Source: Halorutilales archaeon Cl-col2-1
Lineage (GTDB): Archaea > Halobacteriota > Halobacteria > Halobacteriales > Afararchaeaceae
Direction of reading: 5' to 3'
NCBI GenBank assembly: GCA_041891055.1
Contig: CP169074.1
Location: 320,001-384,000 of the forward strand
Length of the DNA: 64,000 bases
Shown here: positions 1-64,000 of the stretch, piece after piece
How positions within the stretch are numbered: the first letter of the stretch is position 1
Layout of the letters: each line of letters opens with the position of its first letter
The notes under the pieces: model-generated
The model's input: the letters and a program-made list of their open reading frames with translations, nothing else
Database searches by the model: none
Told to the model about the DNA's origin: nothing
Translations under genes and position numbers: made by a program

Positions 1-229
1 GCACGACTGGTCGAGAACCTCGGAGGTCGTACGTGAGGTCGACGTCCCCGTAGTCCTAGCCGGCGGTCTCAGACCCGGCAACGTCAAGGAGGCAGTCGAA
101 GCCGTCGAGCCCTACGCAGTCGACGTCGCCTCGGGAGTCGAGTCGTCGGACGGAGGTAAGGACGCCCAACTCGTCGAGAGCTTCGTCGCCGAGTCACGGA
201 GTCGGACGGAGGTGGAGACACGTGTCTGA
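1..229 (+). CDS. trpF: Phosphoribosylanthranilate isomerase, C-terminal part (truncated by window edge)
   Basis: Frame from base 2 reads HDWSRTSEVVREVDVPVVLAGGLRPGNVKEAVEAVEPYAVDVASGVE...RV*, with the LAGGL and VDVASGVE TrpF motifs; overlaps the trpE start. Confidence 0.9.
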   Translation, partial: HDWSRTSEVVREVDVPVVLAGGLRPGNVKEAVEAVEPYAVDVASGVESSDGGKDAQLVESFVAESRSRTEVETRV

Positions 230-1823
230 GTTCTTCGACGTCTCTGAGGACGAGTACGTCGAGAGGATCGAGTCAGGCGCGGACGTCGTGAAGCTGTCGG
301 CGGAGGTCGAGACCGACGCGAAGCCCTTGGAGGTCTACTCTGCCCTGAGGGGCGACTACTCTTTCCTCCTCGAAAGCGCCGACAAGAACATATCAGCTCT
401 GAGACAGGTCTCCGACGACGACTCCGGAGCCGACACGGGAGCGAGGTACTCGTTCGTGGGATTCGACCCCGTCGCTGTCGTACGTATAGACGGCAGGTCG
501 GTAGAGGTCGAGAGTCTGTCTGACGTCTCCGATCCGATAACTCCTGACACCGACGTAGTCGAAGACGGTGAGGTGAAAGAGGGACACGATCCCTTGGACG
601 CTCTGAGAGCGGTCGCTCCCGACGTCGAGACTGCGGGCTTCGACGGCGAAGACAGACAGGCTTTCGAGGGAGGTCTGATGGGGTATCTCGCCTACGACGT
701 CGTAGACGAAGTCTGGATAGACGGACGTGACAAGGAGTCGTCGACACCCGACGCCGAGTTCGTCGTCTCGACACACAACGTCGTCTTCGACCACGCCGAG
801 GATCAGGTCTCGGTCGTCTTCACACCACTCGAGACCGACTCGCCGCGACAGAGTTACAGACGTGAGGCGGAGAAGGCACGCGAGGCGGTCTCAGCTATCG
901 AGGAACACGAGCCGCGTTCTCCTCAGGGATTCGAGGTACTCGACTCACGTTCGGGCGGCAGGGACGTCTTCGAAGAGGCAGTCGATGAGACACGTGAACA
1001 TATACTCGACGGCGACATCTACCAGGCTGTCGTGTCACGTCAGCGCGAGATCGACGTGAGAGGCGACATACGTGACTTCTACTCTAAGCTCCGCGAGATA
1101 AACCCGTCCCCGTATATGTATCTCGTCGAGTTCGACGGAAGGAGTGTCGTGGGTTCGAGTCCCGAGACACTCCTGAGCGTCCACGGAGACAGGGTCAAGA
1201 CGAATCCGATAGCAGGAACGTGTCCAAGAGGCGAGACAGCCGTCGAGGACAGGAGGCTCGCGGGTGAGATGCTTTCCGACGAGAAGGAGCTATCCGAACA
1301 CGTCATGCTAGTCGACCTCGGGAGGAACGATGTCAGACGTGTCTCCGAGTCGGGAAGCATAGACGTCGAGGAGTTCATGAGCGTAGTCCAGTACTCCCAC
1401 GTCCAGCACATAGAGTCTACGGTCGCGGGCGATCTACGTGACGGGAAAGACGCATTCGACGCCACGAGGTCGATATTCCCCGCGGGGACGCTGTCGGGGG
1501 CTCCGAAGATACGTGCGATGGAGATAATCGATAGACTGGAGACTTCTCCGAGAGACGTCTACGGAGGAGGTGTCGGATACTACTCATGGACAGGAGATGC
1601 CGACCTCGCAATAGCGATACGTACGGCGACCTTCGAGGAGAGAGAGAACCACGACACGAAGACGATGACAGTCCAGGCGGGGGCTGGTATAGTCGCCGAC
1701 TCCGACCCCGAGAGCGAGTTCGACGAGACCGAGGGTAAGATGGACGCCCTCCTCACTGCACTCGACGACCTGTCGGTGTCTGGGAGCCGAGATAAGACCG
1801 AAACACAGGAGGTGACGAAATGA
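222..1823 (+). CDS. trpE: Anthranilate synthase component I
   Basis: FLLES, GDIYQAVVS, NPSPYMY, PIAGTCPRG, EHVMLVDLGRND and FPAGTLSGAPK motifs; lies between trpF and trpG. Confidence 0.95.
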   Translation: MSEFFDVSEDEYVERIESGADVVKLSAEVETDAKPLEVYSALRGDYSFLLESADKNISALRQVSDDDSGADTGARYSFVGFDPVAVVRIDGRSVEVESLSDVSDPITPDTDVVEDGEVKEGHDPLDALRAVAPDVETAGFDGEDRQAFEGGLMGYLAYDVVDEVWIDGRDKESSTPDAEFVVSTHNVVFDHAEDQVSVVFTPLETDSPRQSYRREAEKAREAVSAIEEHEPRSPQGFEVLDSRSGGRDVFEEAVDETREHILDGDIYQAVVSRQREIDVRGDIRDFYSKLREINPSPYMYLVEFDGRSVVGSSPETLLSVHGDRVKTNPIAGTCPRGETAVEDRRLAGEMLSDEKELSEHVMLVDLGRNDVRRVSESGSIDVEEFMSVVQYSHVQHIESTVAGDLRDGKDAFDATRSIFPAGTLSGAPKIRAMEIIDRLETSPRDVYGGGVGYYSWTGDADLAIAIRTATFEERENHDTKTMTVQAGAGIVADSDPESEFDETEGKMDALLTALDDLSVSGSRDKTETQEVTK

Positions 1824-2407
1824 GAGTCCTCCTAGTCGACAACTTTGACTCGTTCACGTGGAACCTCGTCGACTACGTCTCGGTCGTACTCGACGACGAG
1901 AGCGACGTCTTAGTCGAGAAGAACACCGTCACGGTCGAGGAGGTCGAAGAGATCGACCCCGACGCCGTAATCATATCGCCGGGTCCGGGACATCCCGCGA
2001 AGGAACGTGACATAGGAAACACTGTAGAGATCATACACGAGTTCTCGGACACGCCTATACTCGGAGTATGTCTCGGTCACCAAGCCTTAGCCGAGGCTTA
2101 CGGCGGCGAGGTCGGACGCGCTCCCAAGCCCGTACACGGGAAGTCTTCGGAGATCGACCACGACACCGAGTCAGTCTACGACGGTCTGCCACAGGGATTC
2201 CCAGCGGGACGTTACCATTCTCTGATAGTCAGCCAAGTCCCCGATGTCTTCGAGGTCACCGCCGAGTCGAGGTCGAACGGAATAGTCATGGGAATGCGCC
2301 ACCGCGAGAAGCCCTTAGAAGGCGTTCAGTTCCATCCCGAGAGCGTACTCACCGCACACGGACACGAGATAATAGACAACTTCCTAGAGAAAGCGAGAGA
2401 CGACTAG
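1820..2407 (+). CDS. trpG: Anthranilate synthase component II (class I glutamine amidotransferase)
   Basis: DNFDSFTWNL, ISPGPG, LGVCLGHQ, RYHSL and QFHPES motifs; ATGA overlap with trpE. Confidence 0.95.
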   Translation: MRVLLVDNFDSFTWNLVDYVSVVLDDESDVLVEKNTVTVEEVEEIDPDAVIISPGPGHPAKERDIGNTVEIIHEFSDTPILGVCLGHQALAEAYGGEVGRAPKPVHGKSSEIDHDTESVYDGLPQGFPAGRYHSLIVSQVPDVFEVTAESRSNGIVMGMRHREKPLEGVQFHPESVLTAHGHEIIDNFLEKARDD

Positions 2408-3543
2408 TGGAAGGTCTCGCCGCTTTCTGCCTTCTGTCTCAGGAGGTCGGAGGCTTCGTACCTCTGTGCTCCGTACTCCTCTTCGAGACTGTCTAGCTCC
2501 TCGACGACCTCATCGAGACCGCGTTCGTCGGCGTACTCCATCGGACCCTCGGAGAAAGCCGCGCCGAGCTTCATCGCGGTGTCTATTCTCTCAGGGTCAG
2601 CGACGTTGTTGTCGACGAGCTTCGCGCCCTCGTTTACCGCGATACACATAACACGGAGCGGGTCGACTCCCTCGTCGGGGATCTCGACCTCCTCGTCGTA
2701 GTCGTAGAATCCCTCGCCCGTCTTCCTGCCGAGCTTCTCGTCCTCGACCTTCTGTTCGAGAAGAGGACAAGGCTCGTAGGAGTCGTCTATCTCCTCCTGG
2801 AGGTACTCGAGTATGTCGAGGTTGATGTCGTTGCCTATCTGATCCGAGAGCTCAAATGGTCCCATCGGGAGTCCGAGGTCGTTCTTGACCGCGTCGACCT
2901 CTCCGAGGGACGCCTCGCCTTCCTCGACAGTCCAGCACGCCTCGTTGATGTAGGGTATGAGGAGGCGGTTGACTATGAATCCGGGCGAGTCCTTCGAGAC
3001 CCTAACAGGCGTCTTCCCGAGATCCTCAGCGAGCGCCTCTGTCTTCTCCACCGTCTCGTCGGAGGTGTGGTCTCCACGTATGACCTCGACGAGATCCATT
3101 ATGACGGGAGGGTTGAAGAAATGCATCCCGACGAAGCTCTCGGGTCTGTCGGTAATCTCGCTGAGACGTGTGATCGAGAGCGACGAGGTGTTCGAGGCGA
3201 AGACGGCGTCGTCGGGTGCCTCTTCGTCTGTGGCTCCCCAGACGTCCTGTTTTATCTCCATCTTCTCGGGGACAGCCTCTATTACGTAGTCGGCGTCTCC
3301 GACTGCCTCGCCCATGTCGACGAGGGGTGTTATACGGCTCATGACCTCGTCGGAGTCGTCTATCTTGCCCTTCTCGTCTAAGCTCTCGACGCTGTCCTCG
3401 ACGGCGTCGTAGCCGTTCTGGACGAACTCTTCCTTTATGTCACGTAGGTTGACGTCGTAGCCAGCGAGTGCGGCGACCTCGGCTATTCCGTGTCCCATGG
3501 TTCCGGCTCCGAGAACAGCTATGGTTTCTACGTCTTCTATCAT
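2404..3543 (-). CDS. 3-hydroxyacyl-CoA dehydrogenase family protein
   Basis: GAGTMGHGIA Rossmann motif, EAVPEK, SNTSSL, GMHFFNP, PGFIVNRL, PMGP; start moved to MIEDVET (ATG at 3543). Confidence 0.9.
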   Translation of the reverse strand: MIEDVETIAVLGAGTMGHGIAEVAALAGYDVNLRDIKEEFVQNGYDAVEDSVESLDEKGKIDDSDEVMSRITPLVDMGEAVGDADYVIEAVPEKMEIKQDVWGATDEEAPDDAVFASNTSSLSITRLSEITDRPESFVGMHFFNPPVIMDLVEVIRGDHTSDETVEKTEALAEDLGKTPVRVSKDSPGFIVNRLLIPYINEACWTVEEGEASLGEVDAVKNDLGLPMGPFELSDQIGNDINLDILEYLQEEIDDSYEPCPLLEQKVEDEKLGRKTGEGFYDYDEEVEIPDEGVDPLRVMCIAVNEGAKLVDNNVADPERIDTAMKLGAAFSEGPMEYADERGLDEVVEELDSLEEEYGAQRYEASDLLRQKAESGETFH

Positions 3544-3639
3544 GTAGAATTCGTCGCCTGCTATCTGTTTTAAACTTTCGGAACGGTCGGCGTGATTCAC
3601 GTGACACGGAGGTGTTGACTCGCGGCTCTCCTCCCAAAC

Positions 3640-4340
3640 GGTAGTGTTCAGATAAGATGATTCCAAGCGAAGGCGAACGACTTTAGCCAGTCGTCGGCTG
3701 TCTGAAGGTGAGCGTTGCTGAAGCTGTTTGAGAAGGCTTGCGTACGGCGTTTTAATTCTCTAAAGACGCGTTCTACGGAGTTCCGATTTCCATGTTTAGT
3801 GACCCGAAATCGGAGTGAGTGGTACCGACAAGCATCATGAAGCGACAGGTTACCGTCAACGAGAAACAGACTCTCGTCCAAGTCGTGTTTCTCGATTAGT
3901 TCACTCATGAAATCTTTTGCCGTATAGTGGTTTCTCGTTGGTTGAAGCTTTGTGTGGAGGATGTCGTTAGTGTCAGGATCTACAGCCATGTACAGCCAGT
4001 ACCACCTCCCGTTGAACCGAATCATGGTTTCGTCAACTGCTACCTGATTCGGACTGCCGCCGCTGTCTGGCTGTAGATCGGCTTTATGCACCCAGTTGTG
4101 AATTGTTGAACGCACTCGCTCGACACCCAAGGACTCCAGTACAGAGGCGGTATTCGATAGCGATAATCCAGCCAAATGCATCTGAATACCTACCTTCATC
4201 GCAAATTGGGGTGTCGCTTCTCGTTCCATAAAACCTAATTCGATTGCGTCTATACCTCTACTGAGGCAGGCGTTTTTGGACATGGACACTCTCAAAACGC
4301 CCCGCCTCATCCTTCATTCATTCCTTATCTGAACACCGCC
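3640..4340 (-). mobile_element. IS6-family insertion sequence, apparently intact (~701 bp)
   Basis: 17-bp terminal IRs GGTAGTGTTCAGATAAG (3640-3656) and CTTATCTGAACACCGCC (4324-4340), 15/17 match, enclosing a DDE transposase; no target duplication seen. Confidence 0.9.
3648..4283 (-). CDS. IS6-family DDE transposase
   Basis: RSTIHNWV HTH, VAVDET, WLYMAVDP, FLVDG and NRNSVERVFRELKRRT motifs; stop lies inside the IR; probable start MSKNAC at 4283. Confidence 0.9.
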   Translation of the reverse strand: MSKNACLSRGIDAIELGFMEREATPQFAMKVGIQMHLAGLSLSNTASVLESLGVERVRSTIHNWVHKADLQPDSGGSPNQVAVDETMIRFNGRWYWLYMAVDPDTNDILHTKLQPTRNHYTAKDFMSELIEKHDLDESLFLVDGNLSLHDACRYHSLRFRVTKHGNRNSVERVFRELKRRTQAFSNSFSNAHLQTADDWLKSFAFAWNHLI

Positions 4341-4390
4341 GATAATCCCAACACAAGATATTTATCTGTGTAAATTAATGATAAACCGTG

Positions 4391-4528
4391 ATGTATACTC
4401 CACGCGAGCACAGGCACGGCAATATACTCCTACTTCTCCTCGTAGCCTTTACTGGTGTCGGAGTACTTCTCACGGCTAATCCCGAGAGGGGAGCCGAGAT
4501 ACTCGATGCCATGACCCTCTACGTCTGA
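4391..4528 (+). CDS. Putative 45-aa single-pass membrane protein
   Basis: MYTPREHRHGNILLLLLVAFTGVGVLLTANPERGAEILDAMTLYV*, one hydrophobic segment, AT-rich upstream; below the ORF-track cutoff. Confidence 0.45.
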   Translation: MYTPREHRHGNILLLLLVAFTGVGVLLTANPERGAEILDAMTLYV

Positions 4529-4536
4529 TTTTTCAG

Positions 4537-4550
4537 CGACAGATTTATAA
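4537..4550 (+). promoter_or_regulatory. Candidate BRE/TATA promoter for the release-factor transcript
   Basis: TTTATAA at 4544-4550 preceded by a purine-rich stretch, ~22 nt upstream of an ATG at 4572. Confidence 0.5.
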
Positions 4551-4683
4551 GTTCGAGTTCCTAATATATAAATGTATTCATCAACGACGGTGTTGTCGAC
4601 GGTTAACTACCGAAGACAGTATACGTAACCGTCACGAATAACTGAGTAAGTAACCAGTACGAGAGGTTCATCTGTCACAAAAT

Positions 4684-5733
4684 ATGAAAGCGAAAGAGTA
4701 CGAAAAGAAGAAGGAGTTCGAGAGGCTCTCCGAGATAAAAGGGGGCAACACGGAGTTAGTCTCGCTCTACATCTCTCCGGGTAGCAACATCGCCGACTAC
4801 AGGGACAGGATACGTACCGAGATTTCGGAGGCGGACAACATAAAGAGCAAGGAGACGAGACAGAACGTCAAGTCGGCTCTCCAGTCGATACTCGATGTCC
4901 TCGGCAACTACAGACAGACGCCCGAGAACGGTCTCGTGATATTCTCCTCGAAGGACGAAACTTACGTCTTCGACGACCTCGAAACCCCGATAGACTCGTC
5001 ACGTTACCACTGTGACTCCGAGTTCCTCATAGATCCCTTGGAGACGTCGCTCGACAGCTCGACGACCTATGGTCTCGTCATAATCACGGAGAACGAGGCG
5101 AGCATAGGCGTCTTGGAGGGCAACACAGTGAGGGAGAGGAAGCACATGGAGAGTAACCTCCACGGTAAGCACAAGGCTGGAGGTCAGAGTGCCCAGCGTT
5201 TCGCGCGTGACAGGAGGGAGAAGAAGAAGAGATTCTTCAAGGAGGTCGGAGAAAGTGCGGGTAAGATACTCGACGCCGACGAGATAGACGGCGTGATAGT
5301 CGGAGGAACCGAGATCACGAGAAAGGACTTCCTCGACGACGGATATCTCCACCACGAGCTCGACAAGATGGTCATAGGCAGGTTCGCTGTCTCTTACGCA
5401 GGCGAGAGCGGTCTGAGACAGCTCGCCGACGCCGCCGACGAGGTCATCTCTGAACAGAGAATAAACGAGGAGAAAGAGCTAATCGAACGTTTCTACTCCG
5501 ACCTGCGTGAGGGCAAGAACGCCTATGGTATCGACCGAGTCGAGGATCTCGTCGAACACGGCAGGGTCGAGACACTCCTAATATCGGAGGATGTCGAGGG
5601 AGAAAGATACGAAGAGCTCGCCGAGAAAGCCGACGAGATGGGAGGAGATACCGAGTATATCTCGACTGACTTCGACAAGGGCGAGCAGTTCTACCAGAGC
5701 TTCGGCGGAGTCGGAGCTATTCTGAGATGGTAA
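4684..5733 (+). CDS. Peptide chain release factor aRF1/eRF1 family (short, 349 aa)
   Basis: TELVSLYI, NIKS (DNIKSKETR), YxCxxxF (YHCDSEF), GGQ (HKAGGQSAQRF) and C-terminal FGGVGAILRW. Confidence 0.9.
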   Translation: MKAKEYEKKKEFERLSEIKGGNTELVSLYISPGSNIADYRDRIRTEISEADNIKSKETRQNVKSALQSILDVLGNYRQTPENGLVIFSSKDETYVFDDLETPIDSSRYHCDSEFLIDPLETSLDSSTTYGLVIITENEASIGVLEGNTVRERKHMESNLHGKHKAGGQSAQRFARDRREKKKRFFKEVGESAGKILDADEIDGVIVGGTEITRKDFLDDGYLHHELDKMVIGRFAVSYAGESGLRQLADAADEVISEQRINEEKELIERFYSDLREGKNAYGIDRVEDLVEHGRVETLLISEDVEGERYEELAEKADEMGGDTEYISTDFDKGEQFYQSFGGVGAILRW

Positions 5734-6161
5734 TACGAAAACAGTAGGTCTGACGTATATTCCTTTTCCCCATTCCCCCACGAACAGGTATACGGTGTCA
5801 CCCCTTCTATGCCCTCCCGTTCCCCCTGTGAGAGAGCACATATAATCCGTAGACGCGGTGTCTTAAACCATTAACTATCATTAGGATAGTACCACACGCG
5901 TAGTCGCTGCTTTATCTTCTACAGTAAATCCACTACATATGGACACGTTTCCAATGTATATACTCTATTTACGGAATATAGAATTAAAAGAATCTGAACT
6001 GTAAGGGGATTAAGTACCGTGTATATTTCGGTAAAGCATAAATAAGTAGGTGTATTTGTAGTATATGTGCCGATAAAAAGAAGTATGTATGGTATAGACA
6101 GAACCGAAGTTGATGAAGTAAAGTCTGGACGGACGTCTTTCGAAAATCCTAAGGTGGTAGT

Positions 6162-7490
6162 ATGACGACCGCCGAGGAGGTACTCGAAGAAATAGACGAG
6201 GAGGACGTGGACTTTCTGCGTCTCCAGTTTACGGACATCTTAGGGGTCGTGAAGAACGTCTCGGTACCCGCCGACCAAGCGGAGAAGGCGTTCGAGGAAG
6301 GTATCTGGTTCGACGGATCGTCGGTAGACGGATTCGTGAGGATACAGGAGTCGGACATGCGTCTCGACCCAGATCCCGAGACATTCGCAGTCCTGCCGTG
6401 GAGGGACAAGGACGGCTCGAAGACCGCACGTCTCATCTGTGATGTGACCGACACCGACGGAACACCCTTCGAGGGCGACCCGAGGAACGTCCTCAAACGC
6501 GCCCTCTCGAAGGCTGACGAGATGGGATACGACGTCAACGCGGGTCCAGAGCCCGAGTTCTTCGTCTTCGAGACTGACGACGGAGACCCGACTATGACTC
6601 CCCACGACTCGGGAGGCTACTTCGACCTCGCGCCGAAGGACATGGCGAGTGACCTCCGACGTGACATCATACTCGCTCTCGAAGAGATGGGATTCGACGT
6701 CGAGGCTAGCCACCACGAGGTCGCTGAAGGACAGCACGAGATCGACTTCAAGTACGACGACGGTCTGACCACGGCGGACAACGTCGCTACCTTCCGTTCG
6801 GTCGTGAGGGCGGTCTCGGAGCTAAAGGATCTCCACGCGACCTTCATGCCTAAGCCGATATCCGAGATCAACGGAAGCGGAATGCACACACATCTTTCGC
6901 TCTTTGACGACGATGGAAACGCATTCCACGACCCCGACGACGACTTCAACTTATCTGACACGGCGAAGTCGTTCCTCGCCGGACTTCTCGAACACGCACC
7001 AGCGATCACGGCAGTCACGAATCCGACAGTCAACTCGTACAAACGTCTCGTCCCGGGATACGAGGCTCCCGTCTACGTCGCTTGGAGCGACACCAACCGT
7101 TCGGCTCTGATACGTAAGCCCGCCGCGAGAACTCCCGCAGCGTCACGTATAGAGCTGCGTTCTCCCGATCCGTCGTGTAATCCCTACCTTGCCTTCGCAG
7201 TCATACTCCAGGCGGGACTCGATGGGATCGAGAGAGGTCTCGAAGGTCCTGAGCCGGTGCGCGAAAACATCTATGACTTAGACGAGGACGAGCGCGACGA
7301 GTACGGCATAGACACACTGCCGAGTAACCTCGACGAGGCGATCGACGCGCTCGAAGAAGACGACGTCATACTCGACGCTCTCGGTGACCACGTCGCCGAG
7401 AAGTTCGTCGAGGCGAAGAGAGCCGAGTGGAATGAGTACAAGGCATACGTCTCCGACTGGGAGACGGAGAGGTACTTAGAGAAGTTCTGA
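6162..7490 (+). CDS. glnA: Glutamine synthetase type I
   Basis: [64 protein letters not shown]. Confidence 0.97.
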
Positions 7491-7556
7491 GGTGATTAGA
7501 GAATGATAACTACATCTAAACACGACACAGAAGAAACACAGAGAGAGGTGGCATAG

Positions 7557-9214
<1,658 letters not shown>

Positions 9215-9215
9215 T

Positions 9216-10058
9216 ATGAGAGTGAGCATGAAGGGGAAGTCCGAGACTGAGACAGCCACCGAGTTTGAGACGCGTCTCGATCCCGAAGCCACGACCAACG
9301 AGATAACCTCGTTCATCCGGAGTTACGTAGAGGACGCGGGAGCCGACGGAGTCGTCGTGGGTCTGAGCGGAGGCATAGACTCGACAGTAGCGGCGACAGT
9401 CGCGGTCGAAGCCCTCGGCTCCGAGCGGGTCTTGGGTCTCGTACTACCGACCGAGTCGACGACCGAGTCGAATACCGAGGACGCAGTCGGAGTTGCTGAG
9501 TCACTCGGGATCAACTACGAGATGATTGATCTCCAGCCAGTCGTCGATAGCTTCACGGACGCGATGGGGGGACTCGATGAAGCGGACGACAACGACAAGA
9601 AAGCCGTCGGAAACTCGAAGGCAAGACTCAGGATGGCTTCCCTCTATTACGTCGCCAACGCACGAGACCTACTCGTCCTCGGCACGGGAAACCGAACCGA
9701 GCTACTCCTCGGATACTTCACGAAGTACGGCGACGGAGGTGTCGATCTCCTACCCATCGGCGATCTCTACAAGACCGAGGTGCGTGAGTTAGCGCGCCAC
9801 GTTGGGGTTCCCGACCGGATAGTCGAGAAGACCCCCACAGCGGGTCTGTGGGAGGGTCAGACAGACGAGGCGGAGCTAGGCGCGCCCTACGAGACTGTCG
9901 ACGAGATACTGCGTCTGATGGTCTCGTCGGACGTAGACCTCGATGACTCCGAGATTGCCGAGTCGATCGACACCGATGTCGATACCGAGACGGTCTCGGG
10001 CTTACGTCGGATGTACGAGTCAGCCGAACACAAGAGGACAGTACCCCCTACGCCATAA
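9216..10058 (+). CDS. nadE: NH3-dependent NAD+ synthetase
   Basis: GLSGGIDS, GNSKARLRM, GTGNRTE, GYFTKYGDGG, PIGDLYKTEV, PTAGLWEGQTDE; no glutaminase domain; start at 9216 or 9228. Confidence 0.93.
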   Translation: MRVSMKGKSETETATEFETRLDPEATTNEITSFIRSYVEDAGADGVVVGLSGGIDSTVAATVAVEALGSERVLGLVLPTESTTESNTEDAVGVAESLGINYEMIDLQPVVDSFTDAMGGLDEADDNDKKAVGNSKARLRMASLYYVANARDLLVLGTGNRTELLLGYFTKYGDGGVDLLPIGDLYKTEVRELARHVGVPDRIVEKTPTAGLWEGQTDEAELGAPYETVDEILRLMVSSDVDLDDSEIAESIDTDVDTETVSGLRRMYESAEHKRTVPPTP

Positions 10059-10702
10059 TGGAAATGGAAGAGATAGCCCAGAACCTCTACTTCGTGGAGG
10101 CTGACAAGCCCGGGAGCCACACCTACGTCTTCGAGGGAGAGTCGAGAACCGCCGTCATCGATCCGGGTCTTAGCTCGAACTACGAGAGGGTCGTCTCGGA
10201 GGTCGGAGAGCCCGACATACTCGTGAACACGCACGAGCATTTCGACCACATAGGTGCTAACCCGAGGTTCCAGGACGACTGTCTCGTCGCAGCACACAGG
10301 TACTCCGCCGTCAAGATGGTCACAGGAGACGACGACGTAATGAAGTGCAGAGCGAACGGACAGCCCGAGGAGTACGAGGTCGACCTCTGGCTCGAAAACA
10401 ACGCCTTATTCGACCTGGGTGGTAAGAGGCTCAAGATACTCCACACTCCCGGGCACACATCGGGGTCGCTGTGTGTCTACGACACGTCGACGCGCGCACT
10501 CGTCACTGGCGACACCGTCTACGCATACGGCACAATCTCCGACATCTACAAGTCGGGGAGCTACGGAGAGTACGCCAACTCGCTCCGGCGTCTCAACAAC
10601 TTCAGAGTAGACGTTATATGTCCGGGACACGGACATCTGTCGTATGAGCCCGAGGAGACACTCGAAAAATCGATCACAAAAGCCGAGGAGCGGATAGCTT
10701 AG
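10058..10702 (+). CDS. Metallo-beta-lactamase fold hydrolase
   Basis: THEHFDHIG, HTPGHT, TGD and PGHG motifs. Confidence 0.9.
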   Translation: MEMEEIAQNLYFVEADKPGSHTYVFEGESRTAVIDPGLSSNYERVVSEVGEPDILVNTHEHFDHIGANPRFQDDCLVAAHRYSAVKMVTGDDDVMKCRANGQPEEYEVDLWLENNALFDLGGKRLKILHTPGHTSGSLCVYDTSTRALVTGDTVYAYGTISDIYKSGSYGEYANSLRRLNNFRVDVICPGHGHLSYEPEETLEKSITKAEERIA

Positions 10703-10703
10703 G

Positions 10704-11753
10704 ATGGAACCGAGAAAGATACAGCAGGTCGGCAAGAGCACACTCACTGTCTCTCTCCCGAGCGACTGGGCTGAGAGGTACGGCGTCGAGAAAGGCGACC
10801 ACGTCTATCTCTTCAGTGGAAACGACTCGTCGCTCACTATATATCCGTCGGTCTCGGGGTCAGTCTCGGTCACTAAGGTCACGGTCGACGCCGAGGGAAG
10901 ATCTCCGATAGTCGTCGAGAGGTCGATAGTCGGGAGTTACGTCTTAGGCAGGAAGGAGATAGTGATAGAGTCGGAGGAAGGTCTCACAGACGCACAGACC
11001 GACGCGATATACAGAGCCGAGAGACAGCTTATGGGCGCGGGCGTGATAGAGGAGCGTCCAAGTAAGGCGGTTCTGAGGTTCTCGGTCAATCCCTCAGAGT
11101 TCTCAGTCAACGACCTCTTGACACGTCTCAACTCGACCGCCGAGACGATGAGATCGGAGGCTGTCGACTCCCTGAGGGAGGCGGACACCGACGTTTCGAG
11201 AAGGGGCGCTGACCGCGAGAAACACGCCAACAAGGTCTTCGTTCTCATACTTCGCCTACTACTCACCGCACAGCAGAATCCGGTTCTCGTCGACAAGATC
11301 GGTCTCGACAGCCCCCTCCACATAGTCGGTGCGAGGGCGGCTGCAAAAAGCTTGGAGAGATGTGCCGACTACGCAGCTGAGATGTCGGAGAACGCCGAGG
11401 CGACGGTCGAAGACGGCGGCGTTGAAGACCTCGACTCCGACCTAATTGACAGCCTCGAAGATCTCGTCGACCTCACCGACTCGGCGTGCCGCCAGGCTCT
11501 CGACGGTCTTAGACAGGGCGACATCGACACAGCAACACAGACGCGCGACCTCTTCGACGACGTCAAAGAAAAACAGGAGGAGACCGTCTCGTCGGCATTT
11601 GAGGAGTTCGACGGTGACGACGTCAAGAGACTCATGAGGTTCAACGACACCGTATCTGCGGTGGTACAGTCGGCGAAGGAAGCCGTTGAGATAGCCGAGG
11701 TCGGCTCGAACAGGGCGTTGGAGTCGTCGGGTAACGGCATAAGACTCGACTGA
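10704..11753 (+). CDS. AbrB-domain / PhoU-family regulator
   Basis: N-terminal RKIQQVGKSTLTVSLPSDWA (AbrB-like) followed by helical PhoU-like repeats (LERCADYA). Confidence 0.8.
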   Translation: MEPRKIQQVGKSTLTVSLPSDWAERYGVEKGDHVYLFSGNDSSLTIYPSVSGSVSVTKVTVDAEGRSPIVVERSIVGSYVLGRKEIVIESEEGLTDAQTDAIYRAERQLMGAGVIEERPSKAVLRFSVNPSEFSVNDLLTRLNSTAETMRSEAVDSLREADTDVSRRGADREKHANKVFVLILRLLLTAQQNPVLVDKIGLDSPLHIVGARAAAKSLERCADYAAEMSENAEATVEDGGVEDLDSDLIDSLEDLVDLTDSACRQALDGLRQGDIDTATQTRDLFDDVKEKQEETVSSAFEEFDGDDVKRLMRFNDTVSAVVQSAKEAVEIAEVGSNRALESSGNGIRLD

Positions 11754-11801
11754 GACTCCGACACCACAACCTCTTTCTATAACGCGAGAATACGACGGGT
11801 A

Positions 11802-13118
11802 ATGAGTACTTCCCAAGACGAGAGTCTTCTAAGATACGTCTCCGATCTCGGACCCTCATGGCTCGCGGGCGCGATAGCCGCGGGTCCCGCGACGATGGCG
11901 AGTCTTCTGACGGCGGGAGCCTCGTTCGGCTACGACCTCCTCTGGATAGTCGTCCTCTCTGCGGCTCTCGGATCACTGTCGCAGTACCTCGCGATGCGTC
12001 TCGGACTTCTAACTGAGGAGGGCATAGTATCGACCGTCGAGAAAAATCTCGGCGAGGGCTGGGCGTGGCTACTCGTCGTAGACGCCGTCTTAGCCGCAGG
12101 TCTCGCACAGCTCGTGATAATGAAGACTGTTGCAGACGTGAGCGCGACGATTACGGGAGTCGACGCGAGAATCTGGGGTGTCGCGTGGGCGGTGATACTA
12201 GCGGTAGGTCTCGCGGGAGGCGGATACAGGATTGCCGAAATCGGTGCGAAGATTCTCGTCTCGGGAGTCGTACTCGCCTTCGTCGCCTCTGTCTTCGTCG
12301 TCCCGATAGACCCGGGGGCTGCCATATCGGGAGCCGTTCCGAGTCTTCCCGGAGGCTTAAGCGGTGCGGTGACCGCTGCGGGTGTCCTCGGAGGTGCGGT
12401 ACATATAACCCTCATAACGATGCAGTCGTACACTATGAGATCGCACGGCTGGCGACGCGGCGACTACGGCGTGGCGACCTTCGACATAATTACCTCGATG
12501 CTCGTCGCCTTCGGAGTATACAGCTTAGCTATATTCGTCGTCGCGGCGTCCGTCCTCCACTCACCCGACATCGACGCCGCCCAACTCACGGCGACCTCGG
12601 CGGCGCGTGCTCTCGAACCCATCGCAGGAGCCAACGCGAAATGGATATTCCTGATGGGACTCTGGGGTGCGGCGGTCTCGACCCTCGGCGGAAATACAGT
12701 CGTGCCGCCCTACCTCGTCGCCGACAAGCTCGGCTGGGAGAAGGACGTCTCCGACGTGCGTTACCGTATACTCCTAGTCTTCGTCGCGGGGATAAGCGCA
12801 CTCGGTGCCTTCCTAGGTGGAAGTTTCTTCCCTCTCCTGGTTCTCGTCCTCGCATTCGGACTCGTCGGAACCCCCTTCGCTCTCGCCATCGTACTCTATC
12901 TACTCAACTCCGACGCAGTCGAGGAGCCTAATCCGACGGTTCTCAACCTCGGTGGCTTAGTTCTGATAGGAATAACGTTTCTGACTGCGACTTCGTTCGT
13001 GAGGGAACAGATCGGAGGTGGCTTCGACAATCCACTCGGGATATTCGTTGGACTCTACACGGTAGTTCTGACAACTGCGGTACTTGTGCTCGGAGCCTTT
13101 GCAGTGGAGGGAGAATGA
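11802..13118 (+). CDS. NRAMP-like divalent metal cation transporter
   Basis: LGPSWLAGAIAAGPATMASLLTAGASFGYDLLW N-terminus; about 11 hydrophobic segments. Confidence 0.8.
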   Translation: MSTSQDESLLRYVSDLGPSWLAGAIAAGPATMASLLTAGASFGYDLLWIVVLSAALGSLSQYLAMRLGLLTEEGIVSTVEKNLGEGWAWLLVVDAVLAAGLAQLVIMKTVADVSATITGVDARIWGVAWAVILAVGLAGGGYRIAEIGAKILVSGVVLAFVASVFVVPIDPGAAISGAVPSLPGGLSGAVTAAGVLGGAVHITLITMQSYTMRSHGWRRGDYGVATFDIITSMLVAFGVYSLAIFVVAASVLHSPDIDAAQLTATSAARALEPIAGANAKWIFLMGLWGAAVSTLGGNTVVPPYLVADKLGWEKDVSDVRYRILLVFVAGISALGAFLGGSFFPLLVLVLAFGLVGTPFALAIVLYLLNSDAVEEPNPTVLNLGGLVLIGITFLTATSFVREQIGGGFDNPLGIFVGLYTVVLTTAVLVLGAFAVEGE

Positions 13119-13690
13119 GTCGAAGTCTCAGTGTCTCATTTTCGGGGTCTATCCTGGTCTCGGGCGGTCTCAACGTCGGAAAGACACGTCTTACGGCTGA
13201 GACCCTCGTGAGGTACGCCGATAAGTATCCCGAAGCCGAGACGGTACTTCTTGACTTCGCCCCCGAGTTAATGAAGGACGGAGACCTCGTCGGGGGACAC
13301 GTCTCACGTTTCGTCGATGTCCCCGAGACTGTCTCGGAGTACGTACTCGAAGCGAACGCTCCGCGTCTGGAGAGCGACACAGAAGACGGGGCGGTCGAAT
13401 TAGCACGTGAGAACCATGATAAGGGAGTCGGGTTAGTAGAGTCGGCACCCCACGATCCTGACGCTGTCTTCGTGAATGACGCCACGATACCCTTCCAGTA
13501 CCCCGACTCTGATTCCGGGACTCTCGTCGAGTACTGTGAAAGAGCCGACGACTGTCTTCTCAACGTCTACGACCCGCGCTCCGGCGGCGACACCGAGACA
13601 GTTCTGTCGGACTCGGGAGTATTAAACAGTCCGGAGGCGGCGACAGTTGAGAGTCTGAGAGGATGGGCGGATGTCGAGATCCATCTCTGA
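13115..13690 (+). CDS. Hypothetical protein with Walker A-like motif
   Basis: GGLNVGKT near the N-terminus; ATGA overlap with the NRAMP gene; acidic composition. Confidence 0.65.
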   Translation: MSRSLSVSFSGSILVSGGLNVGKTRLTAETLVRYADKYPEAETVLLDFAPELMKDGDLVGGHVSRFVDVPETVSEYVLEANAPRLESDTEDGAVELARENHDKGVGLVESAPHDPDAVFVNDATIPFQYPDSDSGTLVEYCERADDCLLNVYDPRSGGDTETVLSDSGVLNSPEAATVESLRGWADVEIHL

Positions 13691-13698
13691 TCCTTACT

Positions 13699-14610
13699 CT
13701 ACTCGACGAGACGTGACACGAGGTCTGCAGCCTCGACTGCGGTCTCACCGAAGACGTACGTGATCGGCTCTACGCCGAATCCGCCTTCGTGGTAGGCTAT
13801 ATCGGGTACTTCGTCGTTATCGTCGAATACCTCGAAGAGATCAGAGCTGAGGCTGTCGTAGGTCGCGTCGAACTCGACGACGTCTAAGCAGAGTTCGTCT
13901 GCGGCTTCCAAAAGTCGGTTCGATGTCGCTATGTTGACACAGCCCTTCACGTCGGCGTCGACACGTTTAGCCGCTAGGACGGCTCTCGCAACGTGCTGTG
14001 ACGCACCGAACTCGGGGTTCGCGGGTATGTTGATACGTCCTCTCATCGTGTAGATGCGCCCGGGGACTGCCGCGACATCAGTCTCGTCGTCTGCGTCGGG
14101 GAGCGCGGTCACGACATTGGTACCGACGTTCGGGACATGGTCAGATACTCCTCGTGTGTTGGCAAGCCTCCTCGCTCCCTTTCTGACAGAAGAGAGCGCG
14201 GTTCTCTCGGCGAGAAGCTCCTCGTCCGATCCTCTCACGCACAGGTCACAGCCGAGACCTTCGAGAGACGGCATCTCGTCCTCGTGTACCTCACATATGG
14301 GTCCCCTGTCCTCGAACTCACGCACGAGGCTCAGAAGCTCCGATAGTATCTCGTAACCGCCTATGCCGTCGTCGTCTATCCTACGTGCTATCCTTCCCAC
14401 AGTCTCCTCCATCCTCGGATCGTTCTCGAAACGCTCCTCCGTACCTCCCTCACCGCTCATGTACTTGCTCACAGCCGACTGAGTGACACCGAGATGACTC
14501 GCTATCTCCTGCTGTGTGAACCCCCTCTCGCTGAGCTCAGATGTCAGCATCGACCTCGCAGTCGGAAGGAACCTCTCGACAACTATCTCGCTCGGGAAAC
14601 GTAACGCCAT
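13699..14610 (-). CDS. HTH + ThiN-domain protein (ThiR-like thiamine regulator / thiamine-phosphate synthase family)
   Basis: N-terminal HTH (FTQQEIASHLGVTQSAVSKY); ThiN-like VPNVGTN, VAAVPGRI, PEFGASQHVA, HEGGFGVEP. Confidence 0.85.
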   Translation of the reverse strand: MALRFPSEIVVERFLPTARSMLTSELSERGFTQQEIASHLGVTQSAVSKYMSGEGGTEERFENDPRMEETVGRIARRIDDDGIGGYEILSELLSLVREFEDRGPICEVHEDEMPSLEGLGCDLCVRGSDEELLAERTALSSVRKGARRLANTRGVSDHVPNVGTNVVTALPDADDETDVAAVPGRIYTMRGRINIPANPEFGASQHVARAVLAAKRVDADVKGCVNIATSNRLLEAADELCLDVVEFDATYDSLSSDLFEVFDDNDEVPDIAYHEGGFGVEPITYVFGETAVEAADLVSRLVE

Positions 14611-14650
14611 AGACGTTCTTCGGGAGAATGAGTTATTAACCTAACTCAAC

Positions 14651-14965
14651 TCAGTCCATCTTCTCCTCTACCTCATCTATTCTCTTCTTGACGTTCTCGA
14701 CCATCTCTTCCATCTCTTCCCTCTGTTCCTCTATACTCTTCTCGAACTCGTTCTGTATCTCGTCGACCTCCGACCTCAGGTTACTGACCGCCTTCTTCCT
14801 CTTCCTGTCCTCTTTCTTCTCGGATATCTTCTTTTCGAGGCTGTCGACCTCCTGCTTCACACGCTGTGTCAGCTCGGACGCCTTCTTCTTCCCCTCTGAC
14901 TCCATTTTCTCCTCAAGATCGTTGACGACTGACTTGAGCTTATTTACTGACTCTCTCTGTGTCAT
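14651..14965 (-). CDS. Hypothetical charged coiled-coil protein
   Basis: 104 aa, K/E-rich heptad pattern; TATA-like AGTATAAA upstream on the minus strand. Confidence 0.65.
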   Translation of the reverse strand: MTQRESVNKLKSVVNDLEEKMESEGKKKASELTQRVKQEVDSLEKKISEKKEDRKRKKAVSNLRSEVDEIQNEFEKSIEEQREEMEEMVENVKKRIDEVEEKMD

Positions 14966-15017
14966 ACCAATTAGATAGAACCGCGAGTAACTTTATACTG
15001 TCGGCGGAAAACACTCT

Positions 15018-15468
15018 TTGACATCCTCACCCGCCTGAAGTCGGGTGAATCCCACATTGGGAATTTAAGGTTTCCAACCAACACAACCTTGTCAGGAGTT
15101 TCCCCCATTCACGGTTATATCGGCTGAAGGCTGTGCCAAACAGCCGTTACTCCTATCCTCTCGGACTCGGAGTTATCTCTGAACTTCGTTCAGAGGTTAA
15201 CGAAGCTTTGCTTCGTGATATCTTTCTACCTACCTTCTGTGGGGTTTTCACAACACACTTTTTAATGCATTTTCACAACCCTTCCGTATATTACCTCGTT
15301 ACTTTGGGCGGGTAAACCGCCTACGTAGGTTGATTGACCCATACAAAGATTCGTTGTGGTACTACTAAACTTTTACTGAAATTCCGGTATAGTCACCGAA
15401 ATAGTAAGTTGAGTACTTCGACGGATTCATCCCGCACCTAAAGGTGCGGGTATTCTCCTGTGCTATCT
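15018..15468 (-). mobile_element. Non-autonomous IS200/IS605-family (IS1341/tnpB-derived) element
   Basis: Subterminal hairpins at both ends (CCCGCACCTAAAGGTGCGGG ~15431-15450; CACCCGCCTGAAGTCGGGTG ~15028-15047). Minus-strand right end ...GAGGATGTCAA; left end follows TTAT. Retains tnpB 3' remnants (RKITPSP, DRSNGCLAQP); no full ORF. Confidence 0.8.
15174..15223. repeat. 45-nt twin-hairpin insertion with TATCT direct repeats
   Basis: TATCT (15174-15178, 15219-15223) flank CTCTGAAC-TTC-GTTCAGAG and ACGAAGC-TTT-GCTTCGT. Confidence 0.85.
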
Positions 15469-15485
15469 ATAACTGTATACAGTAC

Positions 15486-15915
15486 GTTGAGGAGAGTAAG
15501 CCCCCTTCTGTTCGTCACGGCATTCAGCTGAGCACCGACTATCGAGGCAGGGCTTACCACAGTCGGCTTGCACCCACGGGGATTCGCCGTTCCACCGTTC
15601 CCTCGCCGTCGTGTCTCGGGCGGTTAACTCGTCGACGTCTGTAAATCTCTGATTTTCAAGCATGCGAATCTTCGGATTCGCGAATGTTGAGTTGCTGTCG
15701 AGTTCGCGTCCCTCATCGATCGGGCGAGGACGTGTCGTTTCTGTTCCAGAGCCGCCGGTCTCCCGACCTCGGCTTGCTTCGTGGTTTTACTTACCACGAG
15801 CCCTCTGAGACTGAGAGTTTCTCAGCGGACGCCGAGCCGTGTGCCCTGCGGTGGGGGGACTTTCCTCGTGTGGTACGTCTTAAAAATGTACCCACGGGAG
15901 CCGTGCTTCCTCTAC
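15486..15915 (-). ncRNA. rnpB: RNase P RNA (archaeal type A-like) with two probable insertions
   Basis: Minus strand contains GAGGAAAGUCCCCCC, GGAACAGAAACG, GGAACGGCGAAUCCCC..GGUGCAAG and AACAGAAGGGGGCUUA; the 5' and 3' ends are complementary (P1). Ends approximate. Confidence 0.93.
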
Positions 15916-16029
15916 GTGTTACAAGGTAGACTCGCTACTCTTAAACGGTTTCGGGTTAGTATCCGAGACACGTGGAAACGTACCAAAAGATTATATTAAA
16001 TGCGGTGTATATTAAATACGTACTAACTC

Positions 16030-16659
16030 ATGGCGGCTCAGAACAGTTTTCTAAGTCACGAGAAGGGGAAGGCTGCCATCGACCTAGCGCGCGAGGCGAT
16101 GGAGTCGTACGTCTTGAACGGGCAGAGGGAACATCCCGGGAGCATGGAAGACGTCTTCTACGAGAGGACAGGTGTTCTCATAAAGCTCAGTTCGACGCGG
16201 GGACGGGGATCGGTGAGGGGTAGCGCGGGATCGTACCACAGGGACAAGCAGTTCTCGGAGGCGATAATCGACGCCGTTATAGAGGCATCCGAGCCGAGTT
16301 CGGGAACCTCAGAGATAGAGGAGTCGGAACTCGGAAGCATAGAGATTACACTGTGTGCGCTCGATTCGATAGACGAGGTCGACAATCCACGCGCCGAAGT
16401 CGAAGTGGGGCGACACGGTCTGATAGTCGAGACCTCTGACGAGTCGGGCTGGATGCTTCCGACGATGCCCGTCGAACACGGCTGGAGCTCCGCTGAGTTC
16501 CTCGATAGGGTATGCTGTAAAGCCGGCTCTTGTAACAACGGTCAGATGGGACGCGGGTCGTGGAAGGAGGACAGCGTCAACGTCTATATCTTCGAGGGAA
16601 GGGTTTTCAGGGAGAGAAACCCGGGAGGTGGGGTCGAAGAAGTCAGCCTACCTGAGTAG
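16030..16659 (+). CDS. AMMECR1-domain protein (TIGR00296-like)
   Basis: GKAAIDLAREAMESY, VEVGRHGLIV, SGWMLPTMPVEHGWSSAEFLDRVCCKAG. Confidence 0.85.
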   Translation: MAAQNSFLSHEKGKAAIDLAREAMESYVLNGQREHPGSMEDVFYERTGVLIKLSSTRGRGSVRGSAGSYHRDKQFSEAIIDAVIEASEPSSGTSEIEESELGSIEITLCALDSIDEVDNPRAEVEVGRHGLIVETSDESGWMLPTMPVEHGWSSAEFLDRVCCKAGSCNNGQMGRGSWKEDSVNVYIFEGRVFRERNPGGGVEEVSLPE

Positions 16660-17820
16660 GCTCGTGTCACCATCACTTTCTCTGACTCTCTCAACTCCTT
16701 CGTTTACTCTACGTCTCGCGTCCTCTATCGAGAAGTCGGCGACTATCTCGCCGTCGTCTATGACGGGTTCCATGAGTCTCTCGGCTTCGTCGGGAACCTC
16801 ACCGTCGCCGCCTGTATACACGACGGTGTCTTCCATCCTGTCGTAGTCACGGTGGATTTCCTTCGCGCCGCTCTTAGTTCCCCTCTTAGCCGCGAACTCG
16901 CAGTCGACCTCTACTATGTCTAGAGAGAAGTCCACGGGGTCGGCGTTGGCTACGTATCCCCCGACACCGAAGCCGTCTACGACGTCTCTGAGTTCGAGTA
17001 TCTCGTCGGCGTCGACACCGCCGCTCACGAAGATACCCACGTCTTCGTGTCCGCGCGCGTCTAACTCCCACCTGACCTCCTCAGCGATCTCTCTCATGTC
17101 GCCGCGTCTGCTCGACGTAGTGTCGAGACGGACGCTGTCTACGTTATCGAGGAGCTCGACGGCTCTCGTCGCCTCTTTCTTCTCGTCCTCGTATGTGTCA
17201 CACAGAAGAACCCGCGGCACCGACTCGTCGAGTGCTTCGTCGTACGCGAGCCAAGCCTCCTCTTGGTCGCCCATCGAGATAACGAATGCGTGGGGCATCG
17301 TACCTCCGGCTTCGACGCCTATCGCCTCTCCTCCTGCGATGTTCGAGATGCCGTCCATACCTCCTATCAAGGCGGATCTCTCTATCATCCCCGCGGTCGC
17401 GGGATGCTGTCTGCGTGTCCCGAAGCTCAGAACTGTCCTGTCTCCCGCGGCGGCTTTAGCTCTCATCGCCTTCGTGGCGACGCCGCTCGCCTTACAGATG
17501 AATCCGAGGAGAGCAGTCTCGTATCTCCCGAAATCGAGGTACTTGCCCTCTATACGCATCACGGGCGAGTTCCTGAAGAGGGTGCCCTCGGGGACTGAGT
17601 AGACGTCGACGGGCTTTCCTTCGAGAAGCTGGGCGACGTCCTTGAGACCCGCGAAGACGTGCCAGTCGTCGGTTTCCTCGCCAACTTCGGCGACGACTTC
17701 GGGGTTTCTGTCGGAGTATTCGAGTACCTCCTCTGTCGTCTCGAAGTAGGCGTCGGTCACCCGCCCGTCGTCTATGTCGTCGGGAGTGAGTATGTCGTAC
17801 TTCCTGTCGGTCTCGTCCAT
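16648..17820 (-). CDS. pncB: Nicotinate phosphoribosyltransferase
   Basis: TDAYF, ETALLG, SFGTRRQHP, GTMPHA, LCDTY, VRLDT, FVSGG, FGVG; start set at MDETDRKY. Confidence 0.9.
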   Translation of the reverse strand: MDETDRKYDILTPDDIDDGRVTDAYFETTEEVLEYSDRNPEVVAEVGEETDDWHVFAGLKDVAQLLEGKPVDVYSVPEGTLFRNSPVMRIEGKYLDFGRYETALLGFICKASGVATKAMRAKAAAGDRTVLSFGTRRQHPATAGMIERSALIGGMDGISNIAGGEAIGVEAGGTMPHAFVISMGDQEEAWLAYDEALDESVPRVLLCDTYEDEKKEATRAVELLDNVDSVRLDTTSSRRGDMREIAEEVRWELDARGHEDVGIFVSGGVDADEILELRDVVDGFGVGGYVANADPVDFSLDIVEVDCEFAAKRGTKSGAKEIHRDYDRMEDTVVYTGGDGEVPDEAERLMEPVIDDGEIVADFSIEDARRRVNEGVERVRESDGDTSLLR

Positions 17821-17868
17821 ACCGAAGTATTCTCGTCGTCTCACCTTATTTACTCGGTCTTTTGTCTC

Positions 17869-18444
17869 TTACTCGTACTCTATCTCGGTCGAGTCGACTA
17901 CCTCACCGAAGAGCCAGTCGGCGTGTTCGAGAGAGTACTCCTTGTCCGACTCGTCGATATAGCCGACTGCGTCCTCGACTAAGACGGGACGGTAGTCACG
18001 CAGACCCGCGCTGCTCGCTGTGTGTAGGACACAGACGTTAGAGAGTGTGCCACAGATCACGAGGTTGTCTATGCCGTGGCTGTCGAGGAAGCCCTCCAAC
18101 TCGGTCTCGTAGAAGGCGTCGTAGGTGTGTTTGACGACTACGTGATCCGACTCGTGTACGTCGATGTCGTCGACTATCTCGGAGTCCCAGGACCCCTCGA
18201 TGACGTGCTCGCCCCATCTCTCGAACTCGTCGTAGTAATGGTTTCCGTCGAACTGTCCCTCGGGATGTACGTCTCTCGTGTAGATTAGCTGGACGCCGTT
18301 GGCGCGCGCCTCCTCGACGACGTCTTGTACGCCGACTATCGCAGTCTCGCTCGGCTCGGCGTAGAGACTGCCGTCGGGATGACAGAAGGCATTCTGCATG
18401 TCGACGACCACGACGGCGGTCGAGTCGGGGTTTAGCTCTACCAT
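17869..18444 (-). CDS. Isochorismatase/nicotinamidase-family cysteine hydrolase
   Basis: VVVDMQNAFC, TRDVH, WGEH, KHTYDAF, CGTLSNVCVLHTA; directly upstream of pncB, so probably pncA. Confidence 0.85.
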   Translation of the reverse strand: MVELNPDSTAVVVVDMQNAFCHPDGSLYAEPSETAIVGVQDVVEEARANGVQLIYTRDVHPEGQFDGNHYYDEFERWGEHVIEGSWDSEIVDDIDVHESDHVVVKHTYDAFYETELEGFLDSHGIDNLVICGTLSNVCVLHTASSAGLRDYRPVLVEDAVGYIDESDKEYSLEHADWLFGEVVDSTEIEYE

Positions 18445-18504
18445 GTTGGGCTCTACACAGTCATAAAAAATCAGACTTTTGACCACGCGTTCCGTCTTTG
18501 GCGT

Positions 18505-19257
18505 ATGTTAAGCTTCGTTGGTCTAGGACTCTACGACGAGCGCGACATAACCCTCAAGGGGAGGGACGCGATTGCCGACGCCGACTCCGTCTACGCCGAG
18601 TTCTACACGAGCGTACTCTCGGGGACGTCACTCGAAGAGCTAGAGGAGTTCCACAGCGTCGAGATAAACAGGCTGTCAAGGGAGGAAGTCGAGTCAGACC
18701 CAGAGTTCTTAGACGAGGCGCGTGAGAATAACGTCGTCTTCCTCTCGGGAGGCGACGCGATGGTGAGTACGACACACGCCGACCTGCGTCTCCGTGCCCA
18801 CGAGAAGGGGATAGAGACACGTGTGATACACGCGCCGAGCATACAGACCGCCGTCTCGGGTGTCACCGGACTCCAGAACTACAGGTTCGGACGTTCGACG
18901 ACTCTTCCGTTCGAACACGACGGCTGGAGACCTGACTCGCCCTACGAGGCGATACTCGAGAACCTCGAAAGAGATCTCCATACACTCGTCTTCCTCGACA
19001 TAGAGGTCGAGGGCGAGGAAGGGAGATACATGACTGCCGACGAAGGCGCGAGGATACTCGGCGAGACCGGCGACTCCGGTGAGATAGACACTGTTGTCGG
19101 CATAGCGCGCGCGGGGAGCGAGTCGCCCGAGGTCTTCGCGGGAACCCCCGACGAGGTCTCGAACCACGACTTCGGACCTCCTCTCCATATACTCGTCGTG
19201 CCCGCGTCTCTACACCACATAGAGGAGGAGTCGCTCCGAGAGATAGCGAACCTGTGA
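18505..19257 (+). CDS. dph5: Diphthine synthase
   Basis: MLSFVGLGLYDERDITLKG, YAEFYTS, GDAMVSTTHADL, GLQNYRFG, LHTLVFLDI, DFGPPLH. Confidence 0.95.
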   Translation: MLSFVGLGLYDERDITLKGRDAIADADSVYAEFYTSVLSGTSLEELEEFHSVEINRLSREEVESDPEFLDEARENNVVFLSGGDAMVSTTHADLRLRAHEKGIETRVIHAPSIQTAVSGVTGLQNYRFGRSTTLPFEHDGWRPDSPYEAILENLERDLHTLVFLDIEVEGEEGRYMTADEGARILGETGDSGEIDTVVGIARAGSESPEVFAGTPDEVSNHDFGPPLHILVVPASLHHIEEESLREIANL

Positions 19258-19319
19258 TACTACTTCTCTGATACGTCCACGCCGACCTCCTAAGTCTAAG
19301 TCTACGGCTACGGATTAAG

Positions 19320-19790
19320 CTAAGCCTCGAACTCCGCGCCACAGTCGGGACATCTCATCCCCGGCTCTCCGTCGATAACTGTGAACTCCATGTAGTCGGC
19401 TTCACCACAGTCGCGGCAAGGTGCCGCAATACGGATATCAGTCGACTCCTGAGGAGTGCCGAGTGCGAGGGCTCGGACGGTCTCGTCCGACTCGTTCCGT
19501 CCCTGTAGATACTCGCCCGGGTCGAATCTAACCATCTGTCCCTGAGTCACAGTGACAGTCTCAGTTTCGGCGTCTAACTCGGGCTTTGTCTCGAAGGTAG
19601 CCTCGCCTTCGAGAACGAAGAAGGTCTCCTCCTGGTCGAGATGGCTGTGTACAGCATCGGCGAAGTTCTCTCCCGGCTCAAGCACGTAGTAGTTCATCGA
19701 GAAGTCCTGAGCACCCAGCGGCTCCGAGACGCTCTGTCTGTTCCGGGGGTCTTCCTCCGGAGTCATACTGTTAAGGTCGATCTTCTGCAT
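19320..19790 (-). CDS. Cupin-domain protein with C-terminal zinc ribbon
   Basis: HSHLDQEETFFVLEG cupin motif; CRDC and CPDCG at the C-terminus. Confidence 0.85.
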   Translation of the reverse strand: MQKIDLNSMTPEEDPRNRQSVSEPLGAQDFSMNYYVLEPGENFADAVHSHLDQEETFFVLEGEATFETKPELDAETETVTVTQGQMVRFDPGEYLQGRNESDETVRALALGTPQESTDIRIAAPCRDCGEADYMEFTVIDGEPGMRCPDCGAEFEA

Positions 19791-19846
19791 ACAGCCACAG
19801 ACGTGTCCTCAGTGACGAAAAAGATACTGGTGCTTTTAAATCAAAT

Positions 19847-21181
19847 TCAGTCTATCTCGCTCTGGACGTCGAGTTGGTTCATGCTGTCGACTTCTTCACT
19901 GATTCCCTCTACCATAGCCTCCTGTTCCTCGTTCGAGGCGGCGATGTCCTCAGCCTTGTCGGAGACCCTCTCAGCTTTCTCGGATGCCTCGTCTACCATG
20001 CTCGCTATCTCCTCGGAGCTAGATGCCTGCTGGTTCGTGGCACTCGAAACTTCCTCGACGCTCTGGGAGACCTCCTCGACCATCTCGGCGATCTCCTTGA
20101 AGTTCTCGCCCGCGGTCTCGACCTTGTCGGCACCCTCGTCGATAAGCTGGTTGTTGTCTTCGAGGCTCTCGACGGTCTCCATCGCGTTGTCCTGTATCGT
20201 CTCGACGATCTCCTCTATCTCGCTCGCGTGGCTCTGTGACTCCTCTGCTAGCTGTTTTACCTCGTCTGCGACGACAGCGAATCCTTCGCCTGCCTCTCCT
20301 GCGCGCGCCGCCTCTATGTTGGCGTTGAGTGCGAGGAGGTTAGTCTGGTCTGCTATGTCGTTTATGACCTCGACTATCTCGTTTATCTCCTCGACGCTCT
20401 TCCTGAGGTCTTTGACGTCCTCCGAGACCTCGTGAGACGACTCCTCTATCCTCTCCATCATCTCGACTGCCTCATCGGCTGACTCCTCTCCCTCCGCAGC
20501 TTTGTCCCTCGCGGTTTCGCTTCTCTGGCTGACCTCGTCGGTGCTAGAGGCGATCTCCTCGACGGTCGCACTCAGATTCGAGACCTCGCTCGATATCTGT
20601 TCCATTGACTCCGACTGTTCCTCGGTGAGATGGCTGATCTCCTGTGAGTTCTGAGCCACGTGCTGGGAGACTTCCTTGAGGTCGTCGACCGAGTCCTTGA
20701 CGTTGCCCACAGTCTCCTTCTCGTCTGTGAGGTCTCTGAAGGTTTCGGCGATACCTATAATGTCGCCCTCCGAATCACGAACCGGGCGGCAGATGAGTTC
20801 GGTGGGTATTACCTCGCCGTCGTAGCTTTCCTTGTTTACTTCGACACGGATCTCGTCCTTGCCGTGGTCGACTATCTGGTTGAGAGTGCAGTTATCCGTG
20901 CCACATACGTCGGGGTTCGAGAACTGGTCGAAGCATTTGACGCCTTCGACGCCTTCGGCTTCCACATCCCCCATCTCCTTCATCTGCTGGTTTTCGAGTA
21001 TGACATTGAAGTCGGTGTCGAGAATCCTCATCGCAGCCCCCGTCGACTCCATCACTGTCCTTATGTTGTTGCCGAGCTCTTCCTTGAACTCGTCCTCAGT
21101 CAGGCTCTTACCCCCTGATATCTCTTGAGACAGGTCGGCGTCGGAGCTTCCGTGGGTCGGGAGACTCTTATCAATAGACAT
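19847..21181 (-). CDS. Soluble methyl-accepting chemotaxis protein with N-terminal PAS domain
   Basis: [34 protein letters not shown] signalling hairpin; no TM segment; PAS-like N-terminus with three Cys. Confidence 0.9.
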   Translation of the reverse strand: MSIDKSLPTHGSSDADLSQEISGGKSLTEDEFKEELGNNIRTVMESTGAAMRILDTDFNVILENQQMKEMGDVEAEGVEGVKCFDQFSNPDVCGTDNCTLNQIVDHGKDEIRVEVNKESYDGEVIPTELICRPVRDSEGDIIGIAETFRDLTDEKETVGNVKDSVDDLKEVSQHVAQNSQEISHLTEEQSESMEQISSEVSNLSATVEEIASSTDEVSQRSETARDKAAEGEESADEAVEMMERIEESSHEVSEDVKDLRKSVEEINEIVEVINDIADQTNLLALNANIEAARAGEAGEGFAVVADEVKQLAEESQSHASEIEEIVETIQDNAMETVESLEDNNQLIDEGADKVETAGENFKEIAEMVEEVSQSVEEVSSATNQQASSSEEIASMVDEASEKAERVSDKAEDIAASNEEQEAMVEGISEEVDSMNQLDVQSEID

Positions 21182-21309
21182 ATGCCTATACTGGCTTCAT
21201 CACATGGCTATATATACTTGTATATGTAGGAATTTTGCAAGATTCTCACACAGTAAACCCCACTAAAAATCCGGATATACAGAAGAGTCAGACCGCCTTC
21301 ATCTCAGCC

Positions 21310-22875
21310 TCAGCCTATCTGCTGTCTAATCTCGTCTATGTCGACGGCTGCCTCGGATATCAGGTTGTCAAGTGCCTCGGTTATCAGAACGAAGTCCTCT
21401 AGCTGTTCGTTGGTCTTCTCCTTCATCTCGTGAGTCTTACGTGTCGCAGACTCCGCCTTAGTGCTGACTTCGTCGACCATTCCGGCGACCTCCTCGGTGC
21501 TCGTCGCCTGGTCTTCGGTTGCCTCGGCGACTTCGTTAATTCCGTCGGACGCCTCCTCGACTGCGGAGTTGACCTCCTTGAATGTCTCCGCAGCCGTGTT
21601 CACGACGGAGATGCCCTCACCGACGTCTTCGTCCATCTCCTCAAGGCTGTCGAGGGTCTCATCAGCAGTCTCCTGAATACTCTCGACAATCTTCTCTATC
21701 TCGGTCGCACGTTCCTGCGACTGTTCGGCGAGATCCTTGACCTCGTCGGCGACGACAGCGAATCCCTCGCCTGCCTCTCCCGCCCTCGCAGCCTCTATGC
21801 TCGCGTTGAGTGCGAGTAGGTTGGTCTGGTCGGCTATGTCGTTTATGACCTCGACCACCTCGTTTATCTCGTCCATCATGCTGTGGAGGTCTTCCATGTT
21901 CTGTCTGACCTCGTCGTTGGCGTCACGTATGTTACGGATCGATCCCTCGGCTCTCTCAGCTTTACGTCTCCCGTCAGTCCCTTTCTGACTAGCCTTGTCG
22001 GCTGCGAGGGATACCTCGTCGGCACTCGCGGCTATCTCCTCTACCGAAGCACTCAGACTGGATATCTCGGATGCGATCTCGTCTATGTCCTCCTTCTGTT
22101 CCTTCACTGTCTCCTCTGTCTCCGACGCGATTTGGTTGACCTCCTGACTTGTGTCCTTGACTACCTCAGTAGAGTCCTCAACGCCTTCCGCCATTCTCTC
22201 CATGGCTTCTATGTTTTCGATCTCGTTTAGGAAAGAATGCTGATATGTGTCGACTGCAACCTGCATGTCGAGGTTAGTTATCTTGAGAACCGACATCACG
22301 GTCTCGAAACTGTCGGAAAGCTCCGACTCAATTACTGACTCCACACCGCGCTTGAGATCTTCCTTGGATTCGTAGTCAGAGTCGTATACCTCGTCGGCGA
22401 CCCTCTCGGCTATCCCGTCTTCGGCACGTCTTCTTATCTCGGGAAGTATGTTTCTGTAATAGAGTATGTACGCCCCGAAGTAATACTTCGGAGGCATATT
22501 TATCATGTCGTGTAGCTTCCCTATCCGTGCGCGGTCTGCGAAGTACTCCGTACTGTAGCTACCGTTTCCGAGAGACAGAAGATACTCCTTCTGTGTCTTC
22601 TTGAGTTCGGAGACGGGACGTGACGAGCGGCGTAGTATCTCGTCAGTCTCGTCGAACGACTCTAACGTGGCGTAGAAGTCGTCGACGGCTTCGTCCTTTA
22701 TATCCTCCAACACAGGAGTAATCTCCCGGAGATTCCGGGCGTCCTCACCGTCGAATCCGAGTATCTTCTTTCTGAACTCTATCTCGCTTTCGTCTATTCC
22801 TAACTCGTCTATGAGACTACTGCCGTCAACTTTACTTCCTCTCCCCCCAGAAGAGGACTTTTCCCCCAGGCTCAT
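21310..22875 (-). CDS. Globin-coupled sensor chemoreceptor (HemAT-like)
   Basis: Sensor globin ([50 protein letters not shown]) plus MCP hairpin; start MSLGEK. Confidence 0.9.
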
Positions 22876-23001
22876 GCGCCTGTCTTCAGCACGGTAACTT
22901 ATATCTTTTTGGGCGGAGATGGGGATACAGTGAAAAACAGTCCCTTGTGCTGAAGATACGGGGTTCCGTCCTTTTTTGACCCGCGGACGCGTCGTACGTT
23001 T

Positions 23002-23658
23002 ATGCAAGACCTGACCCATCGCATCGAGAACGACGTCCAGACGTACCCGGGAGATCCCGACGTCGAGATTGAGTCCGACTCGGTCTACTCGGAGGACGGG
23101 TGCAGGGTTTCACGTCTGTCGCTCGGAAGCCACACCGGAACACACGTCGACGCGCCGTCCCACACAGAGCCCGACGGAGACTCGCTCGGGTCGTACGGAG
23201 TAGAGTCGTTCGTCTTTGAGACCGTACGTGTCGACTGCCGTGACCTGGGCTCGCGCGAGAGTATAGGTCTCGAACGTCTCCCTGACCTCAGTGCCGACAC
23301 CTGTGTCGACTGCCTAGTCTTCTGGACGGGCTGGGACAGACACTGGAATACCGACAGATACCTCGACCATCCGTATCTGTCGTGCGAGGCGGCTGAGTAC
23401 TGTGCCGAACACGGGGTCGCAGTCGGAACCGATACACTCAGCCCCGATCCGACACCCTCCGAGGAGCCTCACGACACGAGCTTCGACGCACACAGTGCTC
23501 TTCTCGGCGAGGGATGTCTTATCTTCGAGAACCTCACGAACCTCGGAGAACTCCCCGATAGATTCGAACTCCGAGCCTATCCATTACGTCTCGATACTGA
23601 CGGGTCGCCCGTGCGCGCTGTCGGGGTTAGACTCAGTAAGACAGATGGAACTGTGTGA
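23002..23658 (+). CDS. Cyclase / kynurenine formamidase family
   Basis: [42 protein letters not shown]. Confidence 0.9.
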
Positions 23659-23669
23659 ACCGGGTTGGG

Positions 23670-24914
23670 CTACTCGTACCTGAGAGCGTCTATGGGGTTT
23701 ACCTTCGATGCCCTCCAGGCGGGATATATGCCGGCGACCACACCGACTGTGACTCCCATGAATACCGAGAAGACGACCCATCCGACTGCGGGAGTGAAGC
23801 CGACGCCCGCATAGACCGTAGCACCCCAGGCTATTCCGAGACCGATGGGTATTCCGATTACCGACCCCGCGGTGCTCAGTAGGACAGCCTCGGTGAGGAA
23901 GAGCTTCACGACGTCGCGGTTGGTGGCTCCGACTGACTTCATTATTCCAATCTCCTTCGTACGTTCGGTCACGCTCACGAGTGTGATGTTAGCTATTCCG
24001 ACCGCTCCGACTACGAGTGATATAACGGCTATCCCCGTCACGAACTTGGTTATCCTGTCTATGACGTCCTCTATCTCGTCTATTATGTCGCCGCTCGTCT
24101 GAACCGTGAATCCACTGTTGTCGGGAACCAGATCTGAGGCGGCGGAGCTCTGTCTTAGGTACTCCTCGATACCGTCGCCCGTCTCTCCGATGCGTTCGGT
24201 GTCAGCGACGACAGTCATCTGTGGGTAGGCTTTCTGGTCGTATCCGAGACCCGGTACCGTCACTGTCGTGGTGTAGAAAGGATCTGAGGGTAGGTAGAAA
24301 CGTGGGACAGCGTCGCCGAATCCCGTGACGAACTCTCCCTGTGTCGACGACACTACTCCGACGACTCTTAACTCGGTCTCCTCGCCCGACGAGTCTGTCA
24401 TAACCACCGTCGAGCCAACTGTGACGTTCTCCCCGAACGCCTCCGCCCCAGCCCTGTTCATGACTATCTCGTCGGACCCAGACCTGAATCCACGCCCCTC
24501 CAAGACGGATTCCTGGCTAAACGTCTCGGGAACCGTGGCGATCACTGTCTGTTGTGCGACCGTCCGGTTAGCATACGACAGGGACGACACCGGAATTATT
24601 CCTCTCGGTATCACCTTCCTGACCCCCTCTATCTCCGAGATCTCCTCTACGTCACCCGTCGTAAACACGGGGTTTATCGAGGATCCGAAGTCGGTCGGGG
24701 CACCGTGTTCGTCCTCGCCCGGAAATACATAGATGTTGTTGGCGTTCGTCGTGCCTATCTGACCCACGACGTCAGCCCTTACACTCGCGCCGAAGGTCGA
24801 GAAGACTATCACAGACGCGATACCGATCACGACACCTAAGACTGTGAGAGAAGACCTCAGACGGTGGGCACGTATCGAACGTCCGGATATACGTAGTATC
24901 TCCCTCAGCTTCAT
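23670..24914 (-). CDS. MacB/FtsX-type ABC permease
   Basis: RSSLTVLGVVIGIASV, VGAVGIANITLVSVTERTKEIGIMKSVGA, GIYPAWRASKVNPIDALRYE. Confidence 0.92.
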   Translation of the reverse strand: MKLREILRISGRSIRAHRLRSSLTVLGVVIGIASVIVFSTFGASVRADVVGQIGTTNANNIYVFPGEDEHGAPTDFGSSINPVFTTGDVEEISEIEGVRKVIPRGIIPVSSLSYANRTVAQQTVIATVPETFSQESVLEGRGFRSGSDEIVMNRAGAEAFGENVTVGSTVVMTDSSGEETELRVVGVVSSTQGEFVTGFGDAVPRFYLPSDPFYTTTVTVPGLGYDQKAYPQMTVVADTERIGETGDGIEEYLRQSSAASDLVPDNSGFTVQTSGDIIDEIEDVIDRITKFVTGIAVISLVVGAVGIANITLVSVTERTKEIGIMKSVGATNRDVVKLFLTEAVLLSTAGSVIGIPIGLGIAWGATVYAGVGFTPAVGWVVFSVFMGVTVGVVAGIYPAWRASKVNPIDALRYE

Positions 24915-25660
24915 ACTCTATCCCCTTTTCTGAGATCTTCGACCCTCTCAACGTCGCCGTCACGGATATGTACGATTCTCTCGGCGTGTTCGGCAATACG
25001 GCGTGAGTGTGTCACGAGGAGAACCGTGTTTCCGTCGTCGTGAATCTCCGAGAGTAGAGCCATTATCTCGTCGCCCGTCTCGGTGTCTATGTTTCCCGTG
25101 GGCTCGTCGGCGAGAACCACCGACGGATCCGGGGCAAGCGCGCGTGCTATCGCAACACGCTGTCTCTGTCCGCCGCTAAGCTGGGTCGGCTTGTGGTCGT
25201 ATCTGTCTCCTAAGCCGACGTCGTCGAGGCTCTGTCTCGCGCGTTCGAGCCTTTCTTCCTTTCCCCATCCGGCGAAAGCCAGAGGCAGTGCGACGTTCTC
25301 GACGGCTGTGAGACGAGGCATTAGGTTGAAAGTCTGAAAGATGAAACCGACCTCTGTACCTCTCAGGGACGCACGTCTGTCCTCGGTAACCGACCCGATC
25401 TCCTCGTCACGTATCCTCACTTCACCCTCGTCGGGGACATCGAGACCGCCTATGAGGTTCAGAAGAGTGCTCTTACCCGATCCGCTCGGACCCATGACTG
25501 AGGTGTACGACCCCTCACGCAGACTCACCGAGACCCCGTCGAGAGCCTTTACGGTGCCGCCGAGGTCGTACCTCTTGACCACGTCAGCGACCTCGACTAC
25601 TGCTTCCGTGTCGGAGTCCGACAGACCCTCGTGGTTTGGAGCTGAGTTAGCGTGTGTCAC
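24911..25660 (-). CDS. ABC ATP-binding protein (LolD/MacB type)
   Basis: [42 protein letters not shown]. Confidence 0.93.
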
Positions 25661-25779
25661 TGCTCAAGATAGAGTCCGAGACCGTATATACCTTTGTCCT
25701 ATCCGCTGTACGGCAGTGGTACGACTCTCTAGAACGTCGAACACGCACAAGCCATTTAACCGTACAGTGTGTATGAATC

Positions 25780-27111
25780 GTGATGGATAAGAGAGAGAGT
25801 CCCACCGACACTGACACCGACGACGCAGCCGACGACGCGGAAAGCCGGGGTATCACGGACAGCTTCGGTCTACTTGCGATAGCCCTACTCGTAATAGGTG
25901 TCGTAGGAGCGGGTCTTACTATAGCTCAGACCCCGATGGGGGACAACACTGACACGCGAGACGCCGAGACAGTCACTGCAGACGGTGTCCTCGAAGGGGT
26001 ACACGAAAGATACAACTCCTCCGAGACTCTCGCCGGAAACGCGACTGTTGAGGTCAGTAAGGAGGATGAAACCAGAAGCTACTCTGTCTCGTTTGCCGTG
26101 GCTGACGAGAACGAGTCACGTGTCTCGGTCGACAGCGAAAACCGATCAGCCGTCTTGGGATCGAACGGTTCGGCAGTCTGGCTACATTCCGAGAAAGAAG
26201 GCGTCACACGTGTTTACAGCCGTGACGAGATACGTGACGCAAAGGAAGGCGACATAGAGCCGTTCGGCTTCGGTAGACAGCCGTTCGACCACAACCACAG
26301 CCGTGACGGTGAGTACGAACACCTGTGGGGATCGGTCGACGCTAACGAGACGAATCCTAAGCCTTGGGACATCGACGCCGTTCACGACCACGGCTACGAC
26401 CACAGCCAAGCCTCGAACCACACCATAAACACGACGTCTGAGTACGTCGGAAGACAGAGTCTCCGTGGCACCGAAGCACACGTAGTTGAGATAACTCTCA
26501 GAGATGAGAACCAGAGCCGACATCCGGAGACCCTCGTGACCTACTGGGTCTCGAACGACGACGTAGTTCTGAGACAGGAGGTGGAGACCCCGAACGCGAC
26601 TGTCACAGTCGACGTGACTCAGACGAGGTTCAACGTGAGTATAGCCGACTCAACCTTCGAGCCTCCGACGGGTGAAGACACCACACAGTTCGCGACTTCG
26701 ACCTTCGACTCCTTCGACGGTCTACAGGACTCGACCGATTTCGAGCTACTCCGCCTAGGCTCGAACTACAGCTTCGACGAGGGACGGAAGGTCGTCTACG
26801 CGGGTGAGACAGCCGCAGTACAGGAGTACGTAGACGACGGATCGCGTCTCAGAGTCGTCTCAGCCGAAGACACCAGCCGAAGCTTCGGCTTCGCTGATCG
26901 GCACACGAGTACCAGCGTAAACAAGACATCGACTCAGGAGACTGAGGTCGTTATAGACGGAGTCAACACGACAGTCACTGTCTCGGAGACGAGCCGAGGA
27001 GCCGCAGTCTCTTGGACTCACGAGACAGACGGAGACGAACTCAGACACGCAGTAGTCTCCGAGACGGAGTCTGCCGAGACGGTCTTAGAGGTCGTCGAGA
27101 AGATCGGCTGA
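25780..27111 (+). CDS. Membrane-anchored extracellular protein, LolA-like fold suspected
   Basis: One N-terminal TM helix; SNGSAVW, TYWV and FNVSIADSTFEPP resemble LolA-like proteins; many N-x-S/T sequons. Confidence 0.65.
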   Translation: MMDKRESPTDTDTDDAADDAESRGITDSFGLLAIALLVIGVVGAGLTIAQTPMGDNTDTRDAETVTADGVLEGVHERYNSSETLAGNATVEVSKEDETRSYSVSFAVADENESRVSVDSENRSAVLGSNGSAVWLHSEKEGVTRVYSRDEIRDAKEGDIEPFGFGRQPFDHNHSRDGEYEHLWGSVDANETNPKPWDIDAVHDHGYDHSQASNHTINTTSEYVGRQSLRGTEAHVVEITLRDENQSRHPETLVTYWVSNDDVVLRQEVETPNATVTVDVTQTRFNVSIADSTFEPPTGEDTTQFATSTFDSFDGLQDSTDFELLRLGSNYSFDEGRKVVYAGETAAVQEYVDDGSRLRVVSAEDTSRSFGFADRHTSTSVNKTSTQETEVVIDGVNTTVTVSETSRGAAVSWTHETDGDELRHAVVSETESAETVLEVVEKIG

Positions 27112-27446
27112 GGCTTAAGTTTACCATCAGAAATGCTTAATAGACAGCCCTACTGTGACCATATGCACCGTCCTAACAGACGGTGAGCCCGCCGTCCCCT
27201 TCCCTGTGCCTCTGTCTTGCCAGCCCTCTCCTATCCTATTTTGACCTCTCTTCGACATAACCACGAGATCAGGCTTAGACTCAGACAGACGCGGCTCCTA
27301 AGTCTAAGCCGAAATGACCCAGGGTAATCAACCCCTTTCGCGTCTCTAACCCGAAGATGTCAGCAGCCGTGATTTTTCATATATTGCACATATATATCAT
27401 GAAAGTATGCCATAGACTTATTTCAGTCGGAGTAGTAAGGCGTCCC

Positions 27447-27858
27447 ATGCTTGTGAGGGATGTCATGTCGGACGAAGTCGTAAAAGCGGGCTGTGACGAG
27501 ACAGTTCACGACGGGATCGAGAAGATGCTCAGAAACTGCGTCGGATCTGTGGTAGTCACACGTAAGGGCGATCCCATGGGAATAGTAACCGAGACAGACA
27601 TCCTCAAACACGGCTACAGGTCAAGAGGCAGGTTCACCGAGACTTCTCTTTCGAAGATAAATGAGTTCTCCCCTGGTCAATATACAGCCCGAGAAGTCGA
27701 TAAGGGAAGCAGCCGAAACTATGAGGGCGGAGTCAGTGAAGAAGGTTGCCGTCATGGATCATCTCGATCTAATGGGTATAATCACTCTGAGTGACATAGT
27801 ATACAGTCACTCTGACATCCTGAAGGAGGCCCACCGTCTCGACACTCCTGACGTCTGA
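27447..27858 (+). pseudogene. CBS-pair protein split by a single +1 frameshift
   Basis: MLVRDVMS...GIVTETDI...SLSKI then an extra A at ~27660; the other frame continues MSSPLVNI...GIITLSDIV. Confidence 0.8.
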
Positions 27859-27998
27859 GATGTTTAAAGCCGCGTTTAGTTTTGGTCTTTCGATACCCCC
27901 TGTTGTTCTCTTCACTGTGGTACGGAGATCACAGCTGCCACTTCTGACACATACTCATCAAGTCTAAAGTCGAACCACCGGGATTTGGAGTCGTATAC

Positions 27999-30959
27999 TC
28001 AGTCGGACGTTGTCCTGGGAAGTTCGACTACGAAGACGGCTCCCTCGGGTTCGTTGTCCTCGACCCATACCTCGCCTCCGTAGCTCTCGACGAGAGTATG
28101 GACTAAGTAGAGACCCATTCCCGTACCTTCGCTTTCGATCCCTTTTTCTCCCTTGCCGAATATCTCGTCCTTCTTCTCATCGGGTACTCCAGATCCGTTG
28201 TCTGCGACTCGGACAGTCACACTGTCTCGTGTTTCCGTCGCGGAGACAGTAACCTCCGGAGTGTTCTTGTCGTTGTGCTCGACGGCGTTCTTTAGTAAGT
28301 TCCTGAAGACTGAGCCGAGCATACTGTTTGCCATCACCGTCTCGTCGGGTAGACTCTGGTGTCTTACTTCCGCGTCAGTATACGCCGACTCTATCTCGTC
28401 GATCTCCGAGAGGAGAACTTCCTTAAGACTCTTCTCCTCAAGGTCGTCTTCGGTCGACATCATCGTGTCGGCTATGTCACGCGCCGTCATCGTAAGCTCG
28501 ATAGCGCTTTCGGCGTTTTCGAGAACCGTCTCTATATAATCTCTCTTCTCGCCCTCGTCGTACATGTCTATGAGAAGCTTGCTGTACGACTTCACTATCT
28601 GAAGATCGTTGCGTATGTCGTGACGTACCATCTGGTTGAGGACTTCGAGGTTGTCTCTCTGGTTCTTGATCTTCCTCTCGTACTCTTTCCTCTCGGTGAT
28701 GTCTCTCACGAGTCCATGTAGGACTGGCTTACCCTCGTACTCGAACCTGCTAAGTTTGACCTCTGCGGGGAACTCGGTACCGTCCTCACGTTGGTGAGTG
28801 TACTCGAAGAAGGCTTCGCCCTCTTCAAACCCTTCCTCTATCCTCGAAAGTGCCACTTCCTTTGAGTCGGAGCCGTCGGGCTGCGTCGGGGGTGCGAGCT
28901 CCCACGGGGTGTAATCGAGGAATTCCTCGACTGAGTCAACGCCGAACAGGTCGAGCGCCCTCTGGTTACAGTCGATGTACCCATCGCGGTCGAACAGCAT
29001 GAGAGCGTCCCTGCTATCCTCGAAGAGACTACGGTACTTGGCTTCGCGGTCTCTGATCTTCTGTTGCCTCTCTTTCCTCTCAGTGATATCCCTCACGAGC
29101 GCGTGTAACGCTGGCTCGCCCTCGTACTCGAACCTGCTGAGTTTGACCTCTGCGGGGAACTTGGTGCCGTCCTCGCGGCAGTGTGTCCACTCGAAGAAGG
29201 CTTCGCCCTCCTCAAAAGCCCTCTCGATGTGGGACATAGCTGCTTGAACCGAGTCTGAGCCATCGGGCTGTGTCGGAGGTGAAAGCTCCCACGGAGCGTA
29301 ATCTATGAACTCCTCTACCGAGTCGATATCGAAGAGATTGAGGGTCGTCTCGTTACAGTCGAAGAAGCCGTCGCGGTCTAGGAGCATAAGAGCATCACGC
29401 GTGTTCTCGAAAAGACTACGGTACTTCTCCTCACGTTTCTCTATCTCAGTAACGTCACGCGCGTATCCGAGGATGGCTCTCTCGCCTCCACTCACCGTCT
29501 CGAAGGGTATCTTGGTCGTGTTTATGCTCTTGGTTATTCCATCGGCTGTGGTCAGACTGTCCTCCGGTATGTGTAGAGACTCTCCGGATTCGAGAACCTT
29601 CTCGTCCTCCCGGCGAAAGTTCTCAGCCTCCTCACTCGACGGAACTACCTCAAAGTCGTGTTTTCCTTCAACTTCCTCGGGGTCGGAGTAGCCGTAGTAC
29701 TCCGCGAGTGTCTTGTTTACCAGAAGGTACTCGCCGTCGCAGTTCTTCGCGAAGACTGGGTCGGGCACTAGGTCGATTATATGGCGTAACTCCTCACGTG
29801 CTTCCTCTGTCTCATCTTTCCGTCTTTCTACTTCACGTATACGACTCTGAAGTGAGTCCCTCATCTCGTCTACTGAGTCATACAGTACTCCAATCTCGTC
29901 GAGACGGCTGTTTGTCACGTCGACGTCGAATTCACCCTCGCTTATACGGCGTGCACGGTTCGAGAGTCGGTTTATGTCTTTCGTGACTGAACGCATCGAG
30001 ACTGCGGCAGTTCCTATCAGAAGCACGAGACCCAGACCGAACGTTATTACGAGGTAAGACAGTATCTGGCTCCTGACTGCAAATACCTCATCCTCGGGTG
30101 CACGTGTGACGACGACTGTTCCGACTGTCGTGTTCTCGTCGTACTCGCCAGCTCTCTCGGCGTTGAGTACGTCGTGGGCGATGACCCTGACGCCAGCCAC
30201 CGTGTCGTTCTGTCCGTCGTGGATCATATGTGTTCCCTCGGATGCTGTCTCGGGGAGTTCGACAGTCTGCTTCGAGGTTTCTCCTATGAGGCGTTCTCCC
30301 TCGAACGAACGCAGTGTACTCTCTGAGCCCTCGAACACGTGTGAGTTCACGAGAGTCGTGTTGACCGGAACCGCAGCTACGAGGAACCTCTCGCCCGAAC
30401 GTGCACCTATCAGCGTCATATTCGGCAGATCCTCTTGGAGTTCGACGGGACTCTGGGATATGAATATCAGGCTGCGCGTAGTCTTTCTGTTCAGACCCGC
30501 GTCGTAGAGGTTTCTGTCGTGGTACTTGACCTCGGTACTTCCGAGTATATCTCCCGTCTCGACACTAGCCACGTGGAGTGAATCTACGTCTGACTCTACA
30601 CCCGTCTTCTCAGCGACGAGCCACTGGTGGATCATGGTGCTTGAGTCGTGCTGAATCTCCTCCGCCCTCGACATCTCGTTTAGAGTGCTCCAGCGTTCTG
30701 TGAGCCAGTTGGCGTATACGGTTGCCTGTGTAGTCGTGTCCGACTCAACTTTGTTCTCTACCTGACTGGTTATACTCTGATTAATCGCGGTGTACGAGAT
30801 GGCTATAACACTACTTGTGATCAGAGATCCCACTAGGAGTAGTATGAGTAGCTTCAGAGTCAGGCTCTGTTTCACACTTTCTGGTGCTAAGACGGCTACT
30901 CTCCTCCGAAGAACTGATCTGCCGTCCGAATTCGATCTGTCCTCTGAATCCGAGGTCAT
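27999..30959 (-). CDS. Membrane sensor histidine kinase (extracellular domain, HAMP, three PAS)
   Basis: Two TM helices, HAMP (DEIGVL), H-box VRHDIRNDL, N-box NLLKNAVEH, DNGSG, GTGMGLYLV. Confidence 0.93.
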   Translation of the reverse strand: MTSDSEDRSNSDGRSVLRRRVAVLAPESVKQSLTLKLLILLLVGSLITSSVIAISYTAINQSITSQVENKVESDTTTQATVYANWLTERWSTLNEMSRAEEIQHDSSTMIHQWLVAEKTGVESDVDSLHVASVETGDILGSTEVKYHDRNLYDAGLNRKTTRSLIFISQSPVELQEDLPNMTLIGARSGERFLVAAVPVNTTLVNSHVFEGSESTLRSFEGERLIGETSKQTVELPETASEGTHMIHDGQNDTVAGVRVIAHDVLNAERAGEYDENTTVGTVVVTRAPEDEVFAVRSQILSYLVITFGLGLVLLIGTAAVSMRSVTKDINRLSNRARRISEGEFDVDVTNSRLDEIGVLYDSVDEMRDSLQSRIREVERRKDETEEAREELRHIIDLVPDPVFAKNCDGEYLLVNKTLAEYYGYSDPEEVEGKHDFEVVPSSEEAENFRREDEKVLESGESLHIPEDSLTTADGITKSINTTKIPFETVSGGERAILGYARDVTEIEKREEKYRSLFENTRDALMLLDRDGFFDCNETTLNLFDIDSVEEFIDYAPWELSPPTQPDGSDSVQAAMSHIERAFEEGEAFFEWTHCREDGTKFPAEVKLSRFEYEGEPALHALVRDITERKERQQKIRDREAKYRSLFEDSRDALMLFDRDGYIDCNQRALDLFGVDSVEEFLDYTPWELAPPTQPDGSDSKEVALSRIEEGFEEGEAFFEYTHQREDGTEFPAEVKLSRFEYEGKPVLHGLVRDITERKEYERKIKNQRDNLEVLNQMVRHDIRNDLQIVKSYSKLLIDMYDEGEKRDYIETVLENAESAIELTMTARDIADTMMSTEDDLEEKSLKEVLLSEIDEIESAYTDAEVRHQSLPDETVMANSMLGSVFRNLLKNAVEHNDKNTPEVTVSATETRDSVTVRVADNGSGVPDEKKDEIFGKGEKGIESEGTGMGLYLVHTLVESYGGEVWVEDNEPEGAVFVVELPRTTSD
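28660..29430 (-). repeat. Tandem internal duplication of a PAS/PAC domain (~387-bp period)
   Basis: KYRSLFE..RDALML.DRDG..DCN and FPAEVKLSRFEYEG.P.LH.LVRDITERKE occur twice with high DNA identity. Confidence 0.9.
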
Positions 30960-31069
30960 TCCTCCTCCTGAGAACCCGCCTGTGCTAATGCCAGTCGGTG
31001 TTTGTGTTTAAGAAACAAGTCAAACTGGAAGTACTTCGCAGTGCTTCTGTGTGTCATCTTTCTGTCCCG

Positions 31070-32191
31070 TTACTGTGGTACTTCTCCCTCAACTGCGTCA
31101 ACATAGCTGTCGACGTTTCGGAAAAGCTGGGTTGTGTCGAACTCCTCGAAACGTGTGCCACCCCATATACTTAGATTACCGTTCTCTATCTCTCTTCTTT
31201 TCGTCTCGACTCTTTCGATGACTTCGTCGGGAACCTCGGAGCCCCAGTCGGAGAGACCTACTATCCCCGACTCGATCCCTTCCCAGTAGAAGTCTGACTC
31301 CCAGTTACCGTCACGTATCTCGTTGACTGCGTCTCCGTAGAAAACCTCCCAGTTCCAGACGGGCGAGGTAACGTAGTTCTCTCCTATCAACTCACCAATG
31401 TCGGAGTTATAACCCGTCGCCCAGATTCCCTCTTCGGCTGCGGTCTCGGCGGCTGCGGGAAAGTTCTGGTGCTGTGCCATCACGTCGACCCCCTCTTCGA
31501 TTAGTCTCTCAGCCGTGTTGCTCTCTATCCCGGCGTCGTTCCACGTCTGAGTGTACTTCACAGACACAGTCACGTCTTCGTTAACTGAAGACGCCCCGAG
31601 AGCGAAGCCATTTATTCCTCTTATGACCTCGGAGATCGGAAAGGCAGCGACGTATCCGAGCCTGTCGGTCTCGGTAAGGAGCCCTGCGGCGACACCTGTG
31701 AGGTATCTTGGTTCGTACATACGTCCGAAGTAACAGCCGAGGTTCCCACGCTGCCTGTACCCCGAACAGTGCTCGAAAGCCACGTCGGGATAGTCGGGCG
31801 CGACCTCGTACATTGGATCCATGTAGTCCCAGGACGTCCCGAAGATTACATCGAAGCCTCGCTCGGCGTACTGTCTGAAACGCGGCTCTGATCCCTCGGG
31901 CGAGACCTTCTCGAACACCTCGGTTTCCACCCAGTCGAAGTCGTCTTCGACGGCACGTCTAGCCTGGTCGTGCGCCCACTGCCAGCCGAAGTCCCCGACT
32001 GCGTCGTGGTAGACGAAAGCTGCCCTCACGGTCTCGTCTGTGTCGGTGTCTTCCCCCTCATCTGTTGTGTCGGATGACTGGGTTCTATCACCGTTCCCAG
32101 ACGTAGGTTTGTGTGTTCGAAGACAGCCGCTTAGACCGGCTAATCCGGCTGTAGCCAGTTGTTTGAGAGTATCCCTTCGTGTAATCTTCAT
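31070..32191 (-). CDS. BMP-family (basic membrane protein) Tat lipoprotein
   Basis: TRRDTLK twin-arginine signal with LSGC lipobox; DFGWQWAHDQ, FEHCSGY, YEPRYLTGVAAG, RGINGFALG. Confidence 0.9.
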   Translation of the reverse strand: MKITRRDTLKQLATAGLAGLSGCLRTHKPTSGNGDRTQSSDTTDEGEDTDTDETVRAAFVYHDAVGDFGWQWAHDQARRAVEDDFDWVETEVFEKVSPEGSEPRFRQYAERGFDVIFGTSWDYMDPMYEVAPDYPDVAFEHCSGYRQRGNLGCYFGRMYEPRYLTGVAAGLLTETDRLGYVAAFPISEVIRGINGFALGASSVNEDVTVSVKYTQTWNDAGIESNTAERLIEEGVDVMAQHQNFPAAAETAAEEGIWATGYNSDIGELIGENYVTSPVWNWEVFYGDAVNEIRDGNWESDFYWEGIESGIVGLSDWGSEVPDEVIERVETKRREIENGNLSIWGGTRFEEFDTTQLFRNVDSYVDAVEGEVPQ

Positions 32192-32381
32192 TTTGACTCA
32201 GTCTATCCCCAGAGGCTAACATAGTTTCTCTGGAATCCTGTATCTATAATTGTTTAAATTATAAGTAAATTAGGGTGCCTGGACAGTCCTCAGACTACAT
32301 CGTCTAACTAAGTAACTAAGGAGAAGCTCCAGGTTTGGTCGGAAGTAGTACTCGTCTCAGAGGATAAGAGTTCAGACGGAG

Positions 32382-33611
32382 TTAAGCGAACATCCTGCCC
32401 GACTCGCCGTCGGAGCTCTTGTCGTCGCGCACCTTGTCGTAGGCGTCGAGGAAGTCACCCATCTCGACAGTCTCTCTCCGGTCACGTATAGCGAACATAC
32501 CCGCCTCGGTACAGACCGCCTTTATATCGGCTCCACTCATTCCGTCGGTGAGACGCGCGAGCCTCTCGTAGTCGATGTCGTCTGTCTGCATGTTGCGCGT
32601 GTGTACCTTGAATATCTCGGCACGTCCCTCCTCGTCGGGAGGCGGAACCTCTATCAGACGGTCGAACCTTCCGGGTCGGAGTATGGCTCGGTCGAGCATG
32701 TCGAACCTGTTGGTCGCGGCTATGATCTTGACATCACCTCTCCTGTCGAAGCCGTCCATCTCGCTCAGGAGCTGCATCATCGTCCTCTGAACCTCGGCGT
32801 CACCGCTCGTCTTCGAGTCAGTACGTTTCGAGGCGACTGCGTCGATCTCGTCTATGAAGATCACGCTCGGCGACTTCTGGCGCGCGACCTCGAAGAGATC
32901 ACGGACGAGACGCGCTCCCTCTCCGATAAACTTGTGGACGAGTTCGCTTCCCGCCATCTTGATGAAGGTCGCGTCGGTTCTGTTGGCGACTGCCTTTGCG
33001 AGCATCGTCTTACCTGTGCCGGGCGGACCGTGTAGGAGTATGCCACCGGGGGGCTCGATACCCGCGTTCTCGAAGAGCTCGGGCTCATCTAGTGGCATCT
33101 CGACCGTCTCGGAGACCTCCTGTATCTTATCGTCGAGACCCCCTATGTCCTCGTATCCTACCTCGGGGTTCTCGGAGACCTCCATCACGCGTGCCCTCAT
33201 GTCGGTCGAGTCCTCGAGTGTCTCTACGACCGAGAGCGAGTTGTTGACCGCGACACGTGTGCCTATCTCGATCTCGTCACGCATCCTCTCGGGAACTTCA
33301 GTAAGTGCCTCTTGGTTGTTCCCGTGCTGTCGGATGATGACGCCCTCGTCGGTAATCTCCTCTACCGTAGCCACGAATAAGGGCGACTGCTTGAGCTTCT
33401 CGTTCTCGTGCTTGAGACGCTGTACCTTCTGCTCGTACTTGTTCTTCTCCGCGTTGGCGTCGAGAAGATCGTCACGTACCTTCTCGTTCTTACGCTGTAG
33501 GTTCTTGACCTCCTCTTGTAACTCCTCTATGCGTTCCTGTGGAGTCTTATCGCTGTCGACAGGTGAGTCAACATCGTCCGCGTCTGCAACGTCGTCCGAG
33601 AAATCACTCAT
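32382..33611 (-). CDS. pan: Proteasome-activating nucleotidase
   Basis: Coiled coil plus OB fold, YEDIGGL, GPPGTGKT, IFIDEIDA, AEVQRTMMQLL, LRPGRFDR; start MSDFSDD. Confidence 0.95.
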   Translation of the reverse strand: MSDFSDDVADADDVDSPVDSDKTPQERIEELQEEVKNLQRKNEKVRDDLLDANAEKNKYEQKVQRLKHENEKLKQSPLFVATVEEITDEGVIIRQHGNNQEALTEVPERMRDEIEIGTRVAVNNSLSVVETLEDSTDMRARVMEVSENPEVGYEDIGGLDDKIQEVSETVEMPLDEPELFENAGIEPPGGILLHGPPGTGKTMLAKAVANRTDATFIKMAGSELVHKFIGEGARLVRDLFEVARQKSPSVIFIDEIDAVASKRTDSKTSGDAEVQRTMMQLLSEMDGFDRRGDVKIIAATNRFDMLDRAILRPGRFDRLIEVPPPDEEGRAEIFKVHTRNMQTDDIDYERLARLTDGMSGADIKAVCTEAGMFAIRDRRETVEMGDFLDAYDKVRDDKSSDGESGRMFA

Positions 33612-33673
33612 ACAGCCACGAGTAGTATCTCCTAATAAAAAGGGGTTTGGGTTATTGTCACAAGGACTCGGCT

Positions 33674-34300
33674 TCAGGGCTTCTCGCTCGACCAGACCTT
33701 GAGATCCGACCTCGGCATCGCGACACACGTGAGAGCGTATCCCTCTTCCTCGTCCTCCTCGCTTATCGAGTTAGCGCGCGGCTCGTCTATCTCGCCCTCG
33801 ACACGCGCCGCACAAGCGACACATTCCCCCTCACGGCAGGCGAATGGAAGATCGAGGTCGGCTTCCTCTCCGGCGTCGAGTATGTACTGATCGCCCTTAA
33901 CCTCGACAGTCTTACCTTCCTTGACGAACTCGATCTCGTAGGTCGCCTCGCGCTCCTCCTCGGGGACGTCTTCCTCGACTCCTCCTTCTTCCTCGGCGGC
34001 TTCTTCCTCTTCTTCCTCTTCCTTTATCTCGAACGACTCGGGGTTTCTGAAGACAGTACGTGAGACATAGCCCGAATCGGGAGAGACGAGAGACATTCTG
34101 TACATCTCGTCGCCAGCGTGTATAGTCGCCTGATAGACCTCGTTCGATCCCTCACGTGCCCTCAGTCTGACGCGTTTTATGTTTCGCCCGCGCTCTTCGA
34201 GATACTCGATCTCCTCGTCGACCGCCTCTCTCAGCTCGTCGGGTATCTCGAAGTTGCCCGCCCTCTCAAGGCGATCCGGATCGACCGTCTTGCTCTCCAT
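33674..34300 (-). CDS. 2Fe-2S ferredoxin with long N-terminal extension
   Basis: C-terminal LPFACREGECVAC...LTC preceded by an acidic linker and an ~90-aa domain. Confidence 0.85.
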   Translation of the reverse strand: MESKTVDPDRLERAGNFEIPDELREAVDEEIEYLEERGRNIKRVRLRAREGSNEVYQATIHAGDEMYRMSLVSPDSGYVSRTVFRNPESFEIKEEEEEEEAAEEEGGVEEDVPEEEREATYEIEFVKEGKTVEVKGDQYILDAGEEADLDLPFACREGECVACAARVEGEIDEPRANSISEEDEEEGYALTCVAMPRSDLKVWSSEKP

Positions 34301-34366
34301 GGGCTTTGTAGACGTCCCACATAGATAATAACTTTTCTTTATGTCTCGACACGAACGACACTATGA

Positions 34367-35254
34367 CTACGTTTCGACGCCGAGGTACTCGCCTAAGCTC
34401 GTGAGTTCGTCGTCGGTGTAGCCGAACTCCGGGGCGTCGTTCGACTCGGTAGTGTTGTCGAACTTGAGCGACCTGTACTGGTCGACTCCAACGGGGACGA
34501 AAGGAATCAACTCGGCGACCGAGAGACCCGCCTTCGCCGCAATCATTGGAACGGGTACGAAACGCGGCTTCTTGTCGTTGTACCGGAATGCTTGGCTCAC
34601 GACTTCTTTGAGAGTCAGAACCTCGGGTCCACCTATCTCATAGACTCCGTCGGCTTCTACCTCTCCGGTCGCGGCGTCTGCCATCATCTCGGCGAGATCT
34701 TCGACATAGACTGGCTGAAAACGTGTCCTACCGCCTCCGACGAGTGGGAAGAAGGGTGCCTTTGAGGTCACGTCCTTGAACTGGCTTATGAACTCGTCTC
34801 CGTCGCCGAAGATCACCGACGGCTTGAAGATGTGGTAGTCGAGGTTCGAGTTTTTGACGTAGTTCTCCGCAACCCCCTTAGTACGTATGTACTCGGTACT
34901 TCCACCGGGGTCAGCTCCGAGCGCGCTCATATGGACGTATCTCTCGACCCCGGCGTCCTCCGCCGCCTTCACGACGTTCTTCGTCCCCTCGACGTGTACC
35001 TGGTGGTAGGACACTCCGCCCGGGGTGAAGAGGGGTGACAGACCCACGAGGTTGACTACGGTCTCGTAGCCGTCGAACTCCAGGCTGTCGGGGTCTGAGA
35101 CGTCTGCGCGCACGCTTCCGACTGATTCGGGGACATCGGTGTTCGTGGTCTCGGGATGGCGCGACGCGGCGTCGACGTCGATGCCTCTCCCGGCAAGCGC
35201 GGATACGAGGTACGAGCCTACGAAGCCCGTGCCTCCGAGGACTATGACGGACAT
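34367..35254 (-). CDS. NDUFA9-like NAD(P)-binding SDR/epimerase
   Basis: GGTGFVGS, HMSALGA, YIRTKGVAE, PSVIFG, FQPVYVEDLA, YEIGGPE. Confidence 0.9.
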   Translation of the reverse strand: MSVIVLGGTGFVGSYLVSALAGRGIDVDAASRHPETTNTDVPESVGSVRADVSDPDSLEFDGYETVVNLVGLSPLFTPGGVSYHQVHVEGTKNVVKAAEDAGVERYVHMSALGADPGGSTEYIRTKGVAENYVKNSNLDYHIFKPSVIFGDGDEFISQFKDVTSKAPFFPLVGGGRTRFQPVYVEDLAEMMADAATGEVEADGVYEIGGPEVLTLKEVVSQAFRYNDKKPRFVPVPMIAAKAGLSVAELIPFVPVGVDQYRSLKFDNTTESNDAPEFGYTDDELTSLGEYLGVET

Positions 35255-35327
35255 AAGTTAAGAAACGTGATAGAGATGGATAAAACCCGAGGCTGATGCC
35301 GTCTTTCCAGCAAGTCGCGACCGTAAG

Positions 35328-36062
35328 TCAGACCGTCAGACTCTCACCGTCGTCGGGTATACTCACGTCGCCGTTGAACTCGTCGGCTACTTTACGTCTC
35401 ATCTTCCTCTCTTTCCCTCTCGTCTGGGGATAGAGATGTGTTAGATAGATCTCTCCGACGTCGAGGTCGGGGGCTATCTCGGCTATGTCCGACGGACGGC
35501 TGTGTCCCGTGACGTCAACCCCGTCAGGGAAAGCACATTCGTGTATGAGTAGGTCACAGCCCTCGGAGAACTCGACTGTCTCGTCTATGACCTCGGTGTC
35601 ACCCGTGTAGACGACGTCTCCTATCCGGAACCCCATTGACTCGTCGGTGTGTGATGTCTCGTAAGTCTCGATCTGTCTTCCGCCCGCCTTGAAGCTCTCA
35701 CCCGGCTGTATCTCCTCGATTTCGAGATCTATGCGTCCCTTCATGTAGTCGTAGGCATCCAAGAGGCTCTCGACCGTCTCACGTGTACCCGGTGGACCGT
35801 GGATGGTGAGAGATGTCTTCCCGACTATCCAGTCTGCCTTCATCAGAGCCGGAATGTCAGAGACATGGTCGATATGAGTGTGTGAGACTAAGATGTCCTC
35901 TATCTCGTCGAAAGAGGTCGCATCGTCTTCCCTCTCCGCCTGTCCGAGACGGTGGAGGACACCGCTTCCGCAGTCCACGAGTATGTCGTCGACTAAGACG
36001 CCGCTCTGTACCCTTTCCGACGGAACTGCCGCTCCCGTACCTAGAAATCTAATCTCCGCCAT
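35328..36062 (-). CDS. MBL-fold metallohydrolase, RNase Z-like
   Basis: FLGTG, VDCGSG, SHTHIDHVSD, YTGDT, LIHEC, LTHLYP; start MAEIRF. Confidence 0.85.
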   Translation of the reverse strand: MAEIRFLGTGAAVPSERVQSGVLVDDILVDCGSGVLHRLGQAEREDDATSFDEIEDILVSHTHIDHVSDIPALMKADWIVGKTSLTIHGPPGTRETVESLLDAYDYMKGRIDLEIEEIQPGESFKAGGRQIETYETSHTDESMGFRIGDVVYTGDTEVIDETVEFSEGCDLLIHECAFPDGVDVTGHSRPSDIAEIAPDLDVGEIYLTHLYPQTRGKERKMRRKVADEFNGDVSIPDDGESLTV

Positions 36063-36189
36063 ACACGGAGTTCGAACGTCGGACTTGTGTCTCTTCTGTT
36101 CTCTTCTTTTCTTCTCCGGACAGATGAACCAAACCAAACCCTGACGAGGCTTAGAAAACGTTTTACGAACACGCGGGTTAGAACCCACT

Positions 36190-39075
36190 ATGACCGAAGG
36201 TCTCGAAGACGGGTTCGACCACGACACCGACGCCGACGGCGGGAGGGAGTCAACTCAGAACTCCGCCGGAGGCGGGGATAACGGTGATGGCGGTGACATA
36301 TCCGATCTTCTCCGTCTCGACTACTTCGAGGAGAACGGCTTCGAACGTAAGAAATGCCCCGACTGTGGACGTTTCTTCTGGACGCGCGACTCTTCGAGGG
36401 AGGTCTGTGGCGAACCTCCGTGTGATGACTACTCTTTTATCGACAACTCTCCATTCGACGACGAGTACAGCTTAGAGGAGATGCGTGAGGAGTTCCTGTC
36501 CTTCTTCGAGGAACACGACCACGAACGTATAGAGCCGTATCCAGTCGACGCTTCAAGGTGGCGTGACGACGTTCTTCTGACACAGGCGAGCATCTACGAC
36601 TTCCAGCCTCTCGTGACAAGCGGTAAGACGCCGCCTCCCGCGAACCCGCTGTGTATCTCCCAGCCGTGTATACGTATGCAGGACATCGACAACGTCGGCA
36701 AGACGGGACGCCACACACTCGCCTTCGAGATGATGGCACACCACGCCTTCAACTCGCGAACTGAGGGGGGTGCGTACGAGGGTGAGGTCTACTGGAAGGA
36801 AGAGACAGTCGAGTACTGTGACACCTTCCTCGAATCACTTGGTGCACCCTTGGACGAAATTACGTACGTCGAGTCGCCGTGGGTTGGTGGCGGAAACGCA
36901 GGACCGGCATTCGAAGTAATCCTGAGGGGGGCAGAGGTTGCCACTCTCGTCTTCATGAACCTCGAACGTGATGACGACGGCGAGTACGTCATGAAGGACG
37001 GCAACCGTTACTCCGAGATGGACAACTACATAGTCGATACGGGGTACGGTCTCGAACGTTTCACGTGGGTGAGTCAGGGAACTTCGACCGTCTACGAGGC
37101 TATCTATCCCGAGATGATAGAGTACCTCACCGACGAGGCTGGGATAAAACACGCCGACAACGAGGAGGAGATACTCTCTGACGTCGCGCGTCTCGCGGGA
37201 AGACTCGACGCCGACGAGGTCGACGACCTGAGCCATGTCAGGGAACAGGTTGCCGACGACGTCGGAATCACACTCGACGAACTCGACAGGATACTCACGC
37301 CTCTCGAAAACATCTTCGCTATCTCGGACCACTCGCGCGTACTCGCTTACATGCTCGGCGACGGCATAGTCCCGAGCAACGTCGGCACGGGATACCTCGC
37401 CCGCCTCGTTCTGAGACGCACCGTACGTCTCATCGATGATGTAGGACTCGACACCCAACTCTCCGAACTCGTCGACAGACAGGCGAAACGTCTCGGATAC
37501 GGAGACCGCGACACTATACGTGATATAGTCGACACCGAGGTCGAGAAGTACCGCGAGACACTCGAAAGGGGAGAACGTCTAGTGAGAAGGACGACGCGCG
37601 AGTACGCGGGTACGGGAGAGTCTGTTCCAGTCGACGACCTCATAGAGCTCTACGACTCCCACGGAATACAGCCAGAGACGGTCGAGGAGATAGCCGAGGA
37701 GCAAGACGTAGACGTAGATATACCTGACGACTTCTATTCGCGCGTCGCAGAGCGCCACGAGGAGAGGGGTGGTGAGGCTCCCGAGGCGGCACACGAGACA
37801 GACGACGATATTATCGAGGACAGGGTCGAGGGACTCCCCGAGACTGAGACACTCTACTACGATAACCCCGAGCGTACGGAGTTCGAGGCTGTGGTTCTAG
37901 ACGTCTTCGAGGATGAGTCCGGAGAGGGCTACGACGTCGTCCTCGATCAGACGCTCTTCTACCCCGAGGGAGGAGGACAGCCCGCCGATCACGGGATCAT
38001 AAGGAACGGCAAGACCGTACGTGTCGACGACGTTCAGAAGGTCGACGGTGTGATAATCCACCACACCGACGGGAACCCGGGGAAGGGCGACGTAGTCAAG
38101 GGACGTATAGACTCCGACAGGAGACGGTCGCTGATGCGTCACCACACCGCGACCCACATAGTCATAGACGCAGCGCGTGACGTTCTGGGCGACCACATAC
38201 GTCAGGCGGGCGCACAGAAGGGTGTCGAGAGCTCACGTATAGACGTAACACATTACAGACGTATCACCGACGAAGAGGTCAAGGAGATCGAGACCGAGGC
38301 TAACAGAAGGGTGATGGAAAATATCCGTGTCGACGACGAGTGGATCGACAGACACGAGGCGGAGGACGAGTACGGATTCGACCTCTACCAGGGAGGAGTT
38401 CCGCCCGGCGAGGAGATACGTATAGTCGAGGTCGGCGAGGACATACAGGCGTGTGGAGGAACCCACGTAGACAGGACAGGAGACGTAGGCGTAATAAAGA
38501 TACTCGGAACCGAACGCGTACAGGACGGCGTCGAGAGGATAGAGTTCTCTGCGGGAGAGGAGGGTGTCAAGTCGATCCAGAAAGAGAACGAGCTTCTCGA
38601 CGAGACCGCCGACGTCTTAGGCGTCTCGCCCGACGAAGTCCCCGAGACAGCCGAGAGGTTCTTCGACGAGTGGAAGGAGAGAGGGAAAGAGATAGACCGT
38701 CTCAAGAAGGAGATAGCGGAGCTACGTGCGTCGGGAAGCGGCGGGGACACAGACGAGACCGAAGTCGAGGGAGTCACAGTTGTGACACAGAAGATAGACG
38801 GTGACATAGACGCTCTCCGCGCCTCGGCTAACTCGTTCGTCGAGGACGGCAAGGTAGCAGTCGTTGCAAGTACAGACGGAGACGCCCAGGTCGTCGTGGG
38901 ATCGCCCGAGGACGTCGATGTAGATGCCGGAGAGATAGCCTCACGTCTCTCTGAGTCTCTCGGAGGCGGAGGAGGGGGATCCCCCGAGTTCGGACAGGGC
39001 GGAGGACCCAGAAAGGAGAAACTTGACGAGGCTCTCGACTCTGTTGTAGACATGGTCAAGGAGGATCTGTCATGA
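36190..39075 (+). CDS. alaS: Alanyl-tRNA synthetase (archaeal type)
   Basis: N-terminal [27 protein letters not shown], editing HHTATH and QACGGTH, C-terminal GGGGG. Confidence 0.97.
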
Positions 39076-40256
39076 GCTGGCTAGAGTGTATCGAGTGCGG
39101 CGAGACGTACAAGGGAGACAAGCCGCGTTACACGTGTGACTGTGGGGCTCTCTTAGACGTCAAGTACGATGTGACGCCTTCCAGAACCGACTTCTCGGGT
39201 TCCCTCGGTGTCTGGAGGTACTCGTCACTTCTCCCCGTCGACAGCCACTCAACGTTACAGGAAGGCGGTACTCCCCTCTACGACGCCGACAAGCTCTCCG
39301 GAGAGCTCGGTGTCGACCTACATATAAAACACGAGGGGATGAACCCCACCGGGAGCTTCAAGGACAGGGGGATGACCGTCGGAGTCTCGAAGGCGATAGA
39401 GCTCGGCATAGAGAGAGTCGCGTGTGCCTCAACGGGTAACACGAGCGCCGCGCTCGCCGCATACGGCGCGGGAGCCGACATACCCGCGGTGGTTCTCTTG
39501 CCCCAGGACAAGGTCGCTATGGGTAAGATAGCACAGGCACTGATGCACGGAGCCGAGGTTCTCGAACTTGACGGCAACTTCGACGACTGCCTCGACATCG
39601 TGAGGTCTCTCGGCGAGAAGGAGTACTTCTACGTCCTCAACAGCGTCAATCCCTACCGCTTAGAGGGACAGAAGACGATAGCCTTCGAGGTTCTCGAACA
39701 GCTCGACTGGGAGATTCCCGACAGGGTTGTTCTTCCCGTCGGAAACGCGGGCAACATAAGCGCGCTCCACAAGGGATTCCGTGAGCTCTACAACGCCGAG
39801 GTCATAGACGAGCTTCCGAAGATGACAGGAGTACAGGCGAAAGGAGCCTCGCCGTTCGCACACGCAGTCAAGAAAGGCGGTCCGCTCGAACCCTTCAACG
39901 AGCCCGAGACGAAGGCAACCGCGATACGTATAGGCGACCCGGTCAACGCGCCTAAGGCGAGGAGGGCGATAGAGGACACCGACGGAACCGCGACTTGGGT
40001 CGACGACGAGACTATCGCGGAGTTCCAGTCGAAGCTCGCCTCCGAAGAGGGAATAGGCGTAGAGCCCGCGAGCGCGACCTCGGTCGCTGGAGTCGCCGAC
40101 CTCATTGAGGCGGGCGAGATAGACGAGGGCGAGACTGTGGTCTCGGTCGCGACGGGACATCTCCTCAAAGACCCCGATGCCGCCCTCGAAGCCTCGGGAC
40201 GTCCGACTCAGGCAGACGCCACCGACGAGGCAGTCATCGAGGCTCTCGAAGAGTAG
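39072..40256 (+). CDS. thrC: Threonine synthase
   Basis: CIECG/CDCG N-terminus, [46 protein letters not shown]. Confidence 0.93.
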
Positions 40257-40305
40257 AAGAGCAGTAGACCGACGGAGTTTTTGTCTTTCTCAGCGTATAT
40301 ACGGC

Positions 40306-41289
40306 GTGGAATCGTTAGTCGAACTCGTACTCACGAGGGTTGTTCCACGTGTTCTCAAGATAGCCCTTCTGATAGGCGTAGGAGTGTCTCTCGCTAACAT
40401 AGCCGTTGAGTTCGGTGCTGTAAAACGCATAGCATCGGTGGCGCGTCCCATAACTAAGGCGGCGAACCTCCCCGAGGAAGTCGGGACTGCTATACTCGCC
40501 ACCGCCGCCTCTACGACTGCTGGCTACGGAATGCTCGCCGAGTACCGCGAGTCGGGGAAGATAGACGACACGGAGACGCTGATCGCTGTCACTATAAACA
40601 CCTTCTTCGGCTTCGCACAGCATATACTCACTTTCTACGCTCCCGTTCTGATACCTATACTCGGTCTCAAGGTGGGACTGATGTACGTCGGAGCGCGTGC
40701 GGCGATCAGCCTCTCGATTACATTTGTCGGAATCGCAGCGGGAGCACTACTCCTCTCCGATGTATCTCGGGAGAACGAGACAGAGGTCACTGGTTCGAAA
40801 GTAGATACCGACGCTGACACCGATGTCGACGATGACACGAGGACACCCAAAGAAAAAACACGCGAAGCCCTCGGATCGAGTACCTCGACACTCAGGAGTA
40901 TACTCCCTCGTCTCGCGGTGATCTATACCGTAGTCGTCGTCTTGACAGAGAACTACGACGTCAGGTCTCTCACCTCTTTCGGACAGCCTATCGCCGAGGT
41001 CACGGGTCTGCCGAGCGAGAGTATTCCTGTTATAGCCGTCTATGCTATCGATACCACGAGCGGGACTCTCACACTCGCGCCGATGCTCAATACCGCCTTC
41101 ACGTCTAGGCAGGCGGTCGCGACTATGCTGATAGGCGGTATCGTCTCTTTTGCAGTCACGACATTCAGACGGTCGATCCCTTTCCAGTACGGTATGTGGG
41201 GAGCGAAGTTCGGCTCGAAGGTCATCATACTCAACACGACTCTCAAGGTAATCTTTATATCGTTGACAGTCGCTCTGCTTCTCTACTGA
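40306..41289 (+). CDS. Nucleoside-recognition (Gate) domain membrane protein
   Basis: Polytopic, two halves joined by an acidic linker; GTG start at 40306 inferred. Confidence 0.7.
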   Translation: MESLVELVLTRVVPRVLKIALLIGVGVSLANIAVEFGAVKRIASVARPITKAANLPEEVGTAILATAASTTAGYGMLAEYRESGKIDDTETLIAVTINTFFGFAQHILTFYAPVLIPILGLKVGLMYVGARAAISLSITFVGIAAGALLLSDVSRENETEVTGSKVDTDADTDVDDDTRTPKEKTREALGSSTSTLRSILPRLAVIYTVVVVLTENYDVRSLTSFGQPIAEVTGLPSESIPVIAVYAIDTTSGTLTLAPMLNTAFTSRQAVATMLIGGIVSFAVTTFRRSIPFQYGMWGAKFGSKVIILNTTLKVIFISLTVALLLY

Positions 41290-41332
41290 GACACGTCGGT
41301 GGTTTTTATACGTGAGTCGCCGTATCTCAGAC

Positions 41333-42403
41333 ATGGACGACGACTCCTTAGACTTCCTCAGAAGACTCGTAGAGACTCCAAGCCCGTCAGGTTTCGAGAT
41401 TCCCAACCTCGAAAACTGGCGTGAGAGGGTCGGGGACTTCGCCGACGAGATCGAGACAGACGCCTACGGCAACACGACGGCGACCCTAAACCCCGGCTGT
41501 GACACCTCGGTCGTTGTGACTGGACACGCCGACGAGATCGGCTTCATGGTGCGTTATATCACCGACGACGGCTACATATACGTCGAACGTATCGGTGGGA
41601 TAGACCCCGGTGTCGCCGAGGGACAGCGCGTCACTGTACACACGCGCGACAACGGAGAAGACATCAAGGGCGTCGTCGGACGTAAGCCGATACATCTCCA
41701 GGAGGACGAAGACAGGGAGAAGGTTCCCGATCTCGAAGAGCTCTGGATTGACATAGGTGCCGACGACAGAGAGGATGTCGAGGACGCGGGTGTCTCAGTC
41801 GGTGACCCCGTGACCTACGATGTCGGTTTCGAAAGGCTCCAGGGCGACGTAGTCGCGGGACGCGGCATAGACAACCGTATAGGCATCTGGGTCGCCGCGG
41901 AGGTTCTGAGAGCCGTCGATCCCGAAAAACTCGATGTTACACTCCACGCCGTAGCGACCGTACAGGAGGAGGTCGGTCTCAAGGGCGCACAGATGGTGGG
42001 ATACGACCTCGACCCCGACGTCGCACTCGTCGTCGATGTCACATTCGCCACCGACATGCCCGGTCTGAGCGGCAAGAAACACGGCGAGATAAACCTGGGT
42101 GAGGGACCTGCACTCAAACACGGGAGAGAGAACCATCCCCGTGTCCTCGAACACCTCCAGACAGTCTCCGATAGCCGAGGTATAGAACTCCAGAACGAGC
42201 CTATGATGACACGTGGAGGAACCGATGCCGACGCCTTCTACGTCTCGCGTGGCGGAATAGCTTCTGCCTCCGTCGGAGTTCCGAACCGTTACATGCACAC
42301 CCCCTCCGAGGTCGTGAGCCTGACCGACCTCGAAGACGCGCGTGACCTCTTTGCGGGCTTCGTAGAGGAGCTAGATCCCGACGAGAGCCTGAGACGTATC
42401 TGA
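41333..42403 (+). CDS. M42-family metallopeptidase (TET-like)
   Basis: PSPSGFE, GHADEIG, DNRIG, VQEEVGLKGA, VDVT, GGTDA, RYMHTPSE. Confidence 0.93.
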   Translation: MDDDSLDFLRRLVETPSPSGFEIPNLENWRERVGDFADEIETDAYGNTTATLNPGCDTSVVVTGHADEIGFMVRYITDDGYIYVERIGGIDPGVAEGQRVTVHTRDNGEDIKGVVGRKPIHLQEDEDREKVPDLEELWIDIGADDREDVEDAGVSVGDPVTYDVGFERLQGDVVAGRGIDNRIGIWVAAEVLRAVDPEKLDVTLHAVATVQEEVGLKGAQMVGYDLDPDVALVVDVTFATDMPGLSGKKHGEINLGEGPALKHGRENHPRVLEHLQTVSDSRGIELQNEPMMTRGGTDADAFYVSRGGIASASVGVPNRYMHTPSEVVSLTDLEDARDLFAGFVEELDPDESLRRI

Positions 42404-42532
42404 GGCGAGAACGACACGACGCAGTCTGACACCGAACGGAGGGACGGAAGACCGGATACAGATCTTAAACAGGTCTGCCCCCGGTATGAAACCAAAGTAT
42501 TCAAGGTCTGACACCCGTAAGTATGGGGTAGA

Positions 42533-42604
42533 GGGCTCGTAGATCAGGGGTAGATCACTCCCTTGGCATGGGAGAGGCCCCGGGTTCAAATCCCGGCGAG
42601 TCCA
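42533..42604 (+). tRNA. tRNA-Ala(GGC)
   Basis: Acceptor GGGCTCG/CGAGTCC with G3:U70, anticodon arm CTCCC-TTGGCAT-GGGAG, T-arm GGTTCAAATCC. Confidence 0.97.
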
Positions 42605-42781
42605 TACTGTTTGTTCGGTCATAAGGAGTGAGGTAAAAACACCAGACAGCGTAGAGTTCGTCGCTAAAATCCGCATTTCTGAGAGGAGAGTTCAATTACA
42701 TCGTAATTGCGGGTCTACGCTGTCTTGCGATGACGAGGAGGGAATATTCTTACCAGTAGTATTTCAAGGAGGTGAGTCGTC

Positions 42782-43070
42782 TTGAGCGAGGACTCACAGA
42801 CCCAGAAAATCTACTGCGAAGACTGCAGCCTACATATCGACGCCGAGATCTGGGAGACCCACCTCAGAAACAGACACCCCAGAGAATACGATCCCGCCAC
42901 GTTCGGAAATCTCTAATTTCCGAGCCATCAAAATCATAGATTTTGAGACGTTCGACCTCAACGACTACCTAGACGTCGACGATAGTAGCGGAGGCGGCAA
43001 AGAAAGTGTCGACAAGTCACGCGTCCTCGAACCTTTGAGACGGCGGTCGAGTACTACCACGACCAACTCG
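42782..43070 (+). pseudogene. Small C2H2-zinc-finger ORF truncated by a twin-hairpin insertion
   Basis: AGGAGGTGA ribosome-binding site then TTG. YCEDCSLHIDAEIWETHLRNRH. The current stop (42914-42916) lies inside the insertion; removing it restores ...PATFDLNDYLDVDD. Confidence 0.6.
42899..42954. repeat. 49-nt twin-hairpin insertion with ACGTTCG direct repeats
   Basis: ACGTTCG at 42899-42905 and 42948-42954 flank CGGAAATC-TCT-AATTTCCG and TCAAAATC-ATA-GATTTTGA, with a GAGCCA-type linker. Confidence 0.88.
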
Positions 43071-43165
43071 ACACATAACTCCCCCGGGGGTGAGATGTCC
43101 CTACCGTAATTGATCTCGGTACGACGCATATCTGAGCTAACCAACATTTCTTACTCTGATTTCGC

Positions 43166-44260
43166 TCAAGGCTTCCGTAGATAGACAGACACTACTGTTC
43201 CTTCAGGTTCCTGAGTTCGGAACTCGACCTCTCCCTCGGACTTGGATACTATCCATTTCACGATCCAAAGACCTACTCCACTCATATGCCTGAGGGGTGT
43301 CTCTTCCTCCTGATTTAGAACCTCCGTAGTGGTCTCTGGAATACCGGATCCGTTATCCTTCACCTGTATCTCTACTTGGTCGTCAACAGTGTCGAGTTCC
43401 ACGTCAACACGAGGGGACGGTTTATCGTTGTGCTCGATAGCGTTTTCTATCAGGTTCTCAAACGCGAAGTCTATCAAGGGAACTGCAAGGACTTCCTCAG
43501 AATCGGGTAACGTAGTTTGGATCTCAGCTTCCGGATAGTCCTGACTCATCTCCTCAACACAGTCCTGAATTACATCAACTATCTCGATAACGTCTCTCTC
43601 AGATTCGTCTTCGCGGAATATCTCCTCTCCAACACGTATCTTTTCACTAATTCTTAGAAGACTCTCCATCTTCTCCTGTATATCTCCTATGTGTTCGGTG
43701 CCTGAGGGGCAGGTTTCCTCTAGAAGTGCGGCTCTTCCCTTAACCACAGTCGCAGTATTCCTGAGATTGTGGCGGAGAATACGGTTTAGAACTGAGAGCT
43801 GTTGGTTTAGATTTTTAACATGCGACTTTTCTTCCCTCAGATTGTCAGACGCCATCTTACTCCGACTCTCATAGATACCTGTTATCATACCCACAACTGC
43901 TCCCCCTGTCATTGGGTTTACAACCATAGGAACCTGGTGCGCCATTACTACACTATGTACCTCTTGATGTAAAATAGTCAGAACCGACTCGAACCCGAAT
44001 ATCATTGAGATTATTAGAGACCACTCCGCGACACGTAACGTGTAACCGGGCGTTAGGTCACTCAGCATGATCCAGACTCCGCTCATAAGGAGAATTACTG
44101 ACAGAACTGAGGGGGCTAGTATCCCCGAGAAGAAGCTCAACATCGGTTTCTCAGCCTGAGAGAAATGGTATACTTGAAAGGCCAAGTATAGGATTCCTTG
44201 ACCAAGGATGACTGATAAGCCGGCAATGGATTTCAGGTCATCTGAGAAACGAAGATTCAT
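43166..44260 (-). CDS. Membrane sensor histidine kinase
   Basis: About four N-terminal TM helices, LRHNLRN, NLIENAIEH, DNGSGIP, GVGLWIV; start MNLRF. Confidence 0.88.
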   Translation of the reverse strand: MNLRFSDDLKSIAGLSVILGQGILYLAFQVYHFSQAEKPMLSFFSGILAPSVLSVILLMSGVWIMLSDLTPGYTLRVAEWSLIISMIFGFESVLTILHQEVHSVVMAHQVPMVVNPMTGGAVVGMITGIYESRSKMASDNLREEKSHVKNLNQQLSVLNRILRHNLRNTATVVKGRAALLEETCPSGTEHIGDIQEKMESLLRISEKIRVGEEIFREDESERDVIEIVDVIQDCVEEMSQDYPEAEIQTTLPDSEEVLAVPLIDFAFENLIENAIEHNDKPSPRVDVELDTVDDQVEIQVKDNGSGIPETTTEVLNQEEETPLRHMSGVGLWIVKWIVSKSEGEVEFRTQEPEGTVVSVYLRKP

Positions 44261-44719
44261 CCCCTGATGTGTCTTTTCCCCCTGGGCTAATAAATCAGGG
44301 GGAGATAGTATACTATACCTATATTGACAGCTCTCCTCACAACTCAAGGAATTTGTGAATCATAAACTACTTCGCTCGTCCTGAGGACTCGCTCCAAGGA
44401 GAGTTCAGAAATCTTTGATGGATGTGTCCTTGAAAATGCTCCGCGTCTCGTCATGCCCTGTAAACCGAAGATTTGCATATGAACCCGTCAGGTCGAGCGA
44501 GTAGGAGGAGTTCACCTATTCTCTGGTGAATCTGTCCATCGATTTTCGATAGGGGTTCCGAAATAAACATGAGCGTAGCTGGAATATGAGTATTCATTAC
44601 TTAGACGAGCGTTTTTCTCAAGTATGAAAACGCTGTGACCAGTACTATTTTGGTCACAGTATGTATATCAAATATATGATGATAGCAGTAACTTCTATAG
44701 ACGTCCGGGAGGAGACAAA

Positions 44720-45586
44720 ATGAGCTATGAGGAGTGGACGGAGAACCAGTCATCGACGACTCTAACTGTAGATGATCACGACCTCGAAGTCGCCTACTAT
44801 GAGAACGGCGAAAGTAATGGCGAGTCAACACCTGTCGTTTTCCTCCACGGTATTCCAACATGGTCATATCTATGGCGGGAAGTAGCTCCTGAACTTGCTA
44901 CCAAGCGCCATGTAGTGGCACCGGATCTTCTCGGCTATGGAAACTCCGCAAAGCATGATGGCTTCGACAGATCGATACGTGCCCAAGAAGAAATGGTCGA
45001 TAAGCTCCTCGATCACCTCGGTATCGACGAGGTTTCATTCGTTGCACATGATATCGGAGGTGGTACTGCTCTCCGGTATGCTGTCCACAACCCCGATATG
45101 GTCGAAAGCCTTGTGCTCTCGAATTCGGCGTGTTATGACTCGTGGCCTGTCGAGTTCATCCATAGTCTCGCACTGCCCAGTATGGTAGATGAACTCTCCG
45201 ACGACGAGGTTCTAGAAGATAAGATGTCCTTCGTGTTCGACGAGGGTCTTTACGACGACGATACTGAAAGCCACTCGGAGTTCTGTGAAGGAATGCGAGC
45301 ACCCTGGCAGTCAGAAGAAGGAAGGCTTTCTCTAGTCCGGAATGCTTCTTCGACAAATACCAACCATACCACTGAACTCGACTACAGTAAACTAAAGGCT
45401 AACATTCTCCTACTGTGGGGGGAAGACGATATCCTACAGTCAGTCAACTATGCCAAACGTCTCCAGTCCGACGTGAGTGGTGACGTGAAGCTCGTAACCT
45501 TGGAAGATTCCTATCACTGGGTTGTCGAGGATCGTCCCGATGCCTATCGAAACGAGGTCATGAAGTTCTTCGAAAATAGCTCGTAA
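44720..45586 (+). CDS. Alpha/beta-fold hydrolase (epoxide hydrolase/dehalogenase-like)
   Basis: FLHGIPTWSYLW, APDLLGYG, nucleophile elbow AHDIGGG, LWGEDD, catalytic His in YHWV. Confidence 0.9.
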   Translation: MSYEEWTENQSSTTLTVDDHDLEVAYYENGESNGESTPVVFLHGIPTWSYLWREVAPELATKRHVVAPDLLGYGNSAKHDGFDRSIRAQEEMVDKLLDHLGIDEVSFVAHDIGGGTALRYAVHNPDMVESLVLSNSACYDSWPVEFIHSLALPSMVDELSDDEVLEDKMSFVFDEGLYDDDTESHSEFCEGMRAPWQSEEGRLSLVRNASSTNTNHTTELDYSKLKANILLLWGEDDILQSVNYAKRLQSDVSGDVKLVTLEDSYHWVVEDRPDAYRNEVMKFFENSS

Positions 45587-45682
45587 TCTCGTTAAGCCAT
45601 CAGTAGTGAACACTCTCCCCATCTCAAATAGACGGCTTAGAAAACCCTGTATACATTCTCGTTGCCATTAGAATCTGTCTCT

Positions 45683-45702
45683 GTATGGCGATTCACCAAA
45701 AC
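45683..45702 (+). mobile_element. Isolated IS5-family right-end sequence
   Basis: GTATGGCGATTCACCAA is a 17-nt exact inverted match to the IS5 remnant end at 48606-48622. Confidence 0.65.
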
Positions 45703-45763
45703 TATTTAGGAGAGTGTATCAATAGATTAAATAGATATAAACCCATTATATACATAGAATAGA

Positions 45764-48385
45764 GTGTTCGACGTTATTATCCACTCGCTTGAGCATAGTT
45801 ATATTCTTATTTTTGGACTAGCCGCCGTTGTTTGTATTGGGGGAGTGATGGGTGTTCAAACATTTGACCACCCGGACATACGTCGCAGCCTTAGTGGGCT
45901 ACTCCTCCTCAACGGCGTCTGGTCACTCGCAACTGCGTTTCAGCTTTTCGTGACGACCTACGCGATGAAAAGTTTCCTTCATATTGTTGGACTCATTGCG
46001 GGAATCTCGACTGTCTTTGCTTGGCTCTCATTTGCCTCGGCTTACTCAGGTCGTCATTACCACCGAAAGCGTTCTCTTCAGGTAGTCAGTCTGGTATTTC
46101 TAGGCTTTATTTGTCTCCTGAAGCTGACAAATCCGCTCCACGGCTTGTACTTCAGTACGTCAGCTGCTACTGAACCATTCAGTTACCTGAAGATAAATTA
46201 TGGCCCAATACACTGGTTTGTAACCGGATTCGCCTACACAGCGTCAGCAGTTGGGTTTCTCTGGCTATTTGAGTCGTTCGAACGGAGTCTATCCAAGGAT
46301 AAATCGAGACCGACTACTCTCTACGCCCTCGTACTCGTGACTGGGCTTCCAGTAATCCCTTATGTTCTTTCGACATACTCAAATCTACTTCTCAGAATAA
46401 ATTATGAGCCACTCGGGGTCGCTATCTTCGCAGTCGGGGTTGTCTTCTACGCACGTTCGGAGTTTGTGAACCATAGTTCACCCGAGAAGGCCGCTCTCGC
46501 CAAGAACTTCTCGGAGGCGGGTCTAGTTCTCGACAAGTTCGGGGTAGTTATCAATTATAATGACCGAGCAGCCAGAGTTCTGAACACCCCGGGGATACCC
46601 CGTGAACCCTTAGAGGAGATCGACACAGAACTTGCTTCACTTGCGGCTGGGGAGACTAGACACATCAACTACGAGGTTGAAGGGAGAGAACGTGTCTACG
46701 AAGCCCGGCGTTCCCAAGTCACAGAGAGCCTCATCGCTGACGAAGTCATCATTCTGAAAGACATAACGAGGGCGACTCGTCTTGAACAGCTAGTCCGGTT
46801 CTACCAAGATATTAACGAAGCTCTCATCGAGGTGACTGATCCCTGGGATATAATACAGGATATCCCTGAGAGGTTTGCTCAGATTGATGTGTATGATCTT
46901 GTCTGGCTGTATCCGGTTCCTACTGAGGATCAGATCCAACCAGCTACAAGTAACATTGTAAGCAACCAAGAATTAATTAGCGGGGAGGGTACTGTACCTG
47001 GGCTCGTCGCGGGAAAGGCGGACGAGTACGCTACGTGGGCATCTTCGAATGCGGGATTAGAAGAGCCCGTAACTGCCGCAGCACGTCAGAAGCAGAAACA
47101 ACACGTTGCTGTCAGCTCCGATGAGTCTAACACCGAATCTGAATGGAGGCACAGAGCGGGCGAGTATGGTATAACTGACACTTTCGCGGTTCCGATGACC
47201 TTCAGTAATCAGCAGACGTATATCCTCGGGGTATTCAGTACCGCACCCGACGGATTTGACTCAGCTGAAAGAAGGGTGATTGAAGAGATAAGTAAGGGAA
47301 TACCTCAAGCTATCGAGTCGATAGAGACCCACAAGGAGGCGTTACAGTACAAGGAAGCAATCAGACAAGCGGGAGCAGCAATCAGTATAACGGACAATGA
47401 CGGAGTGATCCGGTATGTGAACCCCGCATTCGAGGATCTCACAGGTTATTCAGAGGAGGAAGCAGTTGGTTCCACTCACCAAATTCTAAAATCGGGCGAG
47501 ATGGATGAGGAGCATTACGAGAGCCTGTGGAACACGGTTCTGTCAGGAGATATATTTGAGGAACAGATCATCAATAAAACGAAAGACGGAGACAGGTACA
47601 TCGCCCGACAAACTATATCACCAGTTACTGACGAGGATGGCGATCCAGAGGCGTTCGTGGCTATTCAGCTTGATATCACCGACAAGATTTTGCGCGAACA
47701 ACGTCTCTCTGTACTCAACAGAGTACTGCGCCACAATCTTCGGACAGCCGTCAACGTTATCACCGGAAACACAACGCTACTCAAAGAACGGGTTCAAGAT
47801 GTCATCGGATCGGAAGAACTCCCTCCTGAGATCGAGAGTTCTGTCGAAACCATCCGGAGTAAGGCTGAAGAGATGTCTGATCATGCAGAGACAGCTCGCG
47901 AGATAGAGGAGAAGATCTCGAAGAGTCAGACGGATCAGGTTCGAGTACCTATTGAAAAAGTAGCTCAGAAAGCGGAGAAGGCTGCGGAGTCATTCGATGC
48001 GAATCACTCGGTTGAAGTTAGTGATAATATAGACGAGTATCAAGTCGATGTTGAGACAGTACAAATAATTGAGGAGCTGGTCGAAAACGCGGTGGTTCAC
48101 AATGATAGACCCCTATCCGAGATCAAAGTTGAGATCGAGCTTTCGAGAGCCGACAACGATCTAGTTCTCACTGTCAAGGACAACGGTCCGGGGCTTTCCG
48201 ACCAAGAGCTCGTAGTCGTGGAGGAAGGTACTGAAGAATCTCTTCAGCACAGCAGTGGCTTAGGTCTGTGGATGGTCAACTGGCTAGCGATATCTCTTGG
48301 CGGATCGATTAGTGCTACTACGAGCGGAGACGGAACTACAGTTAGGGTAGTAATTCCTCTTCGAGGGGAGTCAACTCCCTCGTAG
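45764..48385 (+). CDS. Histidine kinase with N-terminal 7TM domain, GAF-like and PAS domains
   Basis: 7TM region (TNPLHGLYF), PAS (YVNPAFEDLTGYS), LRHNLRT, ELVENAVVH, DNGPG, GLGLWMV. Confidence 0.9.
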   Translation: MFDVIIHSLEHSYILIFGLAAVVCIGGVMGVQTFDHPDIRRSLSGLLLLNGVWSLATAFQLFVTTYAMKSFLHIVGLIAGISTVFAWLSFASAYSGRHYHRKRSLQVVSLVFLGFICLLKLTNPLHGLYFSTSAATEPFSYLKINYGPIHWFVTGFAYTASAVGFLWLFESFERSLSKDKSRPTTLYALVLVTGLPVIPYVLSTYSNLLLRINYEPLGVAIFAVGVVFYARSEFVNHSSPEKAALAKNFSEAGLVLDKFGVVINYNDRAARVLNTPGIPREPLEEIDTELASLAAGETRHINYEVEGRERVYEARRSQVTESLIADEVIILKDITRATRLEQLVRFYQDINEALIEVTDPWDIIQDIPERFAQIDVYDLVWLYPVPTEDQIQPATSNIVSNQELISGEGTVPGLVAGKADEYATWASSNAGLEEPVTAAARQKQKQHVAVSSDESNTESEWRHRAGEYGITDTFAVPMTFSNQQTYILGVFSTAPDGFDSAERRVIEEISKGIPQAIESIETHKEALQYKEAIRQAGAAISITDNDGVIRYVNPAFEDLTGYSEEEAVGSTHQILKSGEMDEEHYESLWNTVLSGDIFEEQIINKTKDGDRYIARQTISPVTDEDGDPEAFVAIQLDITDKILREQRLSVLNRVLRHNLRTAVNVITGNTTLLKERVQDVIGSEELPPEIESSVETIRSKAEEMSDHAETAREIEEKISKSQTDQVRVPIEKVAQKAEKAAESFDANHSVEVSDNIDEYQVDVETVQIIEELVENAVVHNDRPLSEIKVEIELSRADNDLVLTVKDNGPGLSDQELVVVEEGTEESLQHSSGLGLWMVNWLAISLGGSISATTSGDGTTVRVVIPLRGESTPS

Positions 48386-48601
48386 AAATCGATTCATAGA
48401 AAAGCACGGGAAGTAGGGCAGGGTGCTAAAAATAGTCGAACTTGATAACGTTATCTTCCAAATGCTGATAGAGTTAAAGTTACTATACTCTCAATCCGGT
48501 CTCAACACCGAGTTGAGATATCTCCTTCCCATGGAATACCTCAGGTATACGCAAGTCTACACAAGCTAACTAACATTTCTGAGGGTTTCATAGAACTGTT
48601 C

Positions 48602-49259
48602 GGCGTTGGTGAATCGCCATACGAAGCTTGATTTACTGTTTTACGGCATGTTTGATGTTGTAGACAGAGCAGATCAGGATGAGTTCACGAAACTCTCTGT
48701 ACCAGGCACGCTCACGCACGGCTTCACGAAGCACAGCTTCGTTAGCTGAAAATCTTCGATTTTAAGCTGTGCCGAGCGTGCGCTTGATGTTTGAGAAGAC
48801 GGTTTCAGACATGGATCTTTGACCATAGAGAGACCCATCGATTCTGGTGTCGCAAATCTGAGATTTGCGTACATCCAAAAATCAGAGATTTTTGAATACG
48901 TTATGCGCCTGATCGATGGGTCGGAACTCACGGTGTTTGGTGAGTGGTGCTTATCCGTAGACAGTGGAGAGAAACGATGGCGTAATCCGCGAAGCCGCCA
49001 CCCTGCTCTGGGGTGGCGGCTTCGCTCCGACCACCGACATCATGAACTCCGTTCATGAGCCTCAAAGCTCCGCTTTGAGACAGCGTTTTTAGCTAATGTC
49101 ACGACTCTATCAGTGATGTGTTGTGAATCTTTGATTCACATACGTTGGAACGCAAGCGTTCCAAAACGGGAGATTTTGGATATGTCATCGAAAACTTCCC
49201 GCTTCATCTCCTTTGCATTAGTGGCTTAATCCAACGCAGTCTAGTGATTCACCAAAACC
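48602..49259 (-). mobile_element. Degenerate IS5-family (ISH1-like) element with central deletion and four hairpin insertions
   Basis: IRs GGCGTTGGTGAATC and GATTCACCAAAACC. After removing the insertions the minus strand reads SKISRF-TDRVVTLAKNAV-GGRSEAATPEQGGGFADYAIVSLHCLRI [deletion] PLTKHREFRPIDQAHNA-RIDGSLYGQRSMSETVFSNIKRTLGTA-VRERAWYREFRELILICSVYNIKHAVKQ*. Confidence 0.88.
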
Positions 49260-49304
49260 AATTGAGGAAAGTAAGATTGGTCTAGAAGATCAAAACTGGA
49301 AGGA

Positions 49305-50234
49305 TTAGGATGACGAAGAAGAGACGTTTTCGATCTCTAACTCACCTTCCATTCCGTTCTTCTCTATCTCGATCTCAAACTCCTCTTCAGGTACCTGAAC
49401 AGTGATTCTCCCGGTTTCGTTCGTTCTACCAACATCTTCGTCGTTCACACTCACGCTAGTGTTTGTAACAGCCGAGCCGTTTACTGTAGCTGTGACTGTC
49501 ACATTTTCGCCAGCCGTGACATTTCCTTCAACATTAATATTGACTCTCTGTTGACTGTCTCCATCCTCGTCGTCTTTGTCGTCTTTGTCGCCTTCATCCC
49601 TCACTCCGCGTTCGTCTTCTTCTTCATCTTCCTCATGTTCATCATCTTCTCTATCTACCTGATTCATGGGGACATCAGTACCTGACTCACTGACTACTGG
49701 TTTGAGTATGTACTTGCCGCTCTTTCCAGCTTTGTGTACTGAGATATCGAACACGAAGTCAATGGACTCGTTGTTGCCTACTGTGAAGTTCTTGTTGACG
49801 TGTAGCTTTTCGCTCGGGAGCTTGACGTTGACCTGTTCTCCATTGTCAAGTGTGGCGTTAATCTCATCAACGTACACGAATACCTTACTGTAGGTGCCGT
49901 TGGGGACGTCGTACTCGTCGATCATGGTTGCGTTCTCCCCCTTTAGCTTGGTCAGGTCGACAGTCACATTGTCGACCTCGTGAGTCTCCCAGTTAGACTG
50001 ATTCGACGACTCGTTTACGTTTACGCGATTAAATCCGACTTCAGTAACTGTGACATTTAGGTGCTCGAAGTCGTCAATTGCGTTCGGCTGATCACTTATG
50101 TATAAGTTGACTGTGCCAAGATTGGTGTCTTCTCCGTCATCTGTTCCAGCATCTCCTCCATTCATGCCGCCGGTACAGCCGGCGAGCGCTACTAAGCCTA
50201 CGACCGCTACTATACCGAGTGTTTTCGTTCTCAT
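49305..50234 (-). CDS. DUF4382-like lipoprotein
   Basis: LAGC lipobox, YISDQPNAIDDFEHLNVTV, VDLTKL, VKLPSEKL, FVFDISV..GKYILKP; acidic linker and extra C-terminal domain. Confidence 0.8.
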   Translation of the reverse strand: MRTKTLGIVAVVGLVALAGCTGGMNGGDAGTDDGEDTNLGTVNLYISDQPNAIDDFEHLNVTVTEVGFNRVNVNESSNQSNWETHEVDNVTVDLTKLKGENATMIDEYDVPNGTYSKVFVYVDEINATLDNGEQVNVKLPSEKLHVNKNFTVGNNESIDFVFDISVHKAGKSGKYILKPVVSESGTDVPMNQVDREDDEHEEDEEEDERGVRDEGDKDDKDDEDGDSQQRVNINVEGNVTAGENVTVTATVNGSAVTNTSVSVNDEDVGRTNETGRITVQVPEEEFEIEIEKNGMEGELEIENVSSSSS

Positions 50235-50470
50235 TTTCTATTGCTCCGGTTCCTCCTTAGTACCCGTGTGTACTTTAGTACCCGTAGAAGTCCGACTAAA
50301 TCCAACTGTCTGTGATTAGTTTTCAGTAGTTTTCACTCGTTTTTATCGTCCGGGAAACGTACAAACGACTGAAAAAGACTGCAAGAGGGTCAAAAAGAAA
50401 CAGAAAGGCGTGAAAACCACTCGGAGTTTCTTCTGCTTTTATTGCCGGTGGGGGTGTACATAGGACTACG

Positions 50471-51223
50471 ATGAAACAGAAAATAATAGCGACCTCGGCT
50501 TTAGTCATACTCCTCATGTCCGTAATGACACTCCCGGCGGTGTCCGCGCAGGAAAACAGTACTGACTCAGAAGTAAGGGAAAACTCAGGACTTTCGTTAG
50601 GACATCAGATCCAGGTAGTCGTCGAGTCACAGAGAAGTAAGGTCGTCGGAGACATCGAAAGAGAGGTGTTCAAACACTCGGTTGAGAACGCGAGCAATAA
50701 GTCCAGAGTAGTCAACCAAAAGGTCGAAGAAATACATAAGAGAACCACGGAAGCAGAACACGAACGCCAGAGACTTCTGGAACAGCTCCACAACGGATCT
50801 ATACAGCCACAGGAGTTCGCCGTCAAGATGTCAGATATAAATAATCAGATATCAGTGGCAGCGAGGGATATGAGAAAAGTGAACGAGACTATACAGAAGA
50901 AGGATATCAACAACGTAAGCCGAGAAGAGATGAATAGTTTCGAGAACAAAACACCGGTGAGTCCCGGGGTTCTTAGAACTGCGAACCAGGCACTTGATCT
51001 TGCACTAAATGCCGTTAACATGAGTGGTCAAGAGATTGCCCAAAAGGCAAGAAATATAGGGGGACAGAACGCTCCGGAAGATCTCATAACTGACAACTCG
51101 GGTAAGCCTAATAATGTATCCAGAGGAGTTCCTTCTGATGAAAAGCAGCCTAGTAAAGTTCAGGATCAGACCCAGGGAATGAGTGAGGCGGGTGAACTAC
51201 CCAGAGGTCAAGTTAAGCGATAG
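50471..51223 (+). CDS. Secreted hypothetical protein (helical)
   Basis: Signal peptide MKQKII...PAVSA; divergent from the DUF4382-like gene. Confidence 0.7.
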   Translation: MKQKIIATSALVILLMSVMTLPAVSAQENSTDSEVRENSGLSLGHQIQVVVESQRSKVVGDIEREVFKHSVENASNKSRVVNQKVEEIHKRTTEAEHERQRLLEQLHNGSIQPQEFAVKMSDINNQISVAARDMRKVNETIQKKDINNVSREEMNSFENKTPVSPGVLRTANQALDLALNAVNMSGQEIAQKARNIGGQNAPEDLITDNSGKPNNVSRGVPSDEKQPSKVQDQTQGMSEAGELPRGQVKR

Positions 51224-51369
51224 GTCTCTGGTGGCACTCTGCGACCATTTGCCGTTGTTTTTCCAGTTCGAAGAACGATGTTTTTTCTGGAAGAGTTTCC
51301 GTTGCTCCCGTTCAACTTGCAGTAGCGCGGAGTCCCCCTTGAGGGAGAAGGCTTAGCGCCTGCTATCAG

Positions 51370-52011
51370 CTAAACGAACTTTATTCCGAGATCCTTGAGA
51401 CCGTTCTTTATGCCTATATTTATAAGGAGGGGTGTTACGCTCTCTATCTGTGCGGCGTTTCCGAGGCTTCCGGCGTCGAGTGCGTTGACGCCTTCCACCG
51501 ACTCGACGACCTCGACTGCGGTCTGTTTCGCGTCTGCCTCCCCGAAGACGGCTATGTCGACTCCGAGTTCGGCGTCAGGGTCGGCGAGACGTCCCGCGGC
51601 TATGTTGTGGAAAGCACCCGCGACGCCGACCGAGTCAGGAAGACCGTCACGCACGATCTGTGCCGCGCTTCCCTCTTCGGGTCTGTCGTACTTGAAGCCG
51701 TCCTCGTCACGTTTCATGCTCGTGACGGGGGATATGACTGTCTTTTCTTCGTCTGCGACCTCGGCGACCTGATCCACGACGTCAGGGAGGGAGCCGAAAG
51801 GAACCGCGAGGACGACGACCTCGGCTTTAGCTGCGTCGGCGTTCGATCCGCTCTTGACTTCGACTCCCGTCCTCTCGGAGTACTCGTCGGCGGCTTCTGA
51901 TGCTCTGTCCTCATCCCTGCTTCCGACTACGACTTCGTGCCCAGCCTGAGCGAGACGCACTGAGAGACCGCCTCCGAAGTCACCCGTGCCTCCTATTATT
52001 CCTATTCTCAT
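51370..52011 (-). CDS. npdG: NADPH-dependent F420 reductase
   Basis: IIGGTGDFGGGL, VGSR, VLAVP, GSAA, AFHNIAA, IESVTPLLINI. Confidence 0.88.
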   Translation of the reverse strand: MRIGIIGGTGDFGGGLSVRLAQAGHEVVVGSRDEDRASEAADEYSERTGVEVKSGSNADAAKAEVVVLAVPFGSLPDVVDQVAEVADEEKTVISPVTSMKRDEDGFKYDRPEEGSAAQIVRDGLPDSVGVAGAFHNIAAGRLADPDAELGVDIAVFGEADAKQTAVEVVESVEGVNALDAGSLGNAAQIESVTPLLINIGIKNGLKDLGIKFV

Positions 52012-52120
52012 ACTTACTTAGTATGACGCCGTGGGAGTCGTTATAGATTGCGTTATACAGACGCAAGGCGGAGTCAAAGCACAATTCTTATACTTGTACC
52101 GCGATACTGTTAGAATGCGC

Positions 52121-52192
<72 letters not shown>

Positions 52193-52195
<3 letters not shown>

Positions 52196-52388
52196 AATTT
52201 CTCTGAAATTTGCACGGAACAGAATTGTAGATTCTGTGACGTTCGCTAATCTCTGATTAGCGTGCAAGCAAATCTTCGATTTGCGAACGTATGCAAATCA
52301 AAGATTTGCGAGCCTGCGAGATCAGAGATCTCGGAACGTTCGGAAATCTTCGATTTCCGAGCCAGCGAGAACGGAGTTCTCGGAACGG
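52193..52388. repeat. Array of eight triloop hairpins, 23-25 nt period
   Basis: Loop centres at ~52203, 52228, 52253, 52276, 52301, 52325, 52350 and 52374; stems differ and linkers alternate. Confidence 0.92.
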
Positions 52389-52484
52389 GAGAAAAACTCG
52401 TTCCCTCCTTGTGGGATTTTTCTATTTCTTCAGAGTCTTCCACTTTCGACGTATTTATCCAGGAACTGTGGTTACTTCCAATAG

Positions 52485-54425
52485 ATGTCTGACTCTGACG
52501 AGCATGGAGGATTCGAAAGTATACGTGAGGAGGTCAAGGGCAATCCTATCGTGAGATTGCTTGGCTACACCCGTCCCTACAAACTACGTCTGATCACTGG
52601 GGTATTGATGTCGTTCTGTACCCGTCTCGCACGCCTCGCACCCCCCGTAATCATAGCCACAGCGATAGATAGGATCATCTTCCAGCGTGGCGAACCGGGT
52701 TTACTTGCTCGGATAGGTTTAGTTCCCTCTGACACCGTCACTAATCTAAATGCCCGGGCTGAGCTGCTGGAAACCTTGGTAATCATAGCTGTTGTTGCCT
52801 ATCTCGTCCGGTCAGTGACACGGTTTCTTTCGCGGTATCTCATCCAGTCAGCCGCACAGAAGATACAACGCGACCTACGGAACGACACGTATGACCATCT
52901 CCAGCATCTTTCGATGAGCTTCTTCACTAACCATCAGACAGGCGGTATGATGTCGATTCTTAACAGTGACATCAACCGACTCGAACAGTTCCTCAACACC
53001 GAGTTCCGCCAGTTCCTCCGTGTGATAGCTATGGTCGGCGGGATTAGCCTAATCCTGTGGTACTATTCGCCTACTCTAGCCCTAATTGCTCTCGCACCTG
53101 TTCCTGTAGTAGGAGTTGCGAGCGGTGGATTCCTCCGTTGGATCGAGCCTCGGTACCAGTCCATCCGAGAGACTGTCGCACGTTTGAACACCCGTTTGGA
53201 GAATAACCTGGGCGGCGTTGCAGTCGTGAAAGCCTTCAACCGTTATGATTTCGAACGTGCCCGTGTAGAGAACCAGAGCCAGAGATACCACGACGAGAAG
53301 GTCGGTGCACTACGTATACGACGTGCTTTCTTCGCCGGTCTACGTTTATTAACGGGAGTGGTATTTGTCGTGGTGCTATACGTAGCTGGCAAGGACTTTA
53401 TAGCTACGCCTACGGGCAAAGAGCCGATAATCTCTGCAGGTGCCTTTGCGGCTTTCTTCATGCTGTTGAGACGTCTCTACTCGCCAATGCGACGAGTGGG
53501 GAAATCAGCTAATAAATATCAGCTTGCGAAATCGAGTGCAGAGCGAGTGTTCGGACTACTTGCAACTCAACCCAGTATGACTAGCCCGTCCGATCCGTAT
53601 CAACCACAGGAGATCGATGGCGACGTCGTGTTTGATTCTGTGTCTTTCGGGTATAACGACAGCAAAAACGAGAAAGTCATCGAGGATCTATCCTTAGAAG
53701 TGCCTGCAGGCACCACCATCGGTCTCGTAGGGGAAAGCGGAGCCGGAAAATCGACCCTGCTTAAACTCATACCGAGGCTCTATGACGTGGATTCCGGATC
53801 GGTCAAAGTTGATGGAACTGATGTACGTGAGTACGGTGTAGAGGCACTACGTGATAAGATAGCTGTAGTCGAACAGAATCCATATCTGTTCTCCGGAACG
53901 GTGGCAGAAAACATAGCCTATGGCAACAGAGAAATCCTCCGAGCCGAGAGTAGCCAGACTGCCACGGACAAAGAGGACGAAGATGAGGTTCGAAAACGGA
54001 TAACCGACGCAGCCCAGGCTGCTGAAGCCCACGGTTTCATACGCGATCTTCCGGACGGATATGACACACAGATAGGCGAACGAGGGGTTAAGCTCTCGGG
54101 AGGACAGCGTCAGCGGGTCGCAATCGCTAGAGCACTACTCAACGACCCCGATATAATAATATTCGACGAGGCGACGAGTGATGTCGATACTGAGACGGAG
54201 GATCTCATACAGCAGAGCCTCGAACGTCTCATTCACGACAGAACTGCTTTCATCATTGCTCACCGTCTTGCTACAACCAAGAATGCCGACCGGATAATTG
54301 TATTAGAGGACGGCGAAATAGTTGAATCGGGCACGCATAAAGAACTCGTACAGACCGAAGGAGTCTACGCATCGTTGTGGAACGCCCAAGCGAATATGAA
54401 TGAACCCATCGGATCGATAGGATAG
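52485..54425 (+). CDS. ABC exporter, fused permease/ATPase (MsbA-like)
   Basis: TM domain plus [37 protein letters not shown]. Confidence 0.93.
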   Translation: MSDSDEHGGFESIREEVKGNPIVRLLGYTRPYKLRLITGVLMSFCTRLARLAPPVIIATAIDRIIFQRGEPGLLARIGLVPSDTVTNLNARAELLETLVIIAVVAYLVRSVTRFLSRYLIQSAAQKIQRDLRNDTYDHLQHLSMSFFTNHQTGGMMSILNSDINRLEQFLNTEFRQFLRVIAMVGGISLILWYYSPTLALIALAPVPVVGVASGGFLRWIEPRYQSIRETVARLNTRLENNLGGVAVVKAFNRYDFERARVENQSQRYHDEKVGALRIRRAFFAGLRLLTGVVFVVVLYVAGKDFIATPTGKEPIISAGAFAAFFMLLRRLYSPMRRVGKSANKYQLAKSSAERVFGLLATQPSMTSPSDPYQPQEIDGDVVFDSVSFGYNDSKNEKVIEDLSLEVPAGTTIGLVGESGAGKSTLLKLIPRLYDVDSGSVKVDGTDVREYGVEALRDKIAVVEQNPYLFSGTVAENIAYGNREILRAESSQTATDKEDEDEVRKRITDAAQAAEAHGFIRDLPDGYDTQIGERGVKLSGGQRQRVAIARALLNDPDIIIFDEATSDVDTETEDLIQQSLERLIHDRTAFIIAHRLATTKNADRIIVLEDGEIVESGTHKELVQTEGVYASLWNAQANMNEPIGSIG

Positions 54426-54578
54426 CAGGATGTGAGAGGGAGCCGGAGTTTTGATGTGCGAGCTTACACACACGGGTCGAGTCACTGTTACTTGTCAGGA
54501 CATTTGTTTACTCTTCCACCATCTTCAGAAAACAGATGGGGAAGACTTACCCGTCTGCAGTTATTATGTTAATCTGTA

Positions 54579-54779
54579 ATGACGAACGGTAAGGTTGATT
54601 TCTTCAACGACACAGGCGGTTACGGTTTCATAGAGACTGACGCTACTGACGAAGGCGAGGACGTTTTCTTCCACATGGAGGACGTCGGCGGTGACGATCT
54701 CACAGAAGGCACAGAGATAGAGTTCGATATCGAAGAGGCTCCGAAAGGACCTCGTGCGACGAACGTCGTCCGCGTATAA
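54579..54779 (+). CDS. Cold-shock protein
   Basis: GKVDFFNDTGGYGFI, DVFFH, KGPRATNV. Confidence 0.95.
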   Translation: MTNGKVDFFNDTGGYGFIETDATDEGEDVFFHMEDVGGDDLTEGTEIEFDIEEAPKGPRATNVVRV

Positions 54780-54896
54780 GCGAGAGATCGTTACACGCCG
54801 GTACGATAGATACTACTTTCCTTTATTTGGCTAAATAACTTAGAGAGAGTCTTAATTATCTTTCCGGAGGATCGGAGTCCTGTGTATCAGTTCTGA

Positions 54897-55187
54897 TTAC
54901 TCGATTTCCAACTCGCCGCTGCTGCCGTCTCCTCCCCCACTGGCGTTCTCTTCCCATTCGAGTTCGAACTCGATACTTAACTCACCGGGTTGATCCGTAG
55001 CACCCTCGCGTTCGGCTTTGACCTCGAACGTCGGGCGGGCTGGAGGCTCCATAGTCACAGACTCGGAGCCGGATTTTAGCGTGATCGCGCTCCCTTGTTC
55101 GAGCTTATCAGCCACACTGCGAAGGTAGGCTGCGATATCCTTTCGACTCTGGTCGCCCTCTGATTTGAACAGAACTTCTTCAGGCAT
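54897..55187 (-). CDS. Amphi-Trp domain protein
   Basis: MPEEVLFKSE..SRKDIAAYLRSVADKL..ELSIEFELEW; start at 55187. Confidence 0.85.
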   Translation of the reverse strand: MPEEVLFKSEGDQSRKDIAAYLRSVADKLEQGSAITLKSGSESVTMEPPARPTFEVKAEREGATDQPGELSIEFELEWEENASGGGDGSSGELEIE

Positions 55188-55245
55188 GTAGAAGCCTACG
55201 TTACCCACACCGATAAGTTCATCCCACCTATCTACAACTCCTCCA

Positions 55246-55413
55246 TCAACTATTGGCTTCGATAGCCCGTCCTTGTTTCTTAGCCTTCTCCTTAGCCCGT
55301 TCTCTTTCCTCGTCGTCGCCTGGGGGATAGATATACATCTTCCCCGAGTCACCCCATCGATAGTATCCTTTCTTTTCGCCATCCCGTGTTGTATAGCCTT
55401 GTTGCAACGGCAT
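55246..55413 (-). CDS. Small basic hypothetical protein (55 aa)
   Basis: MPLQQGYTTRDGEKKGYYRWGDSGKMYIYPPGDDEERERAKEKAKKQGRAIEANS*; starts 1 nt after the upstream stop. Confidence 0.6.
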   Translation of the reverse strand: MPLQQGYTTRDGEKKGYYRWGDSGKMYIYPPGDDEERERAKEKAKKQGRAIEANS

Positions 55414-55414
55414 A

Positions 55415-55771
55415 TTAAGAGACTTCCAGGTCGTAGTACAGAATATTTTCCGTGCTTTCATCGCTCTTTTTTATTCTTACCTCGTCAGGGGATACCCCAT
55501 AGAACTCAGATACCGTCTCTTTGATCTGTCTCATGATACCGTGTCTTTTGTCGTCAGGTAAAACATCGTTTAACGAGCTAGCTAGATAGCCTTCAGGCTC
55601 TATACGGATGTAGATATCCGACTCTCTGTCCTTTACCAGGGCAACCTCTATCGACTTCCCGTTTCTGTCGAAGCTCGCTATCTGTCTTTCGGTATGTTCG
55701 GGCTCCACCTCTTCCTTGTACTGCTCCCTCTCGTAGGCTTCTATTATATCTGATATTTTCTGTGTGTCCAT
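55415..55771 (-). CDS. Hypothetical protein (118 aa)
   Basis: Acidic ORF with TATA-like CTTAAG upstream; no motif recognised. Confidence 0.65.
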   Translation of the reverse strand: MDTQKISDIIEAYEREQYKEEVEPEHTERQIASFDRNGKSIEVALVKDRESDIYIRIEPEGYLASSLNDVLPDDKRHGIMRQIKETVSEFYGVSPDEVRIKKSDESTENILYYDLEVS

Positions 55772-55921
55772 GGTATGTATTAGTTTGTCTGCCGAACTTA
55801 AGTCAACTGGCTATATACTTGAGACTCTGTTACCGCCCCCGTCAGAAAACGTAGTCCCTCAAGGATCTTGTTCGCGCGTATATACGCCAGACGTATTAAA
55901 CTCGGGGGCTAAGAACTACTA

Positions 55922-56260
55922 ATGACAGACTCAGACTCGGACTCAAAGAAGAAAGCCGATCTGAAAACCGAACCGGGCTCCGACCCTAACTCGGGAGCCG
56001 ACCTTACCGAGAAGACGAACAGGTACAGACGTCTCCTGTCACGTGCTCTCGACTCGGTCGAGGTCGTAGAGGAGTCCGACGAAGCCGACGAGTTCCTGGA
56101 GATGGCGGAGTCTTACTACGACGACGGCGAACACTTCCTCGAAAACGACGACGAGGTCAACGCTCTCGCCGCATTCTCGTACGGACACGCGTGGCTCGAC
56201 GCGGGTATGAGGTCGGGGGTCTTCGACGCAGACGACAACAGGGAACTGTTCACAGTATGA
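55922..56260 (+). CDS. DUF357-domain protein
   Basis: EFLEMAESYYDDGEHF..VNALAAFSYGHAWLDAG. Confidence 0.88.
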   Translation: MTDSDSDSKKKADLKTEPGSDPNSGADLTEKTNRYRRLLSRALDSVEVVEESDEADEFLEMAESYYDDGEHFLENDDEVNALAAFSYGHAWLDAGMRSGVFDADDNRELFTV

Positions 56261-56910
56261 CGGGAGCGGTCAGCCTCTTCTCAGGAGGAAAGGACTCGAC
56301 CTACGCCCTCTACAAGGCACAGGAGGAGTACGACGTCGATACTCTCGTCTCGGTACACGCAGAGGAGGCGTCGAAGATGTACCACGTCCCTGCGATAGAA
56401 CTCACGTCTCTTGCCGCTGACGCAATGAAGGTCGACAGGGATCTCGTGACTGTCGAGACACGAGACGACGAGATACCCCCTCTGAGATGTGAGCTAGAAG
56501 ACCTCTCGCCCGATGCGGTCGTCGTGGGTGCGGTTGAGAGCGAGTACCAGAGGTCACGGATACAGAATGTCTGTGACGAGATAGGAGCCGAGCTCGTCGC
56601 CCCGCTCTGGCACTGTGACACCTCCGAGACTATGAGGGAGATAGTCGAGGAGTTCGAGGTCATGGTGATAGGAGTAGCCGCACATGGACTCGACGAGACT
56701 TGGCTCGGACGCGTCCTCGACTCAGAAGACATCGACGAGCTCGAACGTCTCAACGACGAGTACGGCGTCCATGTTATGGGCGAGGGCGGCGAGTTCGAGA
56801 CGATGGTTCTCGGAGGACCACACATGAGCTCGGAGATAGAAGTCAAGTACGGGAAGGAATGGGACGGAATGAGGGGGGAGCTACATATCGACGACGCGCG
56901 TCTGAGGTAG
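56257..56910 (+). CDS. dph6: Diphthine--ammonia ligase (Dph6-like PP-loop)
   Basis: SLFSGGKDS, GAVESEYQ, APLW, HVMGEGGEFETMV; ATGA overlap with DUF357. Confidence 0.88.
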   Translation: MTGAVSLFSGGKDSTYALYKAQEEYDVDTLVSVHAEEASKMYHVPAIELTSLAADAMKVDRDLVTVETRDDEIPPLRCELEDLSPDAVVVGAVESEYQRSRIQNVCDEIGAELVAPLWHCDTSETMREIVEEFEVMVIGVAAHGLDETWLGRVLDSEDIDELERLNDEYGVHVMGEGGEFETMVLGGPHMSSEIEVKYGKEWDGMRGELHIDDARLR

Positions 56911-57002
56911 GATAGACTTCTTCCGTTTCCAACACATTGGAGTCTGTCTATCTGTGTTATCGACGACAGAGTTATAAGCCGTCCTTCTGATACTCAAGCG
57001 AG

Positions 57003-58712
57003 ATGGATCTTCTCGTCTGGTATGTTCTGGTTTTTGTCGTCTCTGGAGTTGTCTGTTTAGGCACCGTACCGCGTGCGAGAACCGTACAGCACCGTGGCAC
57101 GCGCGAGGGACTCGTAGTATTCCTCATCTCGGTCGCCGTCTGGTCGTGGGGATACGTCGGATACCTACTCGCGCCGACGGCACGTTTGAGGGTCACCTTC
57201 TACATACTCGGATTTGTCTTCGCCTTCGTCGCTGTCGGGTCTTGGGTCTACTTCTGTGCCGCCTACACGGGACGGTCACCGCGCCAGATGCCCTACAGGA
57301 ACGCCGTTCTCGGAGTCTTCGCCGTCTTCGTCGTTCTCAAGATCACGAATCCTCTCCACGGTCTCTACTTCACCACCGAGTGGACCACCGAGCCGTTTCC
57401 CCATCTCGCCGTCCACCACAACCTACTCTACTGGGTACTACTCGGTCTCTCGTATGCCGCCATCTCGGTGGGATTCTTCATGCTCTTCGAGCGGTTCTAC
57501 CATACGGGGACAGACAGCCGTCCACTCGTCTTACTCGCCGGGGTCACGGCTGTCCCCGCAGTGTTCACGATACTCAGCGGCGAGCTCGGAGGACTCCTGC
57601 CGTTGATGTACGAGCCCCCGGGTGTCGCAGTCTTTGCTGTTGGGACACTCTTCGTCTACTTCGAGAGGTTCGAAGCCGTCCGTCTCACAGCCGGAACTGA
57701 CGACCCCGCAGTATTCGTCGACCCAAGCGGCTGTCTGCGTGAGTATAACCGAGCCGCAGAAGAGATATTTCCGAGCCTCAGTGGCTCGATAGGCAAGCCG
57801 TTGGAGTCGTCGGTTCCGTCAGTCGCCGAGGCTCTCTCGGGGTCTGAGTCGGGAGTAGGCTCGGAAGTAGTCGAGGTCTCACGCGGGTTCAACGGCGACG
57901 GTGAGGAAGCCACCAAGAGGTTCTACGAGGTATCGGCTGCACCTTTCGTGTCGGGCGAGGTTGTGACGGGGAAGATTATCACCGCGAGAGATGTGACCGA
58001 CAGAGAGACATACCGTCGGAGGCTTGAGGAGAAGACCGAACAGCTTGAGGCACTCAACCGGGTGGTTCGCCACGACATACGTAACGACATGACCGTGGTT
58101 CTCGGATGGGCTGAGACACTCGAAGACCACGTTGACGACGAAGGGCGCGACGCTCTTGAACACGTCTTAGAGAAGTCGCGCCACGTCGTCGGTATCACGA
58201 GGGTAGCGCGCGACTTCATCGAATCCCTCGGCGAAGGAGAGAGTACGGATCTGAAACGTGTCGACTTACGCCACCACCTCAAAGCCGAGATGGACGCAGT
58301 CCGAGAGTCGTATCCCGACGCCGAGTTCGAAGTCTCGGGCGAGATACCCGATGTCTCTGTCGAAGCGAATGAGATGGTCTCTTCGGTCTTCAGGAATATA
58401 CTCGGTAATGCCATACAGCACAGCGACGAGGAGACTCCCGAGGTCATAGTATCGTGTGAAAACCGCCCCGAGACGGTCTTGATCCGGTTCGCGGACAACG
58501 GTCCTGGTATCCCCGACGAGAAGAAAGACGAGATTTTCGGTAAGGGTGAGAAGGGTCTCGAAAGCGGAGGATCGGGAATCGGTCTCTATCTCGTCAATCT
58601 CCTCGTTGAGTCGTACGGCGGAGAGGTCTGGATAGAAGAAAACGATCCGAAGGGCACCGTCTTTAACGTCGAACTCTCTAAGTCCGACAGTGATCCTCAG
58701 AAGACTTACTGA
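57003..58712 (+). CDS. Histidine kinase with N-terminal 7TM domain
   Basis: TNPLHGLYF 7TM region, VRHDIRNDM, NILGNAIQH, DNGPG, GSGIGLYLV. Confidence 0.9.
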   Translation: MDLLVWYVLVFVVSGVVCLGTVPRARTVQHRGTREGLVVFLISVAVWSWGYVGYLLAPTARLRVTFYILGFVFAFVAVGSWVYFCAAYTGRSPRQMPYRNAVLGVFAVFVVLKITNPLHGLYFTTEWTTEPFPHLAVHHNLLYWVLLGLSYAAISVGFFMLFERFYHTGTDSRPLVLLAGVTAVPAVFTILSGELGGLLPLMYEPPGVAVFAVGTLFVYFERFEAVRLTAGTDDPAVFVDPSGCLREYNRAAEEIFPSLSGSIGKPLESSVPSVAEALSGSESGVGSEVVEVSRGFNGDGEEATKRFYEVSAAPFVSGEVVTGKIITARDVTDRETYRRRLEEKTEQLEALNRVVRHDIRNDMTVVLGWAETLEDHVDDEGRDALEHVLEKSRHVVGITRVARDFIESLGEGESTDLKRVDLRHHLKAEMDAVRESYPDAEFEVSGEIPDVSVEANEMVSSVFRNILGNAIQHSDEETPEVIVSCENRPETVLIRFADNGPGIPDEKKDEIFGKGEKGLESGGSGIGLYLVNLLVESYGGEVWIEENDPKGTVFNVELSKSDSDPQKTY

Positions 58713-58742
58713 CATCCTCACGCGCCTAAAGGTATGTGACTT
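58710..58742 (-). mobile_element. Degenerate IS200/IS605 right-end remnant
   Basis: TGACATCCTCACGCGCCTAAAGGTATGTGA closely resembles TGACATCCTCACCCGCCTGAAGTCGGGTGA at 15019-15048. Confidence 0.65.
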
Positions 58743-58748
58743 AGATCC

Positions 58749-58781
58749 AACTCCTCACTAATCAGAGATTAGCGAACTCCT
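58749..58781. repeat. 26-nt single-hairpin insertion with AACTCCT direct repeats
   Basis: AACTCCT at 58749-58755 and 58775-58781 flank CTAATC-AGA-GATTAG. Confidence 0.8.
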
Positions 58782-58801
58782 AAAACGGTGTATGCGCTCG
58801 A

Positions 58802-59371
58802 CTATGTATCAGCCTCAATCCATTTTATAGAGCATCCACGTGACGGGATCTCCTCGACTTCAACTTCGTCGCCTCCGAGAACCGAGTCTATCGCGTCGCG
58901 CATCTCGTGTTGTGTCGGCTCGTCGTCGGGGTTCTGGGCGTCGTCGAGACGTCCGTGGTAGACGAGTCGGAAATCACCGTTTTCGTTCTCGAAGAGGAAG
59001 GGGTCGGGTGTACAGACGGCACCGTACTCGTCGGCGACCTCCTGTGTCTCGTCCCTGAGGTAGGCGTCGTACCTCACCTCGCCGTCTTCAACTAACTCCT
59101 GCATCCTCTCGTACGAGTCGTCGGGGTACTCATCGGCGTCGTTGGGGTTTATCCCGACGACTCCTACGTCGTCGTAGTCGTCGGCTATCGAGTTTAGGAC
59201 GGGTATCTTCGCCTTCGCGTACGGACAGTGGTTACACGTAAAGACTACGAGTAAGGCGTCGTACCCCGTGAAGTCTTCGAGTGACTTCTCGTCGCCGTTG
59301 GTGTCTCTCAGACTGAAGTCGGGGGCTGTGTCTCCTCTTTCGAGGTCGCTGTCTGACTCCTTGAGTACCAT
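58802..59371 (-). CDS. Thioredoxin-fold AhpC/TSA-like protein
   Basis: APDFSL, FTCNHCPYA, GINPND, YGAVCTPDPF, YHGRLDD, GCSIKW; start MVLKES. Confidence 0.9.
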   Translation of the reverse strand: MVLKESDSDLERGDTAPDFSLRDTNGDEKSLEDFTGYDALLVVFTCNHCPYAKAKIPVLNSIADDYDDVGVVGINPNDADEYPDDSYERMQELVEDGEVRYDAYLRDETQEVADEYGAVCTPDPFLFENENGDFRLVYHGRLDDAQNPDDEPTQHEMRDAIDSVLGGDEVEVEEIPSRGCSIKWIEADT

Positions 59372-59462
59372 ACCTGGGGATGTCGGGGGAGACACTAATC
59401 TTTTTTCTTGCTCAACCCACCCGAACTCTTTTGACCACACAAGACGACAAAGCCGTGAGAAG

Positions 59463-60464
59463 ATGGAGAACCATTTGAGTCCGAGTAGACGTAACGTTCT
59501 GATAGTCCTCGCAGGGCTGACGCTTCTCGGAGTCGTGGTTCTATTCGACGTTATCAACACAGTCTTCTTCGCCATCACCGTCGCGTACATACTCACTCCT
59601 CTCCACAAGAGGCTCATAAGACACGGGCTTCCGTCGTGGTCGGCGAGTCTCATCTCGACAGTCGTCGGATTCGTGAGTATACTCGTCGTATTCGGCTACG
59701 TCGGTGTTCTGATATACCTGAGACGCGGTGCGATAGTCGAAGTAGTCACCGGCTTCCCTTCGACTACGACGGTCGAGGCTCTCGGAATCACGTACACACT
59801 CGACGCCACGGATTTCAGGAACAGCTTCGTGGCGTATCTGACACAGATAGCCGTCGAGTTTGCACGCAGAACCCCTGTTCTCGCCCTAAAGCTCACACTC
59901 TTCACGCTTCTGATATTTTCGCTCACACACAATAGAGAGAGAGTAGGTGACGCGATGTGGCGCGCCGTACCCTCGAAGTACCACGACATAACACTTCTCG
60001 TCGAGGAGAAGGTTGAGTCGACTCTCTTCTCCCTCTACGTCCTACAGGCGTCTGTCTCGGCTGTGACCTTCGTACTCTCCTTCGTCGTCTTCTCCTTCTT
60101 CGGATACGACTACTCGGGTACTCTCGCAGCAATCTCGGGACTCCTTCAGTTCTTCCCCATCGTAGGACCCAGCGTCCTCGTCATGGGACTCGTAGTCTAC
60201 GAACTCTTCGTTGGGAGCCTCACCAAGGCTGTCGCACTCGGCGTAGTCGGCGGGATCGTACTAGCGTGGCTCCCCGACGCCGTCATAAGAGTCCATCTCG
60301 CCGACGAGAGACTACCGGGGAGTCTCTACTTCATAGGATTCACAGGAGGTCTCCTCAGCATAGGTCCGATAGGAGTCATAGCCGGACCCATAGTCGTGGT
60401 TCTGATAGCTGAGATGGTCAAACAGCTCGCAGATTCGAACGACAGAACGACTACGAATACTTAG
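59463..60464 (+). CDS. AI-2E family transporter
   Basis: FAITVAYILTPL, LQFFPIVGP, GFTGGLLSIGPIGVIAGP; start MENHLS. Confidence 0.85.
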   Translation: MENHLSPSRRNVLIVLAGLTLLGVVVLFDVINTVFFAITVAYILTPLHKRLIRHGLPSWSASLISTVVGFVSILVVFGYVGVLIYLRRGAIVEVVTGFPSTTTVEALGITYTLDATDFRNSFVAYLTQIAVEFARRTPVLALKLTLFTLLIFSLTHNRERVGDAMWRAVPSKYHDITLLVEEKVESTLFSLYVLQASVSAVTFVLSFVVFSFFGYDYSGTLAAISGLLQFFPIVGPSVLVMGLVVYELFVGSLTKAVALGVVGGIVLAWLPDAVIRVHLADERLPGSLYFIGFTGGLLSIGPIGVIAGPIVVVLIAEMVKQLADSNDRTTTNT

Positions 60465-61824
60465 GCTCAGCACCGGTTGTCTCGTAGACGTCATCGAGAA
60501 GACTGTCACGTTCCTCCTGCCAGTCCTCGAAGCCGTCGCGCGACTCGGGGTACTCCTCGTAATGGTCGAGCACCTTCTCGGCGCTCTTCTTCGCCTTGTA
60601 GAAGCTGTAGACGGTGTCCCAGTGTCCGAAGCTCGAGATCGCCATACGTAGCTTAAGTGTTAGGGGTATCGATGTCTTGCCCTCGTAGAGTGCCTCACTG
60701 ATCTTGTCACCCGGGAGTGACGACAGGAGGCTGATTATCTCGTCGGTGTCGTAGGCTGTCACGAAGATGTTGTAGACATCGAGTGTCGCATAACGCGCCC
60801 CGAACTCGTCCATGACGTCGACGTTGTATCCCCAGAGAGACTCCTCTGAGACATCTTCGTTTTCTATCGCCTCGACCGCCTTCTCGCCCGCGTACTGCCC
60901 CGCGAACGCCGCGGTCGATATTCCTCCTCCCGTAGTAGGATTTACGTGTCCTGCGGCGTCGCCTACGGCGATGAAGCCGTCTGCGACTGCTGAGTCGTAG
61001 GGACGTCTCGTCGGAAGAGCCGCGCCTAACTTGTCCTTGACCTCGGCGTTCTCGAACTCGTCCCTCTCCTCTAAGTCGTCTCTCAGAACCTCGACGAGTT
61101 CCATCGGCTCCTCGTTCATCTGGAAGCCGAGTCCGGCGTTGATCTCTGTCGGCGTCCTCGGGAAGTACCAGAGGTATCCAGCCGAGATCTCGACGGGCTT
61201 GAAGACGAGAGCGTCGTCCCAGTCGACGGGCTCGTCGACCTCGATGACTTCGCGGTAGGCGGAACAGAACTGACTGTACGAGACGTCGGTGTCGAATGTT
61301 GAGTTCGAGGCGTCGAGGTCGTCCTGTAAGACGGAGAGTGCACCAGCGGCGTCTATCGTGAGGTCGGCGTGGTACTCGACGACCTCGCCGTCGTGTTTGG
61401 CTCTCACGCCCTCGACCTTGCCGTCGTCGTCCTGTATCACTCCGTTGACAACTGTCTCGTAATGTATGTCGACTCCCGCCTTCTCTGCTTCTTCGAGAAG
61501 AATATTACCGTACTCCCATCTGTCTATGACGGCGAGCTCTCCGGGTATGGGAATGTCGAGGCTATCGCCGTCGGGGAACTCGAACCTGCCGTGGTCAACT
61601 CCCGTGTTAGTAAACGACTCCTCGACCCTCTCTATGGGTATGGCGTTGGGAAAGGCGTCGGAGCCCTTGAGGGCGTCGCCGCACGCTATGTGTCCCGCCT
61701 CGTCCTCCGTCTTTCTCTCGATTAGGACGACATCGAGACCCTCACGTGCGACCGCCGCGGCGGCGTAACATCCGCCCGTGCCGCCGCCCACGACTACTAC
61801 GTCGGCGTTTTCCTTCTTGCTCAT
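60451..61824 (-). CDS. Geranylgeranyl reductase family flavoprotein
   Basis: VVGGGTGG, ACGDA, IDAAG, GYLWYFP, GDAAGHVNPTTGGGI. Confidence 0.9.
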   Translation of the reverse strand: MSKKENADVVVVGGGTGGCYAAAAVAREGLDVVLIERKTEDEAGHIACGDALKGSDAFPNAIPIERVEESFTNTGVDHGRFEFPDGDSLDIPIPGELAVIDRWEYGNILLEEAEKAGVDIHYETVVNGVIQDDDGKVEGVRAKHDGEVVEYHADLTIDAAGALSVLQDDLDASNSTFDTDVSYSQFCSAYREVIEVDEPVDWDDALVFKPVEISAGYLWYFPRTPTEINAGLGFQMNEEPMELVEVLRDDLEERDEFENAEVKDKLGAALPTRRPYDSAVADGFIAVGDAAGHVNPTTGGGISTAAFAGQYAGEKAVEAIENEDVSEESLWGYNVDVMDEFGARYATLDVYNIFVTAYDTDEIISLLSSLPGDKISEALYEGKTSIPLTLKLRMAISSFGHWDTVYSFYKAKKSAEKVLDHYEEYPESRDGFEDWQEERDSLLDDVYETTGAEPKYS

Positions 61825-61883
61825 AAGTAGAGTTTTACGAGGGGTAAGAAAAGAGTTTTGAGCGTTCCCGACGAGGTTCCGAC

Positions 61884-62210
61884 ATGGACACGGAGACTCC
61901 CGAAGCCGAGTCTAAGTCTACGTATACTGTCAGATTCACCGACGGAGAGGAGGTCGAGGTCTCGGACGGACAGACTATACTCAACGCGTGTATAGAGGAC
62001 GGCGTCAACCACGAGTACTCGTGCCGAGTCGGTATGTGTCTCGCGTGTGTCGGAAAGATAGTCGAGGGCGATGTCAAACAGCCCGGCGCGAGAGGGTTGA
62101 GCGACGAGGAGCGTGAGGACTACGTACTGACGTGTATGGCACGTCCCGCCTCCGACATGGTAATAGACCGCGGCGAGTACCCGCCGTCGATAGAGGACGG
62201 GGACGAGTAG
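61884..62210 (+). CDS. 2Fe-2S ferredoxin
   Basis: YSCRVGMCLAC...LTCMARP. Confidence 0.9.
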   Translation: MDTETPEAESKSTYTVRFTDGEEVEVSDGQTILNACIEDGVNHEYSCRVGMCLACVGKIVEGDVKQPGARGLSDEEREDYVLTCMARPASDMVIDRGEYPPSIEDGDE

Positions 62211-62213
62211 ACG

Positions 62214-63302
62214 ATGGACGAATCACTCATAGAAGACGCGCCGATAGAGGAGAGGTCGCTCCTGCCGAAGCCGGGATTCTTCGTCCCCGACTCGGTACGT
62301 GAGAAGAGGAAGGAGGAGAAGATACGTGACGGACTTTCCGAACACTCTACTGTGATGATAGTCGACGGCGACCCCGACGGTCTCGCGGCGGTCGCTGTTG
62401 CCGAGACGGTCTTCGACGACCTCGGCTATGTCTATACCTCGCCCAACGACCTCGACGAGACACTCGAAAGAGCCGTCGACTACGTCGAGGAAGGCGCGAC
62501 GGTCTACGTAGTGGATCTCGCGCTCGACTCCCTCGAAGAAGTCGACGACGAGTACGAGACACTAGAGGTTCTGACGGAGGTCGCCGACATCTACTGGTAC
62601 GACCACCACGAGTGGGACGACGAGACCGTCTCGGCTCTCAGAGGCTTCGGAGTCGACGTAGTAATCGGGGACAGCGACGAGGTCTGTTCGGCGGACGTCG
62701 TCCTCAGCGAACTTGAGAACGAGGGGTATGTCTTCGGTGACTGGGTCTACGAACTCGTCGACGTCACCCGCGACCACGACCTCTGGATAAAGGAAGATCC
62801 CCGATCGGACGACTTAGCCGACTTAGGTGTCTATCTCTCGCCCGACGACTACCTCGAAGTCATACGTGACGGTCCCGAGATAGGCGACGAAGAGGAGGAT
62901 CTTCTGAAGGAGAAACGAGAGGAGAAGGAGAAACTCATACAACTCGCAGTCGAGAGGGCGGAGTTCGAAGACATCGGGGAGGTCTCGGTCGCACTGACTT
63001 ATGGGAGATGCTCACAGAATGAGGTCTCGGAGAGCCTAAGGCAGGAGGGAGCCGACGCTGCAGCCGTCATAAAGCCGTCCGGCGGCGTCTCTCTCAGAGG
63101 GAGCGACGGCTTCGAGAGATGCCACGAGGTCGCGAAGCTTCTCGGTGGCGGCGGTCATCCTCGCGCAGCAGGCTGTAAGCCCGACATCTTCGACACGATG
63201 TTCGACTACCTCAGACACTGGACACAGGAGGGCGACGAGTCCAAGTCGGAGATACTCGGGGCTTTCGAGGAGGTCGTCTCGGACTCCGTGACACACGACT
63301 GA
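62214..63302 (+). CDS. DHH/DHHA1-family phosphoesterase
   Basis: DGDPDG, VVDL, YDHH, GGGGHPRAAG. Confidence 0.9.
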   Translation: MDESLIEDAPIEERSLLPKPGFFVPDSVREKRKEEKIRDGLSEHSTVMIVDGDPDGLAAVAVAETVFDDLGYVYTSPNDLDETLERAVDYVEEGATVYVVDLALDSLEEVDDEYETLEVLTEVADIYWYDHHEWDDETVSALRGFGVDVVIGDSDEVCSADVVLSELENEGYVFGDWVYELVDVTRDHDLWIKEDPRSDDLADLGVYLSPDDYLEVIRDGPEIGDEEEDLLKEKREEKEKLIQLAVERAEFEDIGEVSVALTYGRCSQNEVSESLRQEGADAAAVIKPSGGVSLRGSDGFERCHEVAKLLGGGGHPRAAGCKPDIFDTMFDYLRHWTQEGDESKSEILGAFEEVVSDSVTHD

Positions 63303-63386
63303 GGAATCCCACAGCCGTCCGAGAGTTTCACACGATGAAACTCTGGTTTCGTATTTAACTACTTTCGGCTGTATCTTCGAAACACG

Positions 63387-63650
63387 ATGTCACCCACTGC
63401 TAAGAGAAGACTCAACGACGACCAGAAGGCTATACTTGAGTACCTCAAGGAAGTCTCAGAGGACGGCGTCGTATTCCTGAAGAGCAAGGATATATCACGT
63501 GAGATTGGTATATCAACGAAGAAAGTCGGAACTAACCTCGGACGTATCTCCGACTCCGCGGACGTGACCATAGAGAAATGGAGTGACAGCAACGCGACGA
63601 CCTGGAAGGTCGAGAGCGAGTCTACGTCGGATTCGAGGCACACGGCATAG
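63387..63650 (+). CDS. Small winged-helix protein
   Basis: ILEYL..FLKSKDISREIGISTKKVG..IEKW..ATTWKV. Confidence 0.75.
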   Translation: MSPTAKRRLNDDQKAILEYLKEVSEDGVVFLKSKDISREIGISTKKVGTNLGRISDSADVTIEKWSDSNATTWKVESESTSDSRHTA

Positions 63651-63709
63651 CACAGGAGATACAAGGTAGTGCGGGATATTTTAGTTTAGTAGGTACAGTG
63701 ATCTGACCG

Positions 63710-64000
63710 ATGGACGCCGACAGACACGAAGAGGTGATAGATGCCGTCCACAACGACCACGCGCGTGAGATTCTCGTCCGCGCCTCCGAGGAGCCGGTGT
63801 CGGCGTCATGTCTCATTGAGGAGATGAACGCCTCGAAGCCGACCGTCTACCGACAGCTCGACGACCTAGAGAATCTGGGTCTGGTCAGGTCACACAAAAA
63901 GCCCGATCCCGACGGACACCACCGTGACGTCTATATCACAGCCGTCGAGGAAGTCCGTATACGTATAGAGTCGGGAGAGTACTCTGTCGACGTCGAAAAA
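63710..64000 (+). CDS. ArsR-like winged-helix regulator (truncated by window edge)
   Basis: MDADRHEEVIDAVHNDHAREIL..ASKPTVYRQLDDLENLGLV..DPDGHHRDVY; open to the end of the window. Confidence 0.8.
   Translation, partial: MDADRHEEVIDAVHNDHAREILVRASEEPVSASCLIEEMNASKPTVYRQLDDLENLGLVRSHKKPDPDGHHRDVYITAVEEVRIRIESGEYSVDVEK

Follow-up and report, generated by a model that had tools for sequence, protein, structure and literature searches.

A hairpin array behind a haloarchaeal tRNA-Glu gene, probably assembled from small two-hairpin mobile elements

Related palindromic elements in bacteria and archaea

The REP and BIME elements of Gammaproteobacteria carry a GTAG tag, and their units alternate in orientation. 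RAYT, a single-copy Y1 transposase, is presumed to be their mobiliser. IS608 and ISDra2, which move by 'peel and paste', use a 4-5-nt target motif and have subterminal hairpins instead of inverted repeats. According to the main text of Dyall-Smith et al. 2011 (PMC3119063), IS200/IS605 elements insert 3' of a short motif, and their right end has another short motif at which they are cleaved. The same text describes two types of short element in Haloquadratum walsbyi. The PATEs are transposase-free and derived from IS605-type elements, and their 52-bp terminal-only forms seem to be mobile, while the SMR-A repeats target near-terminal palindromes of IS605-type elements (PMC3119063). Bacterial REPs tagged with CGTC or TGTC are, in the part of Di Nocera et al. 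2013 (PMC3733652) that we draw on, mostly dimers of unlike hairpins that have no dedicated transposase. The CGTC-tagged REPs include the intragenic RPE-4/6 of Rickettsia and dRS3 of Neisseria (PMC3733652).

The tRNA-Glu gene considered here lies in a stretch of 64,000 nt, called the window, which corresponds to C1:320001-384000 of a 2.06 Mb genome with four contigs and 55% G+C (G000). Eight hairpins follow the gene. In the explanation that we favour, with a probability of about 0.7, they are a pile-up of non-autonomous mini mobile elements, consisting of one old module at the tRNA end and three later head-to-tail insertions. In each unit, a linker of 3-6 nt joins two short hairpins that differ from each other, and the short tail finishes in ACG. 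The units would move as single strands by 'peel and paste' of the IS200/IS605 type, with a Y1 (HUH) transposase supplied in trans. The hairpins would serve as handles for the transposase, and the motif before a unit and the motif at its end would be the two cleavage sites. The first unit, e1, would represent a related class that is specific to tRNA ends and carries a copy of the last 7-9 nt of the tRNA, so that the tRNA stays intact. On this explanation, the array is selfish DNA of a largely known kind and not a new system.

On the best reading of the comparisons, the closest known relatives of these units appear to be the PATE and SMR elements of Haloquadratum and the CGTC-tagged REPs of bacteria. 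As the Haloquadratum elements are described in the main text of PMC3119063, both PATEs and SMR-A repeats resemble the units in being transposase-free palindrome elements of haloarchaea without target duplication, and PATEs also share their lack of terminal inverted repeats. SMR-A repeats prefer the ends of IS605-type elements, as do the two-hairpin units (doublets) here, and the loss of PATE cores by repeat-mediated deletion parallels the chimeric hairpins described below. In contrast to the units here, which are 43-53 nt long and have no inverted terminal repeats, SMR-A repeats are about 110 bp long and have prominent ones. The 52-bp PATEs represent a collapse onto one palindrome, whereas the units here carry two different hairpins. 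Head-to-tail arrays, a GACG-type target and tail, and a tRNA-end class were not found in the passages of that text considered here. In these passages, in those considered from PMC3733652, and in a literature search, no archaeal arrays of such units were found.

The likeness to CGTC-tagged REPs, as these are portrayed in PMC3733652, includes short hairpins with a tetranucleotide tag outside the stem, dimers of unlike hairpins, intragenic in-frame copies, and the lack of a dedicated transposase gene. The GACG tail of the units here is CGTC on the other strand, and GACA is TGTC, a common variant in that survey. However, the dimers of CGTC-tagged REPs are described there as mostly head-to-head with 20-100-bp spacers, head-to-tail dimers as negligible, and clusters as rare, whereas here head-to-tail arrays are common and linkers measure 3-6 nt. 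REP stems of 8-9 bp start with A/T pairs and enclose loops of 4-5 nt; here stems are 7-9 bp and loops mostly 3 nt. Unlike CGTC-tagged REPs as described, the units here have the tag beside the second hairpin (B) only. PMC3733652 covers bacteria only, with the word 'archaea' confined to its reference list, and an archaeal host was not found for the REPs treated there. The small two-hairpin unit, the rule that the target equals the unit end, the common head-to-tail arrays, and the tRNA-end class were likewise not found in the passages considered from the two papers. Tagged palindromic mini-elements, described so far in bacteria, would be extended to haloarchaea.

The array behind tRNA-Glu

The gene for tRNA-Glu with the anticodon UUC occupies 52121-52195 on the plus strand (ARAGORN; Rfam tRNA, 53.7 bits), and its last 9 nt are GACGGAGCA. 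A reading of the letters of this DNA, made before the present analysis and called here the sequence-only reading, had described eight hairpins behind the gene with a spacing of 23-25 nt. An inverted-repeat search confirmed the array at 52193-52382, although only seven of its hairpins are perfect (all with 3-nt loops), the second is imperfect, and the hairpin centres are 23-26 nt apart. Hairpin 1 (52193-52213, perfect, 9-bp stem) starts with the last three tRNA bases, just as that reading had noted. Hairpin 2 (52219-52237) is the imperfect one, with a 7-bp stem and a 5-nt loop. The perfect hairpins that follow are hairpin 3 (52244-52262, 8-bp stem), hairpins 4, 5, and 6 (52268-52284, 52293-52309, and 52317-52333, each with a 7-bp stem), hairpin 7 (52340-52360, 9-bp stem), and hairpin 8 (52366-52382, 7-bp stem). 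The tRNA's terminal ACGGAGCA does recur as ACGGAACA at 52214-52221, but the octamer matches at only 6/8 and 5/8 positions in two homologous copies, and the recurrence is therefore taken as weak. From the third hairpin on, the linkers alternate, and the resulting 48-49-nt doublet period that had been proposed is real, since it is also seen as a 49-nt direct repeat with 73% identity.

The array is real and far beyond chance. Its DNA folds at -56.9 kcal/mol, compared with -28.3 +/- 3.2 kcal/mol for 200 dinucleotide shuffles (z -8.8), none of which folded as well. The genome-wide hairpin rate under shuffling predicts about 0.02 hairpins per 200 nt, and the array has seven. When 51900-52700 was searched against Rfam (E<=1), only the tRNA passed the threshold, and four other rows were far below their gathering scores. 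Downstream of the tRNA, no run of at least four T is seen until 52417-52421 on the plus strand; this run may be an archaeal terminator, so that read-through of the array from tRNA-Glu is conceivable. Further downstream, an ABC transporter gene is found at 52485-54425 on the plus strand (Pfam ABC_membrane and ABC_tran). It does not neighbour tRNA-Glu in G001, the only congeneric genome compared with G000; synteny is broken here, and the gene downstream of tRNA-Glu differs between the two species.

The array consists of four two-hairpin units, e1 to e4, of 48-51 nt each, arranged head to tail in one orientation (plus strand) and all ending in ACG. Unit e1 (52191-52241), which contains hairpins 1 and 2 and ends in GACG, is specific to the tRNA-Glu end. 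Its length is 51 nt when counted from the GACG at 52187-52190 on the plus strand, within the tRNA 3' end. This GACG matches the insertion motif that the family prefers, as known from the sequence and from filled and empty sites. An alternative insertion register for e1 lies directly after the last tRNA base, 52195. Units e2 (52242-52289, 48 nt, hairpins 3 and 4), e3 (52290-52338, 49 nt, hairpins 5 and 6), and e4 (52339-52387, 49 nt, hairpins 7 and 8) are members of a dispersed family and end in AACG, and the linkers of e3 and e4 are of the GCC type. The four units are 56-78% alike in pairwise comparison, e3 and e4 being the most similar at 78%. Tandem Repeats Finder reported no tandem repeat in 51000-53500 because the units are only 56-78% alike. 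A CRISPR array, with near-identical repeats of 24-48 nt between unique spacers, was considered and rejected: there is no such tandem repeat, and the conserved parts are linkers of 4-6 nt between units with 56-78% likeness. The earlier phrase 'inverse of CRISPR' is a figure of speech without mechanistic content.

Copies of the units elsewhere in the genome bear on how the array arose. Unit e2 recurs at C1:914990 (100% over 43 nt), at C1:1262810 (97.6% over 41 nt), and at C1:1277820, and the three e2 copies whose upstream flank was inspected are all preceded by GACG. For e3, only a partial match and no full-length copy was found elsewhere, and e4 shares only parts with other loci. The three matches to e1 are all located behind tRNA-Glu 3' ends, namely at the window locus, at its orthologue in G001, and at C1:1277870-1277911. 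Local tandem duplication of one 49-nt doublet by slippage or unequal crossing-over, followed by divergence and involving no transposition, would explain why e3 and e4 are the most alike (78%, with the 49-nt direct repeat at 73%), and the chimeric hairpins indicate that unequal recombination between units does occur. However, e2 is only 63% identical to its neighbours in the array and 100% identical over 43 nt to the copy at C1:914990, about 540 kb away. Since all four units are 56-78% alike and such a distant copy of e2 is perfect, the array is not explained as a local duplication. The blank result of Tandem Repeats Finder and the presence of solitary doublets at otherwise empty sites, far from any array, also argue against this origin, which we regard as very improbable.

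The trailers of the tRNA-Glu genes differ from one another by whole units. An intact tRNA-Glu(CUC) gene is located at C1:1335055-1335129, and its last 41 nt are found again at 1277909-1277950. The intact gene is adjoined by a gene for a tyrosine integrase (PF00589, 62.9 bits), and the recurrence together with this integrase therefore identifies the roughly 57 kb in between as an integrated element. It follows that what lies after 1277909 is the array that originally trailed tRNA-Glu(CUC) and is now displaced from it. In an alignment of the three tRNA-Glu trailers, e1 is common to all, and e2 is present in the two G000 paralogues only. The tRNA-Glu(CUC) trailer lacks whole hairpin units, either one or three depending on the alignment, and has an imperfect chimeric hairpin at the joint of the missing units. 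In the G001 trailer, an extra doublet separates the tRNA from e1, the units that follow e1 are quite different, and the last nine tRNA-Glu bases occur three times. The sequence-only reading had proposed checks for array-length polymorphism and for identical units elsewhere; the former is seen as whole-unit differences between the two species and between the tRNA-Glu paralogues, and the latter in the near-identical copies of e2 at other loci. An invariant length combined with units unrelated to the dispersed copies was not found. The best explanation is that hairpins 1 and 2 (e1) form an old, tRNA-end-specific module and that only hairpins 3-8 are units of the dispersed family. The image of an array growing out of the tRNA merges these two different components. 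Units e2-e4 are best explained as later additions in this lineage, at the GACG supplied by e1.

The tRNA sequence and the acidic start of the neighbouring protein are typical of haloarchaea, and metagenomes with this DNA come from hypersaline or salt-lake environments. In four metagenome runs compared with 51500-53000, none of the contigs listed spans the array or reveals joints; most of them end at the tRNA or within the repeats. One loose end at low depth continues after hairpin 1 into a different hairpin. No conclusion is drawn from these contigs.

A dispersed family of doublets and its target motif

Perfect hairpins with a stem of at least 7 bp and a loop of 3 nt occur 514 times in the genome, compared with about 147 expected from a mononucleotide shuffle. 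AATC forms the loop-proximal part of the stem in 150 of the 514. Clusters of at least two perfect hairpins number 119 in G000; 76 of them are doublets of about 43-44 nt, and the largest contains nine hairpins. The family pattern TCGNNAATCNNNGATTNNCGAGCC, which the first hairpin of e4 fits (match at C1:372340), is found 24 times in G000 and 23 times in G001, and never when read backwards. Its NN pairs are complementary in 45 of the 47 matches and comprise six different dinucleotides; stem sequences vary between copies while complementarity is kept. In a search of 81 genomes sampled from the order, the pattern was found in seven and not in the other 74. The carriers are the two genomes of this genus, three of the four g20 genomes (another family; 3-9 copies each), and two of the three g11 genomes (one copy each). 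A search of a plasmid collection with e2-e4 in distant mode found no match. Such units would account for many unannotated hairpin clusters and the associated contig breaks in haloarchaeal genomes.

Gain and loss of units was followed by aligning 1.27 Mb of G001 to G000, which yielded 154 blocks with an identity of 85% or more, 1.11 Mb in total. Every indel of 30-320 nt in these blocks was catalogued blind to hairpins (61 in all), and each may be either an insertion or a precise loss. Hairpins are present in 13 of the 18 indels of 43-54 nt (two hairpins in 10 of them), but in only one of the 12 indels of 30-42 nt. In the range of 91-120 nt, four of six indels contain two or more hairpins. Most of the other indels consist of simple repeats or of sequence unrelated to the units. 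Pairs of filled and empty sites, taken from the G000/G001 indels and from paralogous IS copies within each genome, number 23, of which 18 are independent. The inserts at filled sites are 43-53 nt long. A few leading bases precede hairpin A, which spans 17-21 nt; a 3-6-nt linker, often GCC with one further base or a GTATCC-like sequence, separates it from hairpin B of 17-19 nt, and a tail closes the unit. Two-hairpin units are thus shown to come and go as whole blocks, both between congeneric genomes and between paralogous IS copies. The unit gained or lost is the doublet of about 48-49 nt, in agreement with the earlier proposal that the period of the array equals the size of the dispersed inserts.

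The units lie 3' of NNC(G/A), mostly GACG, and themselves end in GAC(G/A). Orientation was set by the GCC linker, which is independent of the flanks, and 11 independent units could be oriented in this way. Read in an allowed register, nine of them immediately follow ...C(G/A) on its 3' side and finish in ...AC(G/A); the other two are offset by one base. The motifs found before oriented units include AGACG, CGACG, TAACG, CAACG, CGGCA, and CGACA. The two motifs, one before a unit and one at its end, resemble each other but often differ in sequence, as in AGACG/AGACA, CGGCA/AGACG, TAACG/CGACA, and AGGCG/TAGCA. Such mismatches are present even where the flanks are at least 95% identical, and in the event at C1:906659 the two motifs have no likeness at all. 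Because of these frequent mismatches, target duplication is disfavoured for dispersed units, a plain target-site-duplication model is ruled out for them, and the units usually come without target duplication. The two ends of a unit, for example TTCG... and ...GACG, do not form an inverted pair, so there are no terminal inverted repeats. The first hairpin starts 1-5 nt from the left end of the unit. The idea that the target generally forms part of the stem of the first hairpin was rejected, as this is true only of the tRNA-end class and not of dispersed units.

In 68 doublets with a GCC linker, the 5 nt after hairpin B are most often GACGT (14), GGACG (9), and GACGG (6), and hairpin A is mostly preceded by ...CGT(T). 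Each unit terminates in the target motif of the family and therefore offers a new target at its 3' end, and head-to-tail arrays result because each unit recreates the target there. This gives a rule for the formation of archaeal hairpin arrays that can be checked in sequences, and it supports the earlier proposal of iterative insertion at one site. At least five indels are whole units gained or lost beside existing units (G1C16:32342, G1C5:37825, G1C13:34523, G1C15:17092, and G1C17:785). Judging from the chimeric hairpins, recombination between shared hairpin cores also trims and reshuffles arrays.

The hairpins might instead have a function at this locus, as a structured tRNA trailer active in 3' processing or termination, as an insulator, or as sites for a dimeric protein on AATC-N3-GATT. 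Stem complementarity is indeed kept through six dinucleotide pairs, although a requirement for the hairpin in transposition would lead one to expect such covariation just as much. The counterparts of hairpin 1 pair with the last 2-4 bases of the tRNA itself behind four tRNAs, in one genome from another family (L057) tRNA-Glu is likewise followed by a similar hairpin, and there is no run of four or more T before 52417. Against such a function, hairpins 3-8 are not conserved at the locus even in G001, and the same units occur within IS elements and long ORFs. In other genera, 20 tRNA-Glu loci were considered, and the search pattern found the tRNA end in 13, of which one was mostly masked. Such an array is absent from all 12 readable trailers, and a lone hairpin is present in one of them. 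A locus-specific function of the array is probably absent, and we consider this explanation quite improbable.

Modules at tRNA ends and a candidate mobiliser

Five of the 43 tRNA genes have a hairpin that starts within a few bases of their 3' end. Behind tRNA-Pro(CGG), tRNA-Ile, tRNA-Ala(CGC), and tRNA-Glu(UUC), the layout is the same, namely the last 7-9 bases of the tRNA, a two-hairpin module of 42-43 nt, and the same 7-9 bases again. The second copy of the tRNA-Glu end is complete in G001, and in G000 it is cut to GACG and followed by e2. The outer stem of the first hairpin pairs with the last 2-4 bases of each of these four tRNAs, and the Pro/Ile-type first hairpin is found only behind copies of those tRNA ends. 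The module behind tRNA-Ala is absent from G001 as one 50-nt block. The perfect 7-9-nt direct repeats of this class are not predicted by insertion without duplication, and target duplication may apply to it. Two registers would fit the sequences. In one, the unit would enter the tRNA after ...CG, five bases short of its end, and would restore that end. In the other, insertion would take place exactly after the last base, so that the tRNA is untouched, and the unit's own end would copy the tRNA end. This second register, together with the pairing of the first hairpin, suggests that the target may be read by base pairing. Both tRNA 3' ends and coding regions would be tolerated landing sites.

Integrase-mediated integration offers another source for the part next to the tRNA, since e1 and the copies of the tRNA end could be attL/attR remnants. 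Larger insertions at tRNA genes do exist in this genome. The 57-kb element with its tyrosine integrase in tRNA-Glu(CUC) is flanked by a 41-nt repeat, and behind tRNA-Ala(CGC) a stretch of 18 kb lies between copies of a repeat that measures about 115 nt. Inserts of about 90-110 nt, each closing with a copy of the last ~21 nt of the tRNA, follow tRNA-Ile and tRNA-Thr in this genome and tRNA-Glu in six other genera. However, four different tRNAs share one architecture (42-43 nt, two hairpins), which is unlike the random decay of large elements. The tRNA-Ala copy is missing from G001 as a single 50-nt block, and the outer stem of the first hairpin matches the end of each tRNA itself. Debris of integration is therefore an unlikely origin of this part of the array.

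The only Y1 transposase gene in G000 is located at C1:979011-979418. Its product is a TnpA of the IS200/IS605 type (NF033573, 159.5 bits; Pfam, 133.7 bits), and the gene adjoins one of about 31 tnpB copies in the genome, where 33 TnpB matches were recorded. The REP_Tyr_transpos (RAYT) model scores 26.1 bits on this TnpA against a cut-off of 80. Membership of the REP/BIME-RAYT system was rejected on this score and on the missing GTAG. 'BIME-like', as the array had been called, is a fair analogy in that short palindromes occur in hundreds of copies, form mosaic arrays with conserved short linkers, and are presumably mobilised by a single-copy Y1 transposase. It does not extend to the flanks, which here are GACG/GACA plus GCC instead of GTAG, to the orientation, which is head to tail and not alternating, or to the transposase, which is of the IS200/IS605 type and lies beside tnpB. 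G001 has four TnpA matches. No TnpA was found in the three g20 genomes that carry the pattern, which are 63-78% complete.

The doublets are physically tied to IS200/IS605 elements. Of the 119 hairpin clusters, 47 lie within 1.8 kb of a TnpB match, where 5.6% would be expected. Beside tnpA, a 211-nt block with six hairpins nested in a G+C-rich inverted repeat is found, and this block recurs at two other places. In two homologous tnpA-tnpB elements, one of G001 and one of G011, a genome of another family, the same two positions are occupied, but by different doublets. At the first position, in the loop of the left-end palindrome, the doublet lies 3' of GGCG; at the second, beyond the right-end hairpin, it lies 3' of CGCG. 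The end of the IS itself, AGGCG, resembles the target of the doublets, and the nested doublets indicate a link between this target and the end motif of a complete IS605 element. In the one full IS whose ends could be defined from an empty site (C1:1613826-1615445), the hairpins are G+C-rich with 4-5-nt loops and unlike the AATC type; the units are therefore not simply fused ends of that IS. With IS200/IS605 elements, the units share insertion 3' of a short motif without target duplication, a putative cleavage motif at their own end, and hairpins near the ends. They differ in that the target and end motifs are alike and that the foot of the first hairpin is 1-5 nt from the left boundary, much closer than in IS608. 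TnpA of this type is a tentative candidate for the mobiliser, at somewhat less than even odds. The physical tie to IS200/IS605 elements may help explain how CGTC-type REPs are mobilised.

A more specific proposal is that the doublets are the archaeal counterpart of the 'orphan' CGTC-tagged REPs, moved by TnpA of the IS200/IS605 type and guided by base pairing, with one sub-lineage retargeted to tRNAs. The target would be read by base pairing beside the first hairpin of the unit. One guide would serve both ends, and the target and the unit end would be alike for this reason. By a natural change of target, the sub-lineage would have come to recognise the terminal bases of tRNA-Glu, -Ala, -Pro, and -Ile, and would carry the copy of the tRNA end. 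This proposal is doubtful as a whole. If it is true, few known guided transposons would be as small as the doublets, which could build arrays and reside in-frame inside genes.

Besides the favoured pile-up of mini-elements behind tRNA-Glu, the window contains several solitary doublets, and doublet units also occur inside IS elements and within long ORFs of the genome. Three of the solitary ones, at 48851-48894, 49040-49079, and 49122-49164 (given without strand), each have an empty paralogous site elsewhere in the genome. Another, at 15177-15216 (also without strand), has the same sequence as a copy at C1:464703 and corresponds to a 45-nt insertion in G001. A further doublet stands about 300 nt downstream of tRNA-Ala(GGC), at 42903-42946 on the plus strand. 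GC skew along C1 is weak, and neither an origin nor a terminus is derivable from it. In counts that are not independent of each other, the orientation of doublets along the chromosome is 27:9 in the first 1.02 Mb and 6:18 after it, a trend that is at most a hint of strand-specific movement by TnpA.

Doublets within reading frames and their orientation

The two-hairpin doublets also occur inside coding sequence. Long open frames of 429-1679 codons host doublets and remain open through them. In the source genome, Halorutilales archaeon Cl-col2-1, such copies are located on contig C1 at 1205613-1205656, 645164-645208 and 1621357-1621400, and two further long-frame sites (C1:1498813 and C1:267854) are empty there and filled in the sole congeneric genome. 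Five of the six long-frame inserts measure 45, 48 or 51 nt and therefore preserve the frame. In this respect, the long-frame doublets of both genomes resemble the palindromic elements of Rickettsia, which are likewise inserted in frame. Doublets are also found, without closing the frame, in ORFs of the IS200/IS605-type gene tnpB, both in the source genome (C1:129993-130035 and C1:219451-219493) and in one genome of another family (locus L111, 2446-2488).

When oriented by the GCC linker between their hairpins, doublets on C1 are mostly plus as far as 1.02 Mb (27 plus, 9 minus) and mostly minus further along the contig (18 minus, 6 plus). This switch could reflect a replication-strand bias, although the copies are not independent and GC skew on C1 yielded no origin.

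Synteny and insertions at tRNA genes

Synteny between the two congeneric genomes is lost exactly where the tRNA-Glu(UUC) array ends, from window position 52388 onward and from about 2500 onward in the counterpart locus, L002. The ABC transporter gene downstream of the array is missing from the congeneric genome at this locus, and synteny picks up again at C1:375415.

Beyond the window, tRNA-Glu(CUC) carries an integrated element of ~57 kb (C1:1277951-1335054). The 3' part of the tRNA gene is directly repeated over 41 nt on either side of it, and a tyrosine integrase gene (PF00589) adjoins the intact tRNA gene. A stretch of ~18 kb (C1:1671517-1689755) is bracketed by a direct repeat of ~115 nt comprising the last 13 nt of tRNA-Ala(CGC), a doublet and ~60 nt of flank, and looks like a further integrated element.

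Smaller inserts of ~90-110 nt lie immediately 3' of tRNA-Ile (C1:1656240-1656390), tRNA-Thr(GGU) (C1:614880-614973) and the tRNA-Glu of six other genera (L052, L055, L056, L057, L059 and L061). They contain an inverted T-arm copy and end with a second copy of the last ~21 nt of the tRNA. These inserts are either a distinct small element or an att remnant.

A 211-nt hairpin block

A 211-nt block of six hairpins within a CCCCGCCC/GGGCGGGG inverted repeat is present in three copies of 98% identity in the source genome (C1:979411-979620, C1:533432-533642 and C2:51514-51724). One of these copies directly adjoins the only tnpA gene of this genome.
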